A DNA stretch of 64,000 nt. It comes from Candidatus Bathyarchaeia archaeon (GTDB taxonomy: Archaea > Thermoproteota > Bathyarchaeia > Bathyarchaeales > Bathycorpusculaceae). Of this stretch, positions 1 to 64,000 are shown one piece after another; the first letter of the stretch is position 1, and each line of letters begins with the position of its first letter. A program made the translations under genes and the position numbers. The notes beneath the pieces are model-generated. The model saw only the letters and a list, made by a program, of their open reading frames with translations. It was not told the origin of the DNA and ran no database searches. The stretch covers positions 64,001 to 128,000 of the forward strand of contig JAVZLQ010000001.1 of the NCBI GenBank assembly GCA_038883655.1, read 5' to 3'.

Positions 1-196
1 TTCCCATTTCAAAGTGGAATGGTCCACCCCAGTTTTCCACAATTTTTTTAACTGTTCTGGCGATTTTTTGGTCTTTTATGTCTGCTAGTATGAAGCCGTC
101 GGCGCCTAGTGCTCGGGCTGTTAGCGCCACGTGGGTTGTTAGTCTTGCGTCTCTTCGTGGCCTATGTCCCCATCTTAAAACAAAAATTTTTGGCAT
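1..196 (-). CDS. trm56: tRNA (cytidine(56)-2'-O)-methyltransferase, N-terminal part (runs off window)
   Basis: Not in the ORF track. Manual translation from ATG at 196 gives [34 protein letters not shown], the SPOUT aTrm56 signature (LRxGHRxxRDxRxTTH). Confidence 0.9.
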
Positions 197-1464
197 TGCA
201 TCTTCACTGGTGGATTTCGATTTTTCCATAAGTTTTCCACGTGATTTTTAACTTTTTCTGCGAAGCTTGGGTTCGCCTCAAAAATTATGTTAGCTGAGTC
301 GCCCCTATATTCTACGTGTTGCACATCTGCCCTTTGGAAAAGCCATGATATGAACTGCATTGTCTCGTTTGTTAATGGTATTGTGAACGACATTTTAACA
401 TAGTTCTGCAATTGCTTGCTAATAGCTTCTTTCAACAGTTCAATGTTTGTTCCACGCAGTGCCGATGTTGGTATAGGATTTGGCGCCTCATCCTTTATCG
501 CCTCCAGCCTCAAGCTAATTTCTTCTTCTCGTAGAAGGTCTATTTTGTTCAAGGCAGTGATTATGGGGATTCCTGACGCTCCTATACGTTCTATTGTTTC
601 TAGGCACACGTTAAGCTTCTTTTCAACAGTGCTTACCGGCTCGCTTACATCAACGACGAGCAGTATTAAGTCTGCATAAATGGTTTCTTCAAGGGTTGAG
701 TGGAAAGCCTCGATAAGCGTCAGTGGCAAGCGGTCTATAAAACCAACAGTGTCCGTTAACAAGAATTTTTTTCTCGCGATTTTCACGAGCCGCGTTGTTG
801 TGGAGAGCGTCGTAAAGAGCGTGGTATCAACCGGCACCTCCTCTTCCGTTAGGGCATTGAAAAGTGAGCTTTTTCCAGCGTTTGTGTATCCAGCCAAAGA
901 AATTGACGAAAAGCCAAGTTCTGCCCTTCTTTCACGGTGCAACTGCCTCTTCCCACGAATCTTCTTAAGCTTCCGCCTTATAGCGTGAACTTGTCTTTTA
1001 ACAGCTTCGTAGTAAACGTCAACTTCGTAGGCTCCAAGCCCCATGAAGCCTGGTTGCTCTCCCATCTTTGCGAGTCGCACCCTCTCTTTTGCATGTGCGA
1101 GTTCGTATTGGAGTTTTGCCAGTTGAATTTGTAGTTTTGCTTCTGTTGTTGTAGCTCTTCTCGTGAAAATTTCGAGTATTAGTTGAAACCTATCTATAGC
1201 TTCGACGCCAGTGGACTTTGCAAGGTTGTATGCTTGCACTGGTTTTAGTGGATTATCAAAAATTATTTTTTGGGCGCCAGTTTCTTTTACGAGTTCGGCG
1301 AGCTCCTTAACTTTTCCAGCGCCTATTTGATAACGTGAGTCTGGTTCCCTAATTTGCTCGATCTTGCCGACTACGGTGTATCCTGCTGACTCTGCTAGGC
1401 TTTTGAGTTCTTCTAGGCTTGATGGTTCCGTGGGGCGTCTGCGTTGAACTATGATTGCTTTCGT
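175..1464 (-). CDS. hflX: GTPase HflX; probable non-canonical ACG start at 1464 (ORF track starts it internally at 1239)
   Basis: G1 GYTNAGKS, G3 DTVG and G4 NKID motifs. The frame stays open and HflX-like upstream of 1239 (KAIIVQRR...[17 protein letters not shown]...[11 protein letters not shown]...[15 protein letters not shown]). Confidence 0.92.
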
Positions 1465-2006
1465 TCGGCGGTTTCCCCCTTTTCCGAGCTTTTCTCTTTT
1501 TTCCCAAGTTGGATAATGTCGCCCAATGTTAGTTCACGCTTTTCCAGTTTCGGAATTTTTGCTTGAGAAGCAGTTTCTTCAGCGACCGGAACAAGCAACC
1601 TAATTTTCAACTCGTGTTCCAACTTCCTTGCGAGAATGTCGTCCGGCGTCATCTTGCCCGTTTCAATTTTCCTCAAGACAGAAACTTTCTCGTTTAATCT
1701 TTTGCCCAAATCCTCGTGGGACAACCCAAGTTTTTCTCTCGCCTGCTTAATTTTCACGTTAAAATCTTCGATAAGCTCGAATGAGGCTAACTTTATTTCT
1801 TGGTGCCTCTTTTGTTGCTGTAGCCTTGGCGTTAGGGGTGTTTTAGGCTTTGTTAGTATGGGTATTTGCATGGGCGTTTTCGGTTTTTCTTCCAAAATTG
1901 GCTTTCCATGTTTTGCGCATTCGTTGCACACTGTCAGTTTTGCTCCTTCGATCATGACGTTGCATGGTTTGCCGTAGATTTTGCGTCCGCAGACTTCGCA
2001 CCGCAC
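1449..2006 (-). CDS. mbf1: Archaeal multiprotein bridging factor 1 (Zn-ribbon + HTH)
   Basis: CEVCG...CNEC Zn ribbon, HTH (AREKLGLSHEDLG...LRKIETG) and C-terminal LTLGD. GTG start at 2006 follows an AGGTG SD-like motif; the track start is 2018. Confidence 0.9.
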   Translation of the reverse strand: MRCEVCGRKIYGKPCNVMIEGAKLTVCNECAKHGKPILEEKPKTPMQIPILTKPKTPLTPRLQQQKRHQEIKLASFELIEDFNVKIKQAREKLGLSHEDLGKRLNEKVSVLRKIETGKMTPDDILARKLEHELKIRLLVPVAEETASQAKIPKLEKRELTLGDIIQLGKKEKSSEKGETAERKQS

Positions 2007-2088
2007 GCGTTCACACACCTACTGTTTTTATTTTACTGCTAGTGTTTATAGTTGTCGAATTGTAATGGCGGTTTGGGGTGCATAAACC

Positions 2089-2562
2089 TTGGAAGAAGAA
2101 GACCTTAAAAGGATTAGAAGCGTGGCAGACTACCAGTTTGGAAAGGGTGTGGGCGCAAAACTTTTTCCAGAAAACGTGGAAATCGCCTATTCCAAGCGCA
2201 CTGGCAGAATCCGTTACGTCTACTTAGAGGGCAAAAGGCTTGCAACCCTACGCCCAATTGATGGACTGTTTTCCTTAAGTATTACTGGCGCAAAAAGGAT
2301 TGTCAAAAGCAATTGTCAAGCAAGATGCATGGTTGTTGTTCGCGATGATGTTGCAAAGTTTGTTGCTGAGGGCGGAGACGTTTTTGCCGCGCATGTTGTT
2401 GAGGCTGATGACGCCATCCGCCCAAAAGACGAAGTTATCGTTGTTGATAAGCATGGAAATGTTTTGGCTGTTGGTAAAGCGGTATTATCTGGTGTGGAAA
2501 TGTGTGCCTTCAAGTGCGGCGTGGCTGTCAAGGTTAGGCGTGGATGCTTGGAAGAAAGTTAA
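2089..2562 (+). CDS. PUA-domain protein (archaeosine TGT C-terminal-like)
   Basis: ADYQFG...SKRTGRIR...GGDVFAAHV...IRPKDEV...GVAVKVR, typical of the stand-alone TGT-C2/PUA protein. Confidence 0.85.
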   Translation: MEEEDLKRIRSVADYQFGKGVGAKLFPENVEIAYSKRTGRIRYVYLEGKRLATLRPIDGLFSLSITGAKRIVKSNCQARCMVVVRDDVAKFVAEGGDVFAAHVVEADDAIRPKDEVIVVDKHGNVLAVGKAVLSGVEMCAFKCGVAVKVRRGCLEES

Positions 2563-2611
2563 GTATTTGAACGCCTTATCAAATAGTAAAGTGTGGTGGA
2601 GAGAAAAGGTT

Positions 2612-2962
2612 ATGCATAGGCGCATAAGTCCCAGAGAAGCGAGGCGCATGATGCAACGCATGGGCTTAAGCATGGACGCAATCCCAGACGTTGAACAAGT
2701 AATAATCAAAACAAGCGACAAAGAAATAACAATTCAAGAACCAGAAGTAGCCATACTTGACATGCAAGGACAAAAAATTTTCCAGATAACCGGCGGAAAA
2801 GTAACAGAAAAGGCGCTTGAACGTAAATTGACGATTCCAGACGAGGACGTGCGATTAGTGGCAGACCAGACTGGAAAAAGCCTTGAAGAAGCAAGAAAAG
2901 CCCTTGAAGAGTGCGGAGGCGATCTGGCGAAGGCAATTCTCCTACTTCAATCAAAAATCTAA
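2612..2962 (+). CDS. nac: Nascent polypeptide-associated complex protein (NAC + UBA)
   Basis: From ATG 2612: MHRRISPREARRMMQRMG...IPDEDVRLVADQTG...ALEECGGDLAKAIL. The upstream part of the track ORF overlaps the PUA gene. Confidence 0.9.
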   Translation: MHRRISPREARRMMQRMGLSMDAIPDVEQVIIKTSDKEITIQEPEVAILDMQGQKIFQITGGKVTEKALERKLTIPDEDVRLVADQTGKSLEEARKALEECGGDLAKAILLLQSKI

Positions 2963-3045
2963 CCCTTCTTGCACGCATTCACAAATTAAAGTTATATTTT
3001 TCGTCTTATTCGTATATTAGTTCATTTGGGGGCAATCCGCTAGCG

Positions 3046-3969
3046 TTGACTGACATAGCAGCAGTTGGACATTTCTCAATAGATTCCATTCTTCTTCCAT
3101 CAAGCCAAAGGCCACACGTCGTTCTTGGCGGTTCGGTGGCTTACGTGGCGCTTTCAGCCCAACGCTTAGGCGCAAACGTTTCCGTCATATCTAAGGTTGG
3201 CAGCGACTTTCCAGAAGCCTACATGTGGTGGCTTGGACAAGAGGGCATAAACCTTTCTGGCATATTAAAAATTGAAGACGCCCTTACCACACGTTTTGAA
3301 TTGAAGTACAGCCCAGACCTATTAAGTAGGAGTCTGCGCCTTGCAACCAAAGCCCCACCAATAACCATTGACGATATACCAAACTCCTTAAAGGCAAAGG
3401 CAATCCACATAGCGCCAATAGCGGATGAAATCAAAAACGAAGTTGTAGAGAAACTCAAGGCACATGCAGATTGCGTATCTCTAGACCCTCAAGGTTTTCT
3501 GCGAACCTTCGACGAAAACGGAAATGTAACTTATCGCGAATTGCCAAACAAGCAAATTCTCGAACACGTTAACATTTACAAGTCTTCTTCTGAAGAAATC
3601 ATGCATGCAACAAGCTTAAAGAATATTAGCGCGGCTGTAAGAGCGATTCACGACTTCGGCGTGGGAATAGTCATAGTCACTTTGGGCATAAAGGGCGCTT
3701 TGCTATCGGTTGAAGGAGCAGTCTACAACATTCCAGCATATAAAGCAGCAAGGGTTGTTGACCCAACTGGTGCTGGAGATGTTTTCATAGGCGCCTTCCT
3801 TGCCGAGTACATTAAAGGTAAAGAAGCCTTATGGTGTGCTTGTGTGGGCTCCGGGGCGGCTTCGGTTGCTGTTGAAGCTGTTGGCCCAACTTTTGCTGAC
3901 TGCAGAACCGAAATTTATAGAAGGGCACATTTGCTCTGTGAAAAAGAAATTAAGAATGAACTGCATTAG
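3046..3969 (+). CDS. PfkB/ribokinase-family carbohydrate kinase
   Basis: GGSVAY, KVGSDF and DPTGAGDVF signature motifs. TTG start inferred at 3046. Confidence 0.85.
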   Translation: MTDIAAVGHFSIDSILLPSSQRPHVVLGGSVAYVALSAQRLGANVSVISKVGSDFPEAYMWWLGQEGINLSGILKIEDALTTRFELKYSPDLLSRSLRLATKAPPITIDDIPNSLKAKAIHIAPIADEIKNEVVEKLKAHADCVSLDPQGFLRTFDENGNVTYRELPNKQILEHVNIYKSSSEEIMHATSLKNISAAVRAIHDFGVGIVIVTLGIKGALLSVEGAVYNIPAYKAARVVDPTGAGDVFIGAFLAEYIKGKEALWCACVGSGAASVAVEAVGPTFADCRTEIYRRAHLLCEKEIKNELH

Positions 3970-3988
3970 TATTTCAGAAAAGGAGACA

Positions 3989-4204
3989 TTGACTTTGGGT
4001 CGCATCGATAAAGGCGCAAAATGCAACGTTTCTGGATGCGGTAAGGAAGCAGTTCGATCGCTTTCCCTAGACAAGGTAAGGTCTTCTGGTTTAAGTGTAA
4101 ATGTGGAGGGCAGACGCGCTTATCTTTGTAAGGGGCATTATAAGGAGTATAAGAAGCGTACAAAGAAGGAGAAGCAGCTTGAAAAGTGGCGGCATATGGG
4201 CTAG
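3989..4204 (+). CDS. Small basic Zn-finger-like conserved hypothetical protein
   Basis: GRIDKGAKCNVSGC...YLCKGHYKEYKK. AGGAG SD precedes TTG 3989/3995, and the ORF ends 6 nt before thrS. Confidence 0.65.
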   Translation: MTLGRIDKGAKCNVSGCGKEAVRSLSLDKVRSSGLSVNVEGRRAYLCKGHYKEYKKRTKKEKQLEKWRHMG

Positions 4205-4210
4205 GGAAGG

Positions 4211-6088
4211 GTGATTATTAAAATGCGGGTATTACAGTTGCACTCCGACTTCATCGAGTTTCAGCCAATACAAAAAGAAATAGCAATGGCTGAAGAGGCG
4301 GAGAAAAAGAAAACACGCCTAGAAGAAATAGTTGTTCTTTTCACGGCGGTTGAAGAGGGCGACAACACCGCCTTAGCGAAAAAGGCAATAGATGAAATTT
4401 GCGACTTTCTCGAAAAACTGAAAGTAAATCGCATACTAATCTATCCATACGCACACCTAAGCAGCAACCTCGCAAAACCATCAGAAGCGCTAAAAGTAAT
4501 TAAAGCCATGGAGGCATATGCGAAAGAGAAGGGTCTAGAAACCTACCGTGCGCCTTTCGGCTGGAACAAGCAGTTCACAATCGCGATTAAGGGTCACCCA
4601 CTAGCAGAGCAATCGCGTGTTTTTCTTCCAGAAGCAGAAAAAGAGGAGAAAGAGCTTGTATCCGAAGCTGTAAAAGCCGAAGAAAAACTGAAGTCGCATT
4701 GGTATATTCTCCAACCAGACGGCAAAATGGTTCCAGTTGAAGAATTCGATTTTAGGAATCATGAAAACCTTAAAAAGTTCATGAAATACGAGGTTTCAAA
4801 GGTTAGGGCAAGCCAGCAGATGCCTCCACATGTTCCTTTAATGAAGAGGCTTGAAATAGCGGATTACGAGTTTGGAAGCGACCCTGGAAACATAAGGTGG
4901 TACCCGAAGGGGCGGCTAATCAAATCACTGCTTGAACAATTTGTGACAGCCAAAATGATAGAGTACGGCGCCATGGAAGTTGAAACTCCAATAATGTATG
5001 ATTTCCAGCATCCAAGTCTAGCCGACTACATAAACCGTTTTCCAGCAAGACAGTACTTGCTAAAATCGGAAGACAAGGAGCTTTTCCTGCGTTTTGCCGC
5101 GTGTTTCGGGCAGTTCCTTATGGTTCATGACACGCAGTTCTCTTATAGACATATGCCACTAAAAGTTTACGAGTTAACACGCTACAGCTTTAGACGCGAA
5201 AAAAGCGGCGAGGTTGTAGGCCTAAGACGTTTAAGAGCCTTCACAATGCCAGATTGCCACGCCTTCTGTAAAGATCTCGAACAAGCCAAAAGCGAATTCC
5301 TCGTTAGGTTCAAAATCTGTATGGAAGTTTTGGAAGAGATAGGCTTGCCGAAAGAGGATTATGAGGTGGCAATACGCTTCACAAAAGACTTTTACAAGGA
5401 AAACAAGGATTTCGTTGAGTCCCTAGCGAAAATTTTCGGCAAACCAGCCCTTGTAGAAATGTGGGAGGAACGCTTTTTCTACTTCGCGCTAAAATGGGAC
5501 TTCAACTTCGTGGATAATCAGGATAAGGCTGCAGCCCTCTCAACAGACCAAATCGACATAGAAAACGCGAAAAGATACAATATAACGTACGTTGACGAGA
5601 AAGGCGAAAGACGCTACCCGCTTATCTTGCACTGTTCACCAAGCGGAGCCATCGAAAGATGCGTGTACGCATTATTGGAAAAAGCTTACAAAGACCAGCA
5701 AAATGGTAAACCGCCGATGCTGCCGCTTTGGCTCTCGCCAACACAGGTGCGCATAATTCCAATGTCAACAAGCTATCTTGAACACGCAGAAAAACTCGGA
5801 AAGGAGTTAGAAGCGCATTGTATACGCTACGATATTGATGAAAGAGCTATGACGCTACAGAGAAGGATTCGCGAAGCCGAGATGGAGTGGGTCCCATACA
5901 TAATCGTTTTAGGAAAAAAGGAGGTACAATCAGAAACGCTCCCAGTTAGGGACAGAAAAGCTGGGAAAATACGCAACATGAAACTTGAAGAACTCATAAA
6001 AGAAATTGAAGAGGAGGTCAAAGCTAAACCCTTCAAGCCGCTGCCACTTCCAAAACACCTTTCAAAGAGACCGCAGTTCTACGGCTAG
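4211..6088 (+). CDS. thrS: Threonine--tRNA ligase, archaeal type with N-terminal editing domain
   Basis: LQLHSDF...IYPYAHLS...APFGWNK...KGHPLAE editing domain; RFAACFGQF, FRREKSGE, LRRLRAFTMPDCH and LHCSPSGAIER core motifs. Confidence 0.97.
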   Translation: MIIKMRVLQLHSDFIEFQPIQKEIAMAEEAEKKKTRLEEIVVLFTAVEEGDNTALAKKAIDEICDFLEKLKVNRILIYPYAHLSSNLAKPSEALKVIKAMEAYAKEKGLETYRAPFGWNKQFTIAIKGHPLAEQSRVFLPEAEKEEKELVSEAVKAEEKLKSHWYILQPDGKMVPVEEFDFRNHENLKKFMKYEVSKVRASQQMPPHVPLMKRLEIADYEFGSDPGNIRWYPKGRLIKSLLEQFVTAKMIEYGAMEVETPIMYDFQHPSLADYINRFPARQYLLKSEDKELFLRFAACFGQFLMVHDTQFSYRHMPLKVYELTRYSFRREKSGEVVGLRRLRAFTMPDCHAFCKDLEQAKSEFLVRFKICMEVLEEIGLPKEDYEVAIRFTKDFYKENKDFVESLAKIFGKPALVEMWEERFFYFALKWDFNFVDNQDKAAALSTDQIDIENAKRYNITYVDEKGERRYPLILHCSPSGAIERCVYALLEKAYKDQQNGKPPMLPLWLSPTQVRIIPMSTSYLEHAEKLGKELEAHCIRYDIDERAMTLQRRIREAEMEWVPYIIVLGKKEVQSETLPVRDRKAGKIRNMKLEELIKEIEEEVKAKPFKPLPLPKHLSKRPQFYG

Positions 6089-6174
6089 TAACATTATAAA
6101 AAGGCAAATTTTTGCAAAAAATATATCAAACCCAAAAGGCGATAGCTAATCTTCTAGCCTAGGGGAGAAAACAA

Positions 6175-7065
6175 TTGGAAAAGGAACTTCTAGTTTATAT
6201 CGACGGTGAATACTATCCAAAGTCTCAAGCAAAAATCTCTGTTTATGACCATGGTCTTTTGTATGGCGACGGAGTGTTCGAAGGAATCCGCGCATACAAC
6301 GGCGTTGTTTTTAGACTAAAAGAACACATAGATAGGCTTTATCGCTCCGCACACACCATAATGCTGCAAATTCCAATACCAAAAGAGGAAATGATAAGAA
6401 TAGTCTTGGAAACACTTCGTAAAAACAAACTAAGAGACGCTTACATACGCCTGGTCGTTACGCGAGGCGTAGGTGACTTGGGACTAGATCCGAGAAAATG
6501 CCAAAAACCAACAATAATCGTCATAACAGACACCATAAAACTGTTAAAAACAGAGGCAAAAGAAAACGGGATAACCGCCATGATTTCATGGGTTAAAAGA
6601 GACCCTGTAGACGCAACAACACACGAAATAAAATCGCTCAACTACCTAAACAGCATACTCGCAAAGATCGAAGCAAACATAAACGGCGTAGACGAAGCCA
6701 TATGCCTCGACAAAAACGGCTTTGTCTGCGAGGGCGTGGCAGAAAACATATTCATAGTTAAAGGACACAAAATCTTCACACCACCAAGCTATACGGGCGC
6801 GCTTCCAGGGATAACAGCCGAAGCAGTAATGAACCTCGCCAAAAAACTCGGATACGAAGTCGTAGAAAGGAACATAACACCTTACGAGCTGTTCAACGCG
6901 GACGAGGTTTTCTTTACCGGGACAGCCGCTGAAATCGTGCCAGTTAAAGAAATAAACAAAAGGGTTATCGGTGACGGCAAGCCCGGCCCGGTGACAAGAA
7001 GGCTTATGGAAGAATTTGCGAAGATGGTTCAAGACCCGAAAGAGGGAATACCAATCTACAGCTAG
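6175..7065 (+). CDS. ilvE: Branched-chain amino acid aminotransferase (PLP fold IV)
   Basis: [32 protein letters not shown] and FFTGTAAEI motifs. Confidence 0.95.
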
Positions 7066-7088
7066 TATGGCGCTTAGCCCTATTCACC

Positions 7089-8300
7089 CTATTTATTCCT
7101 TTTCATGAAACGCTCAACTTCGTTGAAGGCTTGCTCAAGCACATCAATTGGTGGGAGAAAGACGCTTCTAAAGTGACCAGAACCGTAAACTGGGTCAAAA
7201 CCAGAACCGTGCACAAAAAGCACACCGGTTTCTTTCAAAAGTTCAAGAACAAACTCTACATCGCTTTTCCACATTTGCCCTACACCATGAACCTTCGGAA
7301 AAACGTAAAAGGCTCCTTCAGGCTTAGCGCAACTAATGCCGTTTATCTGACTTATCCTTTTCAACACGTAGTCCCTCCTTTGCCTAAGCTTATCCACAAG
7401 CTCCTTGATATGGTCTTGCGGTCCGTTCAATGCTGCTACTCCAGCCTTCTGGACAGGCGTGTTTGCGCATAGCCTTATTCTCGCTTCTTTTTCGATGCAC
7501 TGCTTTAGCTCTTCCAGTTCGCCGTTCTTATCATGAAAGTAAATGTAGCCTAGCCTCCACCCAGTCATTAAATAAGCTTTTGAAAAACCGTTAAGCCCAA
7601 TTACTGGAACATCCTTGGCCAAACGCGCAGTGCTAACAAAACGTTTTTCAAACGTTAACTGGTCATAGATCTCATCCGACAATACTGGAAGCCCAAACTC
7701 GCCGGCCAAATCTAAAATCTGCTTTACGGTTTTTTCTTCATAGAGCGCGCCGCATGGGTTGTTGGGATTTATAACAACTATCCCACGGGTTCTTTTCGAG
7801 ATTTTGCGTCTCAAATCGTCAATGTTGGGCTGCCAACCATCATCCTCAACTGTCTCATAAGTTACAGGTTTGCCGCCGAAAAACTTGGCATAAGAAATGT
7901 ACGGAGGATAAGTCGGACCCGGCAGGAGAATTTCGTCTCCCCCGTCAATAAGCGCAGCCATAACCATTTGGATACCCTCAGAAATTCCAGAAGTAACAAT
8001 AACATCCTCAGCGCACACATCAACGCCATTAACACGCTTCTCCTTGTCGCATATGGCTTGTCTAAGCTCAGGCAAACCTTCAGAAGGCGAATAGGCGTTT
8101 GCACCACCTTCAACAGCCTCAAACAAAGCTTGTTTAATATGCCTGGGCGTATCAAAATCAAACGCGACTGGATCGCCAATGTTCAAGTAGTAAATCTTTT
8201 TCCCAGCCTTTGCCAGTTCCCGCGCATAAACAATAACATCACGAATGGCATACTCGATTGTGCGCACGCGCTCCGTAACCTTAACTTTGGCTTTAGCCAT
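7089..8300 (-). CDS. Class I/II aminotransferase (alanine aminotransferase-like)
   Basis: YAIRD, LNIGDP, INPNNPCG, SDEIYD and GFSKAYLMTGWRLG motifs. Confidence 0.9.
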   Translation of the reverse strand: MAKAKVKVTERVRTIEYAIRDVIVYARELAKAGKKIYYLNIGDPVAFDFDTPRHIKQALFEAVEGGANAYSPSEGLPELRQAICDKEKRVNGVDVCAEDVIVTSGISEGIQMVMAALIDGGDEILLPGPTYPPYISYAKFFGGKPVTYETVEDDGWQPNIDDLRRKISKRTRGIVVINPNNPCGALYEEKTVKQILDLAGEFGLPVLSDEIYDQLTFEKRFVSTARLAKDVPVIGLNGFSKAYLMTGWRLGYIYFHDKNGELEELKQCIEKEARIRLCANTPVQKAGVAALNGPQDHIKELVDKLRQRRDYVLKRISQINGISCAKPEGAFYVFPKVHGVGQMWKSDVEFVLELLKETGVLFVHGSGFDPVYGSGHFRSVFLPPIDVLEQAFNEVERFMKRNK

Positions 8301-8361
8301 AAGACCCACTTTACCTTGTAGAATCTAGCCTAGACTTTTATAAGAAATAAATTTTGTGCAC

Positions 8362-10038
8362 TTACGGTGATGAAGGATACCAAACCTTTGATATCTGGAA
8401 GCCTTCAGCCGTGTAAACCGTGACCTTTAAGCTGCCCGCAAGATACAATCCCCAGTTCCATCGACAAACTATGGTGACATTTTCGCCTACTTTTAGTAGA
8501 TATCCATTTGGGACTAAAACTGGAATAGTTAGTGTTCCATCTATGATGAATGTTTGGTTTTCCACTTCAAACACTATAGATGTTACTGTCACGTTTTGAA
8601 TGGAGTTAACCGAATTTGAAATTGTAATGTTAACGTATGGGCCTAACAATTCGCTTAAGGCTGGTTTTTCCATTTTTAATTGCACTGGCGGTATTTCGAT
8701 TGTTCTTGAGATGTTCACTCCATCGCTCCTTATTGCGGTGATCGTGATATTTGTGCCTATAGACGTCTTCCAATTTATTGTGCAATTAAAAGTCACTTGG
8801 TCGCCTTTGTCGAGAAAGGCGAACTGTGGCGTAATTTCCGTTATATTGTCATTTAGCATTATTCGTGTAATGTTTATTCCAGAGAGCGAACACGGCATAT
8901 TCTTAACTTCAACCAGAAAGTAATCTGTGTAATCTAAGTCAAATGTCACATTTGTTATTTCCCAGACAATCTGTGGCGGAGTTGTCACATTTTTGGCTGG
9001 CACAGTGAACCCTTCATTTGTGTACACTTTAACCGATATTTTCTTGTCTCGATAATCACTCCAGTTCCATAAGCACTGGAAAACTTGAGAGCCATTTGGA
9101 GGAACGGAATTAAAAACTGATGGTTCTCCCACAGGCGGAAGCGTTTGGTTTATTGTTATTTCCCTTCCATCCTCCAATGTTATGTTTATCCTTCTTATTG
9201 AGGCGTATGCCGTAGAATCCTCTGAACTGCTAATATTAACGTAGAAGCGCTCCACATCAAAATAGTCAAACTTAACGTTTTGTATATTTAAAATCGCGCC
9301 CGGAAGTTTGTTTGTGGTATACGAAACTTCGTAACCCTCAAGAGTTTTCACTGTTACAGTGACGTTTATGTTCATGAAACTTTCCCAATTATAATTACAA
9401 GTGTACGTTAAACTTGAATTTACTGGCAAAATGTTAACAAAATCAAGTGATGGTGTAACATTTTCCTTTATAGAATTACTAAACAAAAGTATATCTGAAA
9501 TTGTGAGATTCGACGTCGGGCTCTCATTTTTCACCGTTATGTTGAAGTAATTGACGCTTTCTGAAACATTAAAGTATGGCGCCACTTTCAACTTCACATT
9601 TGGCGTCTGGTATAAGTAACTCTTTATTGAAGCGCCTTCTGCCGTAACTGGGTCTATTGTAACATTTTCACCGGCAAATTTACTCCAATTTTTTAGACAT
9701 TTAAAAGTCTGCTTGGTTCCTCTTTGAAGCAGAAATGGAAGTGCTGGTTCTGTACTTGTGATATCGTATGTTTCGTTTTTTCCCTCAATATTTAGACGAA
9801 TTGCGGTTATGTTTACGTCTAAAGCCGAGTTTGAAGGATTGAGAATCGTCACGTTAAAATATGTGGCGTTTGCAGCGTTAAAAGAAACATCCGTCACTAT
9901 AAGAAATGTCATATCTTCTGGCATGTTATAATAGCTTGCCATAACCCAAATGTAAGATATTATAGCTCCAAAAGTAGCTGAACACAATAACAATATTATT
10001 AATGCTAGAGTTGAAATTGCCCTTTTGTCAACCAACAT
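8362..10038 (-). CDS. Large surface protein with class III (type IV pilin-like) signal peptide and five tandem ~100-aa beta-rich repeats
   Basis: N-terminus KRA|ISTLALIILLL followed by a hydrophobic helix. Five repeats share C-x-x-NW and a downstream T/R-x-[ED]G. Many N-x-S/T sequons; AT-rich. Confidence 0.7.
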   Translation of the reverse strand: MLVDKRAISTLALIILLLCSATFGAIISYIWVMASYYNMPEDMTFLIVTDVSFNAANATYFNVTILNPSNSALDVNITAIRLNIEGKNETYDITSTEPALPFLLQRGTKQTFKCLKNWSKFAGENVTIDPVTAEGASIKSYLYQTPNVKLKVAPYFNVSESVNYFNITVKNESPTSNLTISDILLFSNSIKENVTPSLDFVNILPVNSSLTYTCNYNWESFMNINVTVTVKTLEGYEVSYTTNKLPGAILNIQNVKFDYFDVERFYVNISSSEDSTAYASIRRINITLEDGREITINQTLPPVGEPSVFNSVPPNGSQVFQCLWNWSDYRDKKISVKVYTNEGFTVPAKNVTTPPQIVWEITNVTFDLDYTDYFLVEVKNMPCSLSGINITRIMLNDNITEITPQFAFLDKGDQVTFNCTINWKTSIGTNITITAIRSDGVNISRTIEIPPVQLKMEKPALSELLGPYVNITISNSVNSIQNVTVTSIVFEVENQTFIIDGTLTIPVLVPNGYLLKVGENVTIVCRWNWGLYLAGSLKVTVYTAEGFQISKVWYPSSP

Positions 10039-10195
10039 GCACTATTCCTCCGATGTTGAAACAATTGTTTTATCTCATACCGTGTTGGAATAAATAAGTG
10101 TTCTCTTACAAGATATTTAAGGTCGTGAAATTTGTGTCAAACTTTATAAATGGTCTGAGCGTCCTTCTAAAATTCTGTTGGTTGAAGGGAGTTTG

Positions 10196-11482
10196 ATGGT
10201 GGAGTGCGATGTTCTAGTAGTTGGGGCGGGCGTTATTGGTTTGTCAACAGCCTATCATATAAAAGCTACCAATTCTGACTTACGTGTTCTTGTGGTTGAC
10301 AAGTTTAATTCTGCTGGTCAGGGAAGCACAGCCAAAAGCGCTTCGGCTTTCCGCTGCTTGTTTTCCTCTTACACTAATTATGTGCTTGCTGATTCCTCTG
10401 TCGAGTTTTACCGCCATGTGCAAGAAGATTTGAAGGTTGATTTGAAGCTGTTGTGGATTGGTTACTTGTGGCTTTTAAACGAGAATAGCTATCGTGAGGT
10501 TTTTCCTGTTTTGAAGGGGCTAGCCGATAAGGGTTTCGTGTATGAGGAGCGTGATGCTGAGGATTTGGCGCGTAAGCTTTGTTTGCGGACGGATTTGAGC
10601 GGTGATGATGAGGCTTGCTTGATGCGTTTGGGGAATGTTTACAAGGGAATTTTCATTCCAAAGGCTGGCACAATCGATGCTGATTGTCTTGTCAAGTTTT
10701 ATGAAGAGGAGTTTCTGCGGTTAGGCGGAAGAATCGAGTATGGCGTAAACGTGGAAAACCTCATGGTCGAACCCCGTGAGCCTTTAGGTATTCCCCAGGA
10801 GCCATATTTTTGGCAAGAGTCGAGAATTGCTGGTGTAAAAACGAATAGGGGCGTTATTAAGGCGAAGAAGACTGTTTTGGCTGCTGGGGCTTGGATTCCG
10901 CAGCTTTTGGACGCTGTTGGAATCGAATGTTTCATTAAGCCTAAAAAGAGGCAGCTTTTTACAATACCAGCGAAAAGCCCTGCTTTGAAACAGCTGCTTT
11001 TTACAAAAGGATTCAACTCTGTGGGTTGCATTCCGTTTACGATTTTGCCAGAACCTAAAGTTTTGATTCGCCCCTTCCCGAATGAGGGTGTATTTTGGCT
11101 TGGTTATGCTGATGATTTTCCAAGAGCCTTTAAGTTAGAGGATGAACCCCAACCTGAAAAGAACTTTTATCAGTATGGGATATACCAGGTTTTGGTGAAG
11201 TATTTTCCACAGTTTAGGGATTGCCGTCCAACAAATGCTTTTGCTGGTTTATATGAAATTAATACTTTAGATGGGCAACCCATCGTCTTTGAGGAGAACG
11301 ACTTGATTGTTGTTGGCGGCGCCAGCGGAAGCGGTATAATGAAAGCTGATGCCATAGGGCGGGTTGCCGCTGCGCTTTATAACGGTGAGAAATACGCCAT
11401 CTTATTTAATGGTAGAAAGTTTAAGGTTAGCGACCTAAGCCTAAAAGAGAGAAAGGTTGAACCTGAAAGGCTGATAATTTAG
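10196..11482 (+). CDS. FAD-dependent oxidoreductase, DAO/sarcosine oxidase/proline dehydrogenase family
   Basis: VVGAGVIG Rossmann motif, GSTAKSA, AAGAW, AGLYE...DGQP and SGSGIMKADAIG. Confidence 0.85.
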   Translation: MVECDVLVVGAGVIGLSTAYHIKATNSDLRVLVVDKFNSAGQGSTAKSASAFRCLFSSYTNYVLADSSVEFYRHVQEDLKVDLKLLWIGYLWLLNENSYREVFPVLKGLADKGFVYEERDAEDLARKLCLRTDLSGDDEACLMRLGNVYKGIFIPKAGTIDADCLVKFYEEEFLRLGGRIEYGVNVENLMVEPREPLGIPQEPYFWQESRIAGVKTNRGVIKAKKTVLAAGAWIPQLLDAVGIECFIKPKKRQLFTIPAKSPALKQLLFTKGFNSVGCIPFTILPEPKVLIRPFPNEGVFWLGYADDFPRAFKLEDEPQPEKNFYQYGIYQVLVKYFPQFRDCRPTNAFAGLYEINTLDGQPIVFEENDLIVVGGASGSGIMKADAIGRVAAALYNGEKYAILFNGRKFKVSDLSLKERKVEPERLII

Positions 11483-11569
11483 CTTTCTGTGCTTTGGCGT
11501 TACGGTAATCATTAATCTTATTTACTTTCTACGCGATATAAGTATGCAATGTTTCAGGATGGTTAACCT

Positions 11570-13402
11570 ATGTTTGGATGGACTGGAAATTTTCTCCGCG
11601 TGAACCTCAGCAAAGGCAAAGCCGTAGCGGAGCCTTATGATGGTCATTTTGCGAAAAGCTTTCTTGGTGGTAGGGGTTTTGCAGCTAAAATTTTGTGGGA
11701 CGAGCTTAAGCTTGGAGTAGATCCATTATCGCCGCAGAACAAACTGGTTTTTGCCGCTGGACCTTTAACTGGTTTTGCCTTGCCAAGTAGCGGAAAACTT
11801 GTTGTGGCTGCAAAGAGTCCGTTAACTTATGGTTATGGTGACGGCAATATTGGTTCACATGCGGCTGTTCAGATGCGTAAGGCGGGTTACGACGCTGTTA
11901 TTGTCGAGGGCAGAGCTGAAAAGCCCATTGTGCTGCTTGTCCAAGATAGAAGCGTTGAGTTTTTGGATGCGAAGGACCTTTGGGGCTTAAGCTCCTTTGA
12001 GACTGAAAAGAAGCTGCGGGAGTTTTATGGTCAAACTGCTGGTATATTGACGATTGGTCAAGGAGGCGAAAACCTTGTGAAATTCGCGAACATAGTTTGC
12101 GAAGGGGGTCGTGCTGGCGGCAGACCAGGCATGGGCGCGGTGATGGGTTCTAAGAATTTGAAGGCTGTAATTTTTGTTGGTTCTGGCGAATTGTCTGCCG
12201 CCTATCCGAAGGTTATGAAGGAGTTGGGCGCGGAAGCTTACCGTGAAGTTCTAATGAAGCCAAACTACGCCTTTTGGAAGCGCCAAGGAACGATGATGAC
12301 CATCGAGTGGAGCCAAGAAAACAGTGTGCTGCCAACACGCAATTACAGCGAAGGCGTTTTCGAGAAGGCTGAAGCCATAGGTGGATTTTCAATGGAGAAA
12401 ATCAAAATTGCAAATAGGGGCTGCCCACACTGCAACATGACATGCGGAAATGTTGTGAAAGACTCTGTTCGCAGGGAATCTGAACTTGACTATGAAAACG
12501 TTGCCATGCTGGGCTCAAACATAGGAATCGGCAACCTAAAGCAAGTGGCTGCGCTTAACAGGGCCGCTGACGAGTTTGGATTGGACACTATTTCGCTTGG
12601 CAATGTTATAGGATTCGCGATGGAAGCCTCAGAAAAGAAACTGATTCAAGAAAAAGTTTTTTGGGGAAAGTTCAAGGAGACGCAAGCCCTAATTGAGGAT
12701 ATAGCCTACAGACGCGGCTTGGGCGATACACTGGCGGAAGGTGTCCGCTTTGCAGCTGAAAAGTTTGGCGGCGATTCAAAGCGTTGGGCTATGCACGTTA
12801 AGGGACTGGAGGTTTCAGCTTATGACTGCCACACAGCACCAGCCATGGCCTTAGCCTATGCAACAAGCTCTATAGGTGCGCATCATAAGGATGCGTGGGT
12901 TATATCTTGGGAAGTCAAATTCGGACGCGAGAGTTACGGCGAAGAGAAAGTTGAAAAGGTTATAGAGTTTCAGCGCATTCGTGGAGGAGTTTTTGAATCC
13001 TTGACTGTTTGTAGGCTTCCATGGATTGAGCTTGGCTTCGAACTTGAATGGTACACGAAGTTCATGTATGCTGCTACAGGCTGGGAAGTAAGCTGGGACG
13101 ACTTTAACGTGATTGCGGACCGCATCTTCAATTTAATACGCGCCTTCTGGATTCGCGAGTACGGCAAAAACTGGAGCAAAGAATTCGATGTTCCACCAGC
13201 AAGGTGGTTCGAGGAACCATTAACAAAAGGTCCATTAAAGGGCGGGAAACTTGACAGAACACGGTATGATATTATGTTGCAGAGATATTACAAGAAGCGC
13301 GGGTGGGACGAACGCGGAATACCGAGAAAGGCAACTTTGAAGAAGCTTGGACTAGAAAACGTTGCAAAGCAACTTCAGAAACGCGTCAAACTCTATGATT
13401 GA
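11570..13402 (+). CDS. aor: Tungsten aldehyde:ferredoxin oxidoreductase family protein
   Basis: GGRG, AGPLTG, KSPLT, GAVMGSKNLKA, CPHCNMTC, DYE, GLDTIS and YYKKRGWDERGIP. Confidence 0.9.
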   Translation: MFGWTGNFLRVNLSKGKAVAEPYDGHFAKSFLGGRGFAAKILWDELKLGVDPLSPQNKLVFAAGPLTGFALPSSGKLVVAAKSPLTYGYGDGNIGSHAAVQMRKAGYDAVIVEGRAEKPIVLLVQDRSVEFLDAKDLWGLSSFETEKKLREFYGQTAGILTIGQGGENLVKFANIVCEGGRAGGRPGMGAVMGSKNLKAVIFVGSGELSAAYPKVMKELGAEAYREVLMKPNYAFWKRQGTMMTIEWSQENSVLPTRNYSEGVFEKAEAIGGFSMEKIKIANRGCPHCNMTCGNVVKDSVRRESELDYENVAMLGSNIGIGNLKQVAALNRAADEFGLDTISLGNVIGFAMEASEKKLIQEKVFWGKFKETQALIEDIAYRRGLGDTLAEGVRFAAEKFGGDSKRWAMHVKGLEVSAYDCHTAPAMALAYATSSIGAHHKDAWVISWEVKFGRESYGEEKVEKVIEFQRIRGGVFESLTVCRLPWIELGFELEWYTKFMYAATGWEVSWDDFNVIADRIFNLIRAFWIREYGKNWSKEFDVPPARWFEEPLTKGPLKGGKLDRTRYDIMLQRYYKKRGWDERGIPRKATLKKLGLENVAKQLQKRVKLYD

Positions 13403-13416
13403 CGCCCTATTCTTGC

Positions 13417-14859
13417 CTAGTAAGACTTTGCAAAGTAAACAACCTCGTTTGCTTTTTCTCCGCAGTATATGCAATCTGCGAATGTTTCTTCTCTCTCGAA
13501 GGGCACAATTCTGATGGTTGCTCCAGTCTCCTCCTTGATTTTTTCCTCACAGCTTGAGTTGCCGCACCAGCACGCCCTTAAGAATCCGCCCTTTTCTTTT
13601 AGCACTTTCTTGAACTCGTCATAATTTTTAACCGTGGTTATGTTTTCTTCGAGGAATTTTTTGGCTTTGTTGAAAAGGTTTCTTTGGATTTCATCAAGCA
13701 GCTTTTCGACGGCGTCAACAGCATCATCCTCTTTTACTGCAATTTTTTCAAACGTATCTCTACGAGCAAGCGTTAGCTGTCCATGTTTTATGTCTTTTGG
13801 TCCTATCTCTATTCTTAGGGGCACTCCTTTAAGTTCCCAGTCGTTAAACTTCCATCCCGGAGTGTACTCTTTCCTGTCATCAAGTATTGCGGATATGCCT
13901 TTTCTCTGCAGTTTTTCAAGAGTCTCTTTAGCCTTTTCCATTATTGCTTTTTCATCTGCTTCCTTGTAGGGTATTGGAACTATGACCACCTGTGTTGGCG
14001 CTATTTTCGGAGGCAAAACCAATCCTTTGTCGTCGCCGTGAACCATAACTAATGCGCCTATAATCCGTGTTGAGAATCCCCAAGAGGTTTGCCAAACGTA
14101 ATGCTCCTTTTCATCTTGTCCTATGAATTTTATGTCGAAAACCTTTGCAAAGTTTTGTCCTAGCTGGTGGGATGTTCCCATCTGCAATGCCTTTCCATCT
14201 GGCATTATCGCTTCTAGGGTTGTTGTGTAGAGGGCTCCAGCGAATTTTTCGTTTTCTGTTTTTCTTCCTGCTAGCACTGGAATAGCCAGGTAATTTTCCA
14301 TCAGGTCTTTGTACATGCCGAGTATTTCCATGACTTCGCGGTCTGCCTCTTCTTTTGTGGCGTGGGCTGTGTGTCCCTCTTGCCATAAGAATTCCCTTGT
14401 GCGAAGGAAGAGTTTGGTTGCCTTTGTTTCCCATCGTACAACGCTGTTCCACTGGTTCAGCTTTAACGGCAAGTCTCTCCAGCTTCTTATCCACTTTGCG
14501 TATGTGGCGTACATTATCGTTTCAGAAGTCGGCCTTATCGCGAGTCTCTCCTCAAGCGGTGTGCTTCCACCTATTGTTACCCACGCAACTTCTGGAACGA
14601 AGCCCTCGAAGTGTTCAGCCTCTTTCCTTAGGAAACTTTCAGGTATAAACATTGGGAAGTAGACGTTTTTGTGTCCAGTTGCCTTTATCTTCGCGTTGAA
14701 GATTTCTTGGATTTTCTCCCATATGGCGTAGGAAAGCTCGCGGAATATCATACAGCCCTTTACTGGAGCATAATCTGCAAGTTCGGATTTCACGACTACT
14801 TGGGTGTACCACTCTGAAAAGTCTTCGTTCTTTTTTACGGTAACGCCTACGTCAGACAT
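13417..14859 (-). CDS. proS: Proline--tRNA ligase (archaeal/eukaryotic type)
   Basis: FSEWY, AIRPTSET, VRWE, FLRTREFLWQEGH, GTSHQLGQNF, QTSWGFSTR and a C-terminal Zn site. Confidence 0.97.
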   Translation of the reverse strand: MSDVGVTVKKNEDFSEWYTQVVVKSELADYAPVKGCMIFRELSYAIWEKIQEIFNAKIKATGHKNVYFPMFIPESFLRKEAEHFEGFVPEVAWVTIGGSTPLEERLAIRPTSETIMYATYAKWIRSWRDLPLKLNQWNSVVRWETKATKLFLRTREFLWQEGHTAHATKEEADREVMEILGMYKDLMENYLAIPVLAGRKTENEKFAGALYTTTLEAIMPDGKALQMGTSHQLGQNFAKVFDIKFIGQDEKEHYVWQTSWGFSTRIIGALVMVHGDDKGLVLPPKIAPTQVVIVPIPYKEADEKAIMEKAKETLEKLQRKGISAILDDRKEYTPGWKFNDWELKGVPLRIEIGPKDIKHGQLTLARRDTFEKIAVKEDDAVDAVEKLLDEIQRNLFNKAKKFLEENITTVKNYDEFKKVLKEKGGFLRACWCGNSSCEEKIKEETGATIRIVPFEREETFADCIYCGEKANEVVYFAKSY

Positions 14860-15085
14860 TTTCGTCTCTCCCTTTGTTTTCGTTTATTGAAGAATATATT
14901 TCTAGTGTAAAACTAATTCTAATGTCAAATAAGTGAAGGCAGAATTCAGCAACGTGGAACGCAATCGCCCATTGCAACCACTTCCAGAACAATAACAAAG
15001 GAAACTATTAAACATTTCTTACGCAACTAATTTTAACTGTATGTGACTACTTCAATTGTGTATTGTTAAGTTGGGTGTGAAGCAT

Positions 15086-16324
15086 TTGAAGGCAATGCTT
15101 GTTGTTGGAGATGGCATGGCGGACAGACCAATAAAAGAACTAGGATGGAAGACACCATTAGAAGTTGCAAAAAAGCCAGCACTGAACCGCATAGCAAAAA
15201 GCGGCATCTGCGGTATAATGGACCCAATAGCACCTGGAATCCCTCCTGGAAGCGACACGGCAACACTTGCTTTGCTTGGCTATGACCCATTCAAGGTTTA
15301 TTCTGGAAGGGGAGCCTTGGAAGCGGTTGGCTTTGGCATAAGCGTAGAGCCATGCGATGTTGCCTTTCGGTGTAATTTTGCAACTATCAGCGAGGATTTT
15401 GTTGTTTTGGATAGACGTGCTGGAAGAATAGCTACCGAGGATGCAGCGCTGCTGACTGAAAGTTTGCGGAATGTTAAGCTTAAAAATCGCGCTGTCAAGT
15501 TTCTCTTTGAAAACACTGTTCAGCATAGAGCAGTTCTCGTTCTTCGCGGACGTGGGCTTTCCCCAAATGTTAGCGATTCCGACCCAGGAAAGGTTGGAGA
15601 AAAGGTTCGAGAAGTAAAACCTTTGGATGGAAGTGAAGAGGCGCGGTTTACTGCTGAAATTTTAAATGAGCTTATGATAAAGTTTCACGACGCCTTGAAG
15701 TATCATCCACTTAATAAGGCGCGGGTTAAGCGTGGTTTACCGCCAGCAAACGTGATTTTGTGTAGGGGCGCAGGTACAATCCCAAAAGTTAAGGCCTTCT
15801 CGGAAATTTACGGTGTAAACGCCGCGTGTATAGCTGTTGTGCCATTGATTAGGGGTGTTTGCAAAGTCGCTGGTATGTGCCTCATGGACGTTAAGGGTGC
15901 CACCGGAACAGTTCAAACGGATTTCATGGCTAAGGCGAAATCCGCCGTTGAAGCATTAAAACATTATGATTTTGTGCTCTTGCATGTTAAGGCAACTGAC
16001 GTCGCTAGCCATGACGGAAATGCTGAACAGAAAATTGCGGTTATCGAGAAAATTGATGAAATGCTCGCGTTCATACTTGAAAAGGCGAATATGAACACGA
16101 CTTATTTGGCAGTAACTGCAGACCACACAACATCGATTTTAACTGGAAGACACGAAGGCGACCCGGTTCCAGTGGCAATAACTGGACCTTATGTGCGCAG
16201 CGATCATGTTGAGGAGTTTGATGAGCGTTCCTGTGCTAAGGGCGGACTTAATAGGATTAGAGGCGTTGACCTAATGCCAATTCTCATGGGTCTGATTGGC
16301 AAAACAAGGCAGTTTGGCGCTTAA
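15086..16324 (+). CDS. apgM: 2,3-bisphosphoglycerate-independent phosphoglycerate mutase (archaeal)
   Basis: DGMADRP...TPLE, PGSD, YSGRGALEA, DRRAGRI, HVKATDVASHD and TADHTT. Confidence 0.93.
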   Translation: MKAMLVVGDGMADRPIKELGWKTPLEVAKKPALNRIAKSGICGIMDPIAPGIPPGSDTATLALLGYDPFKVYSGRGALEAVGFGISVEPCDVAFRCNFATISEDFVVLDRRAGRIATEDAALLTESLRNVKLKNRAVKFLFENTVQHRAVLVLRGRGLSPNVSDSDPGKVGEKVREVKPLDGSEEARFTAEILNELMIKFHDALKYHPLNKARVKRGLPPANVILCRGAGTIPKVKAFSEIYGVNAACIAVVPLIRGVCKVAGMCLMDVKGATGTVQTDFMAKAKSAVEALKHYDFVLLHVKATDVASHDGNAEQKIAVIEKIDEMLAFILEKANMNTTYLAVTADHTTSILTGRHEGDPVPVAITGPYVRSDHVEEFDERSCAKGGLNRIRGVDLMPILMGLIGKTRQFGA

Positions 16325-16331
16325 AGCGCGT

Positions 16332-17465
16332 TTATTGAACTGGCATTAGTCGCCATTCCCTATAATCCGTTATGACCTTTATGTATCCGCGGAGCATATT
16401 ATCCACCTCAGCATCACCAGTGTCCACGCGCAGAACGTTTCCCTCTATGCTTTGAAGTTTGCTCTTTGTTGCGGCAACTATTATCCGCTGTTTTGTTACA
16501 CGTTTGACTATTTCTGGGCTTATCTGCTGGTTGCCCCTTCCCAGAAGTATTCCTTGATGTCCAATCGGCGAGAGAATAATCCAAGTTTTCTGCCAATCCT
16601 TAACTTCCTCCAATATTCGCCTTTCATCAACATCAAGTATCACCTTGCCATTTTTGTATACATCCACGCCAAGAACAGTTTTCTCAACACCCAAAAGTTC
16701 AGCTATGCGCTTGACCGTTGTTCCTGGACCAAGTATATACGTTGAGTCTTGACGCATATCCTCAATTATGGACTTCGCTATTGCAGTTTGATTCTCCTTT
16801 TCATCAACCGTTTCTGGGCTGACCTGTTTACTTCCCTGGATCCGCATTGGAAGAAAAGGACCTTTCAAGAAACCGTGAAGCTTTACGGCGAACGTATCGC
16901 TGCGAATAGCCTTCTCGTCAGCGTCCATAATTTCAAAATCTGCAATTTCAGCTTGGTTTTCAGCGAAAGCCAAAACCACATCCACAGCGTCAGCGGGGTT
17001 AACCGCAAAGATTCCACTGTACATTTTCACGCCTGCTGGAACGCCTAAAACCGGAACATCAGCGCTGCAGCCTTTCATAGCGTCAAAAATATCTTTGGCT
17101 GTGCCGTCCCCGCCAACAAAAACGATTAGGTCAACGTTGGCTTCGATAAGCATCTTAACTGCAATCTTAGTATCTTCGGCGCTTGTTTCAATTCTTAACT
17201 TCATTGGCAAAAGTTTAACGCTGACACTGGTGTTTCTCGCTTCTTCTTCGCCCATAACCCCTGGGCATGTTAAAATTTCAATTTCTATTTTTCCACGGTT
17301 TTCTTTCAGTTTTTTCAGAAACTCAGTTGCCCTTTCTGGAGCTACTGGTTTGGCGCCTCTTGCGATAGCCTCTTTTAAGACGCCGTCTGTCCCTTTAAGT
17401 CCAACTCTACCACCCATGCCCGCAATCGGGTTAACGATGAAGCCCAGCTTCATGTTTCTCTTCAA
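16332..17465 (-). CDS. ATP-NAD kinase family / AcoX-like protein
   Basis: IVNPIAGMGG...LKGTDG, GGDGTAKD, GVPAGVKMYSG and GRGNQQ. Confidence 0.8.
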   Translation of the reverse strand: MKRNMKLGFIVNPIAGMGGRVGLKGTDGVLKEAIARGAKPVAPERATEFLKKLKENRGKIEIEILTCPGVMGEEEARNTSVSVKLLPMKLRIETSAEDTKIAVKMLIEANVDLIVFVGGDGTAKDIFDAMKGCSADVPVLGVPAGVKMYSGIFAVNPADAVDVVLAFAENQAEIADFEIMDADEKAIRSDTFAVKLHGFLKGPFLPMRIQGSKQVSPETVDEKENQTAIAKSIIEDMRQDSTYILGPGTTVKRIAELLGVEKTVLGVDVYKNGKVILDVDERRILEEVKDWQKTWIILSPIGHQGILLGRGNQQISPEIVKRVTKQRIIVAATKSKLQSIEGNVLRVDTGDAEVDNMLRGYIKVITDYREWRLMPVQ

Positions 17466-17528
17466 CCGCCCAAAACTATGTTTCGTTTACACTGCAAACT
17501 ATTTTAGCATATGCACGTTTAAGACAAT

Positions 17529-18182
17529 TTGGGAGAGCTGAAAATAAAGTTGCTGACGGCAAATTCCGGTTCCAACAAATCTGATGGGACATTTCCGATT
17601 CTTGCAATTTCAAGCAACGGAAAACTTATGGGCGTGGCTGTTGCCTCAGGTTCAACGTCTGTCGGCGACAGGGTTCCACACGCAAAGCCTGGCATATGCG
17701 TCATAGCCACTCAAGCATACACGAACGTTATGCATGGCGTTAAGGGGTTAGATTTACTCGAAAAGGGGCTTTCCTCCAAAAGAGGCTTTAGGTGCTCTTT
17801 TGGCTGAGGGTGTAGAACGGGATTTACGGCAAGTGGCAATAATGGGCTTTCAAAAGCGAAAGGCGGTTTTTACTGGGAAAGGCGTTCCAGGCTGCTGGGC
17901 TGAAATTGTGAGGGAGAACTGTATTGCTATTGGAAACTTGCTCGCCGCAAGCGAAGTGGTAAACAGAATGGCTGAAAGCTTTGAGAATTCTCGAAGCGAT
18001 TTCGCTTTAAGGCTTGTTGAGGCTTTAAGGGCTGGAAGTGAAGTGGCGGAGATGGGCGTGGAGAGTGTTCCGCGGCAATCATGGTTGTGGATTCTAGAAA
18101 GGTGGTTTTGAGTTTGAGAGTTGATTTTCATCAAAAGCCAATTGATGAGCTGCTCCGTCAACTGAAGTATACAAAACTCTGA
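17529..18182 (+). pseudogene. DUF1028 (Ntn-hydrolase-like) gene with two frameshifts
   Basis: Three consecutive frames: GTFPI...GVAVAS...ATQA; then (shift ~17780) RQVA...FTG...GNLLA...RLVEALRAG; then (shift ~18043) GGDGRGECSAA...LRVDFHQKPIDEL, stopping at TGA 18180-18182. Confidence 0.75.
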
Positions 18183-18252
18183 TTTTCTCTGAAAATTCTT
18201 ATATGCATTGAAATTTTAAACTTGTTCTCCCATTTAAACGCGAGGTAAACCA

Positions 18253-19227
18253 ATGTCAAAAAAGGGCACTAAACGGGTTTTGGTTACAGGGTCAACTGGG
18301 CAGATAGGCTCCGAACTGACAGAGGCTCTTCGTGAAAGATACGGCAACGAAAACGTTGTGGCTATTGGACACAAGCGAAAGCCAAGCGATAAGCTCCTAG
18401 CTTCTGGTCCATTCGTTTACGCTGACGTTACTGATAGGGAAAGCATAAGAAAAGTCGTAAAGGAATACGACATAGACACAATCTACCATTTGGCGGCAAT
18501 TTTATCAGCTACTGGTGAAGAAAACCCGCAACTTGCATGGCACATTAACATGGATGGACTTTACAACATACTTGAAATTGCAAGGGAGTTCCACCTACAA
18601 GTTTTCTGGCCGAGCTCCATCGCAGTTTTCGGTCCAGAATCCCCGCGCATAAAAACTCCGCAAAACACAGTTCTGATTCCAAGAACAATTTATGGAGTTT
18701 CGAAAGTTGCAGGCGAGCTCTTGTGTAACTACTATTTTCAACGCTTCGGCTTGGATGTGCGCAGTGTGCGCTATCCCGGCATCATAAGCAGTGAAACTCC
18801 TCCTGGTGGTGGAACAACGGATTACGCTGTTGAAATTTTTTACGAAGCGATTAGGCGAAAGCGCTACACATGTTTTGTGCGTAAGGACACAATTTTGCCT
18901 ATGATGTATATGCCGGACTGCATAAACGCTGCAATCAAGCTTATGGAAACAGAACCAGAAAGGATTAGTTGCCGCACAAGCTACAACGTAGCGGCTATGA
19001 GTTTTTCCGCTGGGGAGCTTGCTGCAGAAATTAAGAAGTATATCCCAGAATTTGAATGCGAGTATAAACCAGACTTTAGGCAGAAAATCGCAGACTCTTG
19101 GCCAATGACCATAGATGACAGTCTAGCCCGTAGGGACTGGGACTGGAATCCGAAATATGATTTGGCTTCTATGACTAGGGATATGATTGAGAAGTTATCG
19201 AAGAAGCTAGCCACAAATGCGGCATAG
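18253..19227 (+). CDS. tdh: L-threonine 3-dehydrogenase (SDR/GalE-like type)
   Basis: GSTGQIG, HLAAILSATGE, PSSIAVFG, YGVSK, PGGGTTDYA and RQKIADSWP. Adjacent to kbl. Confidence 0.88.
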   Translation: MSKKGTKRVLVTGSTGQIGSELTEALRERYGNENVVAIGHKRKPSDKLLASGPFVYADVTDRESIRKVVKEYDIDTIYHLAAILSATGEENPQLAWHINMDGLYNILEIAREFHLQVFWPSSIAVFGPESPRIKTPQNTVLIPRTIYGVSKVAGELLCNYYFQRFGLDVRSVRYPGIISSETPPGGGTTDYAVEIFYEAIRRKRYTCFVRKDTILPMMYMPDCINAAIKLMETEPERISCRTSYNVAAMSFSAGELAAEIKKYIPEFECEYKPDFRQKIADSWPMTIDDSLARRDWDWNPKYDLASMTRDMIEKLSKKLATNAA

Positions 19228-19300
19228 TGAAATGCTGTTTGTTGTATAGGAAACGTTAAAAGAGCTTCTGTGCAAACTCTCTTTTTGAAGGTGACAGTTT

Positions 19301-20500
19301 ATGATTAAGCGTCATCCAACAAAATATTTAGGCGAAGAATATCAGCGTTTGGTTCGAGAGAACCTAAACTGGGAACTTAAAGTTTTGGAAAGTGCAAGCG
19401 AGCCAATATGCATAGTAAACGGCAAAGAGGTTCTAATGCTCTGCGCAAATAACTATCTGAACTTGGCGACCCATCCAAAAGTTGTTGAAGCAATGATAGA
19501 AGCAACAAGAAAATATGGCGCTGGAGCTGGAAGCGACCGTTCAATTGCGGGCAACATGAGCCTCCATGAGGAGCTTGACCGCAGACTTGCAAAGTTCAAA
19601 AACGCCCCAGCATCACTAACATTTCAGACGGGCTTCATGGCTAACGAGGGAGTTATACCGCAACTCGCCGACAAGGGAGACCTCTTCGTTTCAGACGAAT
19701 TAAACCATGGCTCAATAATTGATGGTGTACGCCTAAGCCATGCTGACAGAGCAATTTACAAACACAAGGACGTTGAAGACCTAGCCCGCGTTTTGGACGA
19801 GGCTGAGAAACACGACCCACCGTACAGGCATATTTGGATATTGACAGACGGCGTTTTCAGTATGGACGGCGACACCGCACCACTACCAGAAATAGCGAAA
19901 ATAGCCAAAGAACACGGCGCGGGAGTTTATGTTGACGATGCCCATGGAGAAGGCGTACTAGGCGAGGGCGGAAGAGGCATCGTAAACCACTATAAGCTTT
20001 CAAGAGACGAAGTGCACATCGAAATGGGCACTTTCTCAAAAGCCTTCGGCGTAATAGGAGGACACATAACCGGAAGCGAAGACCTGCGCAACTTCGCCTA
20101 CAACAAAGCTAGAAGCTGGCTTCTAAGCGGTGCTGTTCCACCTGGCGTTGCCGCTGCGTGCATTGCAGCCATAGATGTTTTGGAAACAGAACCGCAGCAC
20201 GTTAGGCATGTTTGGGAGAACCGCAACCATCTGCTCGAGGGCTTGCAAGACGCTGGTTTTGACACTGGAAATACTGAAACGCCCATAATTCCAGTGATGT
20301 GTGGACGAAGCAAAGCGGCGAAGGACTTGGCGGATTACCTCTGGTCTAAGGGCATATTCGTGTTGCCAATCTTCTACCCGATGGTGGCAAGGGACAAAGC
20401 AAGAATAAGAGTTCAAGTCTGCACAAAACACACGCGCGAACAGCTGGACAGAGCCTTAGATGCATTCAAAGAAGGCGGCAAAAAACTTGGAATAATCTAA
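19301..20500 (+). CDS. kbl: 2-amino-3-ketobutyrate CoA ligase (glycine C-acetyltransferase)
   Basis: CANNYL, DELNHGSIIDG, DGVFSMDG, DDAHG, GTFSKAFG and ARIRVQ. Follows tdh. Confidence 0.85.
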   Translation: MIKRHPTKYLGEEYQRLVRENLNWELKVLESASEPICIVNGKEVLMLCANNYLNLATHPKVVEAMIEATRKYGAGAGSDRSIAGNMSLHEELDRRLAKFKNAPASLTFQTGFMANEGVIPQLADKGDLFVSDELNHGSIIDGVRLSHADRAIYKHKDVEDLARVLDEAEKHDPPYRHIWILTDGVFSMDGDTAPLPEIAKIAKEHGAGVYVDDAHGEGVLGEGGRGIVNHYKLSRDEVHIEMGTFSKAFGVIGGHITGSEDLRNFAYNKARSWLLSGAVPPGVAAACIAAIDVLETEPQHVRHVWENRNHLLEGLQDAGFDTGNTETPIIPVMCGRSKAAKDLADYLWSKGIFVLPIFYPMVARDKARIRVQVCTKHTREQLDRALDAFKEGGKKLGII

Positions 20501-20529
20501 AATCCTAATTATTTTTTAGATGTTCGCTA

Positions 20530-21171
20530 ATGAGCGTGTCCCAGAAAAAACAGCAGCTGCGCGAGAAAATTTGGAGCGAAATGGAACTTAGAGGAATAGC
20601 CACTTTTCCAAAACCTTGTAGGGGACGAATCCCAAACTTTTTAGGCTCATCAACTGCCGCTGAAAAACTGCGCCAAACAGACGAGTGGAAAAAAGCAAAA
20701 GTGATATTCGCAAATCCAGACTCGCCTCAGCAAAAGGTTAGAGAAAACGCGCTATTGGACGGTAAAACACTGATAATGGCTTCTCCGAGGCTTGCACGAG
20801 GATTCATCCTAATCAACCCAACTAAAGTGAAAGGCAAGGAGCGTTTCGCCTCAACTATCAAAGGCGCATTTAAATTCGGTGTGGAAACGCGATCTTTTCC
20901 AAAGCCAGACTTGATAGTTGAGGGTTCAGTGGCTGTTGATGTGTATGGGCATAGGCTTGGGAAGGGACATGGCTACGGCGACACGGAAATAGCCATAATA
21001 AAAAGGATGTTCGGAGAAATTCCAATAGCCACAACCGTACACGACATGCAGGTTGTTGAAGCTGTCCCGTTTGAGGAAAAAGACGAGAAAGTATCATTGA
21101 TTGTCACGCCTACAAGAGTTATCCGTGTTGTTGTCCAAAGTGGTTCTGCGCAGAAAACCTATAGGGGCTAG
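20530..21171 (+). CDS. 5-formyltetrahydrofolate cyclo-ligase family protein (MTHFSD-like)
   Basis: GRIPNF, NPDSPQ, GSVAVD..G.RLGKGHGYGD, TTVHD.QVV and IVTPTR. Confidence 0.85.
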   Translation: MSVSQKKQQLREKIWSEMELRGIATFPKPCRGRIPNFLGSSTAAEKLRQTDEWKKAKVIFANPDSPQQKVRENALLDGKTLIMASPRLARGFILINPTKVKGKERFASTIKGAFKFGVETRSFPKPDLIVEGSVAVDVYGHRLGKGHGYGDTEIAIIKRMFGEIPIATTVHDMQVVEAVPFEEKDEKVSLIVTPTRVIRVVVQSGSAQKTYRG

Positions 21172-21211
21172 GTCACTATTGGCTTTTTCCAAGCCAAAAA
21201 TACATGAATTT

Positions 21212-23080
21212 TCAGCGCAGTTTTTCAAGAGCCTTATCAACGTCGTCCAAGCCAAGTTTTCTAAGCGTCGCGCTTTTTGGAATGCCGTTCTCGTCCCAAC
21301 CAACAGCCTCGTAATATCGCCTGATTTCTGCCTCCACCTCAGTTTTGTCAGCGGCTTTTCCCTTGTATGGTCCAGACGGTAGTGGCTCATAGAATCTTGG
21401 CGGGTTTGAATCATGTATTTTAGGGTTCCATTTTAGGTCTGGTCCACCCAGCAGCAGCATTGCCCTTTGCAGTTGAAGGATTCGTAGTGCTTTCGTGTTA
21501 ATCCATTCTTCGTGTGTTAGTTCTATGCCCGTGACTGCCTTGTAAAACTCGAATTTTAAGCCTCGTGGTATTCCGAAAATGTTGAAGTAACAGTACACGG
21601 CTGAATCATTAAATGTCATTGCAAGTTCGCTTCTGAAATCGTCTAGTGGAAGGCAAGCAGTTGAGGTGTGGTCTCCGCCCTGAACTGAACATGCGTAAGA
21701 GTAGCTTTCTGGATAATCCTTTCCGCTTCTTATTCCATGCGCGCCTATACCTATCCCCTTACATTGAACAGCATACTGCAAAACGTCAATTCCCTTCATC
21801 TCTTGTATCTTCAATGCTGCGCGGTAAGTTCCCTCAGCCAGCAAGTCGCCTATGCCTTCTCGAAAAGCAATTTTCTTTGCTAAAACTGCGAAGGCTTCAG
21901 CGTCACCCCACTTAAGCTCTAAACCATCCAAATCATCCTTCGTTAATATGTCTCTCTGGAAAAGCTCAGCCGCAAATCCCATAACATTCCCAGTTTGTAT
22001 TCCGCAAAGTCCCAAATCGTCAATGAGTGAAGCCAAAAACACGTTTTCTTCAGGTGTGAAAATACCCAGGTTAGGGCCAAGATAGGCTTGCAACTCGTAG
22101 TCTGGATTATCCGTTATCGCGCCTTTAAACTTTCCAGTTTTTACTACGGCGACTTTTAAGCATGTTGTTGGACAGCCAAAATCTCCCCAGTAAGGCTTAA
22201 CCCAAACACGGCTCTCAAACTGGTCAACGCCAAAATTCTTTTCATCATGCCACTCCTCCTGCCAGTTCCGAACAGGCTCGGAACTCGTTTTCGCGCCAAC
22301 CTCATAGCCGGCTGAACCAGTTCCCCAACGCCTCCAAAGCTCACTCTCATAAACATCGTTGCACACTGCTTGCATTAACTCCTTCACCTTCTCCATGTCC
22401 GCAACTTCTGGTAGTGGACCGCTACCCTTGACGGCTATTGCCTTAAGCTTTTTAGAACCCATAACCGCGCCATAACCGCCATAACCTGCCGCATGCGTCC
22501 ACTTAGCCGCAACAACAGCTGTTCGAACCTTGTTCTCCCCGGCTGGACCAACATATAAGATGGATGGTTCTTTCCACTCGCCCTTCCATGGAAACCGCTT
22601 ATCCAAAAGTCCTCTGCATTCCCTTGTCAGGATGGCAACTGTTTGCTTTGCGTCTTTGCCCCAAACGTGAGAGGCATCCCTAATTTCGGCGTCGCCATCT
22701 TTGACGAAAAGGTAGGATGGTTTTTCTGCTTCTCCAGTCACTATTATACCATCATAGCCAGCGCACTTCAATTCTACACCAAATTCACCTGCAACTGTTG
22801 AGCCTACCATGCCGTTGCTTTGGGGAGACTTGCCGGAAACGCATATTCTCCCGCCTGGAAAGAATCCCGTGAGCGGTCCAGTTAAGAACAGCAAAATGTT
22901 TTCTGGTCCAAGCGGGTCAACGGTTTCCCATCTGTCGCCTAACCTGTCCCACAAAATTTTTGCTGCTAGACCTCTGCCGCCAACGTAATCTCTCAAAACT
23001 TCGTCGCTGAATGTTGTTTCTTTAATTTTTCCAGTTGAAAGGTTGACCTCTAAAAACTTTCCAGCGTAACCCAAAATCAT
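21212..23080 (-). CDS. Tungsten oxidoreductase (AOR/WOR family), large subunit
   Basis: GGRGLAAK, TGPLTG, KSPQS, GAVMGSKKLKA, PDYE and YYEAVGWDENGIP. The cluster motif reads DFGCPTTC. Confidence 0.9.
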   Translation of the reverse strand: MILGYAGKFLEVNLSTGKIKETTFSDEVLRDYVGGRGLAAKILWDRLGDRWETVDPLGPENILLFLTGPLTGFFPGGRICVSGKSPQSNGMVGSTVAGEFGVELKCAGYDGIIVTGEAEKPSYLFVKDGDAEIRDASHVWGKDAKQTVAILTRECRGLLDKRFPWKGEWKEPSILYVGPAGENKVRTAVVAAKWTHAAGYGGYGAVMGSKKLKAIAVKGSGPLPEVADMEKVKELMQAVCNDVYESELWRRWGTGSAGYEVGAKTSSEPVRNWQEEWHDEKNFGVDQFESRVWVKPYWGDFGCPTTCLKVAVVKTGKFKGAITDNPDYELQAYLGPNLGIFTPEENVFLASLIDDLGLCGIQTGNVMGFAAELFQRDILTKDDLDGLELKWGDAEAFAVLAKKIAFREGIGDLLAEGTYRAALKIQEMKGIDVLQYAVQCKGIGIGAHGIRSGKDYPESYSYACSVQGGDHTSTACLPLDDFRSELAMTFNDSAVYCYFNIFGIPRGLKFEFYKAVTGIELTHEEWINTKALRILQLQRAMLLLGGPDLKWNPKIHDSNPPRFYEPLPSGPYKGKAADKTEVEAEIRRYYEAVGWDENGIPKSATLRKLGLDDVDKALEKLR

Positions 23081-23604
23081 AGTAGCTTCTCTCCCTCCTC
23101 CCCGTAGATTTTGATGGCTAAGCTACGCGCTATCTCCTTTGGCTTGCGGGCATAAAGCCCATATGCGTAATTCCCCTTTGAAACAACGCGCAGAACATTC
23201 CATGAACCTTCTTGACAGACTTTAACACATTGTGGCTCTCCACCACACAAATCACAAATTAGTATATGTTCCTCCGTGGGGTGCATGTGTGGAACCCTTC
23301 CAGGACAAGCCTCAATACACTGCCCACAAGCAATGCAAACTTCCCTATCAACCAAAACGGCACCAGTTTCTTCGCTTACTGACAACGCCTTCACCGGGCA
23401 AGTTTGAACACACGGATAATCCTCACACTGCACACAGAAATGTGGAAAATCCGTGCCCGGAACCAGCATAAAAACCCTTATTCTGGAGGCTTCGGGCCAA
23501 ATGCGCTTCTCATGAAATAGCGAACAAGCAATTTCGCATTTTCTGCAGCCGCTACATTTTGCTAGGTCTCTGGCTATCCAAATCTGCTCCTTTTTGGTTG
23601 ACAA
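23077..23604 (-). CDS. Four-cluster Fe-S protein (DmsB/HmcB-like), partner subunit of the downstream WOR
   Basis: CSGCRKCEIAC, CVQCEDYPCVQTCP, CIACGQCIEACP and CDLCGGEPQCVKVC. 4-nt ATGA overlap with the WOR gene. Confidence 0.9.
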   Translation of the reverse strand: MSTKKEQIWIARDLAKCSGCRKCEIACSLFHEKRIWPEASRIRVFMLVPGTDFPHFCVQCEDYPCVQTCPVKALSVSEETGAVLVDREVCIACGQCIEACPGRVPHMHPTEEHILICDLCGGEPQCVKVCQEGSWNVLRVVSKGNYAYGLYARKPKEIARSLAIKIYGEEGEKLL

Positions 23605-23711
23605 ATTAAACACTCCTTAATGGTTACATTTCTATTGGGCGAGTGCGGAATACCTACATCTTTAAATGGTGATTTATAATTTTTGTTAAGTTAAAAGGCG
23701 AGGTAAAACTG

Positions 23712-24383
23712 TTGACTGCTCTGTATGAACTTCTAGGCATATTAGCCACTTCATTCATTTTAAACATTATACCATTCACTGGACCATCCAACATGCTTAT
23801 TGCCGCAAACATGGCTTTACTTGTAAACGCTGACCCATTTACTACTGGCTTTCTTGTTGCCTCGGGTTCAGCCCTAGCAAAGTCCATCCATTACGCCGTA
23901 ACATTTTTCGTCAGCGGCTTCGTAGACGAAGAACGTAGAAAACGCCTTGACGCAGCTGGAACAAAAATTAAAAACTGGGCTTTTTTGGCGCTTTTTATCG
24001 TGGCTGCATCACCACTTCCAGATGAGCCCATTATTATACCATTAGGGATTTTGAAATATAACCCAGTTAAGTTTTTTGTGCCGTACTTTATTGGAAAGTT
24101 GCTAATCTCCGTGATTGGAGCTTACCTTGGAAATACAGTTCAAGAACAACTTGCGCCTTTTGTAAGCCAAGAAGTTCTGGTAATTGCCTCAATAATATTC
24201 ACAGTGGTAGTAACAATCTTGTTATTGAAAGTGGACATAAGCCAATTCATTAGGAAGGTAAAGCAAAAGAAGCGAAACAGCCCGATGAATAATGCTCTAG
24301 GAAAAGCTTTTATGACAGCGTATAAAATCCAGAAAGTTCTATGCCCGAAGAAGCTGAAGAGCTGCCAGAAACACGCTCAATAA
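23712..24383 (+). CDS. VTT/DedA (SNARE-associated) family membrane protein
   Basis: NIIPFTGP, AASPLPDE...LGILKY...FF...IGK and several hydrophobic helices. Confidence 0.75.
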   Translation: MTALYELLGILATSFILNIIPFTGPSNMLIAANMALLVNADPFTTGFLVASGSALAKSIHYAVTFFVSGFVDEERRKRLDAAGTKIKNWAFLALFIVAASPLPDEPIIIPLGILKYNPVKFFVPYFIGKLLISVIGAYLGNTVQEQLAPFVSQEVLVIASIIFTVVVTILLLKVDISQFIRKVKQKKRNSPMNNALGKAFMTAYKIQKVLCPKKLKSCQKHAQ

Positions 24384-25738
24384 GCAAGTACAGAGACAAA
24401 ATTGTAAATGGCCCCATAATTCGCACCTTCTTTTGGTTGGGCATTCCTCCGCTTGTAAATCAGATTATAGTTGTGGCTTACAATCTTGCTGATGCTTACT
24501 GGCTAAGCGTTTACAGCGATGTAGCAGTGGCTATTCCAAGGCAGATGTGGCCAGTCATAGTGCTTTTCCAAGCGCTTTTGATGGCTTTAACAGCCGCGAG
24601 CCTAGGCATAGTTTCGCAGTATGTTGGAAACAAGGATTACGATGATGCAGGTAAGGCTGCTTCACGCTTTTTCACATTATCTTTTATTTCTGGGGCAGTC
24701 CTAAGCTCCTCGCTTCTAGCGTTTAGAGGTGCTATTTTCACTTTTATGTCCACACCAGCGGATATTTTTGATGATTTGATGACGTATTCTGGCATAATCG
24801 CATTTGACATCTTCTTCAACTACATATCCCTAACCTTTACAACACTGCTGCAGAGTGTAGGAGACACCAAAAGACCGGCAATTGTAAACGGCATCGCCAT
24901 CGGCATAAACCTAATTCTCGACCCGTTTCTAGTGCTAGGCATAGGTCCATTCCCAAAGCTTGGCGTTATAGGCGCGTCCATAACAGATGTTATGGGAAAA
25001 ATAATTTCAGCAAGCGCTTTGGCATACATCCTCAGAGAGCATTATCCAGACATCAAAGTGAAATTCACCAGAGACATAAGTGCCAGCTGGATTCGCTTAG
25101 TACTTCGTATATGCTTGCCGGTTTTGGCTTTGGGTTTAACAAACGGCTTCGCCTTTCTGATACAGCTCAAAATTATTAACATGCTTGGCATAGTGGCAGC
25201 CACAGCTTTCTCCATAGGCTTCGTAATAATGGATATCGTTGATGCTGCGCTTTGGGGCTTAAGCGGAGCCACGGCAATAATGGTTGGACAAAGCTTGGGC
25301 GCGGAAAACCGTAAGAGGGCTAGAGAGGTCGCGTTTAAAACGGCCTTCGTAATTTTCGCAATTATGGCAGTGAGCGCAAGCATACTCTACACAATTAGAA
25401 GGAACGTGGCTAGCGCCTTCACAGAAGACCCGAGCATGCTTAATGAAACAGACCTTTTTCTGCAGACCTTGCTGCCAACACTTCCATTTTTCGGACTATT
25501 CATAGTCGCAATGTCCACTGGAAGAGGTTCCGGACACACGCTTTTTCCAACATCCCTAGGTGTAGTACGCCTATGGGGAATAAGACTTGTCTTAGGCTAT
25601 TTGATGGCTTTCACATTTGAAATGGGCTCCATTGGAGCGTGGCTAGCAATAGCGCTAAGCAACATTGTTGGGGGAACAATAGCAATACTTTGGATAAAAT
25701 ATGGAGGCTGGGCTGAAGCCGTGATTAAGAGAAGATGA
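24341..25738 (+). CDS. MATE family efflux transporter
   Basis: About 12 TM segments with YNLAD, VSQYVG, GDTKRP, NLILDP.L..G.GPFP.LGV.GA and VGQSLGA. Confidence 0.9.
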   Translation: MPEEAEELPETRSISKYRDKIVNGPIIRTFFWLGIPPLVNQIIVVAYNLADAYWLSVYSDVAVAIPRQMWPVIVLFQALLMALTAASLGIVSQYVGNKDYDDAGKAASRFFTLSFISGAVLSSSLLAFRGAIFTFMSTPADIFDDLMTYSGIIAFDIFFNYISLTFTTLLQSVGDTKRPAIVNGIAIGINLILDPFLVLGIGPFPKLGVIGASITDVMGKIISASALAYILREHYPDIKVKFTRDISASWIRLVLRICLPVLALGLTNGFAFLIQLKIINMLGIVAATAFSIGFVIMDIVDAALWGLSGATAIMVGQSLGAENRKRAREVAFKTAFVIFAIMAVSASILYTIRRNVASAFTEDPSMLNETDLFLQTLLPTLPFFGLFIVAMSTGRGSGHTLFPTSLGVVRLWGIRLVLGYLMAFTFEMGSIGAWLAIALSNIVGGTIAILWIKYGGWAEAVIKRR

Positions 25739-25756
25739 CTAATTCATAAGCAACTT

Positions 25757-26344
25757 TTAGAGCTCCTTCTTCCAAACGTTAAAAATGCCCAATAGCTTAA
25801 TCTTTAATTCTTGCTGCTTAATAAGAGAAAAATCTTTTTCTGCTGGAATCCAATAAATTCCACTCTTCACCTCATAAGCACTTACGTTCATGTGCAACTC
25901 TTCTAAAGGTTCAATTGTTTTAATAAGGTAAGCTTGCCCTTCAATTTTGTAACCCGCCTTTTTATAAAACATGTTAGCACTTTCAGCCTCGATTGGAGTT
26001 TCCGCCAAAATTATTTTCAATCCCTTTTTTCGTGCGAAGTCTTCAGCGGTCATAAGAAGTGTTGTTCCTACACCTCTGCGTCGGAACGTCTTTAAGACAA
26101 CTAAATTTTCTATATGCGCTCCATTTTTACGCAGTTTTACATCGACAAGTCCAACTGGTTTGTCTCCAATTTCTGCCAAAAAAGTGGCATCATAATTCAT
26201 TTTTTTGGCTTCCTCCATAGAGACAGCATTTTGCAACACTCCAAACCACGATTCTGTTGAATAACCCTCATTATGCACTTTCACGTAGCCTATTAGGTCA
26301 TTGCGAGACTTCGTATTCAATAATCGAATTTTGATTTTTCGCAT
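25757..26344 (-). CDS. GNAT family N-acetyltransferase
   Basis: LVVLKTFRRRGVGT acetyl-CoA motif and ANMFYKKAGY. Confidence 0.8.
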   Translation of the reverse strand: MRKIKIRLLNTKSRNDLIGYVKVHNEGYSTESWFGVLQNAVSMEEAKKMNYDATFLAEIGDKPVGLVDVKLRKNGAHIENLVVLKTFRRRGVGTTLLMTAEDFARKKGLKIILAETPIEAESANMFYKKAGYKIEGQAYLIKTIEPLEELHMNVSAYEVKSGIYWIPAEKDFSLIKQQELKIKLLGIFNVWKKEL

Positions 26345-26495
26345 ATGGATACACGCGACTTTTGTTTTAACAAAGCCTCCTCATATATAAGATTCTAAAG
26401 TTGCTAGAGGTGTTTTCCGTGTTACATTTACGGGAAAGACAAGATAATATTTCTTCGGGAAACACAAATAAAGCGTGAAGGTCAACAGTAGGAAT

Positions 26496-27782
26496 ATGAG
26501 AGTTATAGCTGATCTTCACATTCATGGCAGATATAGCCGCGCTACAAGCCAAAGAATGTGCATCGAAGAGATTGCAAGATTCGCAAAAATAAAGGGTCTA
26601 AACCTTGTGGGCACAGGAGACTTCACGCATCCAAAGTGGTTAAAAGAACTGCAAGAAACGTTAATTCCCGAATCCGACACTGGCTTATATAAAGTTGCAA
26701 GCAACCCCGAACTTCCAGTGTACTTCATGATGACAACCGAGGTAAGCACAATATTCACGTATGAAAATGAAGTTAAAAAGATACACCATGTCATTCTAAC
26801 ACCAAGCATTGAAATAGCCATCCAGATCAACGATAGACTGGCGAGTTATGGCAACTTGGCCGTTGATGGCAGACCAACACTAAACATGGATGCACCACAT
26901 CTTGTTGAAGAAGTTATGGAAATATCAACTGACAATATGGTTTTTCCGGCGCATGCTTGGACTCCATGGTTCAGCATATTTGGCGCCTTCAGCGGGTTTA
27001 ATAGCGTTGAGGAATGCTACCAGGACATGACAAAGCACATTTACGCTTTGGAAACTGGGCTTTCCTCAGATCCGCCGATGAACTGGCGTTTAAGTAAACT
27101 CGACAAGTTTGCGCTGGTCTCAAATAGCGACAGCCACAGTTTTTGGCCATGGCGGATAGGCAGAGAAGCCAACGTCTTCGAAATCGGAAAACCAAGCTAC
27201 CATGAGATTTTAGAGGCTATACGAATGAAGGATTCTAGGCGCTTCAAGTTCACGATTGAGACAGACCCAGCTTATGGAAAATATCATTGGACTGGGCACA
27301 GAAACTGCAAAGTATCCCTACCTCCGCAAGAAGCCATAAAACTTGGCAATACTTGTCCTGTTTGCCGCAGAAAGCTCACAAAAGGTGTCGAGCAGCGTGT
27401 GGAGGAGCTTGCCGACCGCCCCCATGGATTTAAACCAGACGGTGCCATTGGCTTTAAGCATTTGCTGCCACTTTCTGAGATTATTGCAACAATGTTAGGC
27501 GTTGATTCTCCTTCTACACGGCAAGTTTGGAGCATTTACAATAGGCTTGTTGAGAAGTTTGGTGACGAGTATAGCGTTTTAATCGATGCGTCGAAGGAAG
27601 CCCTAAAAGACGTTGTTGATGTAAATATCGCCGAGGCAATAGTTCGCGTGAGAGAAGGTCATGTAAAGGTTATACCTGGATACGATGGGGTTTATGGGCA
27701 ACTCGTGATTTTTGATGAGGTTATGCGGGAGGGAGCTGCTTCTCAAAGAGTTCAACAAATGAATCTTACAGATTTCATGTGA
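26496..27782 (+). CDS. endoQ: Endonuclease Q family PHP-domain protein (TIGR00375-like)
   Basis: DLHIHGRYSRATS, GTGDFTHP, PAHAWTP, ETGLSSD, SNSDSHS, GKYHWTGHR, CPVC...GV..RVEELAD, PGYDGVYG and a C-terminal PIP-like QMNLTDFM. Confidence 0.85.
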   Translation: MRVIADLHIHGRYSRATSQRMCIEEIARFAKIKGLNLVGTGDFTHPKWLKELQETLIPESDTGLYKVASNPELPVYFMMTTEVSTIFTYENEVKKIHHVILTPSIEIAIQINDRLASYGNLAVDGRPTLNMDAPHLVEEVMEISTDNMVFPAHAWTPWFSIFGAFSGFNSVEECYQDMTKHIYALETGLSSDPPMNWRLSKLDKFALVSNSDSHSFWPWRIGREANVFEIGKPSYHEILEAIRMKDSRRFKFTIETDPAYGKYHWTGHRNCKVSLPPQEAIKLGNTCPVCRRKLTKGVEQRVEELADRPHGFKPDGAIGFKHLLPLSEIIATMLGVDSPSTRQVWSIYNRLVEKFGDEYSVLIDASKEALKDVVDVNIAEAIVRVREGHVKVIPGYDGVYGQLVIFDEVMREGAASQRVQQMNLTDFM

Positions 27783-27826
27783 GCCTTTTCTCCATGTTTT
27801 TGTTGTGTATGTGTGTTGTACGAGTA

Positions 27827-27850
27827 TACGACAAAACTTATAAAGTCGTA
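27827..27850 (+). promoter_or_regulatory. TATA box (TTATAAA, 27838-27844) enclosed by inverted repeat TACGAC-N12-GTCGTA
   Basis: Read directly from the sequence, about 33 nt upstream of ATG 27878. Confidence 0.5.
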
Positions 27851-27877
27851 ATATACACGATACATATGTGATGCAAC

Positions 27878-28198
27878 ATGGAATCTAAAAAAGTAAACAA
27901 GATATCAAAAATCGTAGACAGGGTTCTTAAGCAAGTCTTCGGCGAAGAGGCAACGCTCCTAATATATAAGTATCTGGAAGCAAACTACAATGTTAAGAGG
28001 GACGAAATAGCTGAAAAAATCGATGTTTTTGCACGCGGTCTCGAGGATTTTCTAAGCACTGGAGCCTACGTTGTTGAACGCAAAATACTAGAGGACATAT
28101 ATTCCAGCTATGGTCTGCTACGTAGGCTTGAGCTGGAAAAGATGCATGAGGAACGCGATTTTGCAAGCCACATTAAGCTTCTGATGCGGAACGCGTAA
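27878..28198 (+). CDS. Small conserved hypothetical protein (DUF3227-like)
   Basis: VLKQVFGEEATLLIYKYL...EI.EK...F..GL...L..GA.VVE..IL pattern, with its own TATA box. Confidence 0.7.
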   Translation: MESKKVNKISKIVDRVLKQVFGEEATLLIYKYLEANYNVKRDEIAEKIDVFARGLEDFLSTGAYVVERKILEDIYSSYGLLRRLELEKMHEERDFASHIKLLMRNA

Positions 28199-28308
28199 AA
28201 CAGCTCACTTAAAACTAATTTTGTAAGGTTAAGGGCAGTTTTACAACAACTTTTATAACTTGTTTCCGGGTATTTCTTCCCTAACCCAGTTTGGAAGGGA
28301 AGGCTTAC

Positions 28309-29691
28309 TTGAAAGATGATTTGCTTAAGGTTGTGAATAAAGCGCGAGGGTTTGGCGCCGAGTATTCTGAAGTGCGTGCTCAAGAACTTTTTAGGACAAC
28401 ATTAACCGTTAAAGAGGGACGTGTTGAGGCTGCAAGGCAAGGAATAGAAAATGGTGTGGCATTGAGGGTTCTTGTGAATGGCGCTTGGGGCTTTGCCTCT
28501 GTTGGAAGTTTTGAAACCAGAAGTTTGCTTGAGGCAGTTTCGTCTGCGTGTAGGATGGCTAAAACCGCAAGTTCCAAGCTTAAAAATCCAATAATGTTAG
28601 CAAAGGTTAAGGCTGTTGAGGACAAGGTCACAGTTAAGCCGCGGAAAGACCCATCAAAAATTTCAATAGAGGACAAGATAAGCTTGACTTTGGCCATAAA
28701 CAACAATGTTTTGGAATATGACAAGAGCGTCAAAAGTTGTACAATAGATTATTTGGATATGACTGGAAAAGACTACTTCATAAACAGTGATGGCACGTAC
28801 ATCGAACAAGACAAGCTTTATGTTTGGTCGAGGATAACAGCAACAGCGAAAACGGGCGAAATTTTCTCTTTCAGCCGGGAAGAAATAGGTTCAACCTCTG
28901 GCTACGAAATATTTGATGTGGAAACTCCGGAAGTTGTTAGCGAAAGGGTTGCAAAACGTGCAGTTGAACAGCTTAAAGCGAAACCTCCAAAAGGCGGCGC
29001 TTTTCCAGCGGTTATAGGACCAAATGTTGTTGGCGTGTTCGTTCATGAAGCTTTTGGTCATCTAGCTGAAGCGGATCTCACGTTGTCTGGCTCGGTGCTT
29101 TTGGGGAAGATTGGGAAGAAAATAGCGTCTGATGTTGTTACATTGTATGATGATGGCACAATAAAGGGTGCTTTCGGCTCGTTCAAGTATGACGATGAGG
29201 GCGTTCCATCGCAAAGAACGCTTCTCGTGAACAAGGGCATAGTGGTTGGACTCATGCACAGCAGAGAAACTGCACAGAAATTCAACATGCAGCCAACTGG
29301 AAACATGAGGGCTGAAGATTTTCGAGCTGAACCAATAATCCGCATGCGCAACACATACATGGAGCCAAAAGACCATTCATTTGAAGAACTAATTGAAGGC
29401 ATAAAGTTTGGCTATTACCTAAAAAGTTTCAGGGGTGGCCAAGCAAATTTGGATGGCACTTTTCAAGTGGGCATACAAGAAGCTTACGAAATTGTCAATG
29501 GCGAGTTAGGCGAGGCTGTTCGCAATGCCTCTATAAGCGGAAACACTCTTGAAACGCTTTTGAAGGTTGACGCTGTTGGAAAAGACTTTGAGCTTTGGCC
29601 TGGGAGATGCGGGAAGGGGCAAACAGCCTTTGTTTGTGATGGGGGTCCGCACATTAGGGTGAGGGAGGTGCTTGTTGGTGGAAGCGCTTAA
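28309..29691 (+). CDS. tldD: TldD-type metalloprotease
   Basis: [26 protein letters not shown] zinc motif, YDDEG, RMRNT and CGKGQ...GGPH. Confidence 0.92.
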
Positions 29692-31042
29692 AAAAGATGA
29701 CACTTTAAGTTTGGTCGAAAGTGCTGTTCAGTTTGCCTTAAGAGCTGGTGCTGATGAAGCTGAGGCTTTTGCATATCAAGGTTTGACGACAAACGTGATC
29801 ATAGAGCGTGGACAAGTTGCACGTAACTCACGTATCATCGACCAAGGAATCGGCGTTAGAGCCATAATCAACAAGGCGGTAGGTTTTGCTTACACGAACA
29901 TACTGGAAAGTAAGGAGGCAATTGAAAAGACTGTTCAGAACGCCTTAAAGGCTGCTAAGGCAAGCAAGCCAGACAAGGATTGGTGTGGTCTCGCATCAAA
30001 AAAGCCTAGAGCTTCAGTTAAGAACATTTATGACCGAAGGGTTACTGAACTGCAATCTGAGGATTTGGTGAAACTAGCTTCGTCCATGTTAAGCGCTGCT
30101 GAGGAAACGGATAAACGCGTTTTCCCAATAGAGGGTGGAGTCGGCGCCTCAGAACTTGTAAGGGCTGTTGCAAACTCAAATGGTATTTCATGTTTTGAAA
30201 AAGGAACAATAATTGAATGCAGCCTAGCTACGGTTGGGCAGGAGAGCGGCGAAGTGACACCTGTGTGCTTCGAGTTTAACGCTGAACGAAGCTACAAAAT
30301 AGACCCAGAATGGGTTGGTAAAGAAGCGGCAAGGCTTGCGGCTTCAGCTTTGAAAGCCAAAAAATTTGAAACTAAACGCACAAAGGTTGTGTTTGCGCAC
30401 GCCGCGTTTCACGAACTTCTTTACTTCACTTTGATGAACGCTGTTAAGGCGGACTATGTGCAGAGAGACCAGTCTGCGTTGAAGGGCAAAATTGGCGAAA
30501 AAGTGGCTTCTGAAATTGTTACGGTTTATGATGATGGCTTATTAAGTGGTGGTCTTCGCACATGGGAATTTGACGGTGAAGGTGTTCCACAGCAAAAAAC
30601 TCCATTAATGGAGAAGGGCGTTTTACGCAATTTCCTATACGATAACTATACGGCAAAGAGGGAGGGACGAGAAAGCACTGGAAACGCCTTCAGAGCAGGA
30701 TACCTATCAACGCCGTACGTGGATGCAACGAACTTCCACTTCACGCCCGGAAAGAAATCTCCGGAAGAGCTTATAGGCGAAATTGGTGATGGCTTGCTCG
30801 TATATTCTTTGCAAGGTGCTCACAGCAGTAATCCTGCAAGCGGCGAGTTTTCTGTTGTGGCTACTCCAGCGTGGAGAATCAAAGATGGTGCGGTTGCGTA
30901 TGCTGTTAGGGGGGTAATGCTGGCTGGCAACGTCTTTGATATGCTAAAGAACATTTCGGATTTAGCGAACAACGAACGGAAGGTTGGTCAGCTTGTTGCT
31001 CCTTGGGTGCTTGTGGAAAACGTTAAAGCTATAGGAAAATAA
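29678..31042 (+). CDS. pmbA: PmbA/TldE protein
   Basis: [29 protein letters not shown] and MLAGNV. Overlaps the end of tldD; start follows GGAGGTG. Confidence 0.9.
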
Positions 31043-31078
31043 ATAACCGAGTCTTTGTATCCGCATTAAAAAGAGGCG

Positions 31079-31990
31079 GTGCATGTGGGCGGCAAAATCA
31101 AACAGGGCTTACTGAAATTTAACACACTACGCAGAATTGTCCAGGTCGTTTCCTTCGTGCTCTTTAGCACTGCATTCTTTAATGCTGGCGCGACGCTTTT
31201 GCTTCCTGTCCTCTGGACTTGGGGTCTTCAACAAAATGTTGTGGGCGACGCCTTCACTGCTATACAGTTGATGCTTTATGATGTTGTTTTCCCATGGTTA
31301 GCTCTTGCCTCATTTCTAGTCGTAGGCGTTTTGCTTGGCAAATCTCTATGCGGTTGGATTTGCCCCTTCGGCTTTGTCCAGGACCTATTGGGCTTTATAA
31401 AACGTAAAAAGGAAGAAGTTTCGCCGCGCACCCACGAAAGCATGCTCTACATGAAATATCTCGTTCTGGGCGTAACTTTGTTTATAAGCTTAACATTTTC
31501 AGCATCTAAGCTTGCTGGCGTCCACCAGAGCTATGAAAAAGCATTTGGTGTTTTCGCCAAAGCGCCATTCACTACAATAAGCCCAGCAGAAATCCTTTTT
31601 GGGACAATACCGCGGACAATCCACGATTTTCGCACAAGCACCTTAGATGTTTTTTCCCAAATAGCGAACTTGCCACCGCTTTTCTGGTTTCAAATTTTCA
31701 TGTTAATTGGCGTCATTATATTCACGGTTTATGTTCCGAGAAGTTGGTGCAAGTACTTCTGTCCACACGGGGCGATTATGGCTATAATGAACAAGTTTAG
31801 CTTCATTGGTTTGCGTAGGGACCCAGCAAAATGTGCCAAAGGTTCATGTCGTCTTTGCGTTGAAGCGTGTCCTATGCGTGTTAAGATTTTGAATTTGCCT
31901 TGGGAGAAGTTCAGCGACCCAGAGTGCATTTACTGTTTAAAGTGTGCTGATGCGTGTCCATACGGCGCGATAAAAGTGAGATATCCATAG
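31079..31990 (+). CDS. NapH/MauN/YccM-like membrane 4Fe-4S binding protein
   Basis: CGWICPFG and WCKYFCPHG motifs, TM helices and two C-terminal ferredoxin motifs. Confidence 0.85.
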   Translation: MHVGGKIKQGLLKFNTLRRIVQVVSFVLFSTAFFNAGATLLLPVLWTWGLQQNVVGDAFTAIQLMLYDVVFPWLALASFLVVGVLLGKSLCGWICPFGFVQDLLGFIKRKKEEVSPRTHESMLYMKYLVLGVTLFISLTFSASKLAGVHQSYEKAFGVFAKAPFTTISPAEILFGTIPRTIHDFRTSTLDVFSQIANLPPLFWFQIFMLIGVIIFTVYVPRSWCKYFCPHGAIMAIMNKFSFIGLRRDPAKCAKGSCRLCVEACPMRVKILNLPWEKFSDPECIYCLKCADACPYGAIKVRYP

Positions 31991-31991
31991 A

Positions 31992-33200
31992 TCAAGCCCA
32001 AGCGCTCCGCAAATATTCTTCCAAAACGCCTTCGTACACATTTCTTGTTTGATTGGCTATCTCATCCCAATTATATTTCTCTCTAACTTTTTTGAAGGCA
32101 TTGTTCCTTATCCAATCCGCATATTTCTCGTCTGTTAAAACCCTCGTTATCCCCCAAGCCAGCGACTCTGGATTGTTCACGTAGACTTTTACTCCATCAA
32201 CGTCATGCTCAACGATTTCGGACAAGCCTCCAGTATCCGAAACCACAACCGGGCTTTTGGCCGCCATGGCCTCTAGGGCTACTATGCCGAAGGGTTCGAA
32301 GAGCGATGGCACAACCGAGACGTCTGCGCATTTCTGCAGTTTTTTCAGCGTGTCATCATCAACGAATCCCGTGAAAATTACCTTGTGGGACAAGCCCATG
32401 TTACCAATTAGGCTTGAAAGCTGCTCTTTCATATAGCCGTTGCCCACAATTATGAACTTCGCGTTAACCTTTTCGAGAACCTTTGGAACAGCATTCACAA
32501 GCACGTGAACTCCTTTTTCGTAGACGAGTCTTCCGACGAAGAGCACGATTTTCTCTTCTGGCAATGCGAATTTGCTTCTGAACTGCCGCAAGTCTTCTGC
32601 TTCGTTTCTCGAGTATACTTCTACGTTTACGCCGTTTGGAACCATGACAAGCTTGTCTTCTGGAAGCCCAAAAGCCCACTTAACATGTGAAACCATGTAG
32701 TTGCTGCAGCATATAACCTTCCAAGCCTCATAGGTTAGCCAAGCCTCGGTTTCATGAATCATTCGTTCATAATCAAAATGTATTCCATTTCTGCGTCCAA
32801 TTTCTGTTGAATGGATTGTAGCCAAAAGTGGTTTCCTAAAAACATGTTTTAAGCCTATTCCCGCGTTCGCCACAAGCCAGTCGTGCGCATGGAAAATATC
32901 AACTTTTCCGCCCAAACTGCGCACTATTGCCGCTGCTTCCTTTTGCATGTTAACATTCATCAAGTAAACCCATGTTGCAAAGTCTGGAGAGGGGTTCTTG
33001 TAGGAGTCAATCCTAAAAACTTCAACTCCACCATCCAAAACCTCGTGCTGCGGCGCCCCCGGAAAATCGCATGTAACCACATATACTTTGATGCCCTTTC
33101 GCGCTAAACTTTTGGATAAATTGTAAACATGAGGTGAGATTCCTCCGATGATTCTTGGCGGGAACTCCCAAGTGAGCATCATGACTGTCAGGTCTTTCAT
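31992..33200 (-). CDS. GT4 glycosyltransferase (glycogen synthase-like)
   Basis: WEFPP..GG, HAHDWL, TIHSTE.GR, FVGRLVYEKG and PSLFEPFGIVALEAMA. ATG at 33200 overlaps the upstream stop (ATGA). Confidence 0.9.
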   Translation of the reverse strand: MKDLTVMMLTWEFPPRIIGGISPHVYNLSKSLARKGIKVYVVTCDFPGAPQHEVLDGGVEVFRIDSYKNPSPDFATWVYLMNVNMQKEAAAIVRSLGGKVDIFHAHDWLVANAGIGLKHVFRKPLLATIHSTEIGRRNGIHFDYERMIHETEAWLTYEAWKVICCSNYMVSHVKWAFGLPEDKLVMVPNGVNVEVYSRNEAEDLRQFRSKFALPEEKIVLFVGRLVYEKGVHVLVNAVPKVLEKVNAKFIIVGNGYMKEQLSSLIGNMGLSHKVIFTGFVDDDTLKKLQKCADVSVVPSLFEPFGIVALEAMAAKSPVVVSDTGGLSEIVEHDVDGVKVYVNNPESLAWGITRVLTDEKYADWIRNNAFKKVREKYNWDEIANQTRNVYEGVLEEYLRSAWA

Positions 33201-33823
33201 TTCGCGTTTTTGCCTCCAGCCACCGCGCAGTATATTTCCAAGATGCTTTTCAACCATCCTTGCGATTTTAGCTTTACCACGCTTATCTTTTCCAGTGGAA
33301 CCTTGTAGATTCTGAAAACTTCTTCTCGCATCCACTCTGATTTGACAATGAGCCTTTTAGCTTCATACATTCCAAGCCACTCAATGCTTTTTATAGCCAT
33401 ATTAAAAGGCGAGTTTGCCCCGTGTGAACGGTGCTCTTCAAGGCTTTCAACAGAATAGATGAATGGTATGCCAAGCGCCTTTTTCAAGGTTACAGCCGCT
33501 GGGATAAAATGCCAATCATGGGCATCTATCAAATCTACTTTTCTGTTTGCCCTATAATACACGTCTGCTGCTGCCCTTTCAACTTCTTGGTTTAATGTTA
33601 AGACCCATGTGAGCACGCCTATGTGTGTGCGCACAGGATTTGTTACTCTGTGTGTTTTTACGCCGTTTTGCTCGTTGGATTCTCCAGTCAAATAGTCATG
33701 GTACGTGACAACATGGGTTTCCACGCTATTTTTTGTAAGTTGTGTTGCCAACTTCTTAACGTAATATGCGAGTTGCCCCACAATTCTTGGAGGGTATTCC
33801 CATGAAAAGATTATTACGCGCAT
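33197..33823 (-). CDS. GT4 N-terminal-domain-only protein
   Basis: SWEYPP.IVG, DAHDW and YSVESLE are present. No GRL..KG or EPFG motif; the protein ends in W...ILEIY. Confidence 0.75.
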   Translation of the reverse strand: MRVIIFSWEYPPRIVGQLAYYVKKLATQLTKNSVETHVVTYHDYLTGESNEQNGVKTHRVTNPVRTHIGVLTWVLTLNQEVERAAADVYYRANRKVDLIDAHDWHFIPAAVTLKKALGIPFIYSVESLEEHRSHGANSPFNMAIKSIEWLGMYEAKRLIVKSEWMREEVFRIYKVPLEKISVVKLKSQGWLKSILEIYCAVAGGKNAK

Positions 33824-33831
33824 TGGTTTCA

Positions 33832-34080
33832 CTACGTGAAAAGCGCGCAGACCTTTATTATTCCACGTCCAGTGAGGTAGTATCGCTTTTTCCCATCGTT
33901 GTCCATGAAGCTTTCCACAAAACCCTCAATCTTATAGTTGTCAAGTGCTCGTTCAACCTCGCCAATGTCGAGCTGCAAAACTTGCGCCAGTTCTTCACTT
34001 CTCCTTGCCAAATCAGCGGCGGTAGCACATAAATTGTGCAGTGTCTGCAAAATTTTTTCTGATGTTGGGAGTTCCCCCAT
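33832..34080 (-). CDS. Small winged-helix protein
   Basis: EELAQVLQL..GEVERAL...EGFV...KRYYLTGRG wHTH pattern. Confidence 0.65.
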   Translation of the reverse strand: MGELPTSEKILQTLHNLCATAADLARRSEELAQVLQLDIGEVERALDNYKIEGFVESFMDNDGKKRYYLTGRGIIKVCALFT

Positions 34081-34155
34081 CAAACTCTCACCCTTGAATG
34101 TTCAAACATAGTTTTGCGCTTTCCGCCTATAAATAGGTGCGTACATTTCGCAAGT

Positions 34156-35703
34156 TCATAAATACTTTGTTGCCTCTTGCACTTGCGTTTTAATTTCGGC
34201 GAACCTTTCACTTGCAACTTTAATTAGTAACCTCCTTAGCTCTTCTCCTTCTTGCTTTTCAACCCTAATCTTCTTCAGCTTATTCGCCAACTGTTTATCA
34301 TGAAGCGAATTTTCAACCCACTGTTCAAAGTCGCCGCGGTGCCAGTGAAATTCTATGGATTTTGCGTCTACTTTTTTGAGGGCGTTTATGAAGCCCTTTA
34401 GACTCCAAGCCATGAAGCCCGTAAACTTGTCTTTTCCAACGCCAGTGTAGAACAGGAACGGTTCATTGGCAGCTGAAATTGCAAGTTTTACTCTATTTTC
34501 GAAGTCCAAAGCCACAGCATGCGCGGTTACAAATGCGTCTGTGGGCGAGTTGAAGGGACTGAAGTAGGAGTGAACTTCTCCTGGTCCACCGCCAGCCATA
34601 AACATATAGTACAAGTGGTCACTTGTTTGCAAATAACGCCATATCCGCGTTAGGTCTTTGTCTTCAGCCTCCCTAATTAAAGGTTCAAGTCGCCTTATGC
34701 ATGTGTAATAAGCCCACTGCATCGTATTGCCAAGCCAGCAACTGGCGTCTCTTTCCAAGTCAGCCCATGAAACTGTTCCACCAAGCTCTGGAACGTCTAT
34801 CTCTCCAGAAACCGCGTATTTATCTACAACCTCTGACGGCGTAGCCATGTGCATGTGCCACCACTTCAAAATTTCCTTTGGCAAATGCCTCAAAAAATCG
34901 TGGATGCCAGTTTCTGGCCAGTGGTGTTCGCCGAAGGTTTCATAGTCTGGAAAGATGTTTACGCATTGTCCTGGTGTTGCCGCGAGCCAGCTTGCATATT
35001 TGTCTGCGGTTAGCGGCCACTCGCTCCACCATCTTGCCGAGAACCTAAACCCTATGTCGTCTGTCAGCTTGTAATTTCTTAGTAGAACTTTGATTTTTTG
35101 GCAGCTTTTGGGCTTGTAGAGGTAGTTTGGCGATTTCTCGTGAAGTATCCTTTCTACGCCTTCTGTGAATATTCCTTTGTATCCCATCTCTTCAGCTGTT
35201 TTTGCTATGGCGTTGTTATACAGTAGTTCCGTGTTCTCGAAGACTTTTGGCGTGTATCCAAGCAAATCCCTTACTGCTTGCTTGTGCATTTTCACCTGTT
35301 CGATAAATTCACTTCTTTCTGGGTATAGGCTTGCAAGAGAGTGGTAGTATGTTTGGCTTAGAAATTCTACGCATCCAGTTTCTGCGAGTTGTTTGAAGGA
35401 TTCTAGGAGGTCTTTGTTGAACATTTCACATTGTTCTAGGAAAATGCCAGATATGCTAAACGAAAATTTCACTTGCTTTTTCTCCCTTTTATGCGCGTCT
35501 ATCAGCTCGAGCAATATCTGGTTTGATGGAAAATAGCATTTTCTACACGCTCTGTCGAAAACTTCTCTATTCACAACATTGTCAAAATAATATTCGAATA
35601 GCTCATTTTTCTTTACATGCCTAAACGTTTTGTTTTCCCAGAAAAAGTTCTTCTTTAGGCGATGTGGCTGGTGAACTTCGAATACAAACACTATGTCTGT
35701 CAA
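34156..35703 (-). CDS. GH57 alpha-amylase/amylopullulanase-like with C-terminal DUF5752-like domain
   Basis: FEVHQP, QTYYHSL, FENTEL, DDIGFRF, DYETFGEH, SWAD and QTSDH. Tail EPFLFY.G...SIEFH..RGDF..WV. Confidence 0.88.
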   Translation of the reverse strand: MTDIVFVFEVHQPHRLKKNFFWENKTFRHVKKNELFEYYFDNVVNREVFDRACRKCYFPSNQILLELIDAHKREKKQVKFSFSISGIFLEQCEMFNKDLLESFKQLAETGCVEFLSQTYYHSLASLYPERSEFIEQVKMHKQAVRDLLGYTPKVFENTELLYNNAIAKTAEEMGYKGIFTEGVERILHEKSPNYLYKPKSCQKIKVLLRNYKLTDDIGFRFSARWWSEWPLTADKYASWLAATPGQCVNIFPDYETFGEHHWPETGIHDFLRHLPKEILKWWHMHMATPSEVVDKYAVSGEIDVPELGGTVSWADLERDASCWLGNTMQWAYYTCIRRLEPLIREAEDKDLTRIWRYLQTSDHLYYMFMAGGGPGEVHSYFSPFNSPTDAFVTAHAVALDFENRVKLAISAANEPFLFYTGVGKDKFTGFMAWSLKGFINALKKVDAKSIEFHWHRGDFEQWVENSLHDKQLANKLKKIRVEKQEGEELRRLLIKVASERFAEIKTQVQEATKYL

Positions 35704-35848
35704 AGCTTAGCCTCTATCCCATTTTATCGCTGTATGTTATTTTAGCTTATTTGCTTAGTTCAACGCTGTTTTAGTAATTTTTATATTTGATTCGGATTTT
35801 GAATTCATAATTTATTTATCCGTTGCACCACATCTCCATAACACAAAG

Positions 35849-36571
35849 GTGAAACGTTTGTCAATTGAAAAACTGAAAGTTGAAAGCCACCAGGAACTAG
35901 AACAGCTAATAACCAGCGAGATAAATAAGGTGGAGAAAAACCTAACAGTCATCTGCAGTAACATACCAATAAATGATAAAGCAACTCTGGACATTCTGTG
36001 CCACGACGATAATGGGCAACTGGTCATAGTGCAGGTAAGCGTCGAAGAAGACGACACCATGTTCTTACATGGAATCCAAAGCATTGATTACGTTGACAAG
36101 TTCAAATCCTTCCTAAAAGCAACGTACAACAAACACAAAATCGACGACAAAACCAAACCGAGACTAATACTTATTGCGCCACACTTCTCAGATGCTTTAC
36201 GCCTTGCCGTAGAGGGAATGAAAGGCATACGCGTTGACCTGTACGAGTGGGAATATCTAAAGCTCGGAGACCATAAGGGGCTCCACCTCCAACCCATTTT
36301 TACTTGGGCGCCACCTGAGAAGCCGAGGGAAAAAGAGGAAAAAACAGTTGAAAAGAAACGTGAGCCAAAACCCATAAAAAAGAAAGAGCCGCCTATGCAA
36401 ACGCCTCCAGTTGTTGAGAAGAAGGAAGAACCAAAACCAACACCGCCACCAGTGAAGGAACCACCGAAAGAGGAGCTTCCGCCGTTTCCGCCACCACCAG
36501 AGCCAAAAGAGGAGAAACCAGTTAAGCAAGAACCAACAGAGCAGCCAAAGAGAAAACTAAAGCTGTTCTAA
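35849..36571 (+). CDS. NucS/DUF91-like nuclease-fold protein with Pro/Glu/Lys-rich tail
   Basis: ELEQLI...LDILCHDDNGQLVIVQVS...PRLILIAPHFS, followed by a low-complexity PKEE tail. Confidence 0.6.
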   Translation: MKRLSIEKLKVESHQELEQLITSEINKVEKNLTVICSNIPINDKATLDILCHDDNGQLVIVQVSVEEDDTMFLHGIQSIDYVDKFKSFLKATYNKHKIDDKTKPRLILIAPHFSDALRLAVEGMKGIRVDLYEWEYLKLGDHKGLHLQPIFTWAPPEKPREKEEKTVEKKREPKPIKKKEPPMQTPPVVEKKEEPKPTPPPVKEPPKEELPPFPPPPEPKEEKPVKQEPTEQPKRKLKLF

Positions 36572-36620
36572 AACATCGCTTCGCCGTTTCTGCCCTTTTA
36601 CTTACTTGGACGGTTTCTGT

Positions 36621-37919
36621 TTGAGAATCGGTTTCTTTGTCTGGGAGTATCCTCCCGCGCTTGTCGGCGGCCTGGGCACGTACGCCGACTACATTACACG
36701 TGAATTTGTTTCCATGGGACATGACGTAACCGTTTTTACACTTAATCCTGGAAACTTGAAAACCCGCGAAATTGTTAGGGGCGTTGAGGTTCACAGACCC
36801 TTAATTGTGAACGCCAGCAACGTCTTTCCAATGTTCGTTATTGACGACTTAAAGAAGTGGGGAACAAACATTCGCTTGTTCAACGACATCTTCATATACA
36901 ATATTCTGAGCGCAACAAAATTCATAAACAGTATGTTGAAAAAGGAATGTTGCAACTACGACGTTGTATGTGTTCATGACTGGCTTAGCAGCATCGCTGG
37001 AATCCTCGTGAAAAACGAAACAAAAGTTCCAGTTGTCTTCCACGTTCACAGCACCGAATGGGGTCGAAGCGGAGGACACGGCTCCGAAGTGGTCTCGTAC
37101 TTAGAGTGGGAGACAGCCCAAAAAGCCGACAGAATAATAACCGTAAGCCACGCCATGCAGGAAGACCTTGTCCGACATGGATGGCCAAAATCGAAAATAA
37201 GCGTTGTATGGAACGGTGTTGACCCAGAACGCTATAACCCCAAAAACTGTAGGGCTGAAGAAGTTGAAGCCATACGCAACAAATATAACATAAAACCAGA
37301 CGAAAAGATGATTCTCTTTCTCGGCAGGCTCACATGGGTTAAAGGCGTCACAAACCTTATCCAAGCAATGCCCCTTATCTTAAGCGAATACCCAAACGCC
37401 AAACTTGTGATTTTGGGCAAAGGCGAACAACAAAACGACATCGTTGAAGCTGCAGATAGGCTTGGAATAAGTAAAAACGTCATCTGCAGATTCGATTTTG
37501 TTCCAGAAAAAGAACGCATACTGCACTACGCAGCTGCGGATGTCTGCGTTTTTCCATCCACTTACGAGCCATTTGGAATAGTAAGCCTGGAAGCCATGGC
37601 GATGGCAAAACCAATAGTTGTTGGCGCACAAGGCGTGGTCGGTTTCAGAGAACAGGTTGCACCATACGGCCCAGACCAGAACGGAGTACACGTGAACGGT
37701 GGAAACCCAGCGGACATCGCATGGGGAATAAAAGAAGTTCTGTGCGATTTAGAAAGAGCCAAAAGGTGGGGAGAAAACGGCAGAAAACGTGTCCTGCAGT
37801 ACTTCACGTGGAGGAAAGCCGCTGAACAAACCCTAGAAATATACAGCAAGCTTCAGCATCCGAAAGAGCAAGACGAGTATCGCGTCGTAGATCTCATGGA
37901 AAAAATTACAAGAGCATAA
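36621..37919 (+). CDS. GT4 glycosyltransferase (glycogen synthase-like)
   Basis: WEYPP.LVGGLG, VHDWL, HVHSTEWGR, FLGRLTWVKG and PSTYEPFGIVSLEAMA. Confidence 0.9.
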   Translation: MRIGFFVWEYPPALVGGLGTYADYITREFVSMGHDVTVFTLNPGNLKTREIVRGVEVHRPLIVNASNVFPMFVIDDLKKWGTNIRLFNDIFIYNILSATKFINSMLKKECCNYDVVCVHDWLSSIAGILVKNETKVPVVFHVHSTEWGRSGGHGSEVVSYLEWETAQKADRIITVSHAMQEDLVRHGWPKSKISVVWNGVDPERYNPKNCRAEEVEAIRNKYNIKPDEKMILFLGRLTWVKGVTNLIQAMPLILSEYPNAKLVILGKGEQQNDIVEAADRLGISKNVICRFDFVPEKERILHYAAADVCVFPSTYEPFGIVSLEAMAMAKPIVVGAQGVVGFREQVAPYGPDQNGVHVNGGNPADIAWGIKEVLCDLERAKRWGENGRKRVLQYFTWRKAAEQTLEIYSKLQHPKEQDEYRVVDLMEKITRA

Positions 37920-37937
37920 AGAAAAAGGGAAAATTCG

Positions 37938-39167
37938 TTAAGCTTTTTTCGCAGCGGCTTTTTCCAGCGCCACAACGCCTGGCAGTTTCTTTCCCATTAG
38001 AAATTCTATTAGTGCACCTCCAGCCGTGCTTACGTAGGATATTTTGCTTGATAATCCAAGTTCTTGCAGCGCTGCTATTGTGTGTCCTCCGCCAGCAAGC
38101 GAGAAAGCCTTTGAATTTGCAATTTCCTCAAATATTCGCTTTGTTCCGAAAACAAACTCGATTCTTTCGAAGACCCCCATTGGCCCGCTTACAACGATGG
38201 ACTTTGCATTTCTAATTATTTTCGCGTATTCCTCAACTGTTTTCGCTCCAATGTCAAACATTTGATAGTTCGTGGGCAAAGCGTCAACGGTAATCTCCTT
38301 CCTTTTTCCATCAGCTTCTACAGCAACGTCCACCGGCGTCTTTATCTTGCCTGGATACTTTTGCATAAGCTCCTTTATTCCAGGTATTAAGCCCGTAAGC
38401 TCCTTTTTTTCTAGGAATTCCATGTTTGGTTTTCCAAGGTCAACGCCCTTCGCCGCTAGGAATAGTTGACCGATAACGCCGCCTGTGAGCACATAGTCTG
38501 CTATGTTATTGCCTAAAACATACTTTGATATCTCAAGTGAGTCGTCGCCTTTTGCTCCGCCGAAGATGAAGACGCATGGTTTTTCTGGTTTTTCAAGCAC
38601 TCTGCTTAAGGATTTGAGTTCTCTCTCCATTATACGTCCAGCGACACTTGGCAGAACCGCCGTAAAACCTATGATCGAAACGTGTGCTCTGTGTGCTGCT
38701 GCAAATGCATCATTCACAAAGATGTCAGCTAGTGGTGCAAGGTTTTTGACAAGCTCTGTTTCCGCGTGCTGTTCTGGTGTCCCCTCTTTTGTTTCTCCAG
38801 CAAAGTTTCTAACATTGTCCAGGACAAGTATTTCGCTGCTTTTCAATCCTTTTATGGCTTCTTTGGCTTTTTCTCCGAAAACCTCATCAACATACTTAAC
38901 TGGTCTGCCTAAAATTTTTCCGAGGATTTCCGCGTGCTGTTTCAACGGTATAAAGTCTGGGTCACCCTTTCGTCCCTGATGCGCCAAAACAACAACTTTC
39001 GCGCCCTTTTCCGCCAACTCCTTTATCGTTGATTCGCCATGCGCTCGAATTCTCGAGTCATCCAAAATCTTTTTAGTTTCCGGGTCTACCGGCGAGTTGA
39101 AGTCAACCCTAACAAGCACAACTTTATCCCTGACTTGAACATCATCTAGAGTTAGACATTTTGCCAT
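37938..39167 (-). CDS. pgk: Phosphoglycerate kinase
   Basis: RVDFNSP, AHQGR, NDAFAAAHRAH, GGAK, GPMGVFE, GGGHT and STAGGA. Confidence 0.96.
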   Translation of the reverse strand: MAKCLTLDDVQVRDKVVLVRVDFNSPVDPETKKILDDSRIRAHGESTIKELAEKGAKVVVLAHQGRKGDPDFIPLKQHAEILGKILGRPVKYVDEVFGEKAKEAIKGLKSSEILVLDNVRNFAGETKEGTPEQHAETELVKNLAPLADIFVNDAFAAAHRAHVSIIGFTAVLPSVAGRIMERELKSLSRVLEKPEKPCVFIFGGAKGDDSLEISKYVLGNNIADYVLTGGVIGQLFLAAKGVDLGKPNMEFLEKKELTGLIPGIKELMQKYPGKIKTPVDVAVEADGKRKEITVDALPTNYQMFDIGAKTVEEYAKIIRNAKSIVVSGPMGVFERIEFVFGTKRIFEEIANSKAFSLAGGGHTIAALQELGLSSKISYVSTAGGALIEFLMGKKLPGVVALEKAAAKKA

Positions 39168-39232
39168 TTTTACTCCCTCTAAACCTTTATAAAATAAAAA
39201 ATTGGGGGCTCTAAATTTAAGCCTTGAAGCCT

Positions 39233-40246
<1,014 letters not shown>

Positions 40247-40306
40247 TTAAACCACCCTTATGTTATATCTGCTTTAAATACCCACATTTGCTAATTAATT
40301 TTTGCG

Positions 40307-41653
40307 CTAGCGAAGCTTCATTAAGACCATTTCAGCAGCCAAGACGAATGGCTCCCAAGTTTCGCATAGGGGCGGTGCGTAGGCTGTGTCTGCCTTGGCC
40401 AACTCTTTAACTGTCATCTGTTTTTGTATAGCTAATGATATGACGTTTATTCGCTGTGTTACCTCTTCTCCGCCGATTATCTGGGCGCCTATAACCCTTC
40501 CAGACTCTTTTTCAACGACCAGTTTCACTTTTATTGGCAGAGCGCCTGGATAATAGTCTGCCTTTGTTTTCGAAGAAATCGTTCCGGTAACGGTTTCAAT
40601 TCTCGCCCTTTGTGCAGCGTTTTCAGTTAAGCCCGTGGCGCCCACATCCATGTCGAAAAGTCTTGTCACGGCAGAGCCTAAAACTCCGGTGAAAAGCGAG
40701 TATCCTCCAGCTGCGTTTATTCCAGCAACCTTTCCATGTCTAACTGCAACGGTGCCTAGTTGTTGAAGGGTTGGTCTCTGTGTGACGATGTGTATGGACT
40801 CTGCGCAGTCGCCAACAGCATAAACGTCTTTTGCGCTTGTTTCCATTCTTGCGTTTGTTTTGATGGCTCTGGTTTCTCCCAAATCTATTTTCGCGTTCAC
40901 GGCAAGTTGCGTGTTTGCTCTTACGCCAAAGGCGCTTATGAACAGGTCTGCGGTTATCTGTTCGCCTCCAGCGACGATGCCGGTTACTTTTTCTGTTCCG
41001 AGGAACTCTTCAACACCCTTTCCAGTTAGAATGTTGATTCCCCTTTGTTGAAGCATTTCTTGGACAACCTTAGCCATGTCAGCGTCCAGCATCTGCGGCA
41101 AAATTTGGGGCAGCAACTCCACAACAGTCACGTCCAAACCTCTTTCTTTTAGGGCTACGGCTGTTTCTAAGCCAATTAAGCCAGCGCCCATAATCACCGC
41201 TTTCCTTGCCCCTTCCTTGACTGCTTGGGCAATTCTTTCGCCATCCTCTATTGTGCGAAGTGAGTGGATGCCCGCTTTTTCTCTGCCTTTGATCGGTGGG
41301 ATGAAACTGCTTGCACCCGTTGCTATTATTAGGCTGTCATATGCGATGGTTTCGCTTTTGCCATCCTTGTCTAAGGTCTCAACGGTTTTTTTCCCAGTAT
41401 CTATCGCGGTGACTTTTGTTTCGGTTTTTAGGTTCAGCTTCATCATTTGGAAGTACGACGGCGGAAACACGATGAGGTTTTGGAAGCTTGGTATTTGCCC
41501 ACCTAGGACGAAGGGTAGCCCGCAACGTGAATAGCCAGCATGCTTCTCTTCAGTTATCAATGTTATCTCCGCAGTCCTATCGGTTTTTCTTGCCGCCGAG
41601 GCTGCGTCGACCCCCGCTGCGTGCGCTCCAATTATAACTATGTGTCTTGGCAT
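40307..41653 (-). CDS. NADH oxidase / CoA-disulfide reductase family flavoprotein
   Basis: IIGAHAAG, YSRCGLP (single redox Cys), GAGLIGLE, YAVGDC and TAYAPP. Confidence 0.9.
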   Translation of the reverse strand: MPRHIVIIGAHAAGVDAASAARKTDRTAEITLITEEKHAGYSRCGLPFVLGGQIPSFQNLIVFPPSYFQMMKLNLKTETKVTAIDTGKKTVETLDKDGKSETIAYDSLIIATGASSFIPPIKGREKAGIHSLRTIEDGERIAQAVKEGARKAVIMGAGLIGLETAVALKERGLDVTVVELLPQILPQMLDADMAKVVQEMLQQRGINILTGKGVEEFLGTEKVTGIVAGGEQITADLFISAFGVRANTQLAVNAKIDLGETRAIKTNARMETSAKDVYAVGDCAESIHIVTQRPTLQQLGTVAVRHGKVAGINAAGGYSLFTGVLGSAVTRLFDMDVGATGLTENAAQRARIETVTGTISSKTKADYYPGALPIKVKLVVEKESGRVIGAQIIGGEEVTQRINVISLAIQKQMTVKELAKADTAYAPPLCETWEPFVLAAEMVLMKLR

Positions 41654-41668
41654 TGTTCTGTTCCTTCT

Positions 41669-42079
41669 TTACTTGATTAAACTCTTGTGCCATTCCACTG
41701 CCTTGTTGAAGTCCATTATGTTTGCCAGTTCAGCCTGAAGATTGGATGGCTTTACAAGCAGTAGCCAACCCTTCCCATACGGGTCTTCATTCAAAATTTC
41801 TGGTTTTGACTGGACTTCAGTGTTGACTTCTAAGACTGTTCCGCTTATTGGCGCGACGAGGTCTGAAACCGCTTTAACGGACTCAACTGTTCCGTAGGGC
41901 TCGTTTTGTTTTATTGTTGTCCCTGGACTTGGGAGTTCTGCGTAGACGATTTCGCGGAGTTGTTTTTGTGCATAGTCTGTTATACCGATGCGCACGTTTT
42001 CTCCTTCGATTTTTGCCCACTCAAAATCCTTCGTGTAGTAGAGGCCTTCTGGCACCTCGTATCCGTCAACCTTCACCAT
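41669..42079 (-). CDS. gcvH: Glycine cleavage system H protein (lipoyl carrier)
   Basis: GITDYAQ, VESVKAVSD with the lipoyl-Lys, and NEDPYGKGW. Confidence 0.93.
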   Translation of the reverse strand: MVKVDGYEVPEGLYYTKDFEWAKIEGENVRIGITDYAQKQLREIVYAELPSPGTTIKQNEPYGTVESVKAVSDLVAPISGTVLEVNTEVQSKPEILNEDPYGKGWLLLVKPSNLQAELANIMDFNKAVEWHKSLIK

Positions 42080-42196
42080 GTTGTTTTCACCTCTTAATTA
42101 GTTGTTATTCTTTTGCGTTTCAACCATTAAAAATTAACTGTTATCTTGCGCTATTGTTAAGTCAAAATAGGTGTTAGAAACGTCAGCCTTGCAGTT

Positions 42197-43276
42197 TCAT
42201 CTGCCCCTTTTTCCGCTTATGTACTCTTCAACCCACACCTTTGCCTCTGGGTCTGGCACTTGAATTGGCGGATGTTTGAAGGCGTATGATGATATACTTA
42301 TTAGTGGTCCCGCGATTTTGCGGTCCAAAGCCAACTTCACAGCTCTTATCACGTCGATTACGACACCAGCGCTGTTCGGCGAATCCTCAACTTCAAGCTT
42401 AACAGATATTGTTAATGGTCTGTCACCAAACTTTCTACCCTTAAGCCATATGTAACATATCTTCTTGTTCCCTAGGAAAGGCACGTAGTCTGATGGTCCT
42501 ATTCGCGTTGGCAAGTCGTATGGCACGAGGCTTTTTACAGCTTCTGTTTTGCTTATGCGCTTTGTTTTTAGGCGTTCCTCGACGGTCATGTTTAGGAAGT
42601 CTGTGTCACCTCCAAGGTTAAGCTGGTAGGTTTCGTCAACTATTACGCCTCTGTCAACGCAAAGCCTAACAAGGTTCCTGTGCAGTATAGTCGCGCCCAA
42701 CTGGCTTTTTATGTCGTCTCCAGCAACTGGCAACCCTTTCTCCTCGAATTTTTTGCTCCACGCTGGGTCTGAGGCTATAAATTCTGGCATGCAGTTTATG
42801 AAGGCGCATCCAGCATCTAACGCCGCTTGGGCATAAAAACGTGTGGCATTCCAGCTTCCAACAGGCAAATAGTTGACTAAGACTTCTGCTTTAGCTTCTT
42901 TCAAAACTTTTATGACATCGTCCTTTCGGGTTTGGCTGTCATTGTAAACGTTGAAAGGCGCTTTCATGTGTTCAGCTACGCCGTCCAATATTGGTCCAGG
43001 CGAAACCTTCACGCCTAAATGCGGAACTTCTGCAAACTTTGCCACACAGTTTGGTTCAGTGAATATTGCTTCAGAAAGGTCTTTTCCAATTTTGTTCTTG
43101 TTCACGTCAAACGCCGCGACGAATTTCACGTCTCTTACGTGGTATCCTCCAAAGTTAACGTGCATAAGTCCTGGAACAGCCTCGTCTTCCTTCGCGTTCT
43201 TGTAGTATTCTATTCCTTGAATTAGAGCTGAGGCGCTGTTGCCAACGCCTACTATTGCGACGCGGATTTCTGGCAA
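42197..43276 (-). CDS. ino1: myo-inositol-1-phosphate synthase
   Basis: GVGNSAS, NYLPVGS, GDDIKSQ.GAT, QLNLGGDTDF, SKT, GPSDY and EDSPNSAG. Confidence 0.93.
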   Translation of the reverse strand: MPEIRVAIVGVGNSASALIQGIEYYKNAKEDEAVPGLMHVNFGGYHVRDVKFVAAFDVNKNKIGKDLSEAIFTEPNCVAKFAEVPHLGVKVSPGPILDGVAEHMKAPFNVYNDSQTRKDDVIKVLKEAKAEVLVNYLPVGSWNATRFYAQAALDAGCAFINCMPEFIASDPAWSKKFEEKGLPVAGDDIKSQLGATILHRNLVRLCVDRGVIVDETYQLNLGGDTDFLNMTVEERLKTKRISKTEAVKSLVPYDLPTRIGPSDYVPFLGNKKICYIWLKGRKFGDRPLTISVKLEVEDSPNSAGVVIDVIRAVKLALDRKIAGPLISISSYAFKHPPIQVPDPEAKVWVEEYISGKRGR

Positions 43277-43416
43277 ATATAACACTCTCTTTTGAAGGCG
43301 TTTTGTCAATGGTTTAGGTTTGAGCAGCTCTTAACTTTTTCTAGGGCATAGCAAAATTAAAAGGGAACATTAAACGAGAAGAGCTCAGAGAAGACCCGTT
43401 TAGGAATGGTGTTTGC

Positions 43417-43785
43417 ATGAGCGAAGGTGACGTGAAAATAAAATTTGAGCCTTTCAAGGAAATCGTGATTATGGAACGCAACTTTTTCGCAACTCCAGAT
43501 GACATGGCAAGGTTTGTATCCGTAATTGCTGGTGGCAAACCCGCTGGGCTATACTGGGCTGAAGGCGTGGTTTTCCTCTATTTCCCGCTTCCAGCATCAA
43601 CAGAAGCCTCTGCAAAAGCGCTCATCGAAGAGAATAGGGTTTACTGGACCTTCGTCGGTTATGCGCTTATGCCAAAGTACCAGCAGACGATAGAGACGAG
43701 AGAAAAAATAATCGTCCCGGTTATTGACATGTCCTCTAACCCCATGTTCAGAAAGGTTGCAAATTGGCTGAAAGAACAAAAATAA
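43417..43785 (+). CDS. Conserved archaeal hypothetical protein
   Basis: 122-aa ORF (PFKEIVI...LYWAEGV...VPVID) that overlaps ribK. Confidence 0.7.
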   Translation: MSEGDVKIKFEPFKEIVIMERNFFATPDDMARFVSVIAGGKPAGLYWAEGVVFLYFPLPASTEASAKALIEENRVYWTFVGYALMPKYQQTIETREKIIVPVIDMSSNPMFRKVANWLKEQK

Positions 43786-44183
43786 ACGCAATACAAGTTG
43801 AAGGCAAAGTTTTCTCTGGAAGTGGTGAAGGCGCAAAATTCGTTAGCCTTCCATGGGTGAAAAGGCAGATAGCCGAAAAGCTAGGGTTCATTCCCTACAA
43901 CGGAACATTAAACATAAGGCTGAACGAGGATGGTGTAGCCCTTAAAAGGCATATCTTGGACAAAGCAGAGGCCATAAAAATAATTCCACAAGAAGGGTTC
44001 TGCCACGGAAAACTCTTCAAAGCAGTTTTTATGGACAAACTGGAATGCGCAATAGTCATACCAGAAGTTAACGGCTACCCAAGGAACGTAATCGAAATAG
44101 TTGCTCCCATAAACTTAAGAGAAAGATTCAAGTTAAAAGATGGTGACACTGTTAAAGTAAAAATTTTAACTTGCCACTTTTAG
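43764..44183 (+). CDS. ribK: CTP-dependent riboflavin kinase
   Basis: GKVFSGSGEG, LGFIPYNGTLN and EIVAP.NLR..FKLKDGD. Confidence 0.9.
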   Translation: MAERTKINAIQVEGKVFSGSGEGAKFVSLPWVKRQIAEKLGFIPYNGTLNIRLNEDGVALKRHILDKAEAIKIIPQEGFCHGKLFKAVFMDKLECAIVIPEVNGYPRNVIEIVAPINLRERFKLKDGDTVKVKILTCHF

Positions 44184-44256
44184 GCGCCATTTTTGCAGCA
44201 AAATCTAGAGGGGCTAGTCAATTTTGCGTGTTGCACAGCCAAAAACTGACAATTTC

Positions 44257-45762
44257 CTAAACGGACTTTTCCTCACGCTTGTCTTTTAGAAAGTTTCTTA
44301 TGTACTCTTCTAGACAGTTGTTCTTTTTCAAGTACAAGCCATATTTAACAAGCGCGTTCATCGCCCTTGCGGCGTCTTCTGGTGAGGAGTATGCGGGTAT
44401 CCCAAGTTTATCAAATCTAAAGCGCGTGTGCAGTGCCATTTCAGTTTCACCTATGTCACATGCAACAATGGGCTTCTCGTATCTAGTGGCAACTTTCGCC
44501 ACTCTGTCAACGTAATCCTCTTGTAAAGCTGGCGTGTGATGCAGGCCAAGCAGTATTATGCCGTGAATCTGTGGGTCTTGAAAGAGTATTTCAGTCGCCA
44601 ACTCGAACATCTCGGAAGTGACAGAGCCCGTCAAATCCACTGGGTTGAGGTTTGTTGCGAATCTTGGAATTTTTTCATCAGCCTTTAACTTTTCAAACTT
44701 TTGGATGGTCTCTTCGGAAAAACGTTTCACAGACAAGCCCAAAAGCTCACATTCATCAACAGCCATTATTCCTGGACCACCAGCATCCGTAATAACGCCA
44801 ACATTTTTTCCGGCGGCTGGAGGCTGCATTGCCAAGGCTTTTCCAACATCAAAAAATTCCTCCATGTCCTTCGTCCTTAAAATCCCAGTTTGGGCAAAGG
44901 CTGCATTATAGATGTTGTCAGAACCAGCAATTGCCCCAGTATGCGATGCTGCAGCCCGTGCTCCAGCTTCGGTTCTTCCAGCCTTAAGAGCCGCAATAGG
45001 CTTTTTCTTTGTTACTTTCCTTGCAGTTTCGATGAATCTCCTTCCGGACTTTATGTCCTCGACATAAAGCAATATCACTTTCGTCTCCTTATCATACAGC
45101 AGGTAATTGAGCATCTCAGCCTCATCAACGTCGCGTTTGTTCCCAAAACTTATGAATTTGCTTAGACCAATTTGCCTCCCAGTTAAATAGTCTATTGCCG
45201 CAACGCCGAACGCCCCACTTTGTGTAACTATTGCAATGTTTCCAGGCATGGGACGCGGTGTGGCGATAACCTCCTCTCCAGTTGTTAACACCTTTGTTTC
45301 TGGAAGGAAAAGCATGTCAACACCAGTCTTTGGATCGTAAACTCCTAAGCAGTTTGGACCTAAAACGCGTATTCCAGCCTTTTTGGCTATACCTATAACC
45401 TCTTCCTCAAGTTCGCGATTTCCAATTTCAGCGAAACCAGAACTTATTATGACAACAGCTTTAACTCCTTTCGAGGCGGACTCCTCCATTATTTGCGGCA
45501 CAAGATGCGCGGGAACAACAATAACAACGAGGTCCAAATTTTTAGGAATATCCAGAACTGACGGGTAACATTGAAATCCTAGAATGGAGTCTTCGTGGGG
45601 GTTGACTGGAAAAATCTCTCCTTTAAAAACGCCTCTTTTCTTGTTTTCCACAAAATTTTTGAAGATTACGTGTCCAGCCTTGTTAATCCTCTTTGTGGCG
45701 CCCACCACAGCAACAGAGCCTGGATTAAAAAAGGCGTCTAACAATCTTATCGCTTTTTCCAC
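44257..45762 (-). CDS. acdA: ADP-forming acyl-CoA synthetase, alpha subunit
   Basis: VAVVGA, PVNP, SSGFAE, GPNCLG, QSGA, GNK.D, KAGRT...AASHTG (phospho-His) and NPVD. Confidence 0.9.
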   Translation of the reverse strand: MEKAIRLLDAFFNPGSVAVVGATKRINKAGHVIFKNFVENKKRGVFKGEIFPVNPHEDSILGFQCYPSVLDIPKNLDLVVIVVPAHLVPQIMEESASKGVKAVVIISSGFAEIGNRELEEEVIGIAKKAGIRVLGPNCLGVYDPKTGVDMLFLPETKVLTTGEEVIATPRPMPGNIAIVTQSGAFGVAAIDYLTGRQIGLSKFISFGNKRDVDEAEMLNYLLYDKETKVILLYVEDIKSGRRFIETARKVTKKKPIAALKAGRTEAGARAAASHTGAIAGSDNIYNAAFAQTGILRTKDMEEFFDVGKALAMQPPAAGKNVGVITDAGGPGIMAVDECELLGLSVKRFSEETIQKFEKLKADEKIPRFATNLNPVDLTGSVTSEMFELATEILFQDPQIHGIILLGLHHTPALQEDYVDRVAKVATRYEKPIVACDIGETEMALHTRFRFDKLGIPAYSSPEDAARAMNALVKYGLYLKKNNCLEEYIRNFLKDKREEKSV

Positions 45763-45768
45763 GCGTGT

Positions 45769-46608
45769 TCACCTTTTGCCTTTAACAACCACTATGGGTT
45801 TATGCTTTACTGTGTCAAGCATCTCCCAACTAACTTCAGTCAAACCAACCCTAAACCTTCTAGCCATCTCCCAAACAGTCGAACCAGCACCAAACCCCCT
45901 CGCGCGGTTCGCCAACTCGGCAATGTCTAAAGCTAACTCGACTGGTATTCTCCGTCCAGCCACAGCCACTGGAGTTGCTCTCCTTTTCAGTTTAAGAACT
46001 CTTCCAACGATGTAGGCGACAAAGCTAAAACAGTGTATGTCCCTAACAGTTTTTCGTCGATGCGTAAAATGAAAGTTTCCTATGGAAAACGTCTTGTCGG
46101 TATCTACAATAATAACCGAAACATCCTTGTGCAGTCTCAAGCGTATTTGCTCTCTGATTTCGCTTGCTATTCTGTCCGCATTTTCAAGAGGCAAACTCAC
46201 ATACGAATAGGCTAAGTTGCTCCCATCTATGCCCCCTTCAGAACCAAACATCAACGACTGCAAAAAACCAACATTCTGCAGCGCAACTTGTTTATGGCGG
46301 CTTCCCTCCTCGAATGGATATTCGCGAATATTTCTGAGCAATCCTTTCCGGAACTTACATATTGGACCTAAAACGTAACCCCATACCACGCGCATCCAAA
46401 ACCACGCAATTATTTTCGCTGTTAGGCTTGGCTTAACTTTGCCCTCATCAACAATGTTGTTTGAGGCTGTGGATATCGCCTTTTCGGATATTACAACAAA
46501 ATCTCCGTTATCTAATTTCCCATTAATGCTTCTGACGATTTCCTCCACATAGTTTGTTCCGGGTCTCCAGTAACGCGTTATAATCGCAAAAGCCTTGTAG
46601 TTCGGCAT
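45769..46608 (-). CDS. CofE-like gamma-glutamyl ligase family protein
   Basis: DFVVISEKAIS, GGIDGSN, LPLENAD, VIIVDTD and C-terminal PIVVV. Confidence 0.7.
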   Translation of the reverse strand: MPNYKAFAIITRYWRPGTNYVEEIVRSINGKLDNGDFVVISEKAISTASNNIVDEGKVKPSLTAKIIAWFWMRVVWGYVLGPICKFRKGLLRNIREYPFEEGSRHKQVALQNVGFLQSLMFGSEGGIDGSNLAYSYVSLPLENADRIASEIREQIRLRLHKDVSVIIVDTDKTFSIGNFHFTHRRKTVRDIHCFSFVAYIVGRVLKLKRRATPVAVAGRRIPVELALDIAELANRARGFGAGSTVWEMARRFRVGLTEVSWEMLDTVKHKPIVVVKGKR

Positions 46609-46628
46609 TTAAACCGCTGGCTTAAAGC

Positions 46629-47327
46629 CTATAGGCTTCTGAACTGCTCCTTTATCTCTTCAATGTTGCATTCTGGCGGTTTCATTTTTCCTTCTGGACA
46701 GTAGCCCAACTCAACACATGTAGGTCCAGCATTCTCAAAAAGCGCCGGCGCCACCTTTCGTACTTGTTTCAGCATTTCAATAGCTACTTCCCTTATTTCC
46801 CATTGTGCACGGTTGCAGCAGCGCAAGTTAAAAAAGTGACGTAGTTCCCGCGCATTCATTGTTACAATTATGTTCGTTTTTGCGGCGTTTGGAAGAATAA
46901 ACCTTGCATCTTCCTTTGGAATGCCCATATCCAAAAGTTTCTTGTAAGCATCAGAAATCTTCTCCAAAGTTTCATCAAAAACCTTTTTTGCTTCGGCGTT
47001 TTCTGCAATGTTTGGCGGTGTAACAAACTTTTCAAGCGTGTCATAAGCCACGTAACGTTGGCTTTGCTGCGTGTAAGAAGCAATGCGGTGCCTAACAAGC
47101 TGGTGTGTCATAGCCCTTGAAACGCCCTCAATGCTAAATGTGAAGGAAGCATGTTCTATAACCGACATGTGCCCGTAACCCGTAACCCTTTCGATTATTC
47201 GTTTAGCAGTCTTCAAATCCATCTTCTCAAAAATTTCAGAAGGGCTTCCGCTTCTCGTCGATGTCAGGGCAGCGGCTCCACATAGAAGTTCCGCATCCAT
47301 CGTGTAGCGGAGAAGTTTAACCTTCAA
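46629..47327 (-). CDS. thyX: FAD-dependent thymidylate synthase
   Basis: GHMSVIEH, QLVRHRIASYTQQSQRY (RHRx7S), EDARFILP and LR...AQWEIR. Confidence 0.96.
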   Translation of the reverse strand: MKVKLLRYTMDAELLCGAAALTSTRSGSPSEIFEKMDLKTAKRIIERVTGYGHMSVIEHASFTFSIEGVSRAMTHQLVRHRIASYTQQSQRYVAYDTLEKFVTPPNIAENAEAKKVFDETLEKISDAYKKLLDMGIPKEDARFILPNAAKTNIIVTMNARELRHFFNLRCCNRAQWEIREVAIEMLKQVRKVAPALFENAGPTCVELGYCPEGKMKPPECNIEEIKEQFRSL

Positions 47328-47398
47328 ACCTTGCGCCTCACCACTCTTTTAACGGAAGGTAATAAATTTGCTTTGTGTAAAAGGGTTTTGGGAAAAGC

Positions 47399-48028
47399 TT
47401 GCCAAGAATAAAACGCGCCATTGACTATATAGAGGCTTTGTGCTCAAGTAAAGAAAAAGCAAAAAGCATACTCGGCGAAGAATTGAAGCAGCATTATGAT
47501 AAGTGGTCGAAATCCCTCAATTTACAAGATTTTCTGCTTTTCCTTGAAATAATAAAGGAGAATAAAGGCAAGATTGGTGTTCCACAGTTTTTCGGCAAAT
47601 TCCGTGCATACGCATTTGAGGAATACATTTATAGATTGATAAGTGCGAGAGCCAACATGCCAAAAAATCTCCAAACGTTTTGGGGCGAAAAATGCATAGT
47701 TTGGCGTGAAGGCAAAAGCGAATATGCCATGGAGTTCGACGTTTCCATAGGTGAGAAACTAAACGATTTTGTCGAGCCGAAAATGGTTTTTGAAGCGAAA
47801 GTCGAGTTGGATGCCGCACGCCTAAAAACGGCATTAGCTTCATTTGCAATCTTGAAACGATACAATCCAAAGGCAATGTGCATACTACTGTATCTAATTA
47901 GAGATTTTGACACAACCTTACTTAGACTTGCTGAACAATGGACTGATGGCATTTTTCAATTTAAAACAGATAACAAAGCATTAAACAACATAATCAATTT
48001 TGTAAATAAACGCCTAGGTAAATGCTAA
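47399..48028 (+). CDS. Hypothetical PD-(D/E)xK nuclease-fold protein
   Basis: AFEEYI...EFDVSIG...VFEAK arrangement. AT-rich and opposite in strand to both neighbours. Confidence 0.55.
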   Translation: MPRIKRAIDYIEALCSSKEKAKSILGEELKQHYDKWSKSLNLQDFLLFLEIIKENKGKIGVPQFFGKFRAYAFEEYIYRLISARANMPKNLQTFWGEKCIVWREGKSEYAMEFDVSIGEKLNDFVEPKMVFEAKVELDAARLKTALASFAILKRYNPKAMCILLYLIRDFDTTLLRLAEQWTDGIFQFKTDNKALNNIINFVNKRLGKC

Positions 48029-49059
48029 ATATGCGCGTAAATGCGGTCGCTTGTGTATCTGCCACTTTCCATCTCTGTCTCAATTTCCCGCAGAAGCAAT
48101 ATCCGCTTGAAGGTTGGCGGGTGCGTTGCAAACCAAGTATTTATTTTCACCCAAGCGGACTTCGCTTCTTTCTCCATGGCAAGTTCCAATTCTCTCTCGT
48201 CGAGAACACCATCCTTGTCCAAGTCATACTCTTGCTTTTTCTCAATTATCATTTGCACCTCTTGCTTAGCCATCGCTGGGTCGCCAATATAAAACGCTCT
48301 TGCGCCAGATGGAGGTTTAGGTGAAAGCGACAAGCCGTAAGTGATTTTTGCCAATGCGCTTTGAAGGCTTCTTGGAGAGCCAGTAACGTAAGCGGAATAA
48401 GCGTCTGCGTAGTGCTCTCTAAGTCTGCTTAGGCGCATAACACAGAAAAGCGAAACTATGTAAACTATGTATGAGATTATGGCTACCGCGAAGAAAGCGG
48501 CTTTTATGCTTCCCTCCTCCTTCTTTCTGGACGAACCAGCGTGTCTTGCAACTTCCCAGGTCCCCCTTGCAATTAAATAAGCCAAAAGCGGCAGCGCCGA
48601 AAGAACAGTCATAACCACGTAATCCTTATGCTTAATGTGCCCCAACTCGTGTCCAATAACGCCCCTAATCTCATCCTTGTTAAGTTTCTTTAAAAGTCCC
48701 TCATGGACAGCTAACGTTGTATTCTTGGCGGTTCTCCCAAAAACAAAGGCATTAGGCGTATCATCCGGAACCATAGCCAAGCGCGGCGTCGGAATTCCAC
48801 TTTTATCCGCCAACTCTTTAACGGTTGATTCAAGCCAGGGGTTCTCGCCAGGCTCCAAATAGCGAAGCCTCGTTGAACTCTCAACAACCGCTGGACCTAT
48901 AAGGTATTGGAAAAGTATGAATAGGGCTGTGCCCACTATTGCCCATTCCAACGGGAAACTGAAAGCAATCATGATTACCGACAGGAACAACGCAAATATA
49001 AAAGCCACTAAGAAAATGGATGTTCCCATGGCAAAGCGAAGTTCGGCAAGTCTAGCCAT
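48025..49059 (-). CDS. htpX: Zinc metalloprotease HtpX (M48)
   Basis: PNAFVFG, HELGH, SRLREHYAD, ATHPP...RI and TM segments. Confidence 0.92.
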   Translation of the reverse strand: MARLAELRFAMGTSIFLVAFIFALFLSVIMIAFSFPLEWAIVGTALFILFQYLIGPAVVESSTRLRYLEPGENPWLESTVKELADKSGIPTPRLAMVPDDTPNAFVFGRTAKNTTLAVHEGLLKKLNKDEIRGVIGHELGHIKHKDYVVMTVLSALPLLAYLIARGTWEVARHAGSSRKKEEGSIKAAFFAVAIISYIVYIVSLFCVMRLSRLREHYADAYSAYVTGSPRSLQSALAKITYGLSLSPKPPSGARAFYIGDPAMAKQEVQMIIEKKQEYDLDKDGVLDERELELAMEKEAKSAWVKINTWFATHPPTFKRILLLREIETEMESGRYTSDRIYAHI

Positions 49060-49185
49060 TAGCGTTTCTCCAGAAAATCACATGACAAAGCATGGCGAAT
49101 TAAAGCTTTCTTTAACTAACAGTAAAATTTGCATCTTACATTTTCGATATTTCTTTCTTTCCCAGCGGCAACAGCTCTCGTTACA

Positions 49186-49959
49186 TTATGTTTTTCCAAA
49201 AAACTCTGTGAAATTTTTTACTATTTGCTCTGCAACTTCTTCAACGCTTAACCCTTTTATTTTCGCTACCGCCTCAACTACCACTGGTACGAACGCGGGA
49301 GTCGTTTTCTCACCGTTAAACGGCTGCTTAAAGTACCTCACTGGGCCATCAGTTTCCGTCAGCAAGTTCGTTAATGGCGTTCGCCTTACAACCTCTTTGA
49401 TGCCGTTGGAGTATACCGTTGGCGGTCCTTCTGTAATGTAATATCCGTTTTCTATGGCTTTTGCCAGTGCGCTTATTGGGTTGCTGAACCAGTGGAGAAG
49501 CACTTTCTTGAGGCGGTACGAGGGAAGCATATCAACAATATATGCTGTTGTGCCGCGCGAGTGAATTATAACTGGCAAGTCAAGCCTTTCAGCTAAGCGT
49601 AACATTTCGTCAAAAACCTTTAACTGCTTAGCCCAAATCTTCTCATATTTTGCGTCTAGCCCCACTTCTCCAATAGCAACAACCGCTTGGTTTGTCCTTT
49701 GCCCAGAAATTAGCTTCACAACTTCTTGAAGTTCGTCATTTGTCAATGCTTGCACGTTCCACGGGTGTATCCCCAAAGCGGCGTAAACAAGTCCATCATA
49801 CTTTTTAGCGAGCTTTAGGCTATTTATGCTCGTCTTCAAATCCATAGAGTTTGAAACTAGGGCAACAACATTGGCTTTTTTCGCTTCACTTATAATTTCT
49901 TCTACGCAGTTGACATATTCCTCATCTGACAAGTGAATGTGGGCGTCAACAAACTTCAT
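49186..49959 (-). CDS. tatD: TatD family hydrolase
   Basis: DAHIH, GIHP, AIGEVGLD, IHSR, LHW and ETDGP. Confidence 0.92.
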   Translation of the reverse strand: MKFVDAHIHLSDEEYVNCVEEIISEAKKANVVALVSNSMDLKTSINSLKLAKKYDGLVYAALGIHPWNVQALTNDELQEVVKLISGQRTNQAVVAIGEVGLDAKYEKIWAKQLKVFDEMLRLAERLDLPVIIHSRGTTAYIVDMLPSYRLKKVLLHWFSNPISALAKAIENGYYITEGPPTVYSNGIKEVVRRTPLTNLLTETDGPVRYFKQPFNGEKTTPAFVPVVVEAVAKIKGLSVEEVAEQIVKNFTEFFGKT

Positions 49960-50024
49960 TAGGGCATCCTCTTAGATGCAAATTACGTTATTACATGCAC
50001 TTTTATAATTTATCCCATTTAACA

Positions 50025-50040
50025 AGAAAAGGTTAAATAT
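50025..50040 (+). promoter_or_regulatory. BRE/TATA promoter of the histone gene
   Basis: AGAAAAGG-TTAAATAT about 40 nt before ATG 50078. SD GGAGG at 50066-50070. Confidence 0.55.
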
Positions 50041-50077
50041 TGTTTTAAATAGAAAAAGAGGCTACGGAGGAGTCTTT

Positions 50078-50299
50078 ATGGCTGATTTGGAGTTAGCTGT
50101 TGCTCCTATGCATAGAATATGTAAAAAAGCTGGGGCAGACCGTGTTAGCGAAGCAGCAGCGAAAGAGCTTGCTAAAGCTTTGGAAGAGGTTGGCATTAAA
50201 ATTGCCAAAGAGGCGCTTGATTTTGCGATGCATGCTGGAAGAAAAACCATAAAGGCGGAAGACATTGAAATTGCAGCGAAAAAAGTCATGGGTAGGTAA
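50078..50299 (+). CDS. Archaeal histone (HMf family)
   Basis: [16 protein letters not shown]...[13 protein letters not shown] histone fold. Confidence 0.95.
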
Positions 50300-50331
50300 A
50301 AGCTGTTTTCTCCAGCTTCCCCTTTCTTTTT
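50300..50331 (+). terminator. Short hairpin plus pyrimidine tract after the histone gene
   Basis: AAGCTG-ttttctc-CAGCTT followed by CCCCTTTCTTTTT, between convergent genes. Confidence 0.45.
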
Positions 50332-50346
50332 CGCAATTTGCCCCTT

Positions 50347-51099
50347 CTAAACTATTCGGGAAGAGTCCCACAAGAACTGAAAGTACTCTCTAGCAAAGCG
50401 AACAAGTCCAACATGGTTGCTCCATATTACTAAGCTTGGTTTATCCTCACCAAGAAAAAGCATAGCCTCTTTGCCATCAACAATTATGCCTCCGCCGAAC
50501 ATCTGGTCTCTAGCGCGCAAATCCACAAAACGCACTAGTTTCCTAATTTTATCGTCCACAATTTTTTCTGAAACCATAACCTTTACTTTAACATCGGCTT
50601 TCTTCAGCGCTTCTTGAAGAAACGTGGCTGAAGATGCAATCATGTTTTTTGCGAATTCTGGAATTGCAACCATTATTTCTCTGTTTGCTTTGTGCACTGT
50701 TTCTTCTAGTTTAGTCATTACAGCCTTCTGTCCATACAATATTAATATGTCTGGGCGTTCAACGAGCTCTTGCTGCTCATACAAGAGTTGTAGTTCACCA
50801 GCGATTTTTTGTTCCCAAAATTTGTATTTCTCCTCGAATTTGAGCTTAGCATTTGCTATCGCTTCAAGAGGAGCCACTGGATGATATTTTGTCGGTCGGG
50901 TTTCAACGCTTTTTATCCATCCCTTGTTCCTAAGCGAGTTTAAAACTTCGTAGATTTTTGAGTATGGAACTTTTGCTTTTCTGCTTATTTCCATGGCTGT
51001 CATTTGTCCACTTTCCAAAAGCGCTAGGTAAGTATCAACTTCGTATGTGTTCAGTCCCATCTCTCGTAGAATCCTTTTAGCTTCTTCGCTTACTGGCAA
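50347..51099 (-). CDS. TrmB family transcriptional regulator
   Basis: MGLNTYE..TY.ALL, VPYSKIYEVL.SL..KGWI, and a PLD-like effector domain (IIVDGKE...F..LW). Confidence 0.9.
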   Translation of the reverse strand: MPVSEEAKRILREMGLNTYEVDTYLALLESGQMTAMEISRKAKVPYSKIYEVLNSLRNKGWIKSVETRPTKYHPVAPLEAIANAKLKFEEKYKFWEQKIAGELQLLYEQQELVERPDILILYGQKAVMTKLEETVHKANREIMVAIPEFAKNMIASSATFLQEALKKADVKVKVMVSEKIVDDKIRKLVRFVDLRARDQMFGGGIIVDGKEAMLFLGEDKPSLVIWSNHVGLVRFAREYFQFLWDSSRIV

Positions 51100-51182
51100 A
51101 GCATTTCCCCTTAATCACCTTATGAAAAGTTTGGAAACCTTATTATATTCTACCCTTTTCTTACAAACTTTACAATTGGCTT

Positions 51183-52688
51183 ATGATGCGTGAAAACATG
51201 CAATTCATAAAAAATACGAAAAGCATTTGCCCCGAATGCCTAAAAGTCATAGACGCTACAATATTTGAGGATGGCGGAAAGGTTTACATAAAGAAGACTT
51301 GTCCAGAACACGGCTTTTTCCAAGATGTCTACTGGTCTGATTATGAGCAGTATTTACGCGCTGAAAAGCTTCGGTATGACGGTGACGGCTTAAGAAATCC
51401 GCGTACAAAAACAGTCAATGGTTGCCCATATGATTGTGGAATATGTCCTCAACACAAGTCGCACACAGCCCTAGCCATAATCGACGTCACAAACAGGTGC
51501 AACCTAAAATGTCCAGTGTGCTTTGCGAACGCTGCAGCCGCTGGATATGTTTACGAGCCGACGAAAGAAGAAATTCGTGGAATGCTTGAAAACTTGCGCA
51601 AAAATGACCCCGTACCCGCGACTGCCCTACAGTTTTCTGGAGGTGAACCAACTGTTCGCAATGACTTGTTCGAGCTCATTCAAATGGCAAAGGAGCTTGG
51701 CTTCCGTCACGTTGAGGTTAATACGAATGGGCTTCGACTTGCCCAAAGCGTCGAATATTGCAGGGGCTTGGAAGAGGCTGGGATGAGCACTGTCTACTTG
51801 CAGTTTGACGGTTTAACGTCAGGCGTTTACAAGTTCATCCGTGGGATAGACCTTCTAGACGTTAAGATGAAGGCTATTGAAAACTGCCGAAAAGCTGGGA
51901 TCGACAGCATAGTCCTAGTCGTCACGCTGATTAAGGGCGTAAACGACAGCCAACTCGGCGACATAATACGTTTTGCAGTTAAAAACTTCGATGTTATACG
52001 CTGCATAAACGTTCAGCCTGTTTCTCTCTGTGGAAGGTTACCCCAAACTGAACGCGACAAGATGCGTATTACAATCCCAGACTTTATGCGCCTAGTGCAG
52101 GAACAAACAAACGGCAAAATCAAGGTTTCAGACTTCTATCCAGTGCCAACCGTCGTGCCAGTTTCGAAGGCTGTTGGAGCGCTTAAGGACAAAAGGTATG
52201 TGGAGTTCACTGCGCATCCTCACTGTGGCATGGCAACATACCTTTTCATCGAAAACGGCGAAATCGTCCCAATAACGCGTTATGGAAACGTGGACAAGTT
52301 TGTCGAAACGATGCGGAAAATATATGATGATGCCTCTAAAGGGAACAAAAACAAGGCGAAACTACGTTTAGTCGGAGCTTTGCGGCATATCAAATTCAGT
52401 TTCCTAAGGAAATATGTTTGGGGTGTGTTGAAAGAAGGAAGCTACGAGGCGCTTGGCAAACTGCAGAGAAAATCAATTTTACTCTCTGCCATGCATTTCA
52501 TGGACCCGTACAACTTCGACCTAGAACGCGTACAGAGATGCGTTATCCACTATGCCATACCAGATGGGCGCATAATACCGTTCTGCACGATGAACTCCAT
52601 ACATAGGGCTGAAATAGAGAAGAAGCTTGGAATGTCGATAAAAGAGTGGCAGAATAGGCATAAAGCTGAAATAATGCAGTACGTATAG
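51183..52688 (+). CDS. tes: Radical SAM tetraether lipid synthase (Tes/GDGT-MAS family)
   Basis: N-terminal CPEC...CPEHG, CPYDCGICPQH, CNLKCPVC radical SAM motif, HPHCG and C-terminal CVIHY..PDGRIIPFC..N. Confidence 0.88.
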   Translation: MMRENMQFIKNTKSICPECLKVIDATIFEDGGKVYIKKTCPEHGFFQDVYWSDYEQYLRAEKLRYDGDGLRNPRTKTVNGCPYDCGICPQHKSHTALAIIDVTNRCNLKCPVCFANAAAAGYVYEPTKEEIRGMLENLRKNDPVPATALQFSGGEPTVRNDLFELIQMAKELGFRHVEVNTNGLRLAQSVEYCRGLEEAGMSTVYLQFDGLTSGVYKFIRGIDLLDVKMKAIENCRKAGIDSIVLVVTLIKGVNDSQLGDIIRFAVKNFDVIRCINVQPVSLCGRLPQTERDKMRITIPDFMRLVQEQTNGKIKVSDFYPVPTVVPVSKAVGALKDKRYVEFTAHPHCGMATYLFIENGEIVPITRYGNVDKFVETMRKIYDDASKGNKNKAKLRLVGALRHIKFSFLRKYVWGVLKEGSYEALGKLQRKSILLSAMHFMDPYNFDLERVQRCVIHYAIPDGRIIPFCTMNSIHRAEIEKKLGMSIKEWQNRHKAEIMQYV

Positions 52689-52745
52689 AATGAGAATAAC
52701 CATAAAAACAGCGGGAAAACTTTCTCTTAATGGAAGCTGAAAACT

Positions 52746-53081
52746 ATGGGTGGAAAAAAGAAGCTTAGCCTAAAACAGATGGAACGCATGCAAGCAAGAA
52801 AGGCGGAGGAAGAAAAAGAAAAGAAGAAAAAGGAGAAAGCAGCAGCGGCAGCGCCAGCAAAAGAAAAACGCGCTTCGGATGTTATTCCTCCAGACCCAAA
52901 AAGCGAGAAGATAATAGGCGAACTAAAGAAAATGCCAGTTCTAACCCCATACACGGTTGCCACACGTTTCAACATACGGATAAGCGCGGCAAAGGACTTT
53001 CTTGAACAGCTAGAGGAAAACGGTATAGTGCAACTTGTCTCTGGAAACCACGACATCAAAATCTACAAACCAGTGGGATAG
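52746..53081 (+). CDS. rps25e: 30S ribosomal protein S25e
   Basis: MGGKKK...LTPY.VA.RFNIRISAAK.FL..LE..G wHTH. Confidence 0.88.
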   Translation: MGGKKKLSLKQMERMQARKAEEEKEKKKKEKAAAAAPAKEKRASDVIPPDPKSEKIIGELKKMPVLTPYTVATRFNIRISAAKDFLEQLEENGIVQLVSGNHDIKIYKPVG

Positions 53082-53561
53082 TTGGAGTTCCCAAAAAGAG
53101 TTTACACTTATGAAGAGGTCAAAAAGGCAAAAGAGTTAATTGACAAAGGCTACAAACACCGTTTGATAACGCGTGGCAACAAAACCTTCAAGCAAAAGGT
53201 GAAAGAAGCACTTAGGCTTATTAAAACTGCTGGTTACTACGATTTTTTGAGGACTTACATTCATTACATAATCGAGATTGATGGCTTAACCCAGCTTAGA
53301 GAGTCCGAAGCCGCAATATGGGCAAACAAGTATGCTGTTGAAAACCCCGTTGACGCGGCAAGCCTATTCATGCAAAAGGCTAACCACATGAAGGAATATC
53401 TTGAAAGCAAGCTATATTATGGAGGTAAAGCTGAAAAGCGCTCAGTTGAGAAGCGCATAGAATTCCTGGAAGCCTTAAAAAGGAAAAGCCGCAGTAAAGA
53501 AGTAAAACAAGAGTGCGAGAGGCTTCTAAAACTTTGGAGCGAAAGCTCACTAGTTTACTAG
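53082..53561 (+). CDS. Hypothetical protein
   Basis: 159-aa ORF whose TTG directly abuts the rps25e stop. No recognisable motif. Confidence 0.65.
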   Translation: MEFPKRVYTYEEVKKAKELIDKGYKHRLITRGNKTFKQKVKEALRLIKTAGYYDFLRTYIHYIIEIDGLTQLRESEAAIWANKYAVENPVDAASLFMQKANHMKEYLESKLYYGGKAEKRSVEKRIEFLEALKRKSRSKEVKQECERLLKLWSESSLVY

Positions 53562-53936
53562 TTCAACCCTAATTTTTGTTCCACTCTTAACCTTGCTGAA
53601 AATCTCAAGGTTCCTAGTAACTTTTCCAAGGATGTTAACTGGGCTGTAGGGTTGAGATTCTCCATAAAAGATGCATATAGCGCTGCCCATAGGCCAAAAG
53701 GCTATCGTACCCTTTTCAACAGTGTCCTTTGCCTTTTCCTCTCCCATCTTCACTGGAGTTTCGAAGTATACTTCCTCTTTCCAGAGGGCTGCCCTTCCTT
53801 CTATTGGAAGTTTCCTAACTATCATGTCCACTGTTCTCGGCGACAGAAAGCGCACTAACTCGCCTTCCGCCTCACCCAGCCCTTCAATTACAAACTTTAT
53901 CTTTACTCTCGAAATTGTTTTTTCCTCGGCGCTCAT
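53550..53936 (-). CDS. Cyclophilin-like fold protein (DUF369/TM1367 type)
   Basis: SPRTV..I..KLP, W.EEVYFETPV, GTIAFWP.GSAICIFYG and SPVN.LG. Confidence 0.85.
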   Translation of the reverse strand: MSAEEKTISRVKIKFVIEGLGEAEGELVRFLSPRTVDMIVRKLPIEGRAALWKEEVYFETPVKMGEEKAKDTVEKGTIAFWPMGSAICIFYGESQPYSPVNILGKVTRNLEIFSKVKSGTKIRVELVN

Positions 53937-55261
53937 TACTTTCTCACCCTTTGAAGGAAATTATCTAGCACTTGCTCAAGCGAGATTGGTCCGAGAACCT
54001 GAAGTTCGTACTTCACCCTAACAGTTGGCTTACTTATAGTTGTTACTCTTCTAAGGTCTATCGGTGTCCCGATGACCACGACGTCGCATGGCGTGCGCTC
54101 AATTGTTTCTTTTAACTCAGCTATTTGTTTTTCGCCATAACCAAGGGCTGGAAGGATTCCTCCCAAATGCGTGTATTTTTTATACGACTCCTTTATCGAA
54201 CCAACGGCATATGGCTTTGGGTTGACGATTTCACTTGCGCCAAGCCTCTGCGTTATTATTGTTGCTGCTCCATATGGCATGTCGCCATGCGTTAATGTAG
54301 GGCCATCCTCGATTACTAGGGCTCTTTTGCCCTTAACCAGTTCTGGATTGTCAACGGTTATCGGCGAGGCAGCATCTAAAACTATGGCGTTTGGATTAAC
54401 CATTTTAATGTTTTCTTTCACCCGCTTCACATTTTGTGGATCGGCGGTATCCACCTTATTTACAATAACAACATTTGCCATTCGAAGATTTGCCTCGCCT
54501 GGATGGTAGGTAATTTCGTGTCCAGGGCGATGCGGGTCAACCACAACTATGTGTAAGTTTGGTTTGTAGAATGGTATGTCGTTGTTGCCTCCATCCCAAA
54601 CTATAACGTCTGCTTCCTTCTCTGCTTCACGCAAAATCTTTTCGTAGTCAACTCCCGCATAAACTATTATGCCATTGTCAATATGCGGCTCGTATTCCTC
54701 TCTTTCCTCAATCGTGCAATTATGCTTGTCCAAATCTTCATATGAAGCAAAACGTTGACAAACTTGTTTTCTGAGGTCGCCGTATGGCATTGGATGGCGA
54801 ACCACAACAACCCTTAAGCCCTTGTTTTTCAAGATTTTCGCAACCTGCCTTGAAGTTTGGCTTTTTCCCGAACCAGTCCTAACAGCGCCAACAGATACAA
54901 CTGGAACTTTCGCCTCTAACATTGTGTTTTTTGGTCCCATTAGGCGGAAATCTGCTCCGCAGGACAAGGCTATTGACGCTTTGTGCATGACATATTCATG
55001 CGATACATCGCTGTATGCAAAGATAACCTCTTCAACATTATGTTCCTTTATCAAGGCTGGCAGTTTCTCTTCCGGATAAATTGGTATTCCCTTAGGATAG
55101 TTTGGACCCGCAAGTTCTGAAGGGTACACTCTGCCTTCTATTCCTGGAATCTGAGTGGCGGTGAAGGCAACAACCTCATAGGCGTCGTTGTTTCTGAAGT
55201 AGACGTTAAAGTTGTGAAAATCTCTTCCCGCTGCGCCCATTATAATAACTTTCCTTTTCAT
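53936..55261 (-). CDS. P-loop ATPase of the cDPGS-like family; candidate arginine synthetase (ArcE)
   Basis: IMGAAGRDFHNFN, FTATQIP, AVRTGSGKSQ, RHPMPYG, TIEEREEYE, WDGGNND and EDGPTLTHG. Confidence 0.75.
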   Translation of the reverse strand: MKRKVIIMGAAGRDFHNFNVYFRNNDAYEVVAFTATQIPGIEGRVYPSELAGPNYPKGIPIYPEEKLPALIKEHNVEEVIFAYSDVSHEYVMHKASIALSCGADFRLMGPKNTMLEAKVPVVSVGAVRTGSGKSQTSRQVAKILKNKGLRVVVVRHPMPYGDLRKQVCQRFASYEDLDKHNCTIEEREEYEPHIDNGIIVYAGVDYEKILREAEKEADVIVWDGGNNDIPFYKPNLHIVVVDPHRPGHEITYHPGEANLRMANVVIVNKVDTADPQNVKRVKENIKMVNPNAIVLDAASPITVDNPELVKGKRALVIEDGPTLTHGDMPYGAATIITQRLGASEIVNPKPYAVGSIKESYKKYTHLGGILPALGYGEKQIAELKETIERTPCDVVVIGTPIDLRRVTTISKPTVRVKYELQVLGPISLEQVLDNFLQRVRK

Positions 55262-55334
55262 AAATGGTTCCCTTCTAAAACCGTGAGGTTTAATACTACG
55301 GGTTTCATTCCATATAAACCTTAACGTGTCAGCG

Positions 55335-56438
55335 TTACTCTAGTAGACGTAAAACTGTTTCCCCTATGAAGTCTGCCTGTTCCGCTGTTACTCCTGGATG
55401 AACCGGCAAAGAGAAGACTTGTTCAGCTGCCTTTTCTGTTTGTGGGAGCCTTCGCTTTCCGAATTTTTTGTAGAATGGCATTCGATGGATTGGATTTGAA
55501 TAGTAAACCTCTGCTCCTATGCCATTACGCTTTAGCTCCACGACGATTTTATCTCTTTCTGCTCTTTTTGCGTTTTTCAACCTAACGGTGAACAAGTACC
55601 AGCTATGTCTGTATCCTTTTGGTTCCTTTGGCAATTGCAGCTTCTCCGCCTTTTCCAGTTTTTTTGCAAGTTTCTCTGCGTTCCTTCTTCTTTTTTCCAG
55701 AAATTCAGGCAACCGCTTGAGCTGAACATAGCCTATTGCCGCTTCAATTTCTGGCATGCGGTAGTTGTAGCCCAGCATAACGGACATGTATTTTTCCACT
55801 TCGCCGTGGCTTCTCATTGAACGGATTTTATCCGCCAACATATCATCATTAGTTGTTATCATTCCCCCCTCACCAGTTGTCATGTTCTTGCTTGCGTAAA
55901 AGCTCCAACAAGCAATGTCAGCGAATGTTCCAGGAGGTTTTCCCATGTACAATGCGCCGTGTGCTTGGGCGGAGTCTTCAATGACTTTTAGTCCATGTTT
56001 GTCAGCAATTTCTTTTATCGTTTTCATATCTGCTGGCAAACCGTAAAGGTCAACTGGCACTATCGCCCTAGTCTTTTTTGTTATCGCCTCCTCTATTTCT
56101 TCTGCAGAGATGTTGTATGTTTCTGGGTTTATGTCAACGAACACTGGTTTGGCTCCAAGTGCAGCTATCACTTCAGCTGTAGCTACGAAGGTGAAGCTTG
56201 GCACTATAACCTCGTCACCTGGTTTTACACCTGCAGCGGCAACTGCTAGGTGTAGGGCGGCTGTTCCAGAGTTTACCGCTATTGCGTGTTTTGCTTTTAC
56301 ATGCTCTGCATAGGCTTTTTCAAATTTTGAAACCATGGGACCAGCGCCAAGTCCATGCGTTAGAATCCCGCTTTCAAGAACCCTAATAACGGCTTTTATT
56401 TCCTCTGTTCCTATTTGTGGAGCGTTAATTGGAATCAT
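55335..56438 (-). CDS. DegT/DnrJ/EryC1/StrS sugar aminotransferase
   Basis: NSGTAALH, TFVAT, EDSAQAHG, SFYASKNMTTGEGG, GYNYRM and SLPVHP. Confidence 0.92.
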   Translation of the reverse strand: MIPINAPQIGTEEIKAVIRVLESGILTHGLGAGPMVSKFEKAYAEHVKAKHAIAVNSGTAALHLAVAAAGVKPGDEVIVPSFTFVATAEVIAALGAKPVFVDINPETYNISAEEIEEAITKKTRAIVPVDLYGLPADMKTIKEIADKHGLKVIEDSAQAHGALYMGKPPGTFADIACWSFYASKNMTTGEGGMITTNDDMLADKIRSMRSHGEVEKYMSVMLGYNYRMPEIEAAIGYVQLKRLPEFLEKRRRNAEKLAKKLEKAEKLQLPKEPKGYRHSWYLFTVRLKNAKRAERDKIVVELKRNGIGAEVYYSNPIHRMPFYKKFGKRRLPQTEKAAEQVFSLPVHPGVTAEQADFIGETVLRLLE

Positions 56439-56518
56439 GGAATCGCCTAGCCCAAAATTCTAGTACACCCTTCTATGTTAAATAATTTCGTTTTTGGCTT
56501 GCTGATAAAAATGGAAAA

Positions 56519-57160
56519 TCAGGGTTTTAAGAAGTTGTTGTTTATGGTTTTTACTCTGTTTAGGAAATCACCCATTTCCTTTTCCACTTCTTCCTTCCGC
56601 TTTGTTAGGAAATCTAGTTCCTCAATGATTTCTTGAAGCCATTCTTTTATGGCGCGTTTACACTCCTCCTCCGTCATATTCTCAAGATATTCTGAAACGT
56701 CTTTTGGTTTGCCTTTCTTCAGCAAATTTAACGGGTAATTTATTTGCTGAAACTTTGAGAATGGAAAGAAATGTCTTGTTGAACGTGGCTTCATTAGGCG
56801 CCCGCTTATTCCAGCCGATATGACATCTTCAATTGGTATTTCCGCGTCTTGATCATAAATGTACCGATGAATTCTTCTTTTCCCTACGCGTATCCCAAGG
56901 TTTTTGCTTGCGTCCACGAGTATTGTTGGTATAAGCGTGTATCCTATGTTTTTGAGGGCGAGCCAGCGGTGCATTCCATCCAGTATCACGCGCGTCTTTT
57001 CGTCTGCTATTATTGGATATTTTAGCACTCCGTCTCTGGTTATCTCTTGCTTAAGGATTTCAAGGTATAGCGGCGAACCCTTCTCATGGGGTTTTAACTC
57101 ATCTACGGGCAGCACAACCACTTTTAAATTTGCTTTTTTCTCCAGTGTTGTCGACGTCAA
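56519..57160 (-). CDS. ParB/Srx-fold protein resembling SerK/SbnI free-serine kinases
   Basis: LKPHE, PII.D...ILDGMHRW.AL and C-terminal G.LMKPRSTRHFFP, with a coiled-coil-like tail. Starts 11 nt after trpB2 with a GGTGA SD. Confidence 0.65.
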   Translation of the reverse strand: MTSTTLEKKANLKVVVLPVDELKPHEKGSPLYLEILKQEITRDGVLKYPIIADEKTRVILDGMHRWLALKNIGYTLIPTILVDASKNLGIRVGKRRIHRYIYDQDAEIPIEDVISAGISGRLMKPRSTRHFFPFSKFQQINYPLNLLKKGKPKDVSEYLENMTEEECKRAIKEWLQEIIEELDFLTKRKEEVEKEMGDFLNRVKTINNNFLKP

Positions 57161-57171
57161 TCATTTCACCG

Positions 57172-58527
57172 TCAGCGCTTGAAAACTGGAACTTCGATTT
57201 TTTCAGGTTCATAATCGACAAGTTTGCCCGATAGGAACTGCTCATACGCTGACAAATCAAGCAAACCGTGTCCGCTGTAGTTCATTGCGATAACCTTCTT
57301 CTTGTTTGTTCGCTTGCAGTTCAAGGCTTCGTCTATGACGAATTTTAGACTGTGCGCGGTTTCTGGAGCTATTATTAAGCCTTCTGTTTGCGCCAGAATT
57401 TGGGCTGCTTGGAAAATTTCTGTTTGGCTGTATGCGACTGAGCGCATGTACCCCTCATAGATCAGGTATGATATTAGCGGCGCCATTCCATGATACCTTA
57501 AGCCGCCAGCGTGAATCGGTGGGCAAGCATACCCATGACCGATTGTTAACATTTTAAGTAGCGGTGTCATCTCACCAGTATCGCCATAGTCATATGTGTA
57601 AACGCCTTTTGTAGTGTGCGGCACGGCTTTCGATTCGCAAGCAATGAATTCGGTTTCCGTTTTGCCCTTAAGTTTATCCATCATAAATGGGAAGCAGAAA
57701 CCAGCGTAGTTTGAGCCTCCTCCTATGCAACCACAAACAACGTCTGGATACTCGCCTATAAGTTCAAACTGCTTTTTTGCTTCTAACCCTATAATCGTTT
57801 GGTGCATTAGTACGTGATTCAGCACCGAACCCAAAGAATACCGCGTGTCCTCGTTTGTTAATGTGTCTTCAATGGCTTCTGTTATGGCTATGCCAAGCGT
57901 TCCCGGATGGTTTGGGTTCTCCTTTAGGAGTTTCCTTCCGAAGCTTGTTTGGTCGCTTGGTGATGAAAACATTTCAGCGCCATAGACTTGCGCTATTATC
58001 CTTCTTCCTGGTTTTTGTTGGTAGCTTGCTCGAACCATGTATATGCGGCATTTTAAGTCGAAAATTGTGCATGAAAAAGCTAATGCTGTGCCCCACTGTC
58101 CAGCGCCAGTTTCTGTTACAAGTCGCTTTATTCCCTGCGCCTTGTTATAGTACGCTTGTGCAAGCGCCGTGTTTGTTTTGTGGCTTCCAGTTGGACTAAA
58201 GTTTTCACATTTAAAGTAGATGTGCGCTGGAGTCTTCAAGTATTGTTCAAGTCTTTTTGCGCGGTACAACGGTGTTGGTCTTGGAAGCCTTAGATACGCG
58301 TCTAAAACTTCATCTGGTATTTTTATGAAGCGCTCCGTGGATACTTCTTGCCTTATCAGTTCCTTTGCGAATATTCTCTCTAGGACTTGTGGGCTTATTG
58401 GCTGCATTGTTGTTGGATCTAATGGTGGCGGTAATGGTTCTGGCAAGTCCGCTTGTATGTTGTACCATTGTTCTGGAATTTCGTCCGGGTTTAAGGGAAT
58501 GAAGCATTCTTTTGCGTTGCCTTTCAT
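57172..58527 (-). CDS. trpB2: TrpB2-type tryptophan synthase beta (stand-alone)
   Basis: IPEQWYNIQADLP, PTGSHKTN, TETGAGQWG, LGSVLNHV, GGGSN, HAGGLRYHG, APETAH and SGHG; 451 aa. No trpA in the window. Confidence 0.93.
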   Translation of the reverse strand: MKGNAKECFIPLNPDEIPEQWYNIQADLPEPLPPPLDPTTMQPISPQVLERIFAKELIRQEVSTERFIKIPDEVLDAYLRLPRPTPLYRAKRLEQYLKTPAHIYFKCENFSPTGSHKTNTALAQAYYNKAQGIKRLVTETGAGQWGTALAFSCTIFDLKCRIYMVRASYQQKPGRRIIAQVYGAEMFSSPSDQTSFGRKLLKENPNHPGTLGIAITEAIEDTLTNEDTRYSLGSVLNHVLMHQTIIGLEAKKQFELIGEYPDVVCGCIGGGSNYAGFCFPFMMDKLKGKTETEFIACESKAVPHTTKGVYTYDYGDTGEMTPLLKMLTIGHGYACPPIHAGGLRYHGMAPLISYLIYEGYMRSVAYSQTEIFQAAQILAQTEGLIIAPETAHSLKFVIDEALNCKRTNKKKVIAMNYSGHGLLDLSAYEQFLSGKLVDYEPEKIEVPVFKR

Positions 58528-58541
58528 TCTTTTCGCTCCTA

Positions 58542-58627
58542 CATGTACTTTTTTGTTCTTTTATGTACGGTAGTATACCTCTAAATGCGCGAACATATTT
58601 ATACTTTATTGCGCAAAAATGTACATG
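58542..58627. promoter_or_regulatory. Divergent promoter region with TRP-box-like hexamers and a 13/14 inverted repeat
   Basis: TGTACT 58544-49, TGTACG 58564-69 and TGTACA 58620-25. CATGTACTTTTTTG (58542-55) pairs with CAAAAATGTACATG (58614-27). TATA-like TTTATA at about 58598-58603. Confidence 0.7.
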
Positions 58628-58641
58628 AAGGAAACTGGAAC

Positions 58642-59145
58642 ATGTGGAGTACAATCAAAAAATACCTTGAAAACCACCCGGAAAGACTAAAAGTTGCGCG
58701 TGTCCTCGTAGAAAACGGACTGAGCGTAAAAAACACGAAAATATTCCTAAACGAAATTGAGATTCCTCCAATCCGTGTGGCACGAGTTGCTGGCGTAGAT
58801 AGGCGAACAGTAAACGAGACGTTGAAGGCTATTAGCGCAAATCGTGAACTTTGCCAAATCTTTGAGGGATTACGGAACGCTGGGCACTCCCTAAAAGAAA
58901 TCGCGAAGCACCTAAACTTTGGGGTCTTGGAAATAACGCCTGTTGACGCTAGAATGCCTGGCATACTTGCCAATTCAGCCTTAATATTGGCTGAAAATGG
59001 CTTAAGCATTCGTCAAGCTATTGTGGATGACCCTGAACTTTCTCCCGAGCCCAAACTTACGTTAATTGTTGAGAAGAAAATTCCAGGTGAGCTTATTCCA
59101 AAGTTTCTAAGGGTTAATGGAGTAGCTAAAGTTTCAGTTTATTAA
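58642..59145 (+). CDS. trpY: TrpY-like regulator (N-terminal HTH + C-terminal ACT domain)
   Basis: MW..IK...HP.R.KVA...GL.V...ARVAGVDRRTV...FGVLEI...DAR.PGILA...SIRQA...DPEL...PKLT.I...IPG...GV.KVS.Y. Divergent from trpB2 across TRP-box-like sites. Confidence 0.8.
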   Translation: MWSTIKKYLENHPERLKVARVLVENGLSVKNTKIFLNEIEIPPIRVARVAGVDRRTVNETLKAISANRELCQIFEGLRNAGHSLKEIAKHLNFGVLEITPVDARMPGILANSALILAENGLSIRQAIVDDPELSPEPKLTLIVEKKIPGELIPKFLRVNGVAKVSVY

Positions 59146-59159
59146 AGGCATAAACAACA

Positions 59160-60953
59160 TTATGGTATGTTCAAATTGTCAAAGTAAATTATTATCCACT
59201 TGTCTCCTCTCTGCTCAATGTGCATGGTAACGCTGTTTCCTCTTTCTGTTGCCATCAACTCGTTCCATTGGTCGGTTCGCAGGTCTTTGGGTGTTGCCTC
59301 AACCCACTGATAAGTTGTGTTGTATAACTGTAGGACTATGTGTGTTGTTCCATCCTCGACATACTCGTACTTATCGCGGACGGTCTCGTGAAGTTCAATG
59401 TATGTTATGGCGCCGAAAAGTTTTATGAAATCTATGCGTGTTTTGCTCACTAGTTGTGTGCTTGTTAATTCCTCAGTCATCATGTTTATTACTACTTTAC
59501 TGGTTTCCCAAGCGTCTACTATTGCAAATCCAGCCAAGTAAATGGTTTCGTCTGGTTCGCTGGTGCCTTCACGCCAATAAATCGGCACGTACCATGCGAG
59601 CCTATAAGTATTTGAAACGTTAACTGGGTATAATAGTGGCATTTCCGCGTAGTAAATTCCCGCGGCTGGTTTTGGCAATTTTCCTTCCACAATGTCTTCC
59701 GCCGTCATGCCAGATATGTAATTGCTTAGCCTATAATCGTAAAAGAATATGCCGTCACGCGTGGCTTTGAAGACGCCTGCTAGCGTTCTCTGGTTTCCGT
59801 AGGGGTTAACGCATACAATCGCTACCATGTCGTTTGTTTCCGGGTCTAAGACGTATCGCGTGTCCTCTGTCATTTGGAAGCGCTCGCGGCTCGGCGGTAT
59901 TATCCACAAGAAGCCTCCAGCCCAATAGTCAAAACCTTCTCCTCTTCTGAAGCATCCCATCTCGTTTATCATTTCCTCAAGCCAATTCTCATCGTAAACC
60001 TGCGTAATCCAGTCGGGGACTATGGACAAATCGTTTCCGTCATATCTCAAGCTGCCTTGTGAATCGTAGATTATGGGTTTTTCATATCTCCTTATGAGGT
60101 CAAAACCAACATTGTAGCGTGTTAAAACGTATAGTGTTTCATTTGTTGTTGAGTTCCATGTTGCGTATGCCACGCCATAGCTTTGCGATGTGTCTGCCAT
60201 GTAAGAGCGGAAATGTATGTTGTGGTCCCACCACAAGTTTTCTCCAACAGCGAATTCTACATGTAGTGTTTCTGGTGGCGCAGCTGGGTCTGTTGCGTCT
60301 ATTATGACGAATCCTTTAACATAGTTTTCCGCCAACACGTTTGTCGAGCCTATGACTGCAACCCAAACAAGTTTTCCTTGTGGAGATTTTGTTATGTGGC
60401 AGTCCAAAACGCGCATGTTGCTGCCAAACTCTGACATATGCCTACGCGCAATTGAAACTGCCAACTCCTTTGTTACTAAACGAACCATGTTATCTGGAAT
60501 TTCCTTGCTGAAGGGAAACTCCGAACTTTTAAATGTTATGAAATTGTTAAAGTAGGCGGCGTTTGCCACCCTTTGAATTTGCCAGAAAACAACAGCCAAA
60601 GAAATCGAAAGTAAATAAATCAAAAATAGGGCTACAACTATTTTTCCTCTAACTTTTGCAGACAATTTCAATGGAACATGGCGATGACGTGGATAAAGGT
60701 GTTCTGTTGCACCTTCTTCTTCCAAATGCTTTAGGGAAAACGCTGATTCAATAAGCGCCGCAAAAGCCCTTGTGAATATGAGTATGTATATGAAGATGCT
60801 TAGGGGTGTACGCGAAAACTGAACTATAAAGAAAATGAATAATCCTAAAAGGAGTGAAACAAATCTGGCGGGAGATTTCCATTTTGGTTTTCTCGGCGGG
60901 ATTGGAATGTACCACACAAAAGCCCATATCAACAGTAGTATGAACAAGTTCAA
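59160..60953 (-). CDS. Hypothetical membrane protein with large extracytoplasmic domain
   Basis: Three to four N-terminal hydrophobic segments followed by about 470 aa of aromatic, beta-rich sequence. Confidence 0.7.
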   Translation of the reverse strand: MNLFILLLIWAFVWYIPIPPRKPKWKSPARFVSLLLGLFIFFIVQFSRTPLSIFIYILIFTRAFAALIESAFSLKHLEEEGATEHLYPRHRHVPLKLSAKVRGKIVVALFLIYLLSISLAVVFWQIQRVANAAYFNNFITFKSSEFPFSKEIPDNMVRLVTKELAVSIARRHMSEFGSNMRVLDCHITKSPQGKLVWVAVIGSTNVLAENYVKGFVIIDATDPAAPPETLHVEFAVGENLWWDHNIHFRSYMADTSQSYGVAYATWNSTTNETLYVLTRYNVGFDLIRRYEKPIIYDSQGSLRYDGNDLSIVPDWITQVYDENWLEEMINEMGCFRRGEGFDYWAGGFLWIIPPSRERFQMTEDTRYVLDPETNDMVAIVCVNPYGNQRTLAGVFKATRDGIFFYDYRLSNYISGMTAEDIVEGKLPKPAAGIYYAEMPLLYPVNVSNTYRLAWYVPIYWREGTSEPDETIYLAGFAIVDAWETSKVVINMMTEELTSTQLVSKTRIDFIKLFGAITYIELHETVRDKYEYVEDGTTHIVLQLYNTTYQWVEATPKDLRTDQWNELMATERGNSVTMHIEQRGDKWIIIYFDNLNIP

Positions 60954-61063
60954 ATTTGCTGCCTCACTTAAAGTCTAAAACTTTTATATATTTAAGTTGA
61001 TGGATAAAAAATAATCTTATTATCCAACTATACTCTTTAACATAAAAGCAACAGAGGCTTGCT

Positions 61064-62173
61064 ATGAGTTATACAGTTAAATGTTCAGCTTGCAATCGCT
61101 CTTCAAATAACTTGCTAGAGTTTAAGTGTCCCTCTTGTGGAAGTCCGCTTAACGTTCATATAAACATAAAATTTGAAAATAAAGAGATTCTTAAAAAACG
61201 CCACAACCTATGGCGCTACGCGAAGTTTTTCCCATATGTAGATGGCGGAAGCATCATAACTCTGGGCGAAGGCTGGACGCCTCTAGTCAAATTTTTCAGA
61301 AACTTGCATTTTAAGCTTGAAAACCTTAATCCCACTGGTTCCTTTAAAGACAGAGGCTCTGCAGTTCTCATGTCAGCGTTGCACAAACATATCAAAAAGG
61401 CGAATGGCTATATCGCCGAAGATTCTTCTGGCAACGCTGGTGCCTCAATTGCGGCTTACGCTGCACGTGCTGGTTTAAAAGCGAAAATCTACGTCCCAGA
61501 AAATGTTTCTGGACCAAAATTTAATCAAATAAAATTTTATGGTGCTGATGTTGTTAAGGTTTCTGGTAGCAGAAGCAATGTGGCTGAAGAGGCGCAGAAA
61601 GTTGAAAGTGGCAAAGTCTATGTTGGACATATCCTTCATCCGCTTTTCAGGGAAGGCATAAAAAGTCTCGCTTATGAAATTGCTGAACAGTTTGATTGGC
61701 GTGTTCCAGAAAGGATTTACTTGCCAGTTTCCGCTGGGACTCTCTTATTGGGCGTTATAAATGGATTCAAACATTTACTTGATTCTGGCGAGATTAAAGT
61801 TATGCCTAAAATCGTGGCTTGCCAAACACGGCAAGTTTCACCTTTATACCATAAATTCAAAGGTCTCCCTTACACTCCGCCTAAACGGATAAGCTCCATC
61901 GCAGACGCCTTAGTTAGCGTTAATCCACCACTTTTAGATATTATGGTTAAAAGCTTGAAAGAAGCTGATGGTGATGCCTTTTTGGTTGAGGAGAACGAGA
62001 TTTTTGACGCTTTTTTGGAGCTTGCAAAGAAAGGCTTCTTTGTTGAGCCAAGCTCCGCCGTTGCTTACGCCGCCTACAAGAAGCATGTTGAAAGCGGTGA
62101 AACATCAAAAGGTGAGGATTCAGTCGTTGTTCTCACTGGAAGTGGATTGAAAACCGCGTTGCAGCCAATCTAG
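61064..62173 (+). CDS. thrC: Threonine synthase-like PLP enzyme (fold type II)
   Basis: N-terminal CxxC...CxxC, LGEGWTP, NPTGSFKDRG, DSSGNAG, EPSSA and LTGSGLK. Confidence 0.8.
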   Translation: MSYTVKCSACNRSSNNLLEFKCPSCGSPLNVHINIKFENKEILKKRHNLWRYAKFFPYVDGGSIITLGEGWTPLVKFFRNLHFKLENLNPTGSFKDRGSAVLMSALHKHIKKANGYIAEDSSGNAGASIAAYAARAGLKAKIYVPENVSGPKFNQIKFYGADVVKVSGSRSNVAEEAQKVESGKVYVGHILHPLFREGIKSLAYEIAEQFDWRVPERIYLPVSAGTLLLGVINGFKHLLDSGEIKVMPKIVACQTRQVSPLYHKFKGLPYTPPKRISSIADALVSVNPPLLDIMVKSLKEADGDAFLVEENEIFDAFLELAKKGFFVEPSSAVAYAAYKKHVESGETSKGEDSVVVLTGSGLKTALQPI

Positions 62174-62207
62174 GGGTTGCAGAATCTAACTTTGGGCTAT
62201 CTTTTTA

Positions 62208-62256
62208 GAAAAATTTATATTGTAATGATGTTTCTCATTGAGACGCACGGAGGAGG
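62208..62256 (+). promoter_or_regulatory. BRE/TATA and SD of the thermosome gene
   Basis: GAAAAA-TTTATAT at 62208-62220 and GGAGGAGG at 62249-62256, before TTG 62266. Confidence 0.55.
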
Positions 62257-62265
62257 TTATCTGAT

Positions 62266-63897
62266 TTGTCAACACCTGGCGGAGTTCCAGTTTTAATATT
62301 GAAGGAAGGTTCAAGTCGAAGCAGAGGTAGAGAAGCGCAACACGCAAATATTATGGCGGCGCGAATTGTAGCTGAAACCGTTAAAAGTTCTCTTGGACCA
62401 AAGGGTATGGATAAAATGCTTGTTGACAGCTTCGGCGACGTCACAATAACAAGTGATGGGCGCACAATCCTTGACGAAATGGATGTTCAACATCCAGCCG
62501 CCAAAATGATGGTTGAAGTTGCAAAAACACAGGATAACGAAGCTGGTGATGGAACAACAACGGCTGTGATAATCGCAGGAGAACTTCTAAACAAGGCTGA
62601 AGAACTTATCGGAAAAAACATTCACCCGACAATAATAATCGACGGTTACAAGAAGGCCTCTGAGAAGGCACTTGAGGTTCTCGACGAAATAGCCATAAAA
62701 GCTGGGACAAAAATGCAGGAATATGCAAAGATGGTTGCAATGACTTCGATGGCAAGTAAGCTTGTCGCTGAACACCGAGAATACTTGGCTGATTTAGCTG
62801 TAAAAGCAATTCTTGAGGTTGCGGAAAAAGAAAATGGCAAGTACAAGGTGGATGTCGACGACGTTAAAGTCGAGAAGAAACCGGGCGAATCACTAAGAGA
62901 TACAAGGCTTATTCAAGGCATAGTTTTAGATAAGGAAGTTGTACATTCTGGAATGCCCAAGCGCGTGGAAAACGCGAAGATTGCTTTGCTCGACGCTTCC
63001 CTCGAAATTGAGAAGACAGAGTTTGACGCCAAAATAAACATTGAAAGTCCAGAGCAGATGGAGGCTTTTCTCAAGCAAGAAGAAGAAATGCTGAAAAACA
63101 TGGTTGACAAGCTTGTTGCTGTTGGCGCAAACGTTGTTCTATGCCAAAAAGGCATAGACGACATGGCACAACACTTCTTGGCTAGAAATGGAATATTAGC
63201 TGTTCGTCGCATCAAAAAATCAGACATGGAGAAGCTTGCAAAAGCTACCGGAGGAAAAATAATAACAAACATTGACGATATGAGTCCAGCAGATCTCGGC
63301 TACGCAAGCCTAGTTGAGGAACGCAAAATAGGCGACGACAAAATGACGTTCATAGAGGGTTGCAAGCACCCAAGAGCCGTTACAATACTGATAAGGGGCG
63401 GCACAGAACGCATAGTGGATGAAGCAGAAAGGTCGCTTCACGATGCGCTTTGCGTAGTCAAAGACGTAATTGAAGAACCAAAAATACTAGCTGGAGGCGG
63501 AGCACCAGAACTCGAAATTTCAAGAGTTCTCAAGAAGTACGCTGAAACACTGCCTGGAAGAGAGCAACTTGCAGTCAAAAGCTTCGCAGAAGCCTTGGAA
63601 GCAGTCCCAATAACCCTAACTGAAAATGCGGGACTGGACCCAATTGATGTGCTTTCAGAACTTAGGGCTCGCCACGAAAAAGGCGAGGTCTGGACTGGCA
63701 TAGAGGTGCTTTCTGGAAAAGTTCAGGACATGGCTTCTGCTGGAGTTTTTGAGCCTTTAGCTGTTAAAAAGCAGATCATTAAATCGGCTACTGAAGCAGC
63801 TTCGATGATATTGAAGATTGACGATATAATTGCTGCTGGTAAGATGAAGACTCCAACACCTCCGAAGGGTATGCCAGAGGGTGCTGGAGAGTATTAA
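62266..63897 (+). CDS. ths: Thermosome (group II chaperonin) subunit
   Basis: [34 protein letters not shown] and ILKIDD. Confidence 0.97.
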
Positions 63898-63900
63898 AAA

Positions 63901-64000
63901 ACGTCTAAAAAAGAGAAAAAAATCTTGATAGGTCCACCAAAACTTACCCGCTTTGAAAGAGCTAGGATAGTTGGCGCTAGGGCTTTGCAAATATCTATGG
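63901..64000 (+). CDS. rpoK: RNA polymerase subunit Rpo6/RpoK, N-terminal part (runs off window); start ACG 63901 or TTG 63925
   Basis: Not in the ORF track. Manual translation gives IGPPKLTRFERARIVGARALQISM, the Rpo6 signature. Confidence 0.9.

Follow-up and report, generated by a model that had tools for sequence, protein, structure and literature searches.

In a genome of the Bathyarchaeia, a gene for a TrpB-like enzyme (trpB2) is followed by a gene for a 213-aa protein, SerKL, which resembles free serine kinases; both are divergent from a gene of the TrpY regulator family. The arrangement suggests that the three genes form a small module in which phosphoserine is made and joined to scavenged indole to yield tryptophan. 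In our judgement it is somewhat probable that SerKL is a new, short variant of the free serine kinases and feeds TrpB2. We know of no dedicated kinase partner described for the characterised TrpB2 enzymes, and no paper linking a serine kinase with TrpB2 was found in the literature searched, in agreement with a preliminary description of this DNA that had taken the coupling to be undescribed.

The gene order was as that description gave it. Downstream of trpB2, 11 nt with a Shine-Dalgarno (SD) motif for the next gene (GGTGA) lead to the 213-aa ORF, and the ORF positions place both genes divergent from the TrpY-family gene (Table 1). The TGA stop codon of trpB2 occupies 57174–57172 and the TTG start of serKL is at 57160.

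Table 1. Features of the trpB2–serKL–trpY locus. Positions are those of the window, the whole 64-kb stretch of DNA that was analysed.
Feature	Position	Strand	Basis
T-runs (TTTT..TTTTT) directly past the SerKL stop	56505..56518	-	sequence only
SerKL, 213-aa short SerK/SbnI-like ORF, TTG start	56519..57160	-	ORF list
Spacer trpB2/SerKL, 11 nt (cggtgaaatga), GGTGA at 57170-57166	57161..57171	-	sequence
trpB2, TrpB-like PLP enzyme, 451 aa	57172..58527	-	ORF list, TIGR01415
Predicted divergent promoter/operator spacer, 114 nt	58528..58641	.	ATGTAC boxes, TATA-like element
trpY-family regulator, 167 aa from Met20	58642..59145	+	NCBIfam TrpY_fam, orthologue alignment

As read, the open frame of the regulator spans 58585–59145 (plus strand, 186 aa). 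Because the NCBIfam model TrpY_fam (NF053754) covers residues 21–183 of this frame and the orthologues align from Met20, the true start of trpY probably lies at Met20 (58642), which would set the divergent spacer at 58528–58641. The score against the model, 180.2 bits, just meets the cut-off of 180. In Pfam the regulator gave weak HTH matches alone, with no ACT match, and no relative was found in the PDB. The spacer contains ATGTAC at 58543 and 58563, a TATA-like TTTATAC at 58598–58604 and the palindrome ATGTACAT at 58619–58626. Counted over both strands of the 64-kb window, 4 of 19 matches to ATGTAC fall within these 114 nt (~0.03 expected), confirming that TGTAC-containing sites lie between trpB2 and the regulator gene. 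When 68 spacers were aligned, the block GAACATATTTATACTTTATTGCACAAAAA[T/A/C]GTACAT was almost unchanged in most of them, and the trpB2 side of most carried 2–3 xGTAC/xGCAC boxes ~11 nt apart.

TGTACA is the consensus box of Methanothermobacter TrpY. By analogy with that protein, a TrpY-type repressor would bind the 114-nt spacer at its conserved TGTAC boxes and may thereby control its own gene and a bicistronic trpB2–serKL transcript in response to tryptophan. According to an excerpt of PMC6737238, the TRP boxes bound by TrpY of Methanothermobacter thermautotrophicus (MtTrpY) lie between trpY and trpE; MtTrpY is divergent from its target, with repeated short boxes in overlapping promoters, and the present locus resembles it in gene orientation and in its repeated boxes. 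MtTrpY controls the full trpEGCFBAD operon, whereas the candidate target here is trpB2–serKL only. The same excerpt states that the TrpY homologue of T. kodakarensis does not regulate trp genes.

The trpB2 product is a clear member of the TrpB2 family (Sulfolobus solfataricus TrpB2; PDB 4qys, 6hul, 6hte), scoring 675.6 bits against TIGR01415 (cut-off: 518.85) and 691.5 bits against PRK12391 (cut-off: 366). Its PDB matches are annotated as tryptophan synthase beta chain 1/2 (6hul_B, E 1.6e-150; 4qys_B, E 6.3e-139). Busch et al. are said to have found in 2014 that TrpB2 enzymes prefer phosphoserine. In an excerpt of PMC11917138, TrpB2 enzymes are cited as phosphoserine-dependent.

A search for trpA, trpC and trpE covered all 1.42 Mb of the genome (93% complete, window included). 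Genome-wide, neither trpA (Trp_syntA, best match 21.9 bits) nor trpC (IGPS, best match 18.5 bits) was found at the cut-off of 27 that applies to each, and trpE was not found either, Chorismate_bind being without any match. The earlier statement that trpB2 stands alone, in a window without trpA or trpE, was thus upheld by the genome search. TrpA was detected in 1 of 15 SerKL-carrying genomes and in 131 of 286 other genomes, numbers that are not independent because the carriers are close relatives. Judged from such searches, SerKL-carrying genomes appear to lack a normal de novo tryptophan pathway. We also considered a tryptophanase as an internal source of indole and rejected it, the best match to Beta_elim_lyase being the neighbouring DegT-type aminotransferase (51.6 bits). 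SepRS was rejected for this genome as well (best match: 91.3 bits; cut-off: 380.65).

The preliminary description had the pathway bypass both TrpA and SerA/SerC. The SerA/SerC part was not established, as the genome encodes a dehydrogenase resembling SerA as well as a class-V aminotransferase of the AGXT-like type, which could supply phosphoserine anyway. Searches for SerB-like genes gave no match in this genome and in 0/5 other SerKL carriers, versus 4/5 trpY–trpB2 genomes without the kinase gene.

SerKL consists of a ParB/Srx-type N-domain, followed by PRSTRH and a conserved acidic, helical C-terminus (~137–205). The three motifs ascribed to the ORF are in place (KPHE, 23–26; DGMHRW, 61–66; PRSTRH, 125–130), and sequence profiles predict a ParB/Srx fold. 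The NCBIfam models for SerK (NF053625) and SbnI (NF033589) matched residues 12–84 only (49.8 bits; cut-off: 380) and residues 14–86 (32.4 bits; cut-off: 350), respectively, both below cut-off. Against the PDB, SerKL matched SerK (5x0b) with E 1.3e-7 as a single sequence and E 1.4e-10 as an orthologue profile, and this profile matched SbnI with E 3.7e-10; in the same profile search Noc reached E 0.083 and ParB E 0.6–1.1. The HMM comparison therefore places the 213-aa ORF beside SerK and SbnI and apart from CTP-binding ParB (E 1e-10 versus 0.08–1.1), as had been anticipated. An hhalign comparison of SerKL with 280-aa SerK-like proteins gave Prob 100 and E 2e-39. In a protein atlas, the matches of SerKL were its own Bathyarchaeia clusters only.

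Residues at the putative active site are strongly conserved. In 71 orthologues, identity reaches at least 98% at 47 positions, and H25, E26, D61, G62, H64, R65, T128, R129 and H130 are conserved at that level. E26 aligns to E30 of SerK, which we take to be the catalytic base and which is replaced by Q in PDB entry 5x0j. The (S/T)TRH segment shows no variation across the 280-aa SerK-like group or the SerKL orthologues. Residues 171–205 have a mean conservation of 0.80.

SerKL matches SerK at 15–95 and 205–240 only. The ~110-residue middle part of SerK (96–204) is missing, residues 88–109 of SerKL stand in its place, and the alignment of SerKL 110–146 with SerK 205–240 has a low score (8.7 bits). 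The absence of this middle third had been overlooked in the preliminary description.

SerK of T. kodakarensis (TK0378; ADP-dependent; PDB 5x0b, NF053625) has in common with SerKL the N-domain with KPHE and DGxHRW and the C-terminal (S/T)TRH. It differs in length (242 aa versus 213 aa in SerKL), in residues ~96–204, which have no counterpart in SerKL, and in the C-terminus, where SerKL has gained ~70 residues of conserved helices. As described in an excerpt of PMC5120207, SerK supplies phosphoserine to CysK, a fold-type-II PLP enzyme, and we propose the same logic for SerKL and TrpB2; the partner of SerKL, however, is TrpB2 under a TrpY-type regulator instead of CysK. A similar pair is SbnI/SbnA of Staphylococcus aureus (staphyloferrin B; PDB 5uje, 6nr6), in which a free serine kinase is found beside a CysK-family PLP enzyme that uses phosphoserine. 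SbnI is bacterial, 254 aa long and devoted to siderophore synthesis, in contrast to the archaeal, 213-aa SerKL, and is named bifunctional transcriptional regulator/O-phospho-L-serine synthase by NCBIfam.

The synteny survey found the trio to be strictly conserved in a group of uncultured Bathyarchaeia. Among loci with enough flank, trpB2 was directly upstream of serKL on the same strand in 72/72, and trpY was divergent in 67/67 loci, counts that are not independent given the close relatedness of the carriers; an earlier set, overlapping with this one, gave 12/12 for trpB2. All SerKL orthologue ORFs were intact. trpY–trpB2 pairs without the kinase gene occur in five other Bathyarchaeia genomes, one of them with a TrpB2 80.6% identical to that of the window, and the kinase is therefore an add-on rather than an indispensable component.

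SerK-like genes of other types were also found beside enzymes of interest. In 3 genomes of 2 genera, a 154-aa SerK-like gene is flanked by trpY and a 57%-type trpB2. The tree separates this 154-aa clade from the 213-aa clade with good support, which points to a second, independent recruitment to another trpB2 type. A 587-aa paralog in the present genome has a CysK/CysM-like domain as its fusion partner, and among 30 loci there were 6 such fusions, 2 CysK-adjacent genes and 1 gene directly after SepCysS (590.8 bits). The partners TrpB2, CysK-like and SepCysS would share phosphoserine as substrate or precursor. The presence of the same kinase fold beside several presumed phosphoserine users points to a general role as local phosphoserine generator.

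Other functions of SerKL have to be weighed against that of a serine kinase. Outside the 213-aa clade, its closest full-length relatives are bacterial and have cytidylyltransferases as fusion partners or neighbours in glycan gene clusters, so the substrate of this sub-branch may not be serine. SerKL could then phosphorylate another acceptor (e.g. another hydroxy-amino acid), the product serving a non-standard TrpB2 reaction or another pathway. This would fit the tree, in which the 213-aa clade shares one side of a 98/95 split with bacterial ~200-aa proteins. The latter are joined to, or encoded beside, cytidylyltransferase-like genes and have an Asp/Glu-racemase-like gene and a TagF-like transferase as neighbours, an arrangement that suggests a phospho-X to CDP-X route. 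Counting against the serine-kinase reading as such, an excerpt of PMC12704722 reports that one archaeal SerK-like protein binds CTP, not ATP. We nevertheless consider another acceptor unlikely, because L-serine is the substrate of every characterised relative (SerK, SbnI) and phosphoserine would be common to the Bathyarchaeia partners TrpB2, CysK-like and SepCysS; the bacterial racemase neighbour, moreover, fits an amino-acid acceptor too. The missing middle part of SerK would also fit a SerKL that is not catalytic. A nucleotide-binding partner of TrpB2 that replaces TrpA as an allosteric or scaffold subunit, making no phosphoserine, would agree with the occurrence of SerKL in genomes without TrpA, and the conserved acidic helical region at the C-terminus (171–205) could be its docking surface. 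Near-invariance of the residues aligned to the catalytic motifs of SerK is, however, unexpected in a mere scaffold, and the partners of related mini forms have only the substrate phosphoserine in common, which makes this function distinctly unlikely.

The lack of a SerB-like match in this genome and in 5/5 other carriers searched would also be explained if SerKL ran in reverse, from phosphoserine to serine, in place of a phosphoserine phosphatase. Replacement of SerB by kinase-fold proteins has been proposed in the GapMind 2026 paper (PMC13759103, excerpt) for SerBK (DUF1015), a remote structural relative of SbnI whose gene context is tied to serine and phosphoserine metabolism. As described there, SerBK is a different family whose links are to serA and serC instead of trpB2, which sets it apart from SerKL. 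The excerpt also calls the reverse reaction thermodynamically unfavourable, and neither a tryptophan regulator nor a neighbouring enzyme with a presumed preference for phosphoserine fits a serine-producing role; we regard the reverse direction as very improbable. Finally, Pfam gave a weak ParB_N match (18.5 bits; gathering cut-off: 26.3), and public records name SerKL 'ParB N-terminal domain-containing protein', a label that had been predicted. Yet the SerK and SbnI profile matches are 8–9 orders of magnitude better than those of Noc and ParB, neither an HTH nor a dimerisation domain was detected in SerKL with Pfam, the linkage to trpB2 is strict (72/72 loci), and chromosomal ParABS is generally absent from archaea according to an excerpt of a ParB survey (PMC12704722). 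It is thus extremely improbable that SerKL acts in DNA binding, in partition or as a nuclease in the manner of ParB (PF02195, TIGR00180) and that its proximity to trpB2 is metabolically meaningless.

If SerKL is a serine kinase serving TrpB2, as we favour, the ParB/Srx-fold protein would convert free L-serine to O-phospho-L-serine, presumably with ATP or ADP as donor, and TrpB2, if it shares the preference of the characterised TrpB2 enzymes, would condense phosphoserine with indole to tryptophan. With no trpA, trpC or trpE in the genome, the indole must come from outside. Overall, serine and scavenged indole would be turned into tryptophan, with one phosphoryl transfer as the price. Both the role in the cell of the phosphoserine preference of TrpB2 and the source of the phosphoserine have long been unexplained. 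A dedicated kinase gene tied to trpB2 under a Trp-type regulator would offer a testable answer in the form of a two-step route from serine and scavenged indole to tryptophan in genomes without the rest of the pathway. The free-serine-kinase family would be enlarged by a much shorter architecture that is currently annotated as 'ParB', and mini kinases might supply several enzymes with phosphoserine locally. In metabolic reconstructions of Bathyarchaeia, some predicted tryptophan auxotrophs could become indole-dependent prototrophs.

A further extension, which we hold to be doubtful, is that SerKL and TrpB2 form a physical 'kinase-coupled tryptophan synthase', in which the acidic C-terminal helices dock, TrpA is replaced and phosphoserine is handed to the PLP site, with mini-SerK proteins acting as portable phosphoserine generators for at least three enzymes (TrpB2, CysK-like, SepCysS) in Bathyarchaeia. 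Such an arrangement, if true, would explain in physiological terms why TrpB2 depends on phosphoserine.

Among the 72 loci, the spacing between trpB2 and serKL was mostly short (about −14 to +35 nt; 45–217 nt in six loci), often with an SD-like GGTGA/GGAG in between. In the window, the T-runs past serKL are probably an archaeal termination signal that would close a two-gene transcript. A 384-nt contig (56999–57382) that covers the trpB2/serKL junction is no evidence of a single transcript; it comes from one of two runs labelled metatranscriptomic but flagged 'probably DNA'.

All three ORFs of the preliminary description, the divergent trpY gene, trpB2 and the SerK/SbnI-like serKL, were recovered at its coordinates, in a 1.42 Mb genome bin (19 contigs, 93% complete, 6.5% contamination) whose close relatives all bear the label of a Candidatus Bathyarchaeia or Bathyarchaeota MAG. 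Judged by its profile matches, the 451-aa ORF is unambiguously TrpB2. Its best PDB relatives were 6hul_B (E 1.6e-150) and 4qys_B (E 6.3e-139), annotated as tryptophan synthase beta chains 1 and 2, from Sulfolobus solfataricus TrpB2 structures. As proposed, trpB2 occurs without trpA, none of which scored above threshold across the genome, window included; IGPS and chorismate-binding enzymes were likewise not found above threshold in this genome. The 11-nt gap between the trpB2 stop and the TTG start of serKL, with its GGTGA, was also confirmed. The 186-aa ORF on the forward strand just met the NCBIfam TrpY-family cut-off (180.2 against 180 bits). Because the model spans residues 21-183 and orthologues align from Met20, we placed the trpY start and the spacer as tabulated. 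T-runs directly follow the serKL stop codon and, with an 80-nt spacer, separate serKL from the next two genes.

Coordinates of the module, its neighbours and related loci (window positions unless a contig or locus is named)
Feature	Location	Strand	Description
trpB2	57172-58527	-	451 aa; TIGR01415 675.6 bits (cut-off 518.85), PRK12391 691.5
serKL	56519-57160	-	213 aa
trpY	start 58642	+	TrpY family
Divergent spacer	58528-58641		114 nt
Next genes after module	53936-56438	-	DegT/DnrJ-type aminotransferase (446 bits); 441-aa P-loop-like protein
ORF adjoining trpY	59160-60953	-	597 aa
Second TrpB2, own genome (G000)	contig C1:158812-160113		433 aa, 53% identical; stand-alone, outside window
SerK-like/CysK-like fusion, own genome	L002:139-1902 (contig C3)		587 aa, outside window
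TrpB2 with TrpA-like match, carrier G145	contig C3:69601-71609		57%-type TrpB2
Mini SerK-like gene with SepCysS	L019:250-1905	same strand	146 aa; another Bathyarchaeia genome
TrpY-like gene, then mini SerK-like gene	L155:7-737 (genome G085)	same strand	another family
Bacterial SerKL relative	L127:3631-6969		38% identical; glycan cluster
Bacterial SerKL relative	L126:2143-3841		38% identical; glycan cluster

The sole Pfam match of SerKL was ParB_N, below threshold (18.5 bits against 26.3). The two highest-scoring NCBIfam models were SerK (49.8 bits), the ADP-dependent serine kinase of archaea, and SbnI of staphylococci (32.4 bits), with matches confined to residues ~12-86 and far under their equivalog cut-offs (380 and 350). 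Searched against all of PDB, the single sequence retrieved SerK and SbnI entries only (E 1e-7 to 4e-6). A profile of 18 orthologues gave 1.4e-10 for SerK and 3.7e-10 for SbnI, against 0.083 for Noc and 0.6-1.1 for ParB, the best ParB-type entries; clustering with CTP-binding ParB, named beforehand as the finding that would count against a kinase, was thus not observed. SerKL residues 11-87 pair with SerK 15-95 and residues 110-146 with SerK 205-240, the KPHE, DGxHRW and (S/T)TRH motifs are matched in the SerK alignments, and E26 aligns to SerK E30, the residue changed to Q in PDB 5x0j. Between the two blocks SerKL is without ~110 SerK residues, and profile-profile comparison with a ~280-aa SerK-like group (Prob 100, E 2e-39) gave the same clean deletion. 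The C-terminus has ~70 residues extra relative to SerK, the second half of which (171-205) is acidic and has a mean column conservation of 0.80, against 0.82 in the catalytic core. Across 71 full-length orthologues 47 positions were at least 98% identical, every motif residue among them. These sequence-profile comparisons predict a ParB/Srx-type fold for the N-terminal domain and suggest that SerKL works most like SerK and SbnI. Since it failed both cut-offs and a third of their length is absent, SerKL falls outside both curated families; as a putative kinase it would be a novel and shorter form of free serine kinase.

We surveyed the synteny of the three genes in a sample of 301 Bathyarchaeia genomes and in one genome per species (GTDB). 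Some SerK-like match was present in 176 of the 301 genomes and the 213-aa type in 15 (own genome counted; hereafter carriers). trpB2 lay directly upstream on the same strand in 12/12 loci of this sample with upstream flank (two more end at contig ends), and in extended loci trpY was divergent upstream in 11 of 12, the twelfth being cut. The species scan yielded 77 loci, 75 of the archaeal type and two bacterial. The proposed synteny held throughout, with trpB2 directly upstream of serKL in 72/72 loci with room and trpY divergent in 67/67; because the two surveys overlap and a few contigs share one MAG, all these counts are of loci, not independent events. From trpB2 stop to serKL start the distance was mostly -14 to +35 nt and reached 45-217 nt in six loci; an SD-like GGTGA or GGAG frequently preceded the start. 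In 39 of 72 loci the homologous first codon was ATG, GTG or TTG, and in the others the start lay one or two codons away. Every orthologue was an intact ORF (201-223 aa). The genes 3' of serKL vary: the DegT-type aminotransferase and 441-aa genes follow in most loci (DegT in 54/75), also outside the window's family, and are absent from some loci with ample flank, while several loci have other genes inserted. Given this variation and the T-runs after serKL, we consider trpY and the divergent trpB2-serKL pair to be the conserved unit. Comparative genomics could hardly make the case for this linkage much stronger.

TGTACA is the consensus of the Methanothermobacter TrpY box. The TGTAC sites reported between the divergent genes were confirmed, four of the 19 ATGTAC matches in the 64-kb window falling in the spacer. 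Of 68 trpY-trpB2 spacers, all but one, which was cut at 51 nt, measured 101-120 nt. The block GAACATATTTATACTTTATTGCACAAAAA(T/A/C)GTACAT upstream of trpY was nearly unchanged in most of these spacers, comprising a TATA-like element and then a TGTACA-type box at about the expected transcription-start distance; the trpB2 side carries two or three xGTAC or xGCAC boxes ~11 nt apart. Methanothermobacter TrpY is reported to bind TRP boxes where the trpY and trpE promoters overlap (PMC6737238), in a divergent region like the spacer here. Because trp genes are not under the control of the TrpY homologue in Thermococcus (PMC6737238), the regulatory step is one that we infer.

TrpA was found in 132 of the 301 genomes but in only one of the 15 carriers, by a weak match (137 bits), and the TrpA-bearing genera of the window's own family have no 213-aa SerKL. 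SerB-like matches (E ≤1e-10) occurred in 0/5 carriers against 4/5 kinase-less trpY-trpB2 genomes, both being small samples of related genomes. In the window's own genome the best SerB match scored 28 bits and no tryptophanase-like gene was found. The TrpA/SerB pattern is consistent with a kinase that provides phosphoserine in genomes in which the phosphorylated serine pathway, or at any rate its final step, is not apparent. It does not amount to proof of the suggested bypass of SerA/SerC. The own genome encodes a SerA-like dehydrogenase (322 bits against a cut-off of 454) as well as an AGXT-like class-V aminotransferase. The weak TrpA-like match lies directly beside a TrpB2 of another type (57% identical) and may form a TrpB2-TrpA pair; comparably weak TrpA-like matches (113-143 bits) were seen in a few further genomes, of which four belong to one genus. 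Many Bathyarchaeia have two TrpB2 types, and the second TrpB2 of the own genome has no trpY or SerK-like neighbour.

The best-supported reading, which we hold to be slightly better than an even bet, is that SerKL, as a putative serine kinase, would convert serine to phosphoserine, from which TrpB2 would make tryptophan with scavenged indole, trpB2-serKL being under TrpY control. If true, the phosphoserine dependence of TrpB2 gains a physiological setting. Against this reading, the trpY-trpB2 pair is more widespread than the trio: TrpB2 is present in 216/301 genomes, and the divergent trpY-trpB2 arrangement stands without a downstream kinase gene in genomes G108 (TrpB2 80.6% identical), G031, G232, G063 and G128, of which G232 retains the window's downstream genes. 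The kinase gene is therefore an accessory gained or kept by a subset. A different chemistry is suggested by the nearest full-length relatives outside the clade, which are bacterial and ~200 aa long and either have a fused cytidylyltransferase-like gene or precede one, near genes for an Asp/Glu-racemase-like protein, methyltransferases, glycosyltransferases and a TagF-like transferase. This context suggests conversion of phospho-X to CDP-X, X possibly being an amino acid, and a survey of the ParB-CTPase fold (PMC12704722) describes one archaeal SerK-like protein that bound CTP, not ATP. The two bacterial loci tabulated, from Mariniphaga sp. and an uncultured bacterium, share the order SerK-like, cytidylyltransferase-like (fused in L126), methyltransferase, Asp/Glu-racemase-like and TagF-like transferase, and may encode a route to a CDP-activated phospho-amino acid.

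Coupling of a serine kinase to TrpB2 had been thought undescribed, and we found no linking paper in the open-access literature searched. The text of the SerK paper (PMC5120207) does not mention tryptophan, and the main text of the fold survey (PMC12704722) mentions neither TrpB nor PALP fusions.

SerK-like genes also adjoin phosphoserine users elsewhere. In three genomes, which represent two genera, a 'mini' SerK-like gene of 154 aa lies between a divergent trpY and the 57%-type trpB2, which it precedes. A maximum-likelihood tree of 43 sequences placed this clade (100/99) within other minis and the 213-aa clade (98/95) on the far side of a 98/95 split. As the two are on opposite sides of the tree, the SerK-like/TrpB2 link arose at least twice. 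In the 587-aa paralog of the own genome, a CysK/CysM-like PLP domain (TIGR01136, 176.9 bits) is fused to a tandem pair of SerK-like domains, of which the second is degenerate. From its domains the protein looks like a one-polypeptide route from serine through phosphoserine to cysteine; at least six related genomes encode comparable fusions (546-597 aa). Among 30 loci from a mini-query search, six were such fusions, two lay beside a CysK-like gene of its own (325-336 bits), four were TrpB2-linked, one lay directly downstream of SepCysS (590.8 bits against 301) and 17 had none of these links within 1.5 kb. The SepCysS neighbour suggests that phosphoserine is supplied to tRNA-dependent cysteine synthesis. 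SerK with CysK is the known cysteine route of T. kodakarensis (PMC5120207), and SbnI with SbnA its staphylococcal counterpart. What TrpB2, CysK-type sulfhydrylases and the SepRS/SepCysS route share is O-phosphoserine. At L155, a distant TrpY-like gene (38% identical) precedes a mini gene, with no TrpB2 on the short contig.

The 597-aa ORF adjoining trpY had no Pfam or NCBIfam match. Its N-terminus looks membrane-embedded, and relatives adjoin trpY in three other genomes, G265 and G163 (about 72-81% identical) and G280 (partial match).
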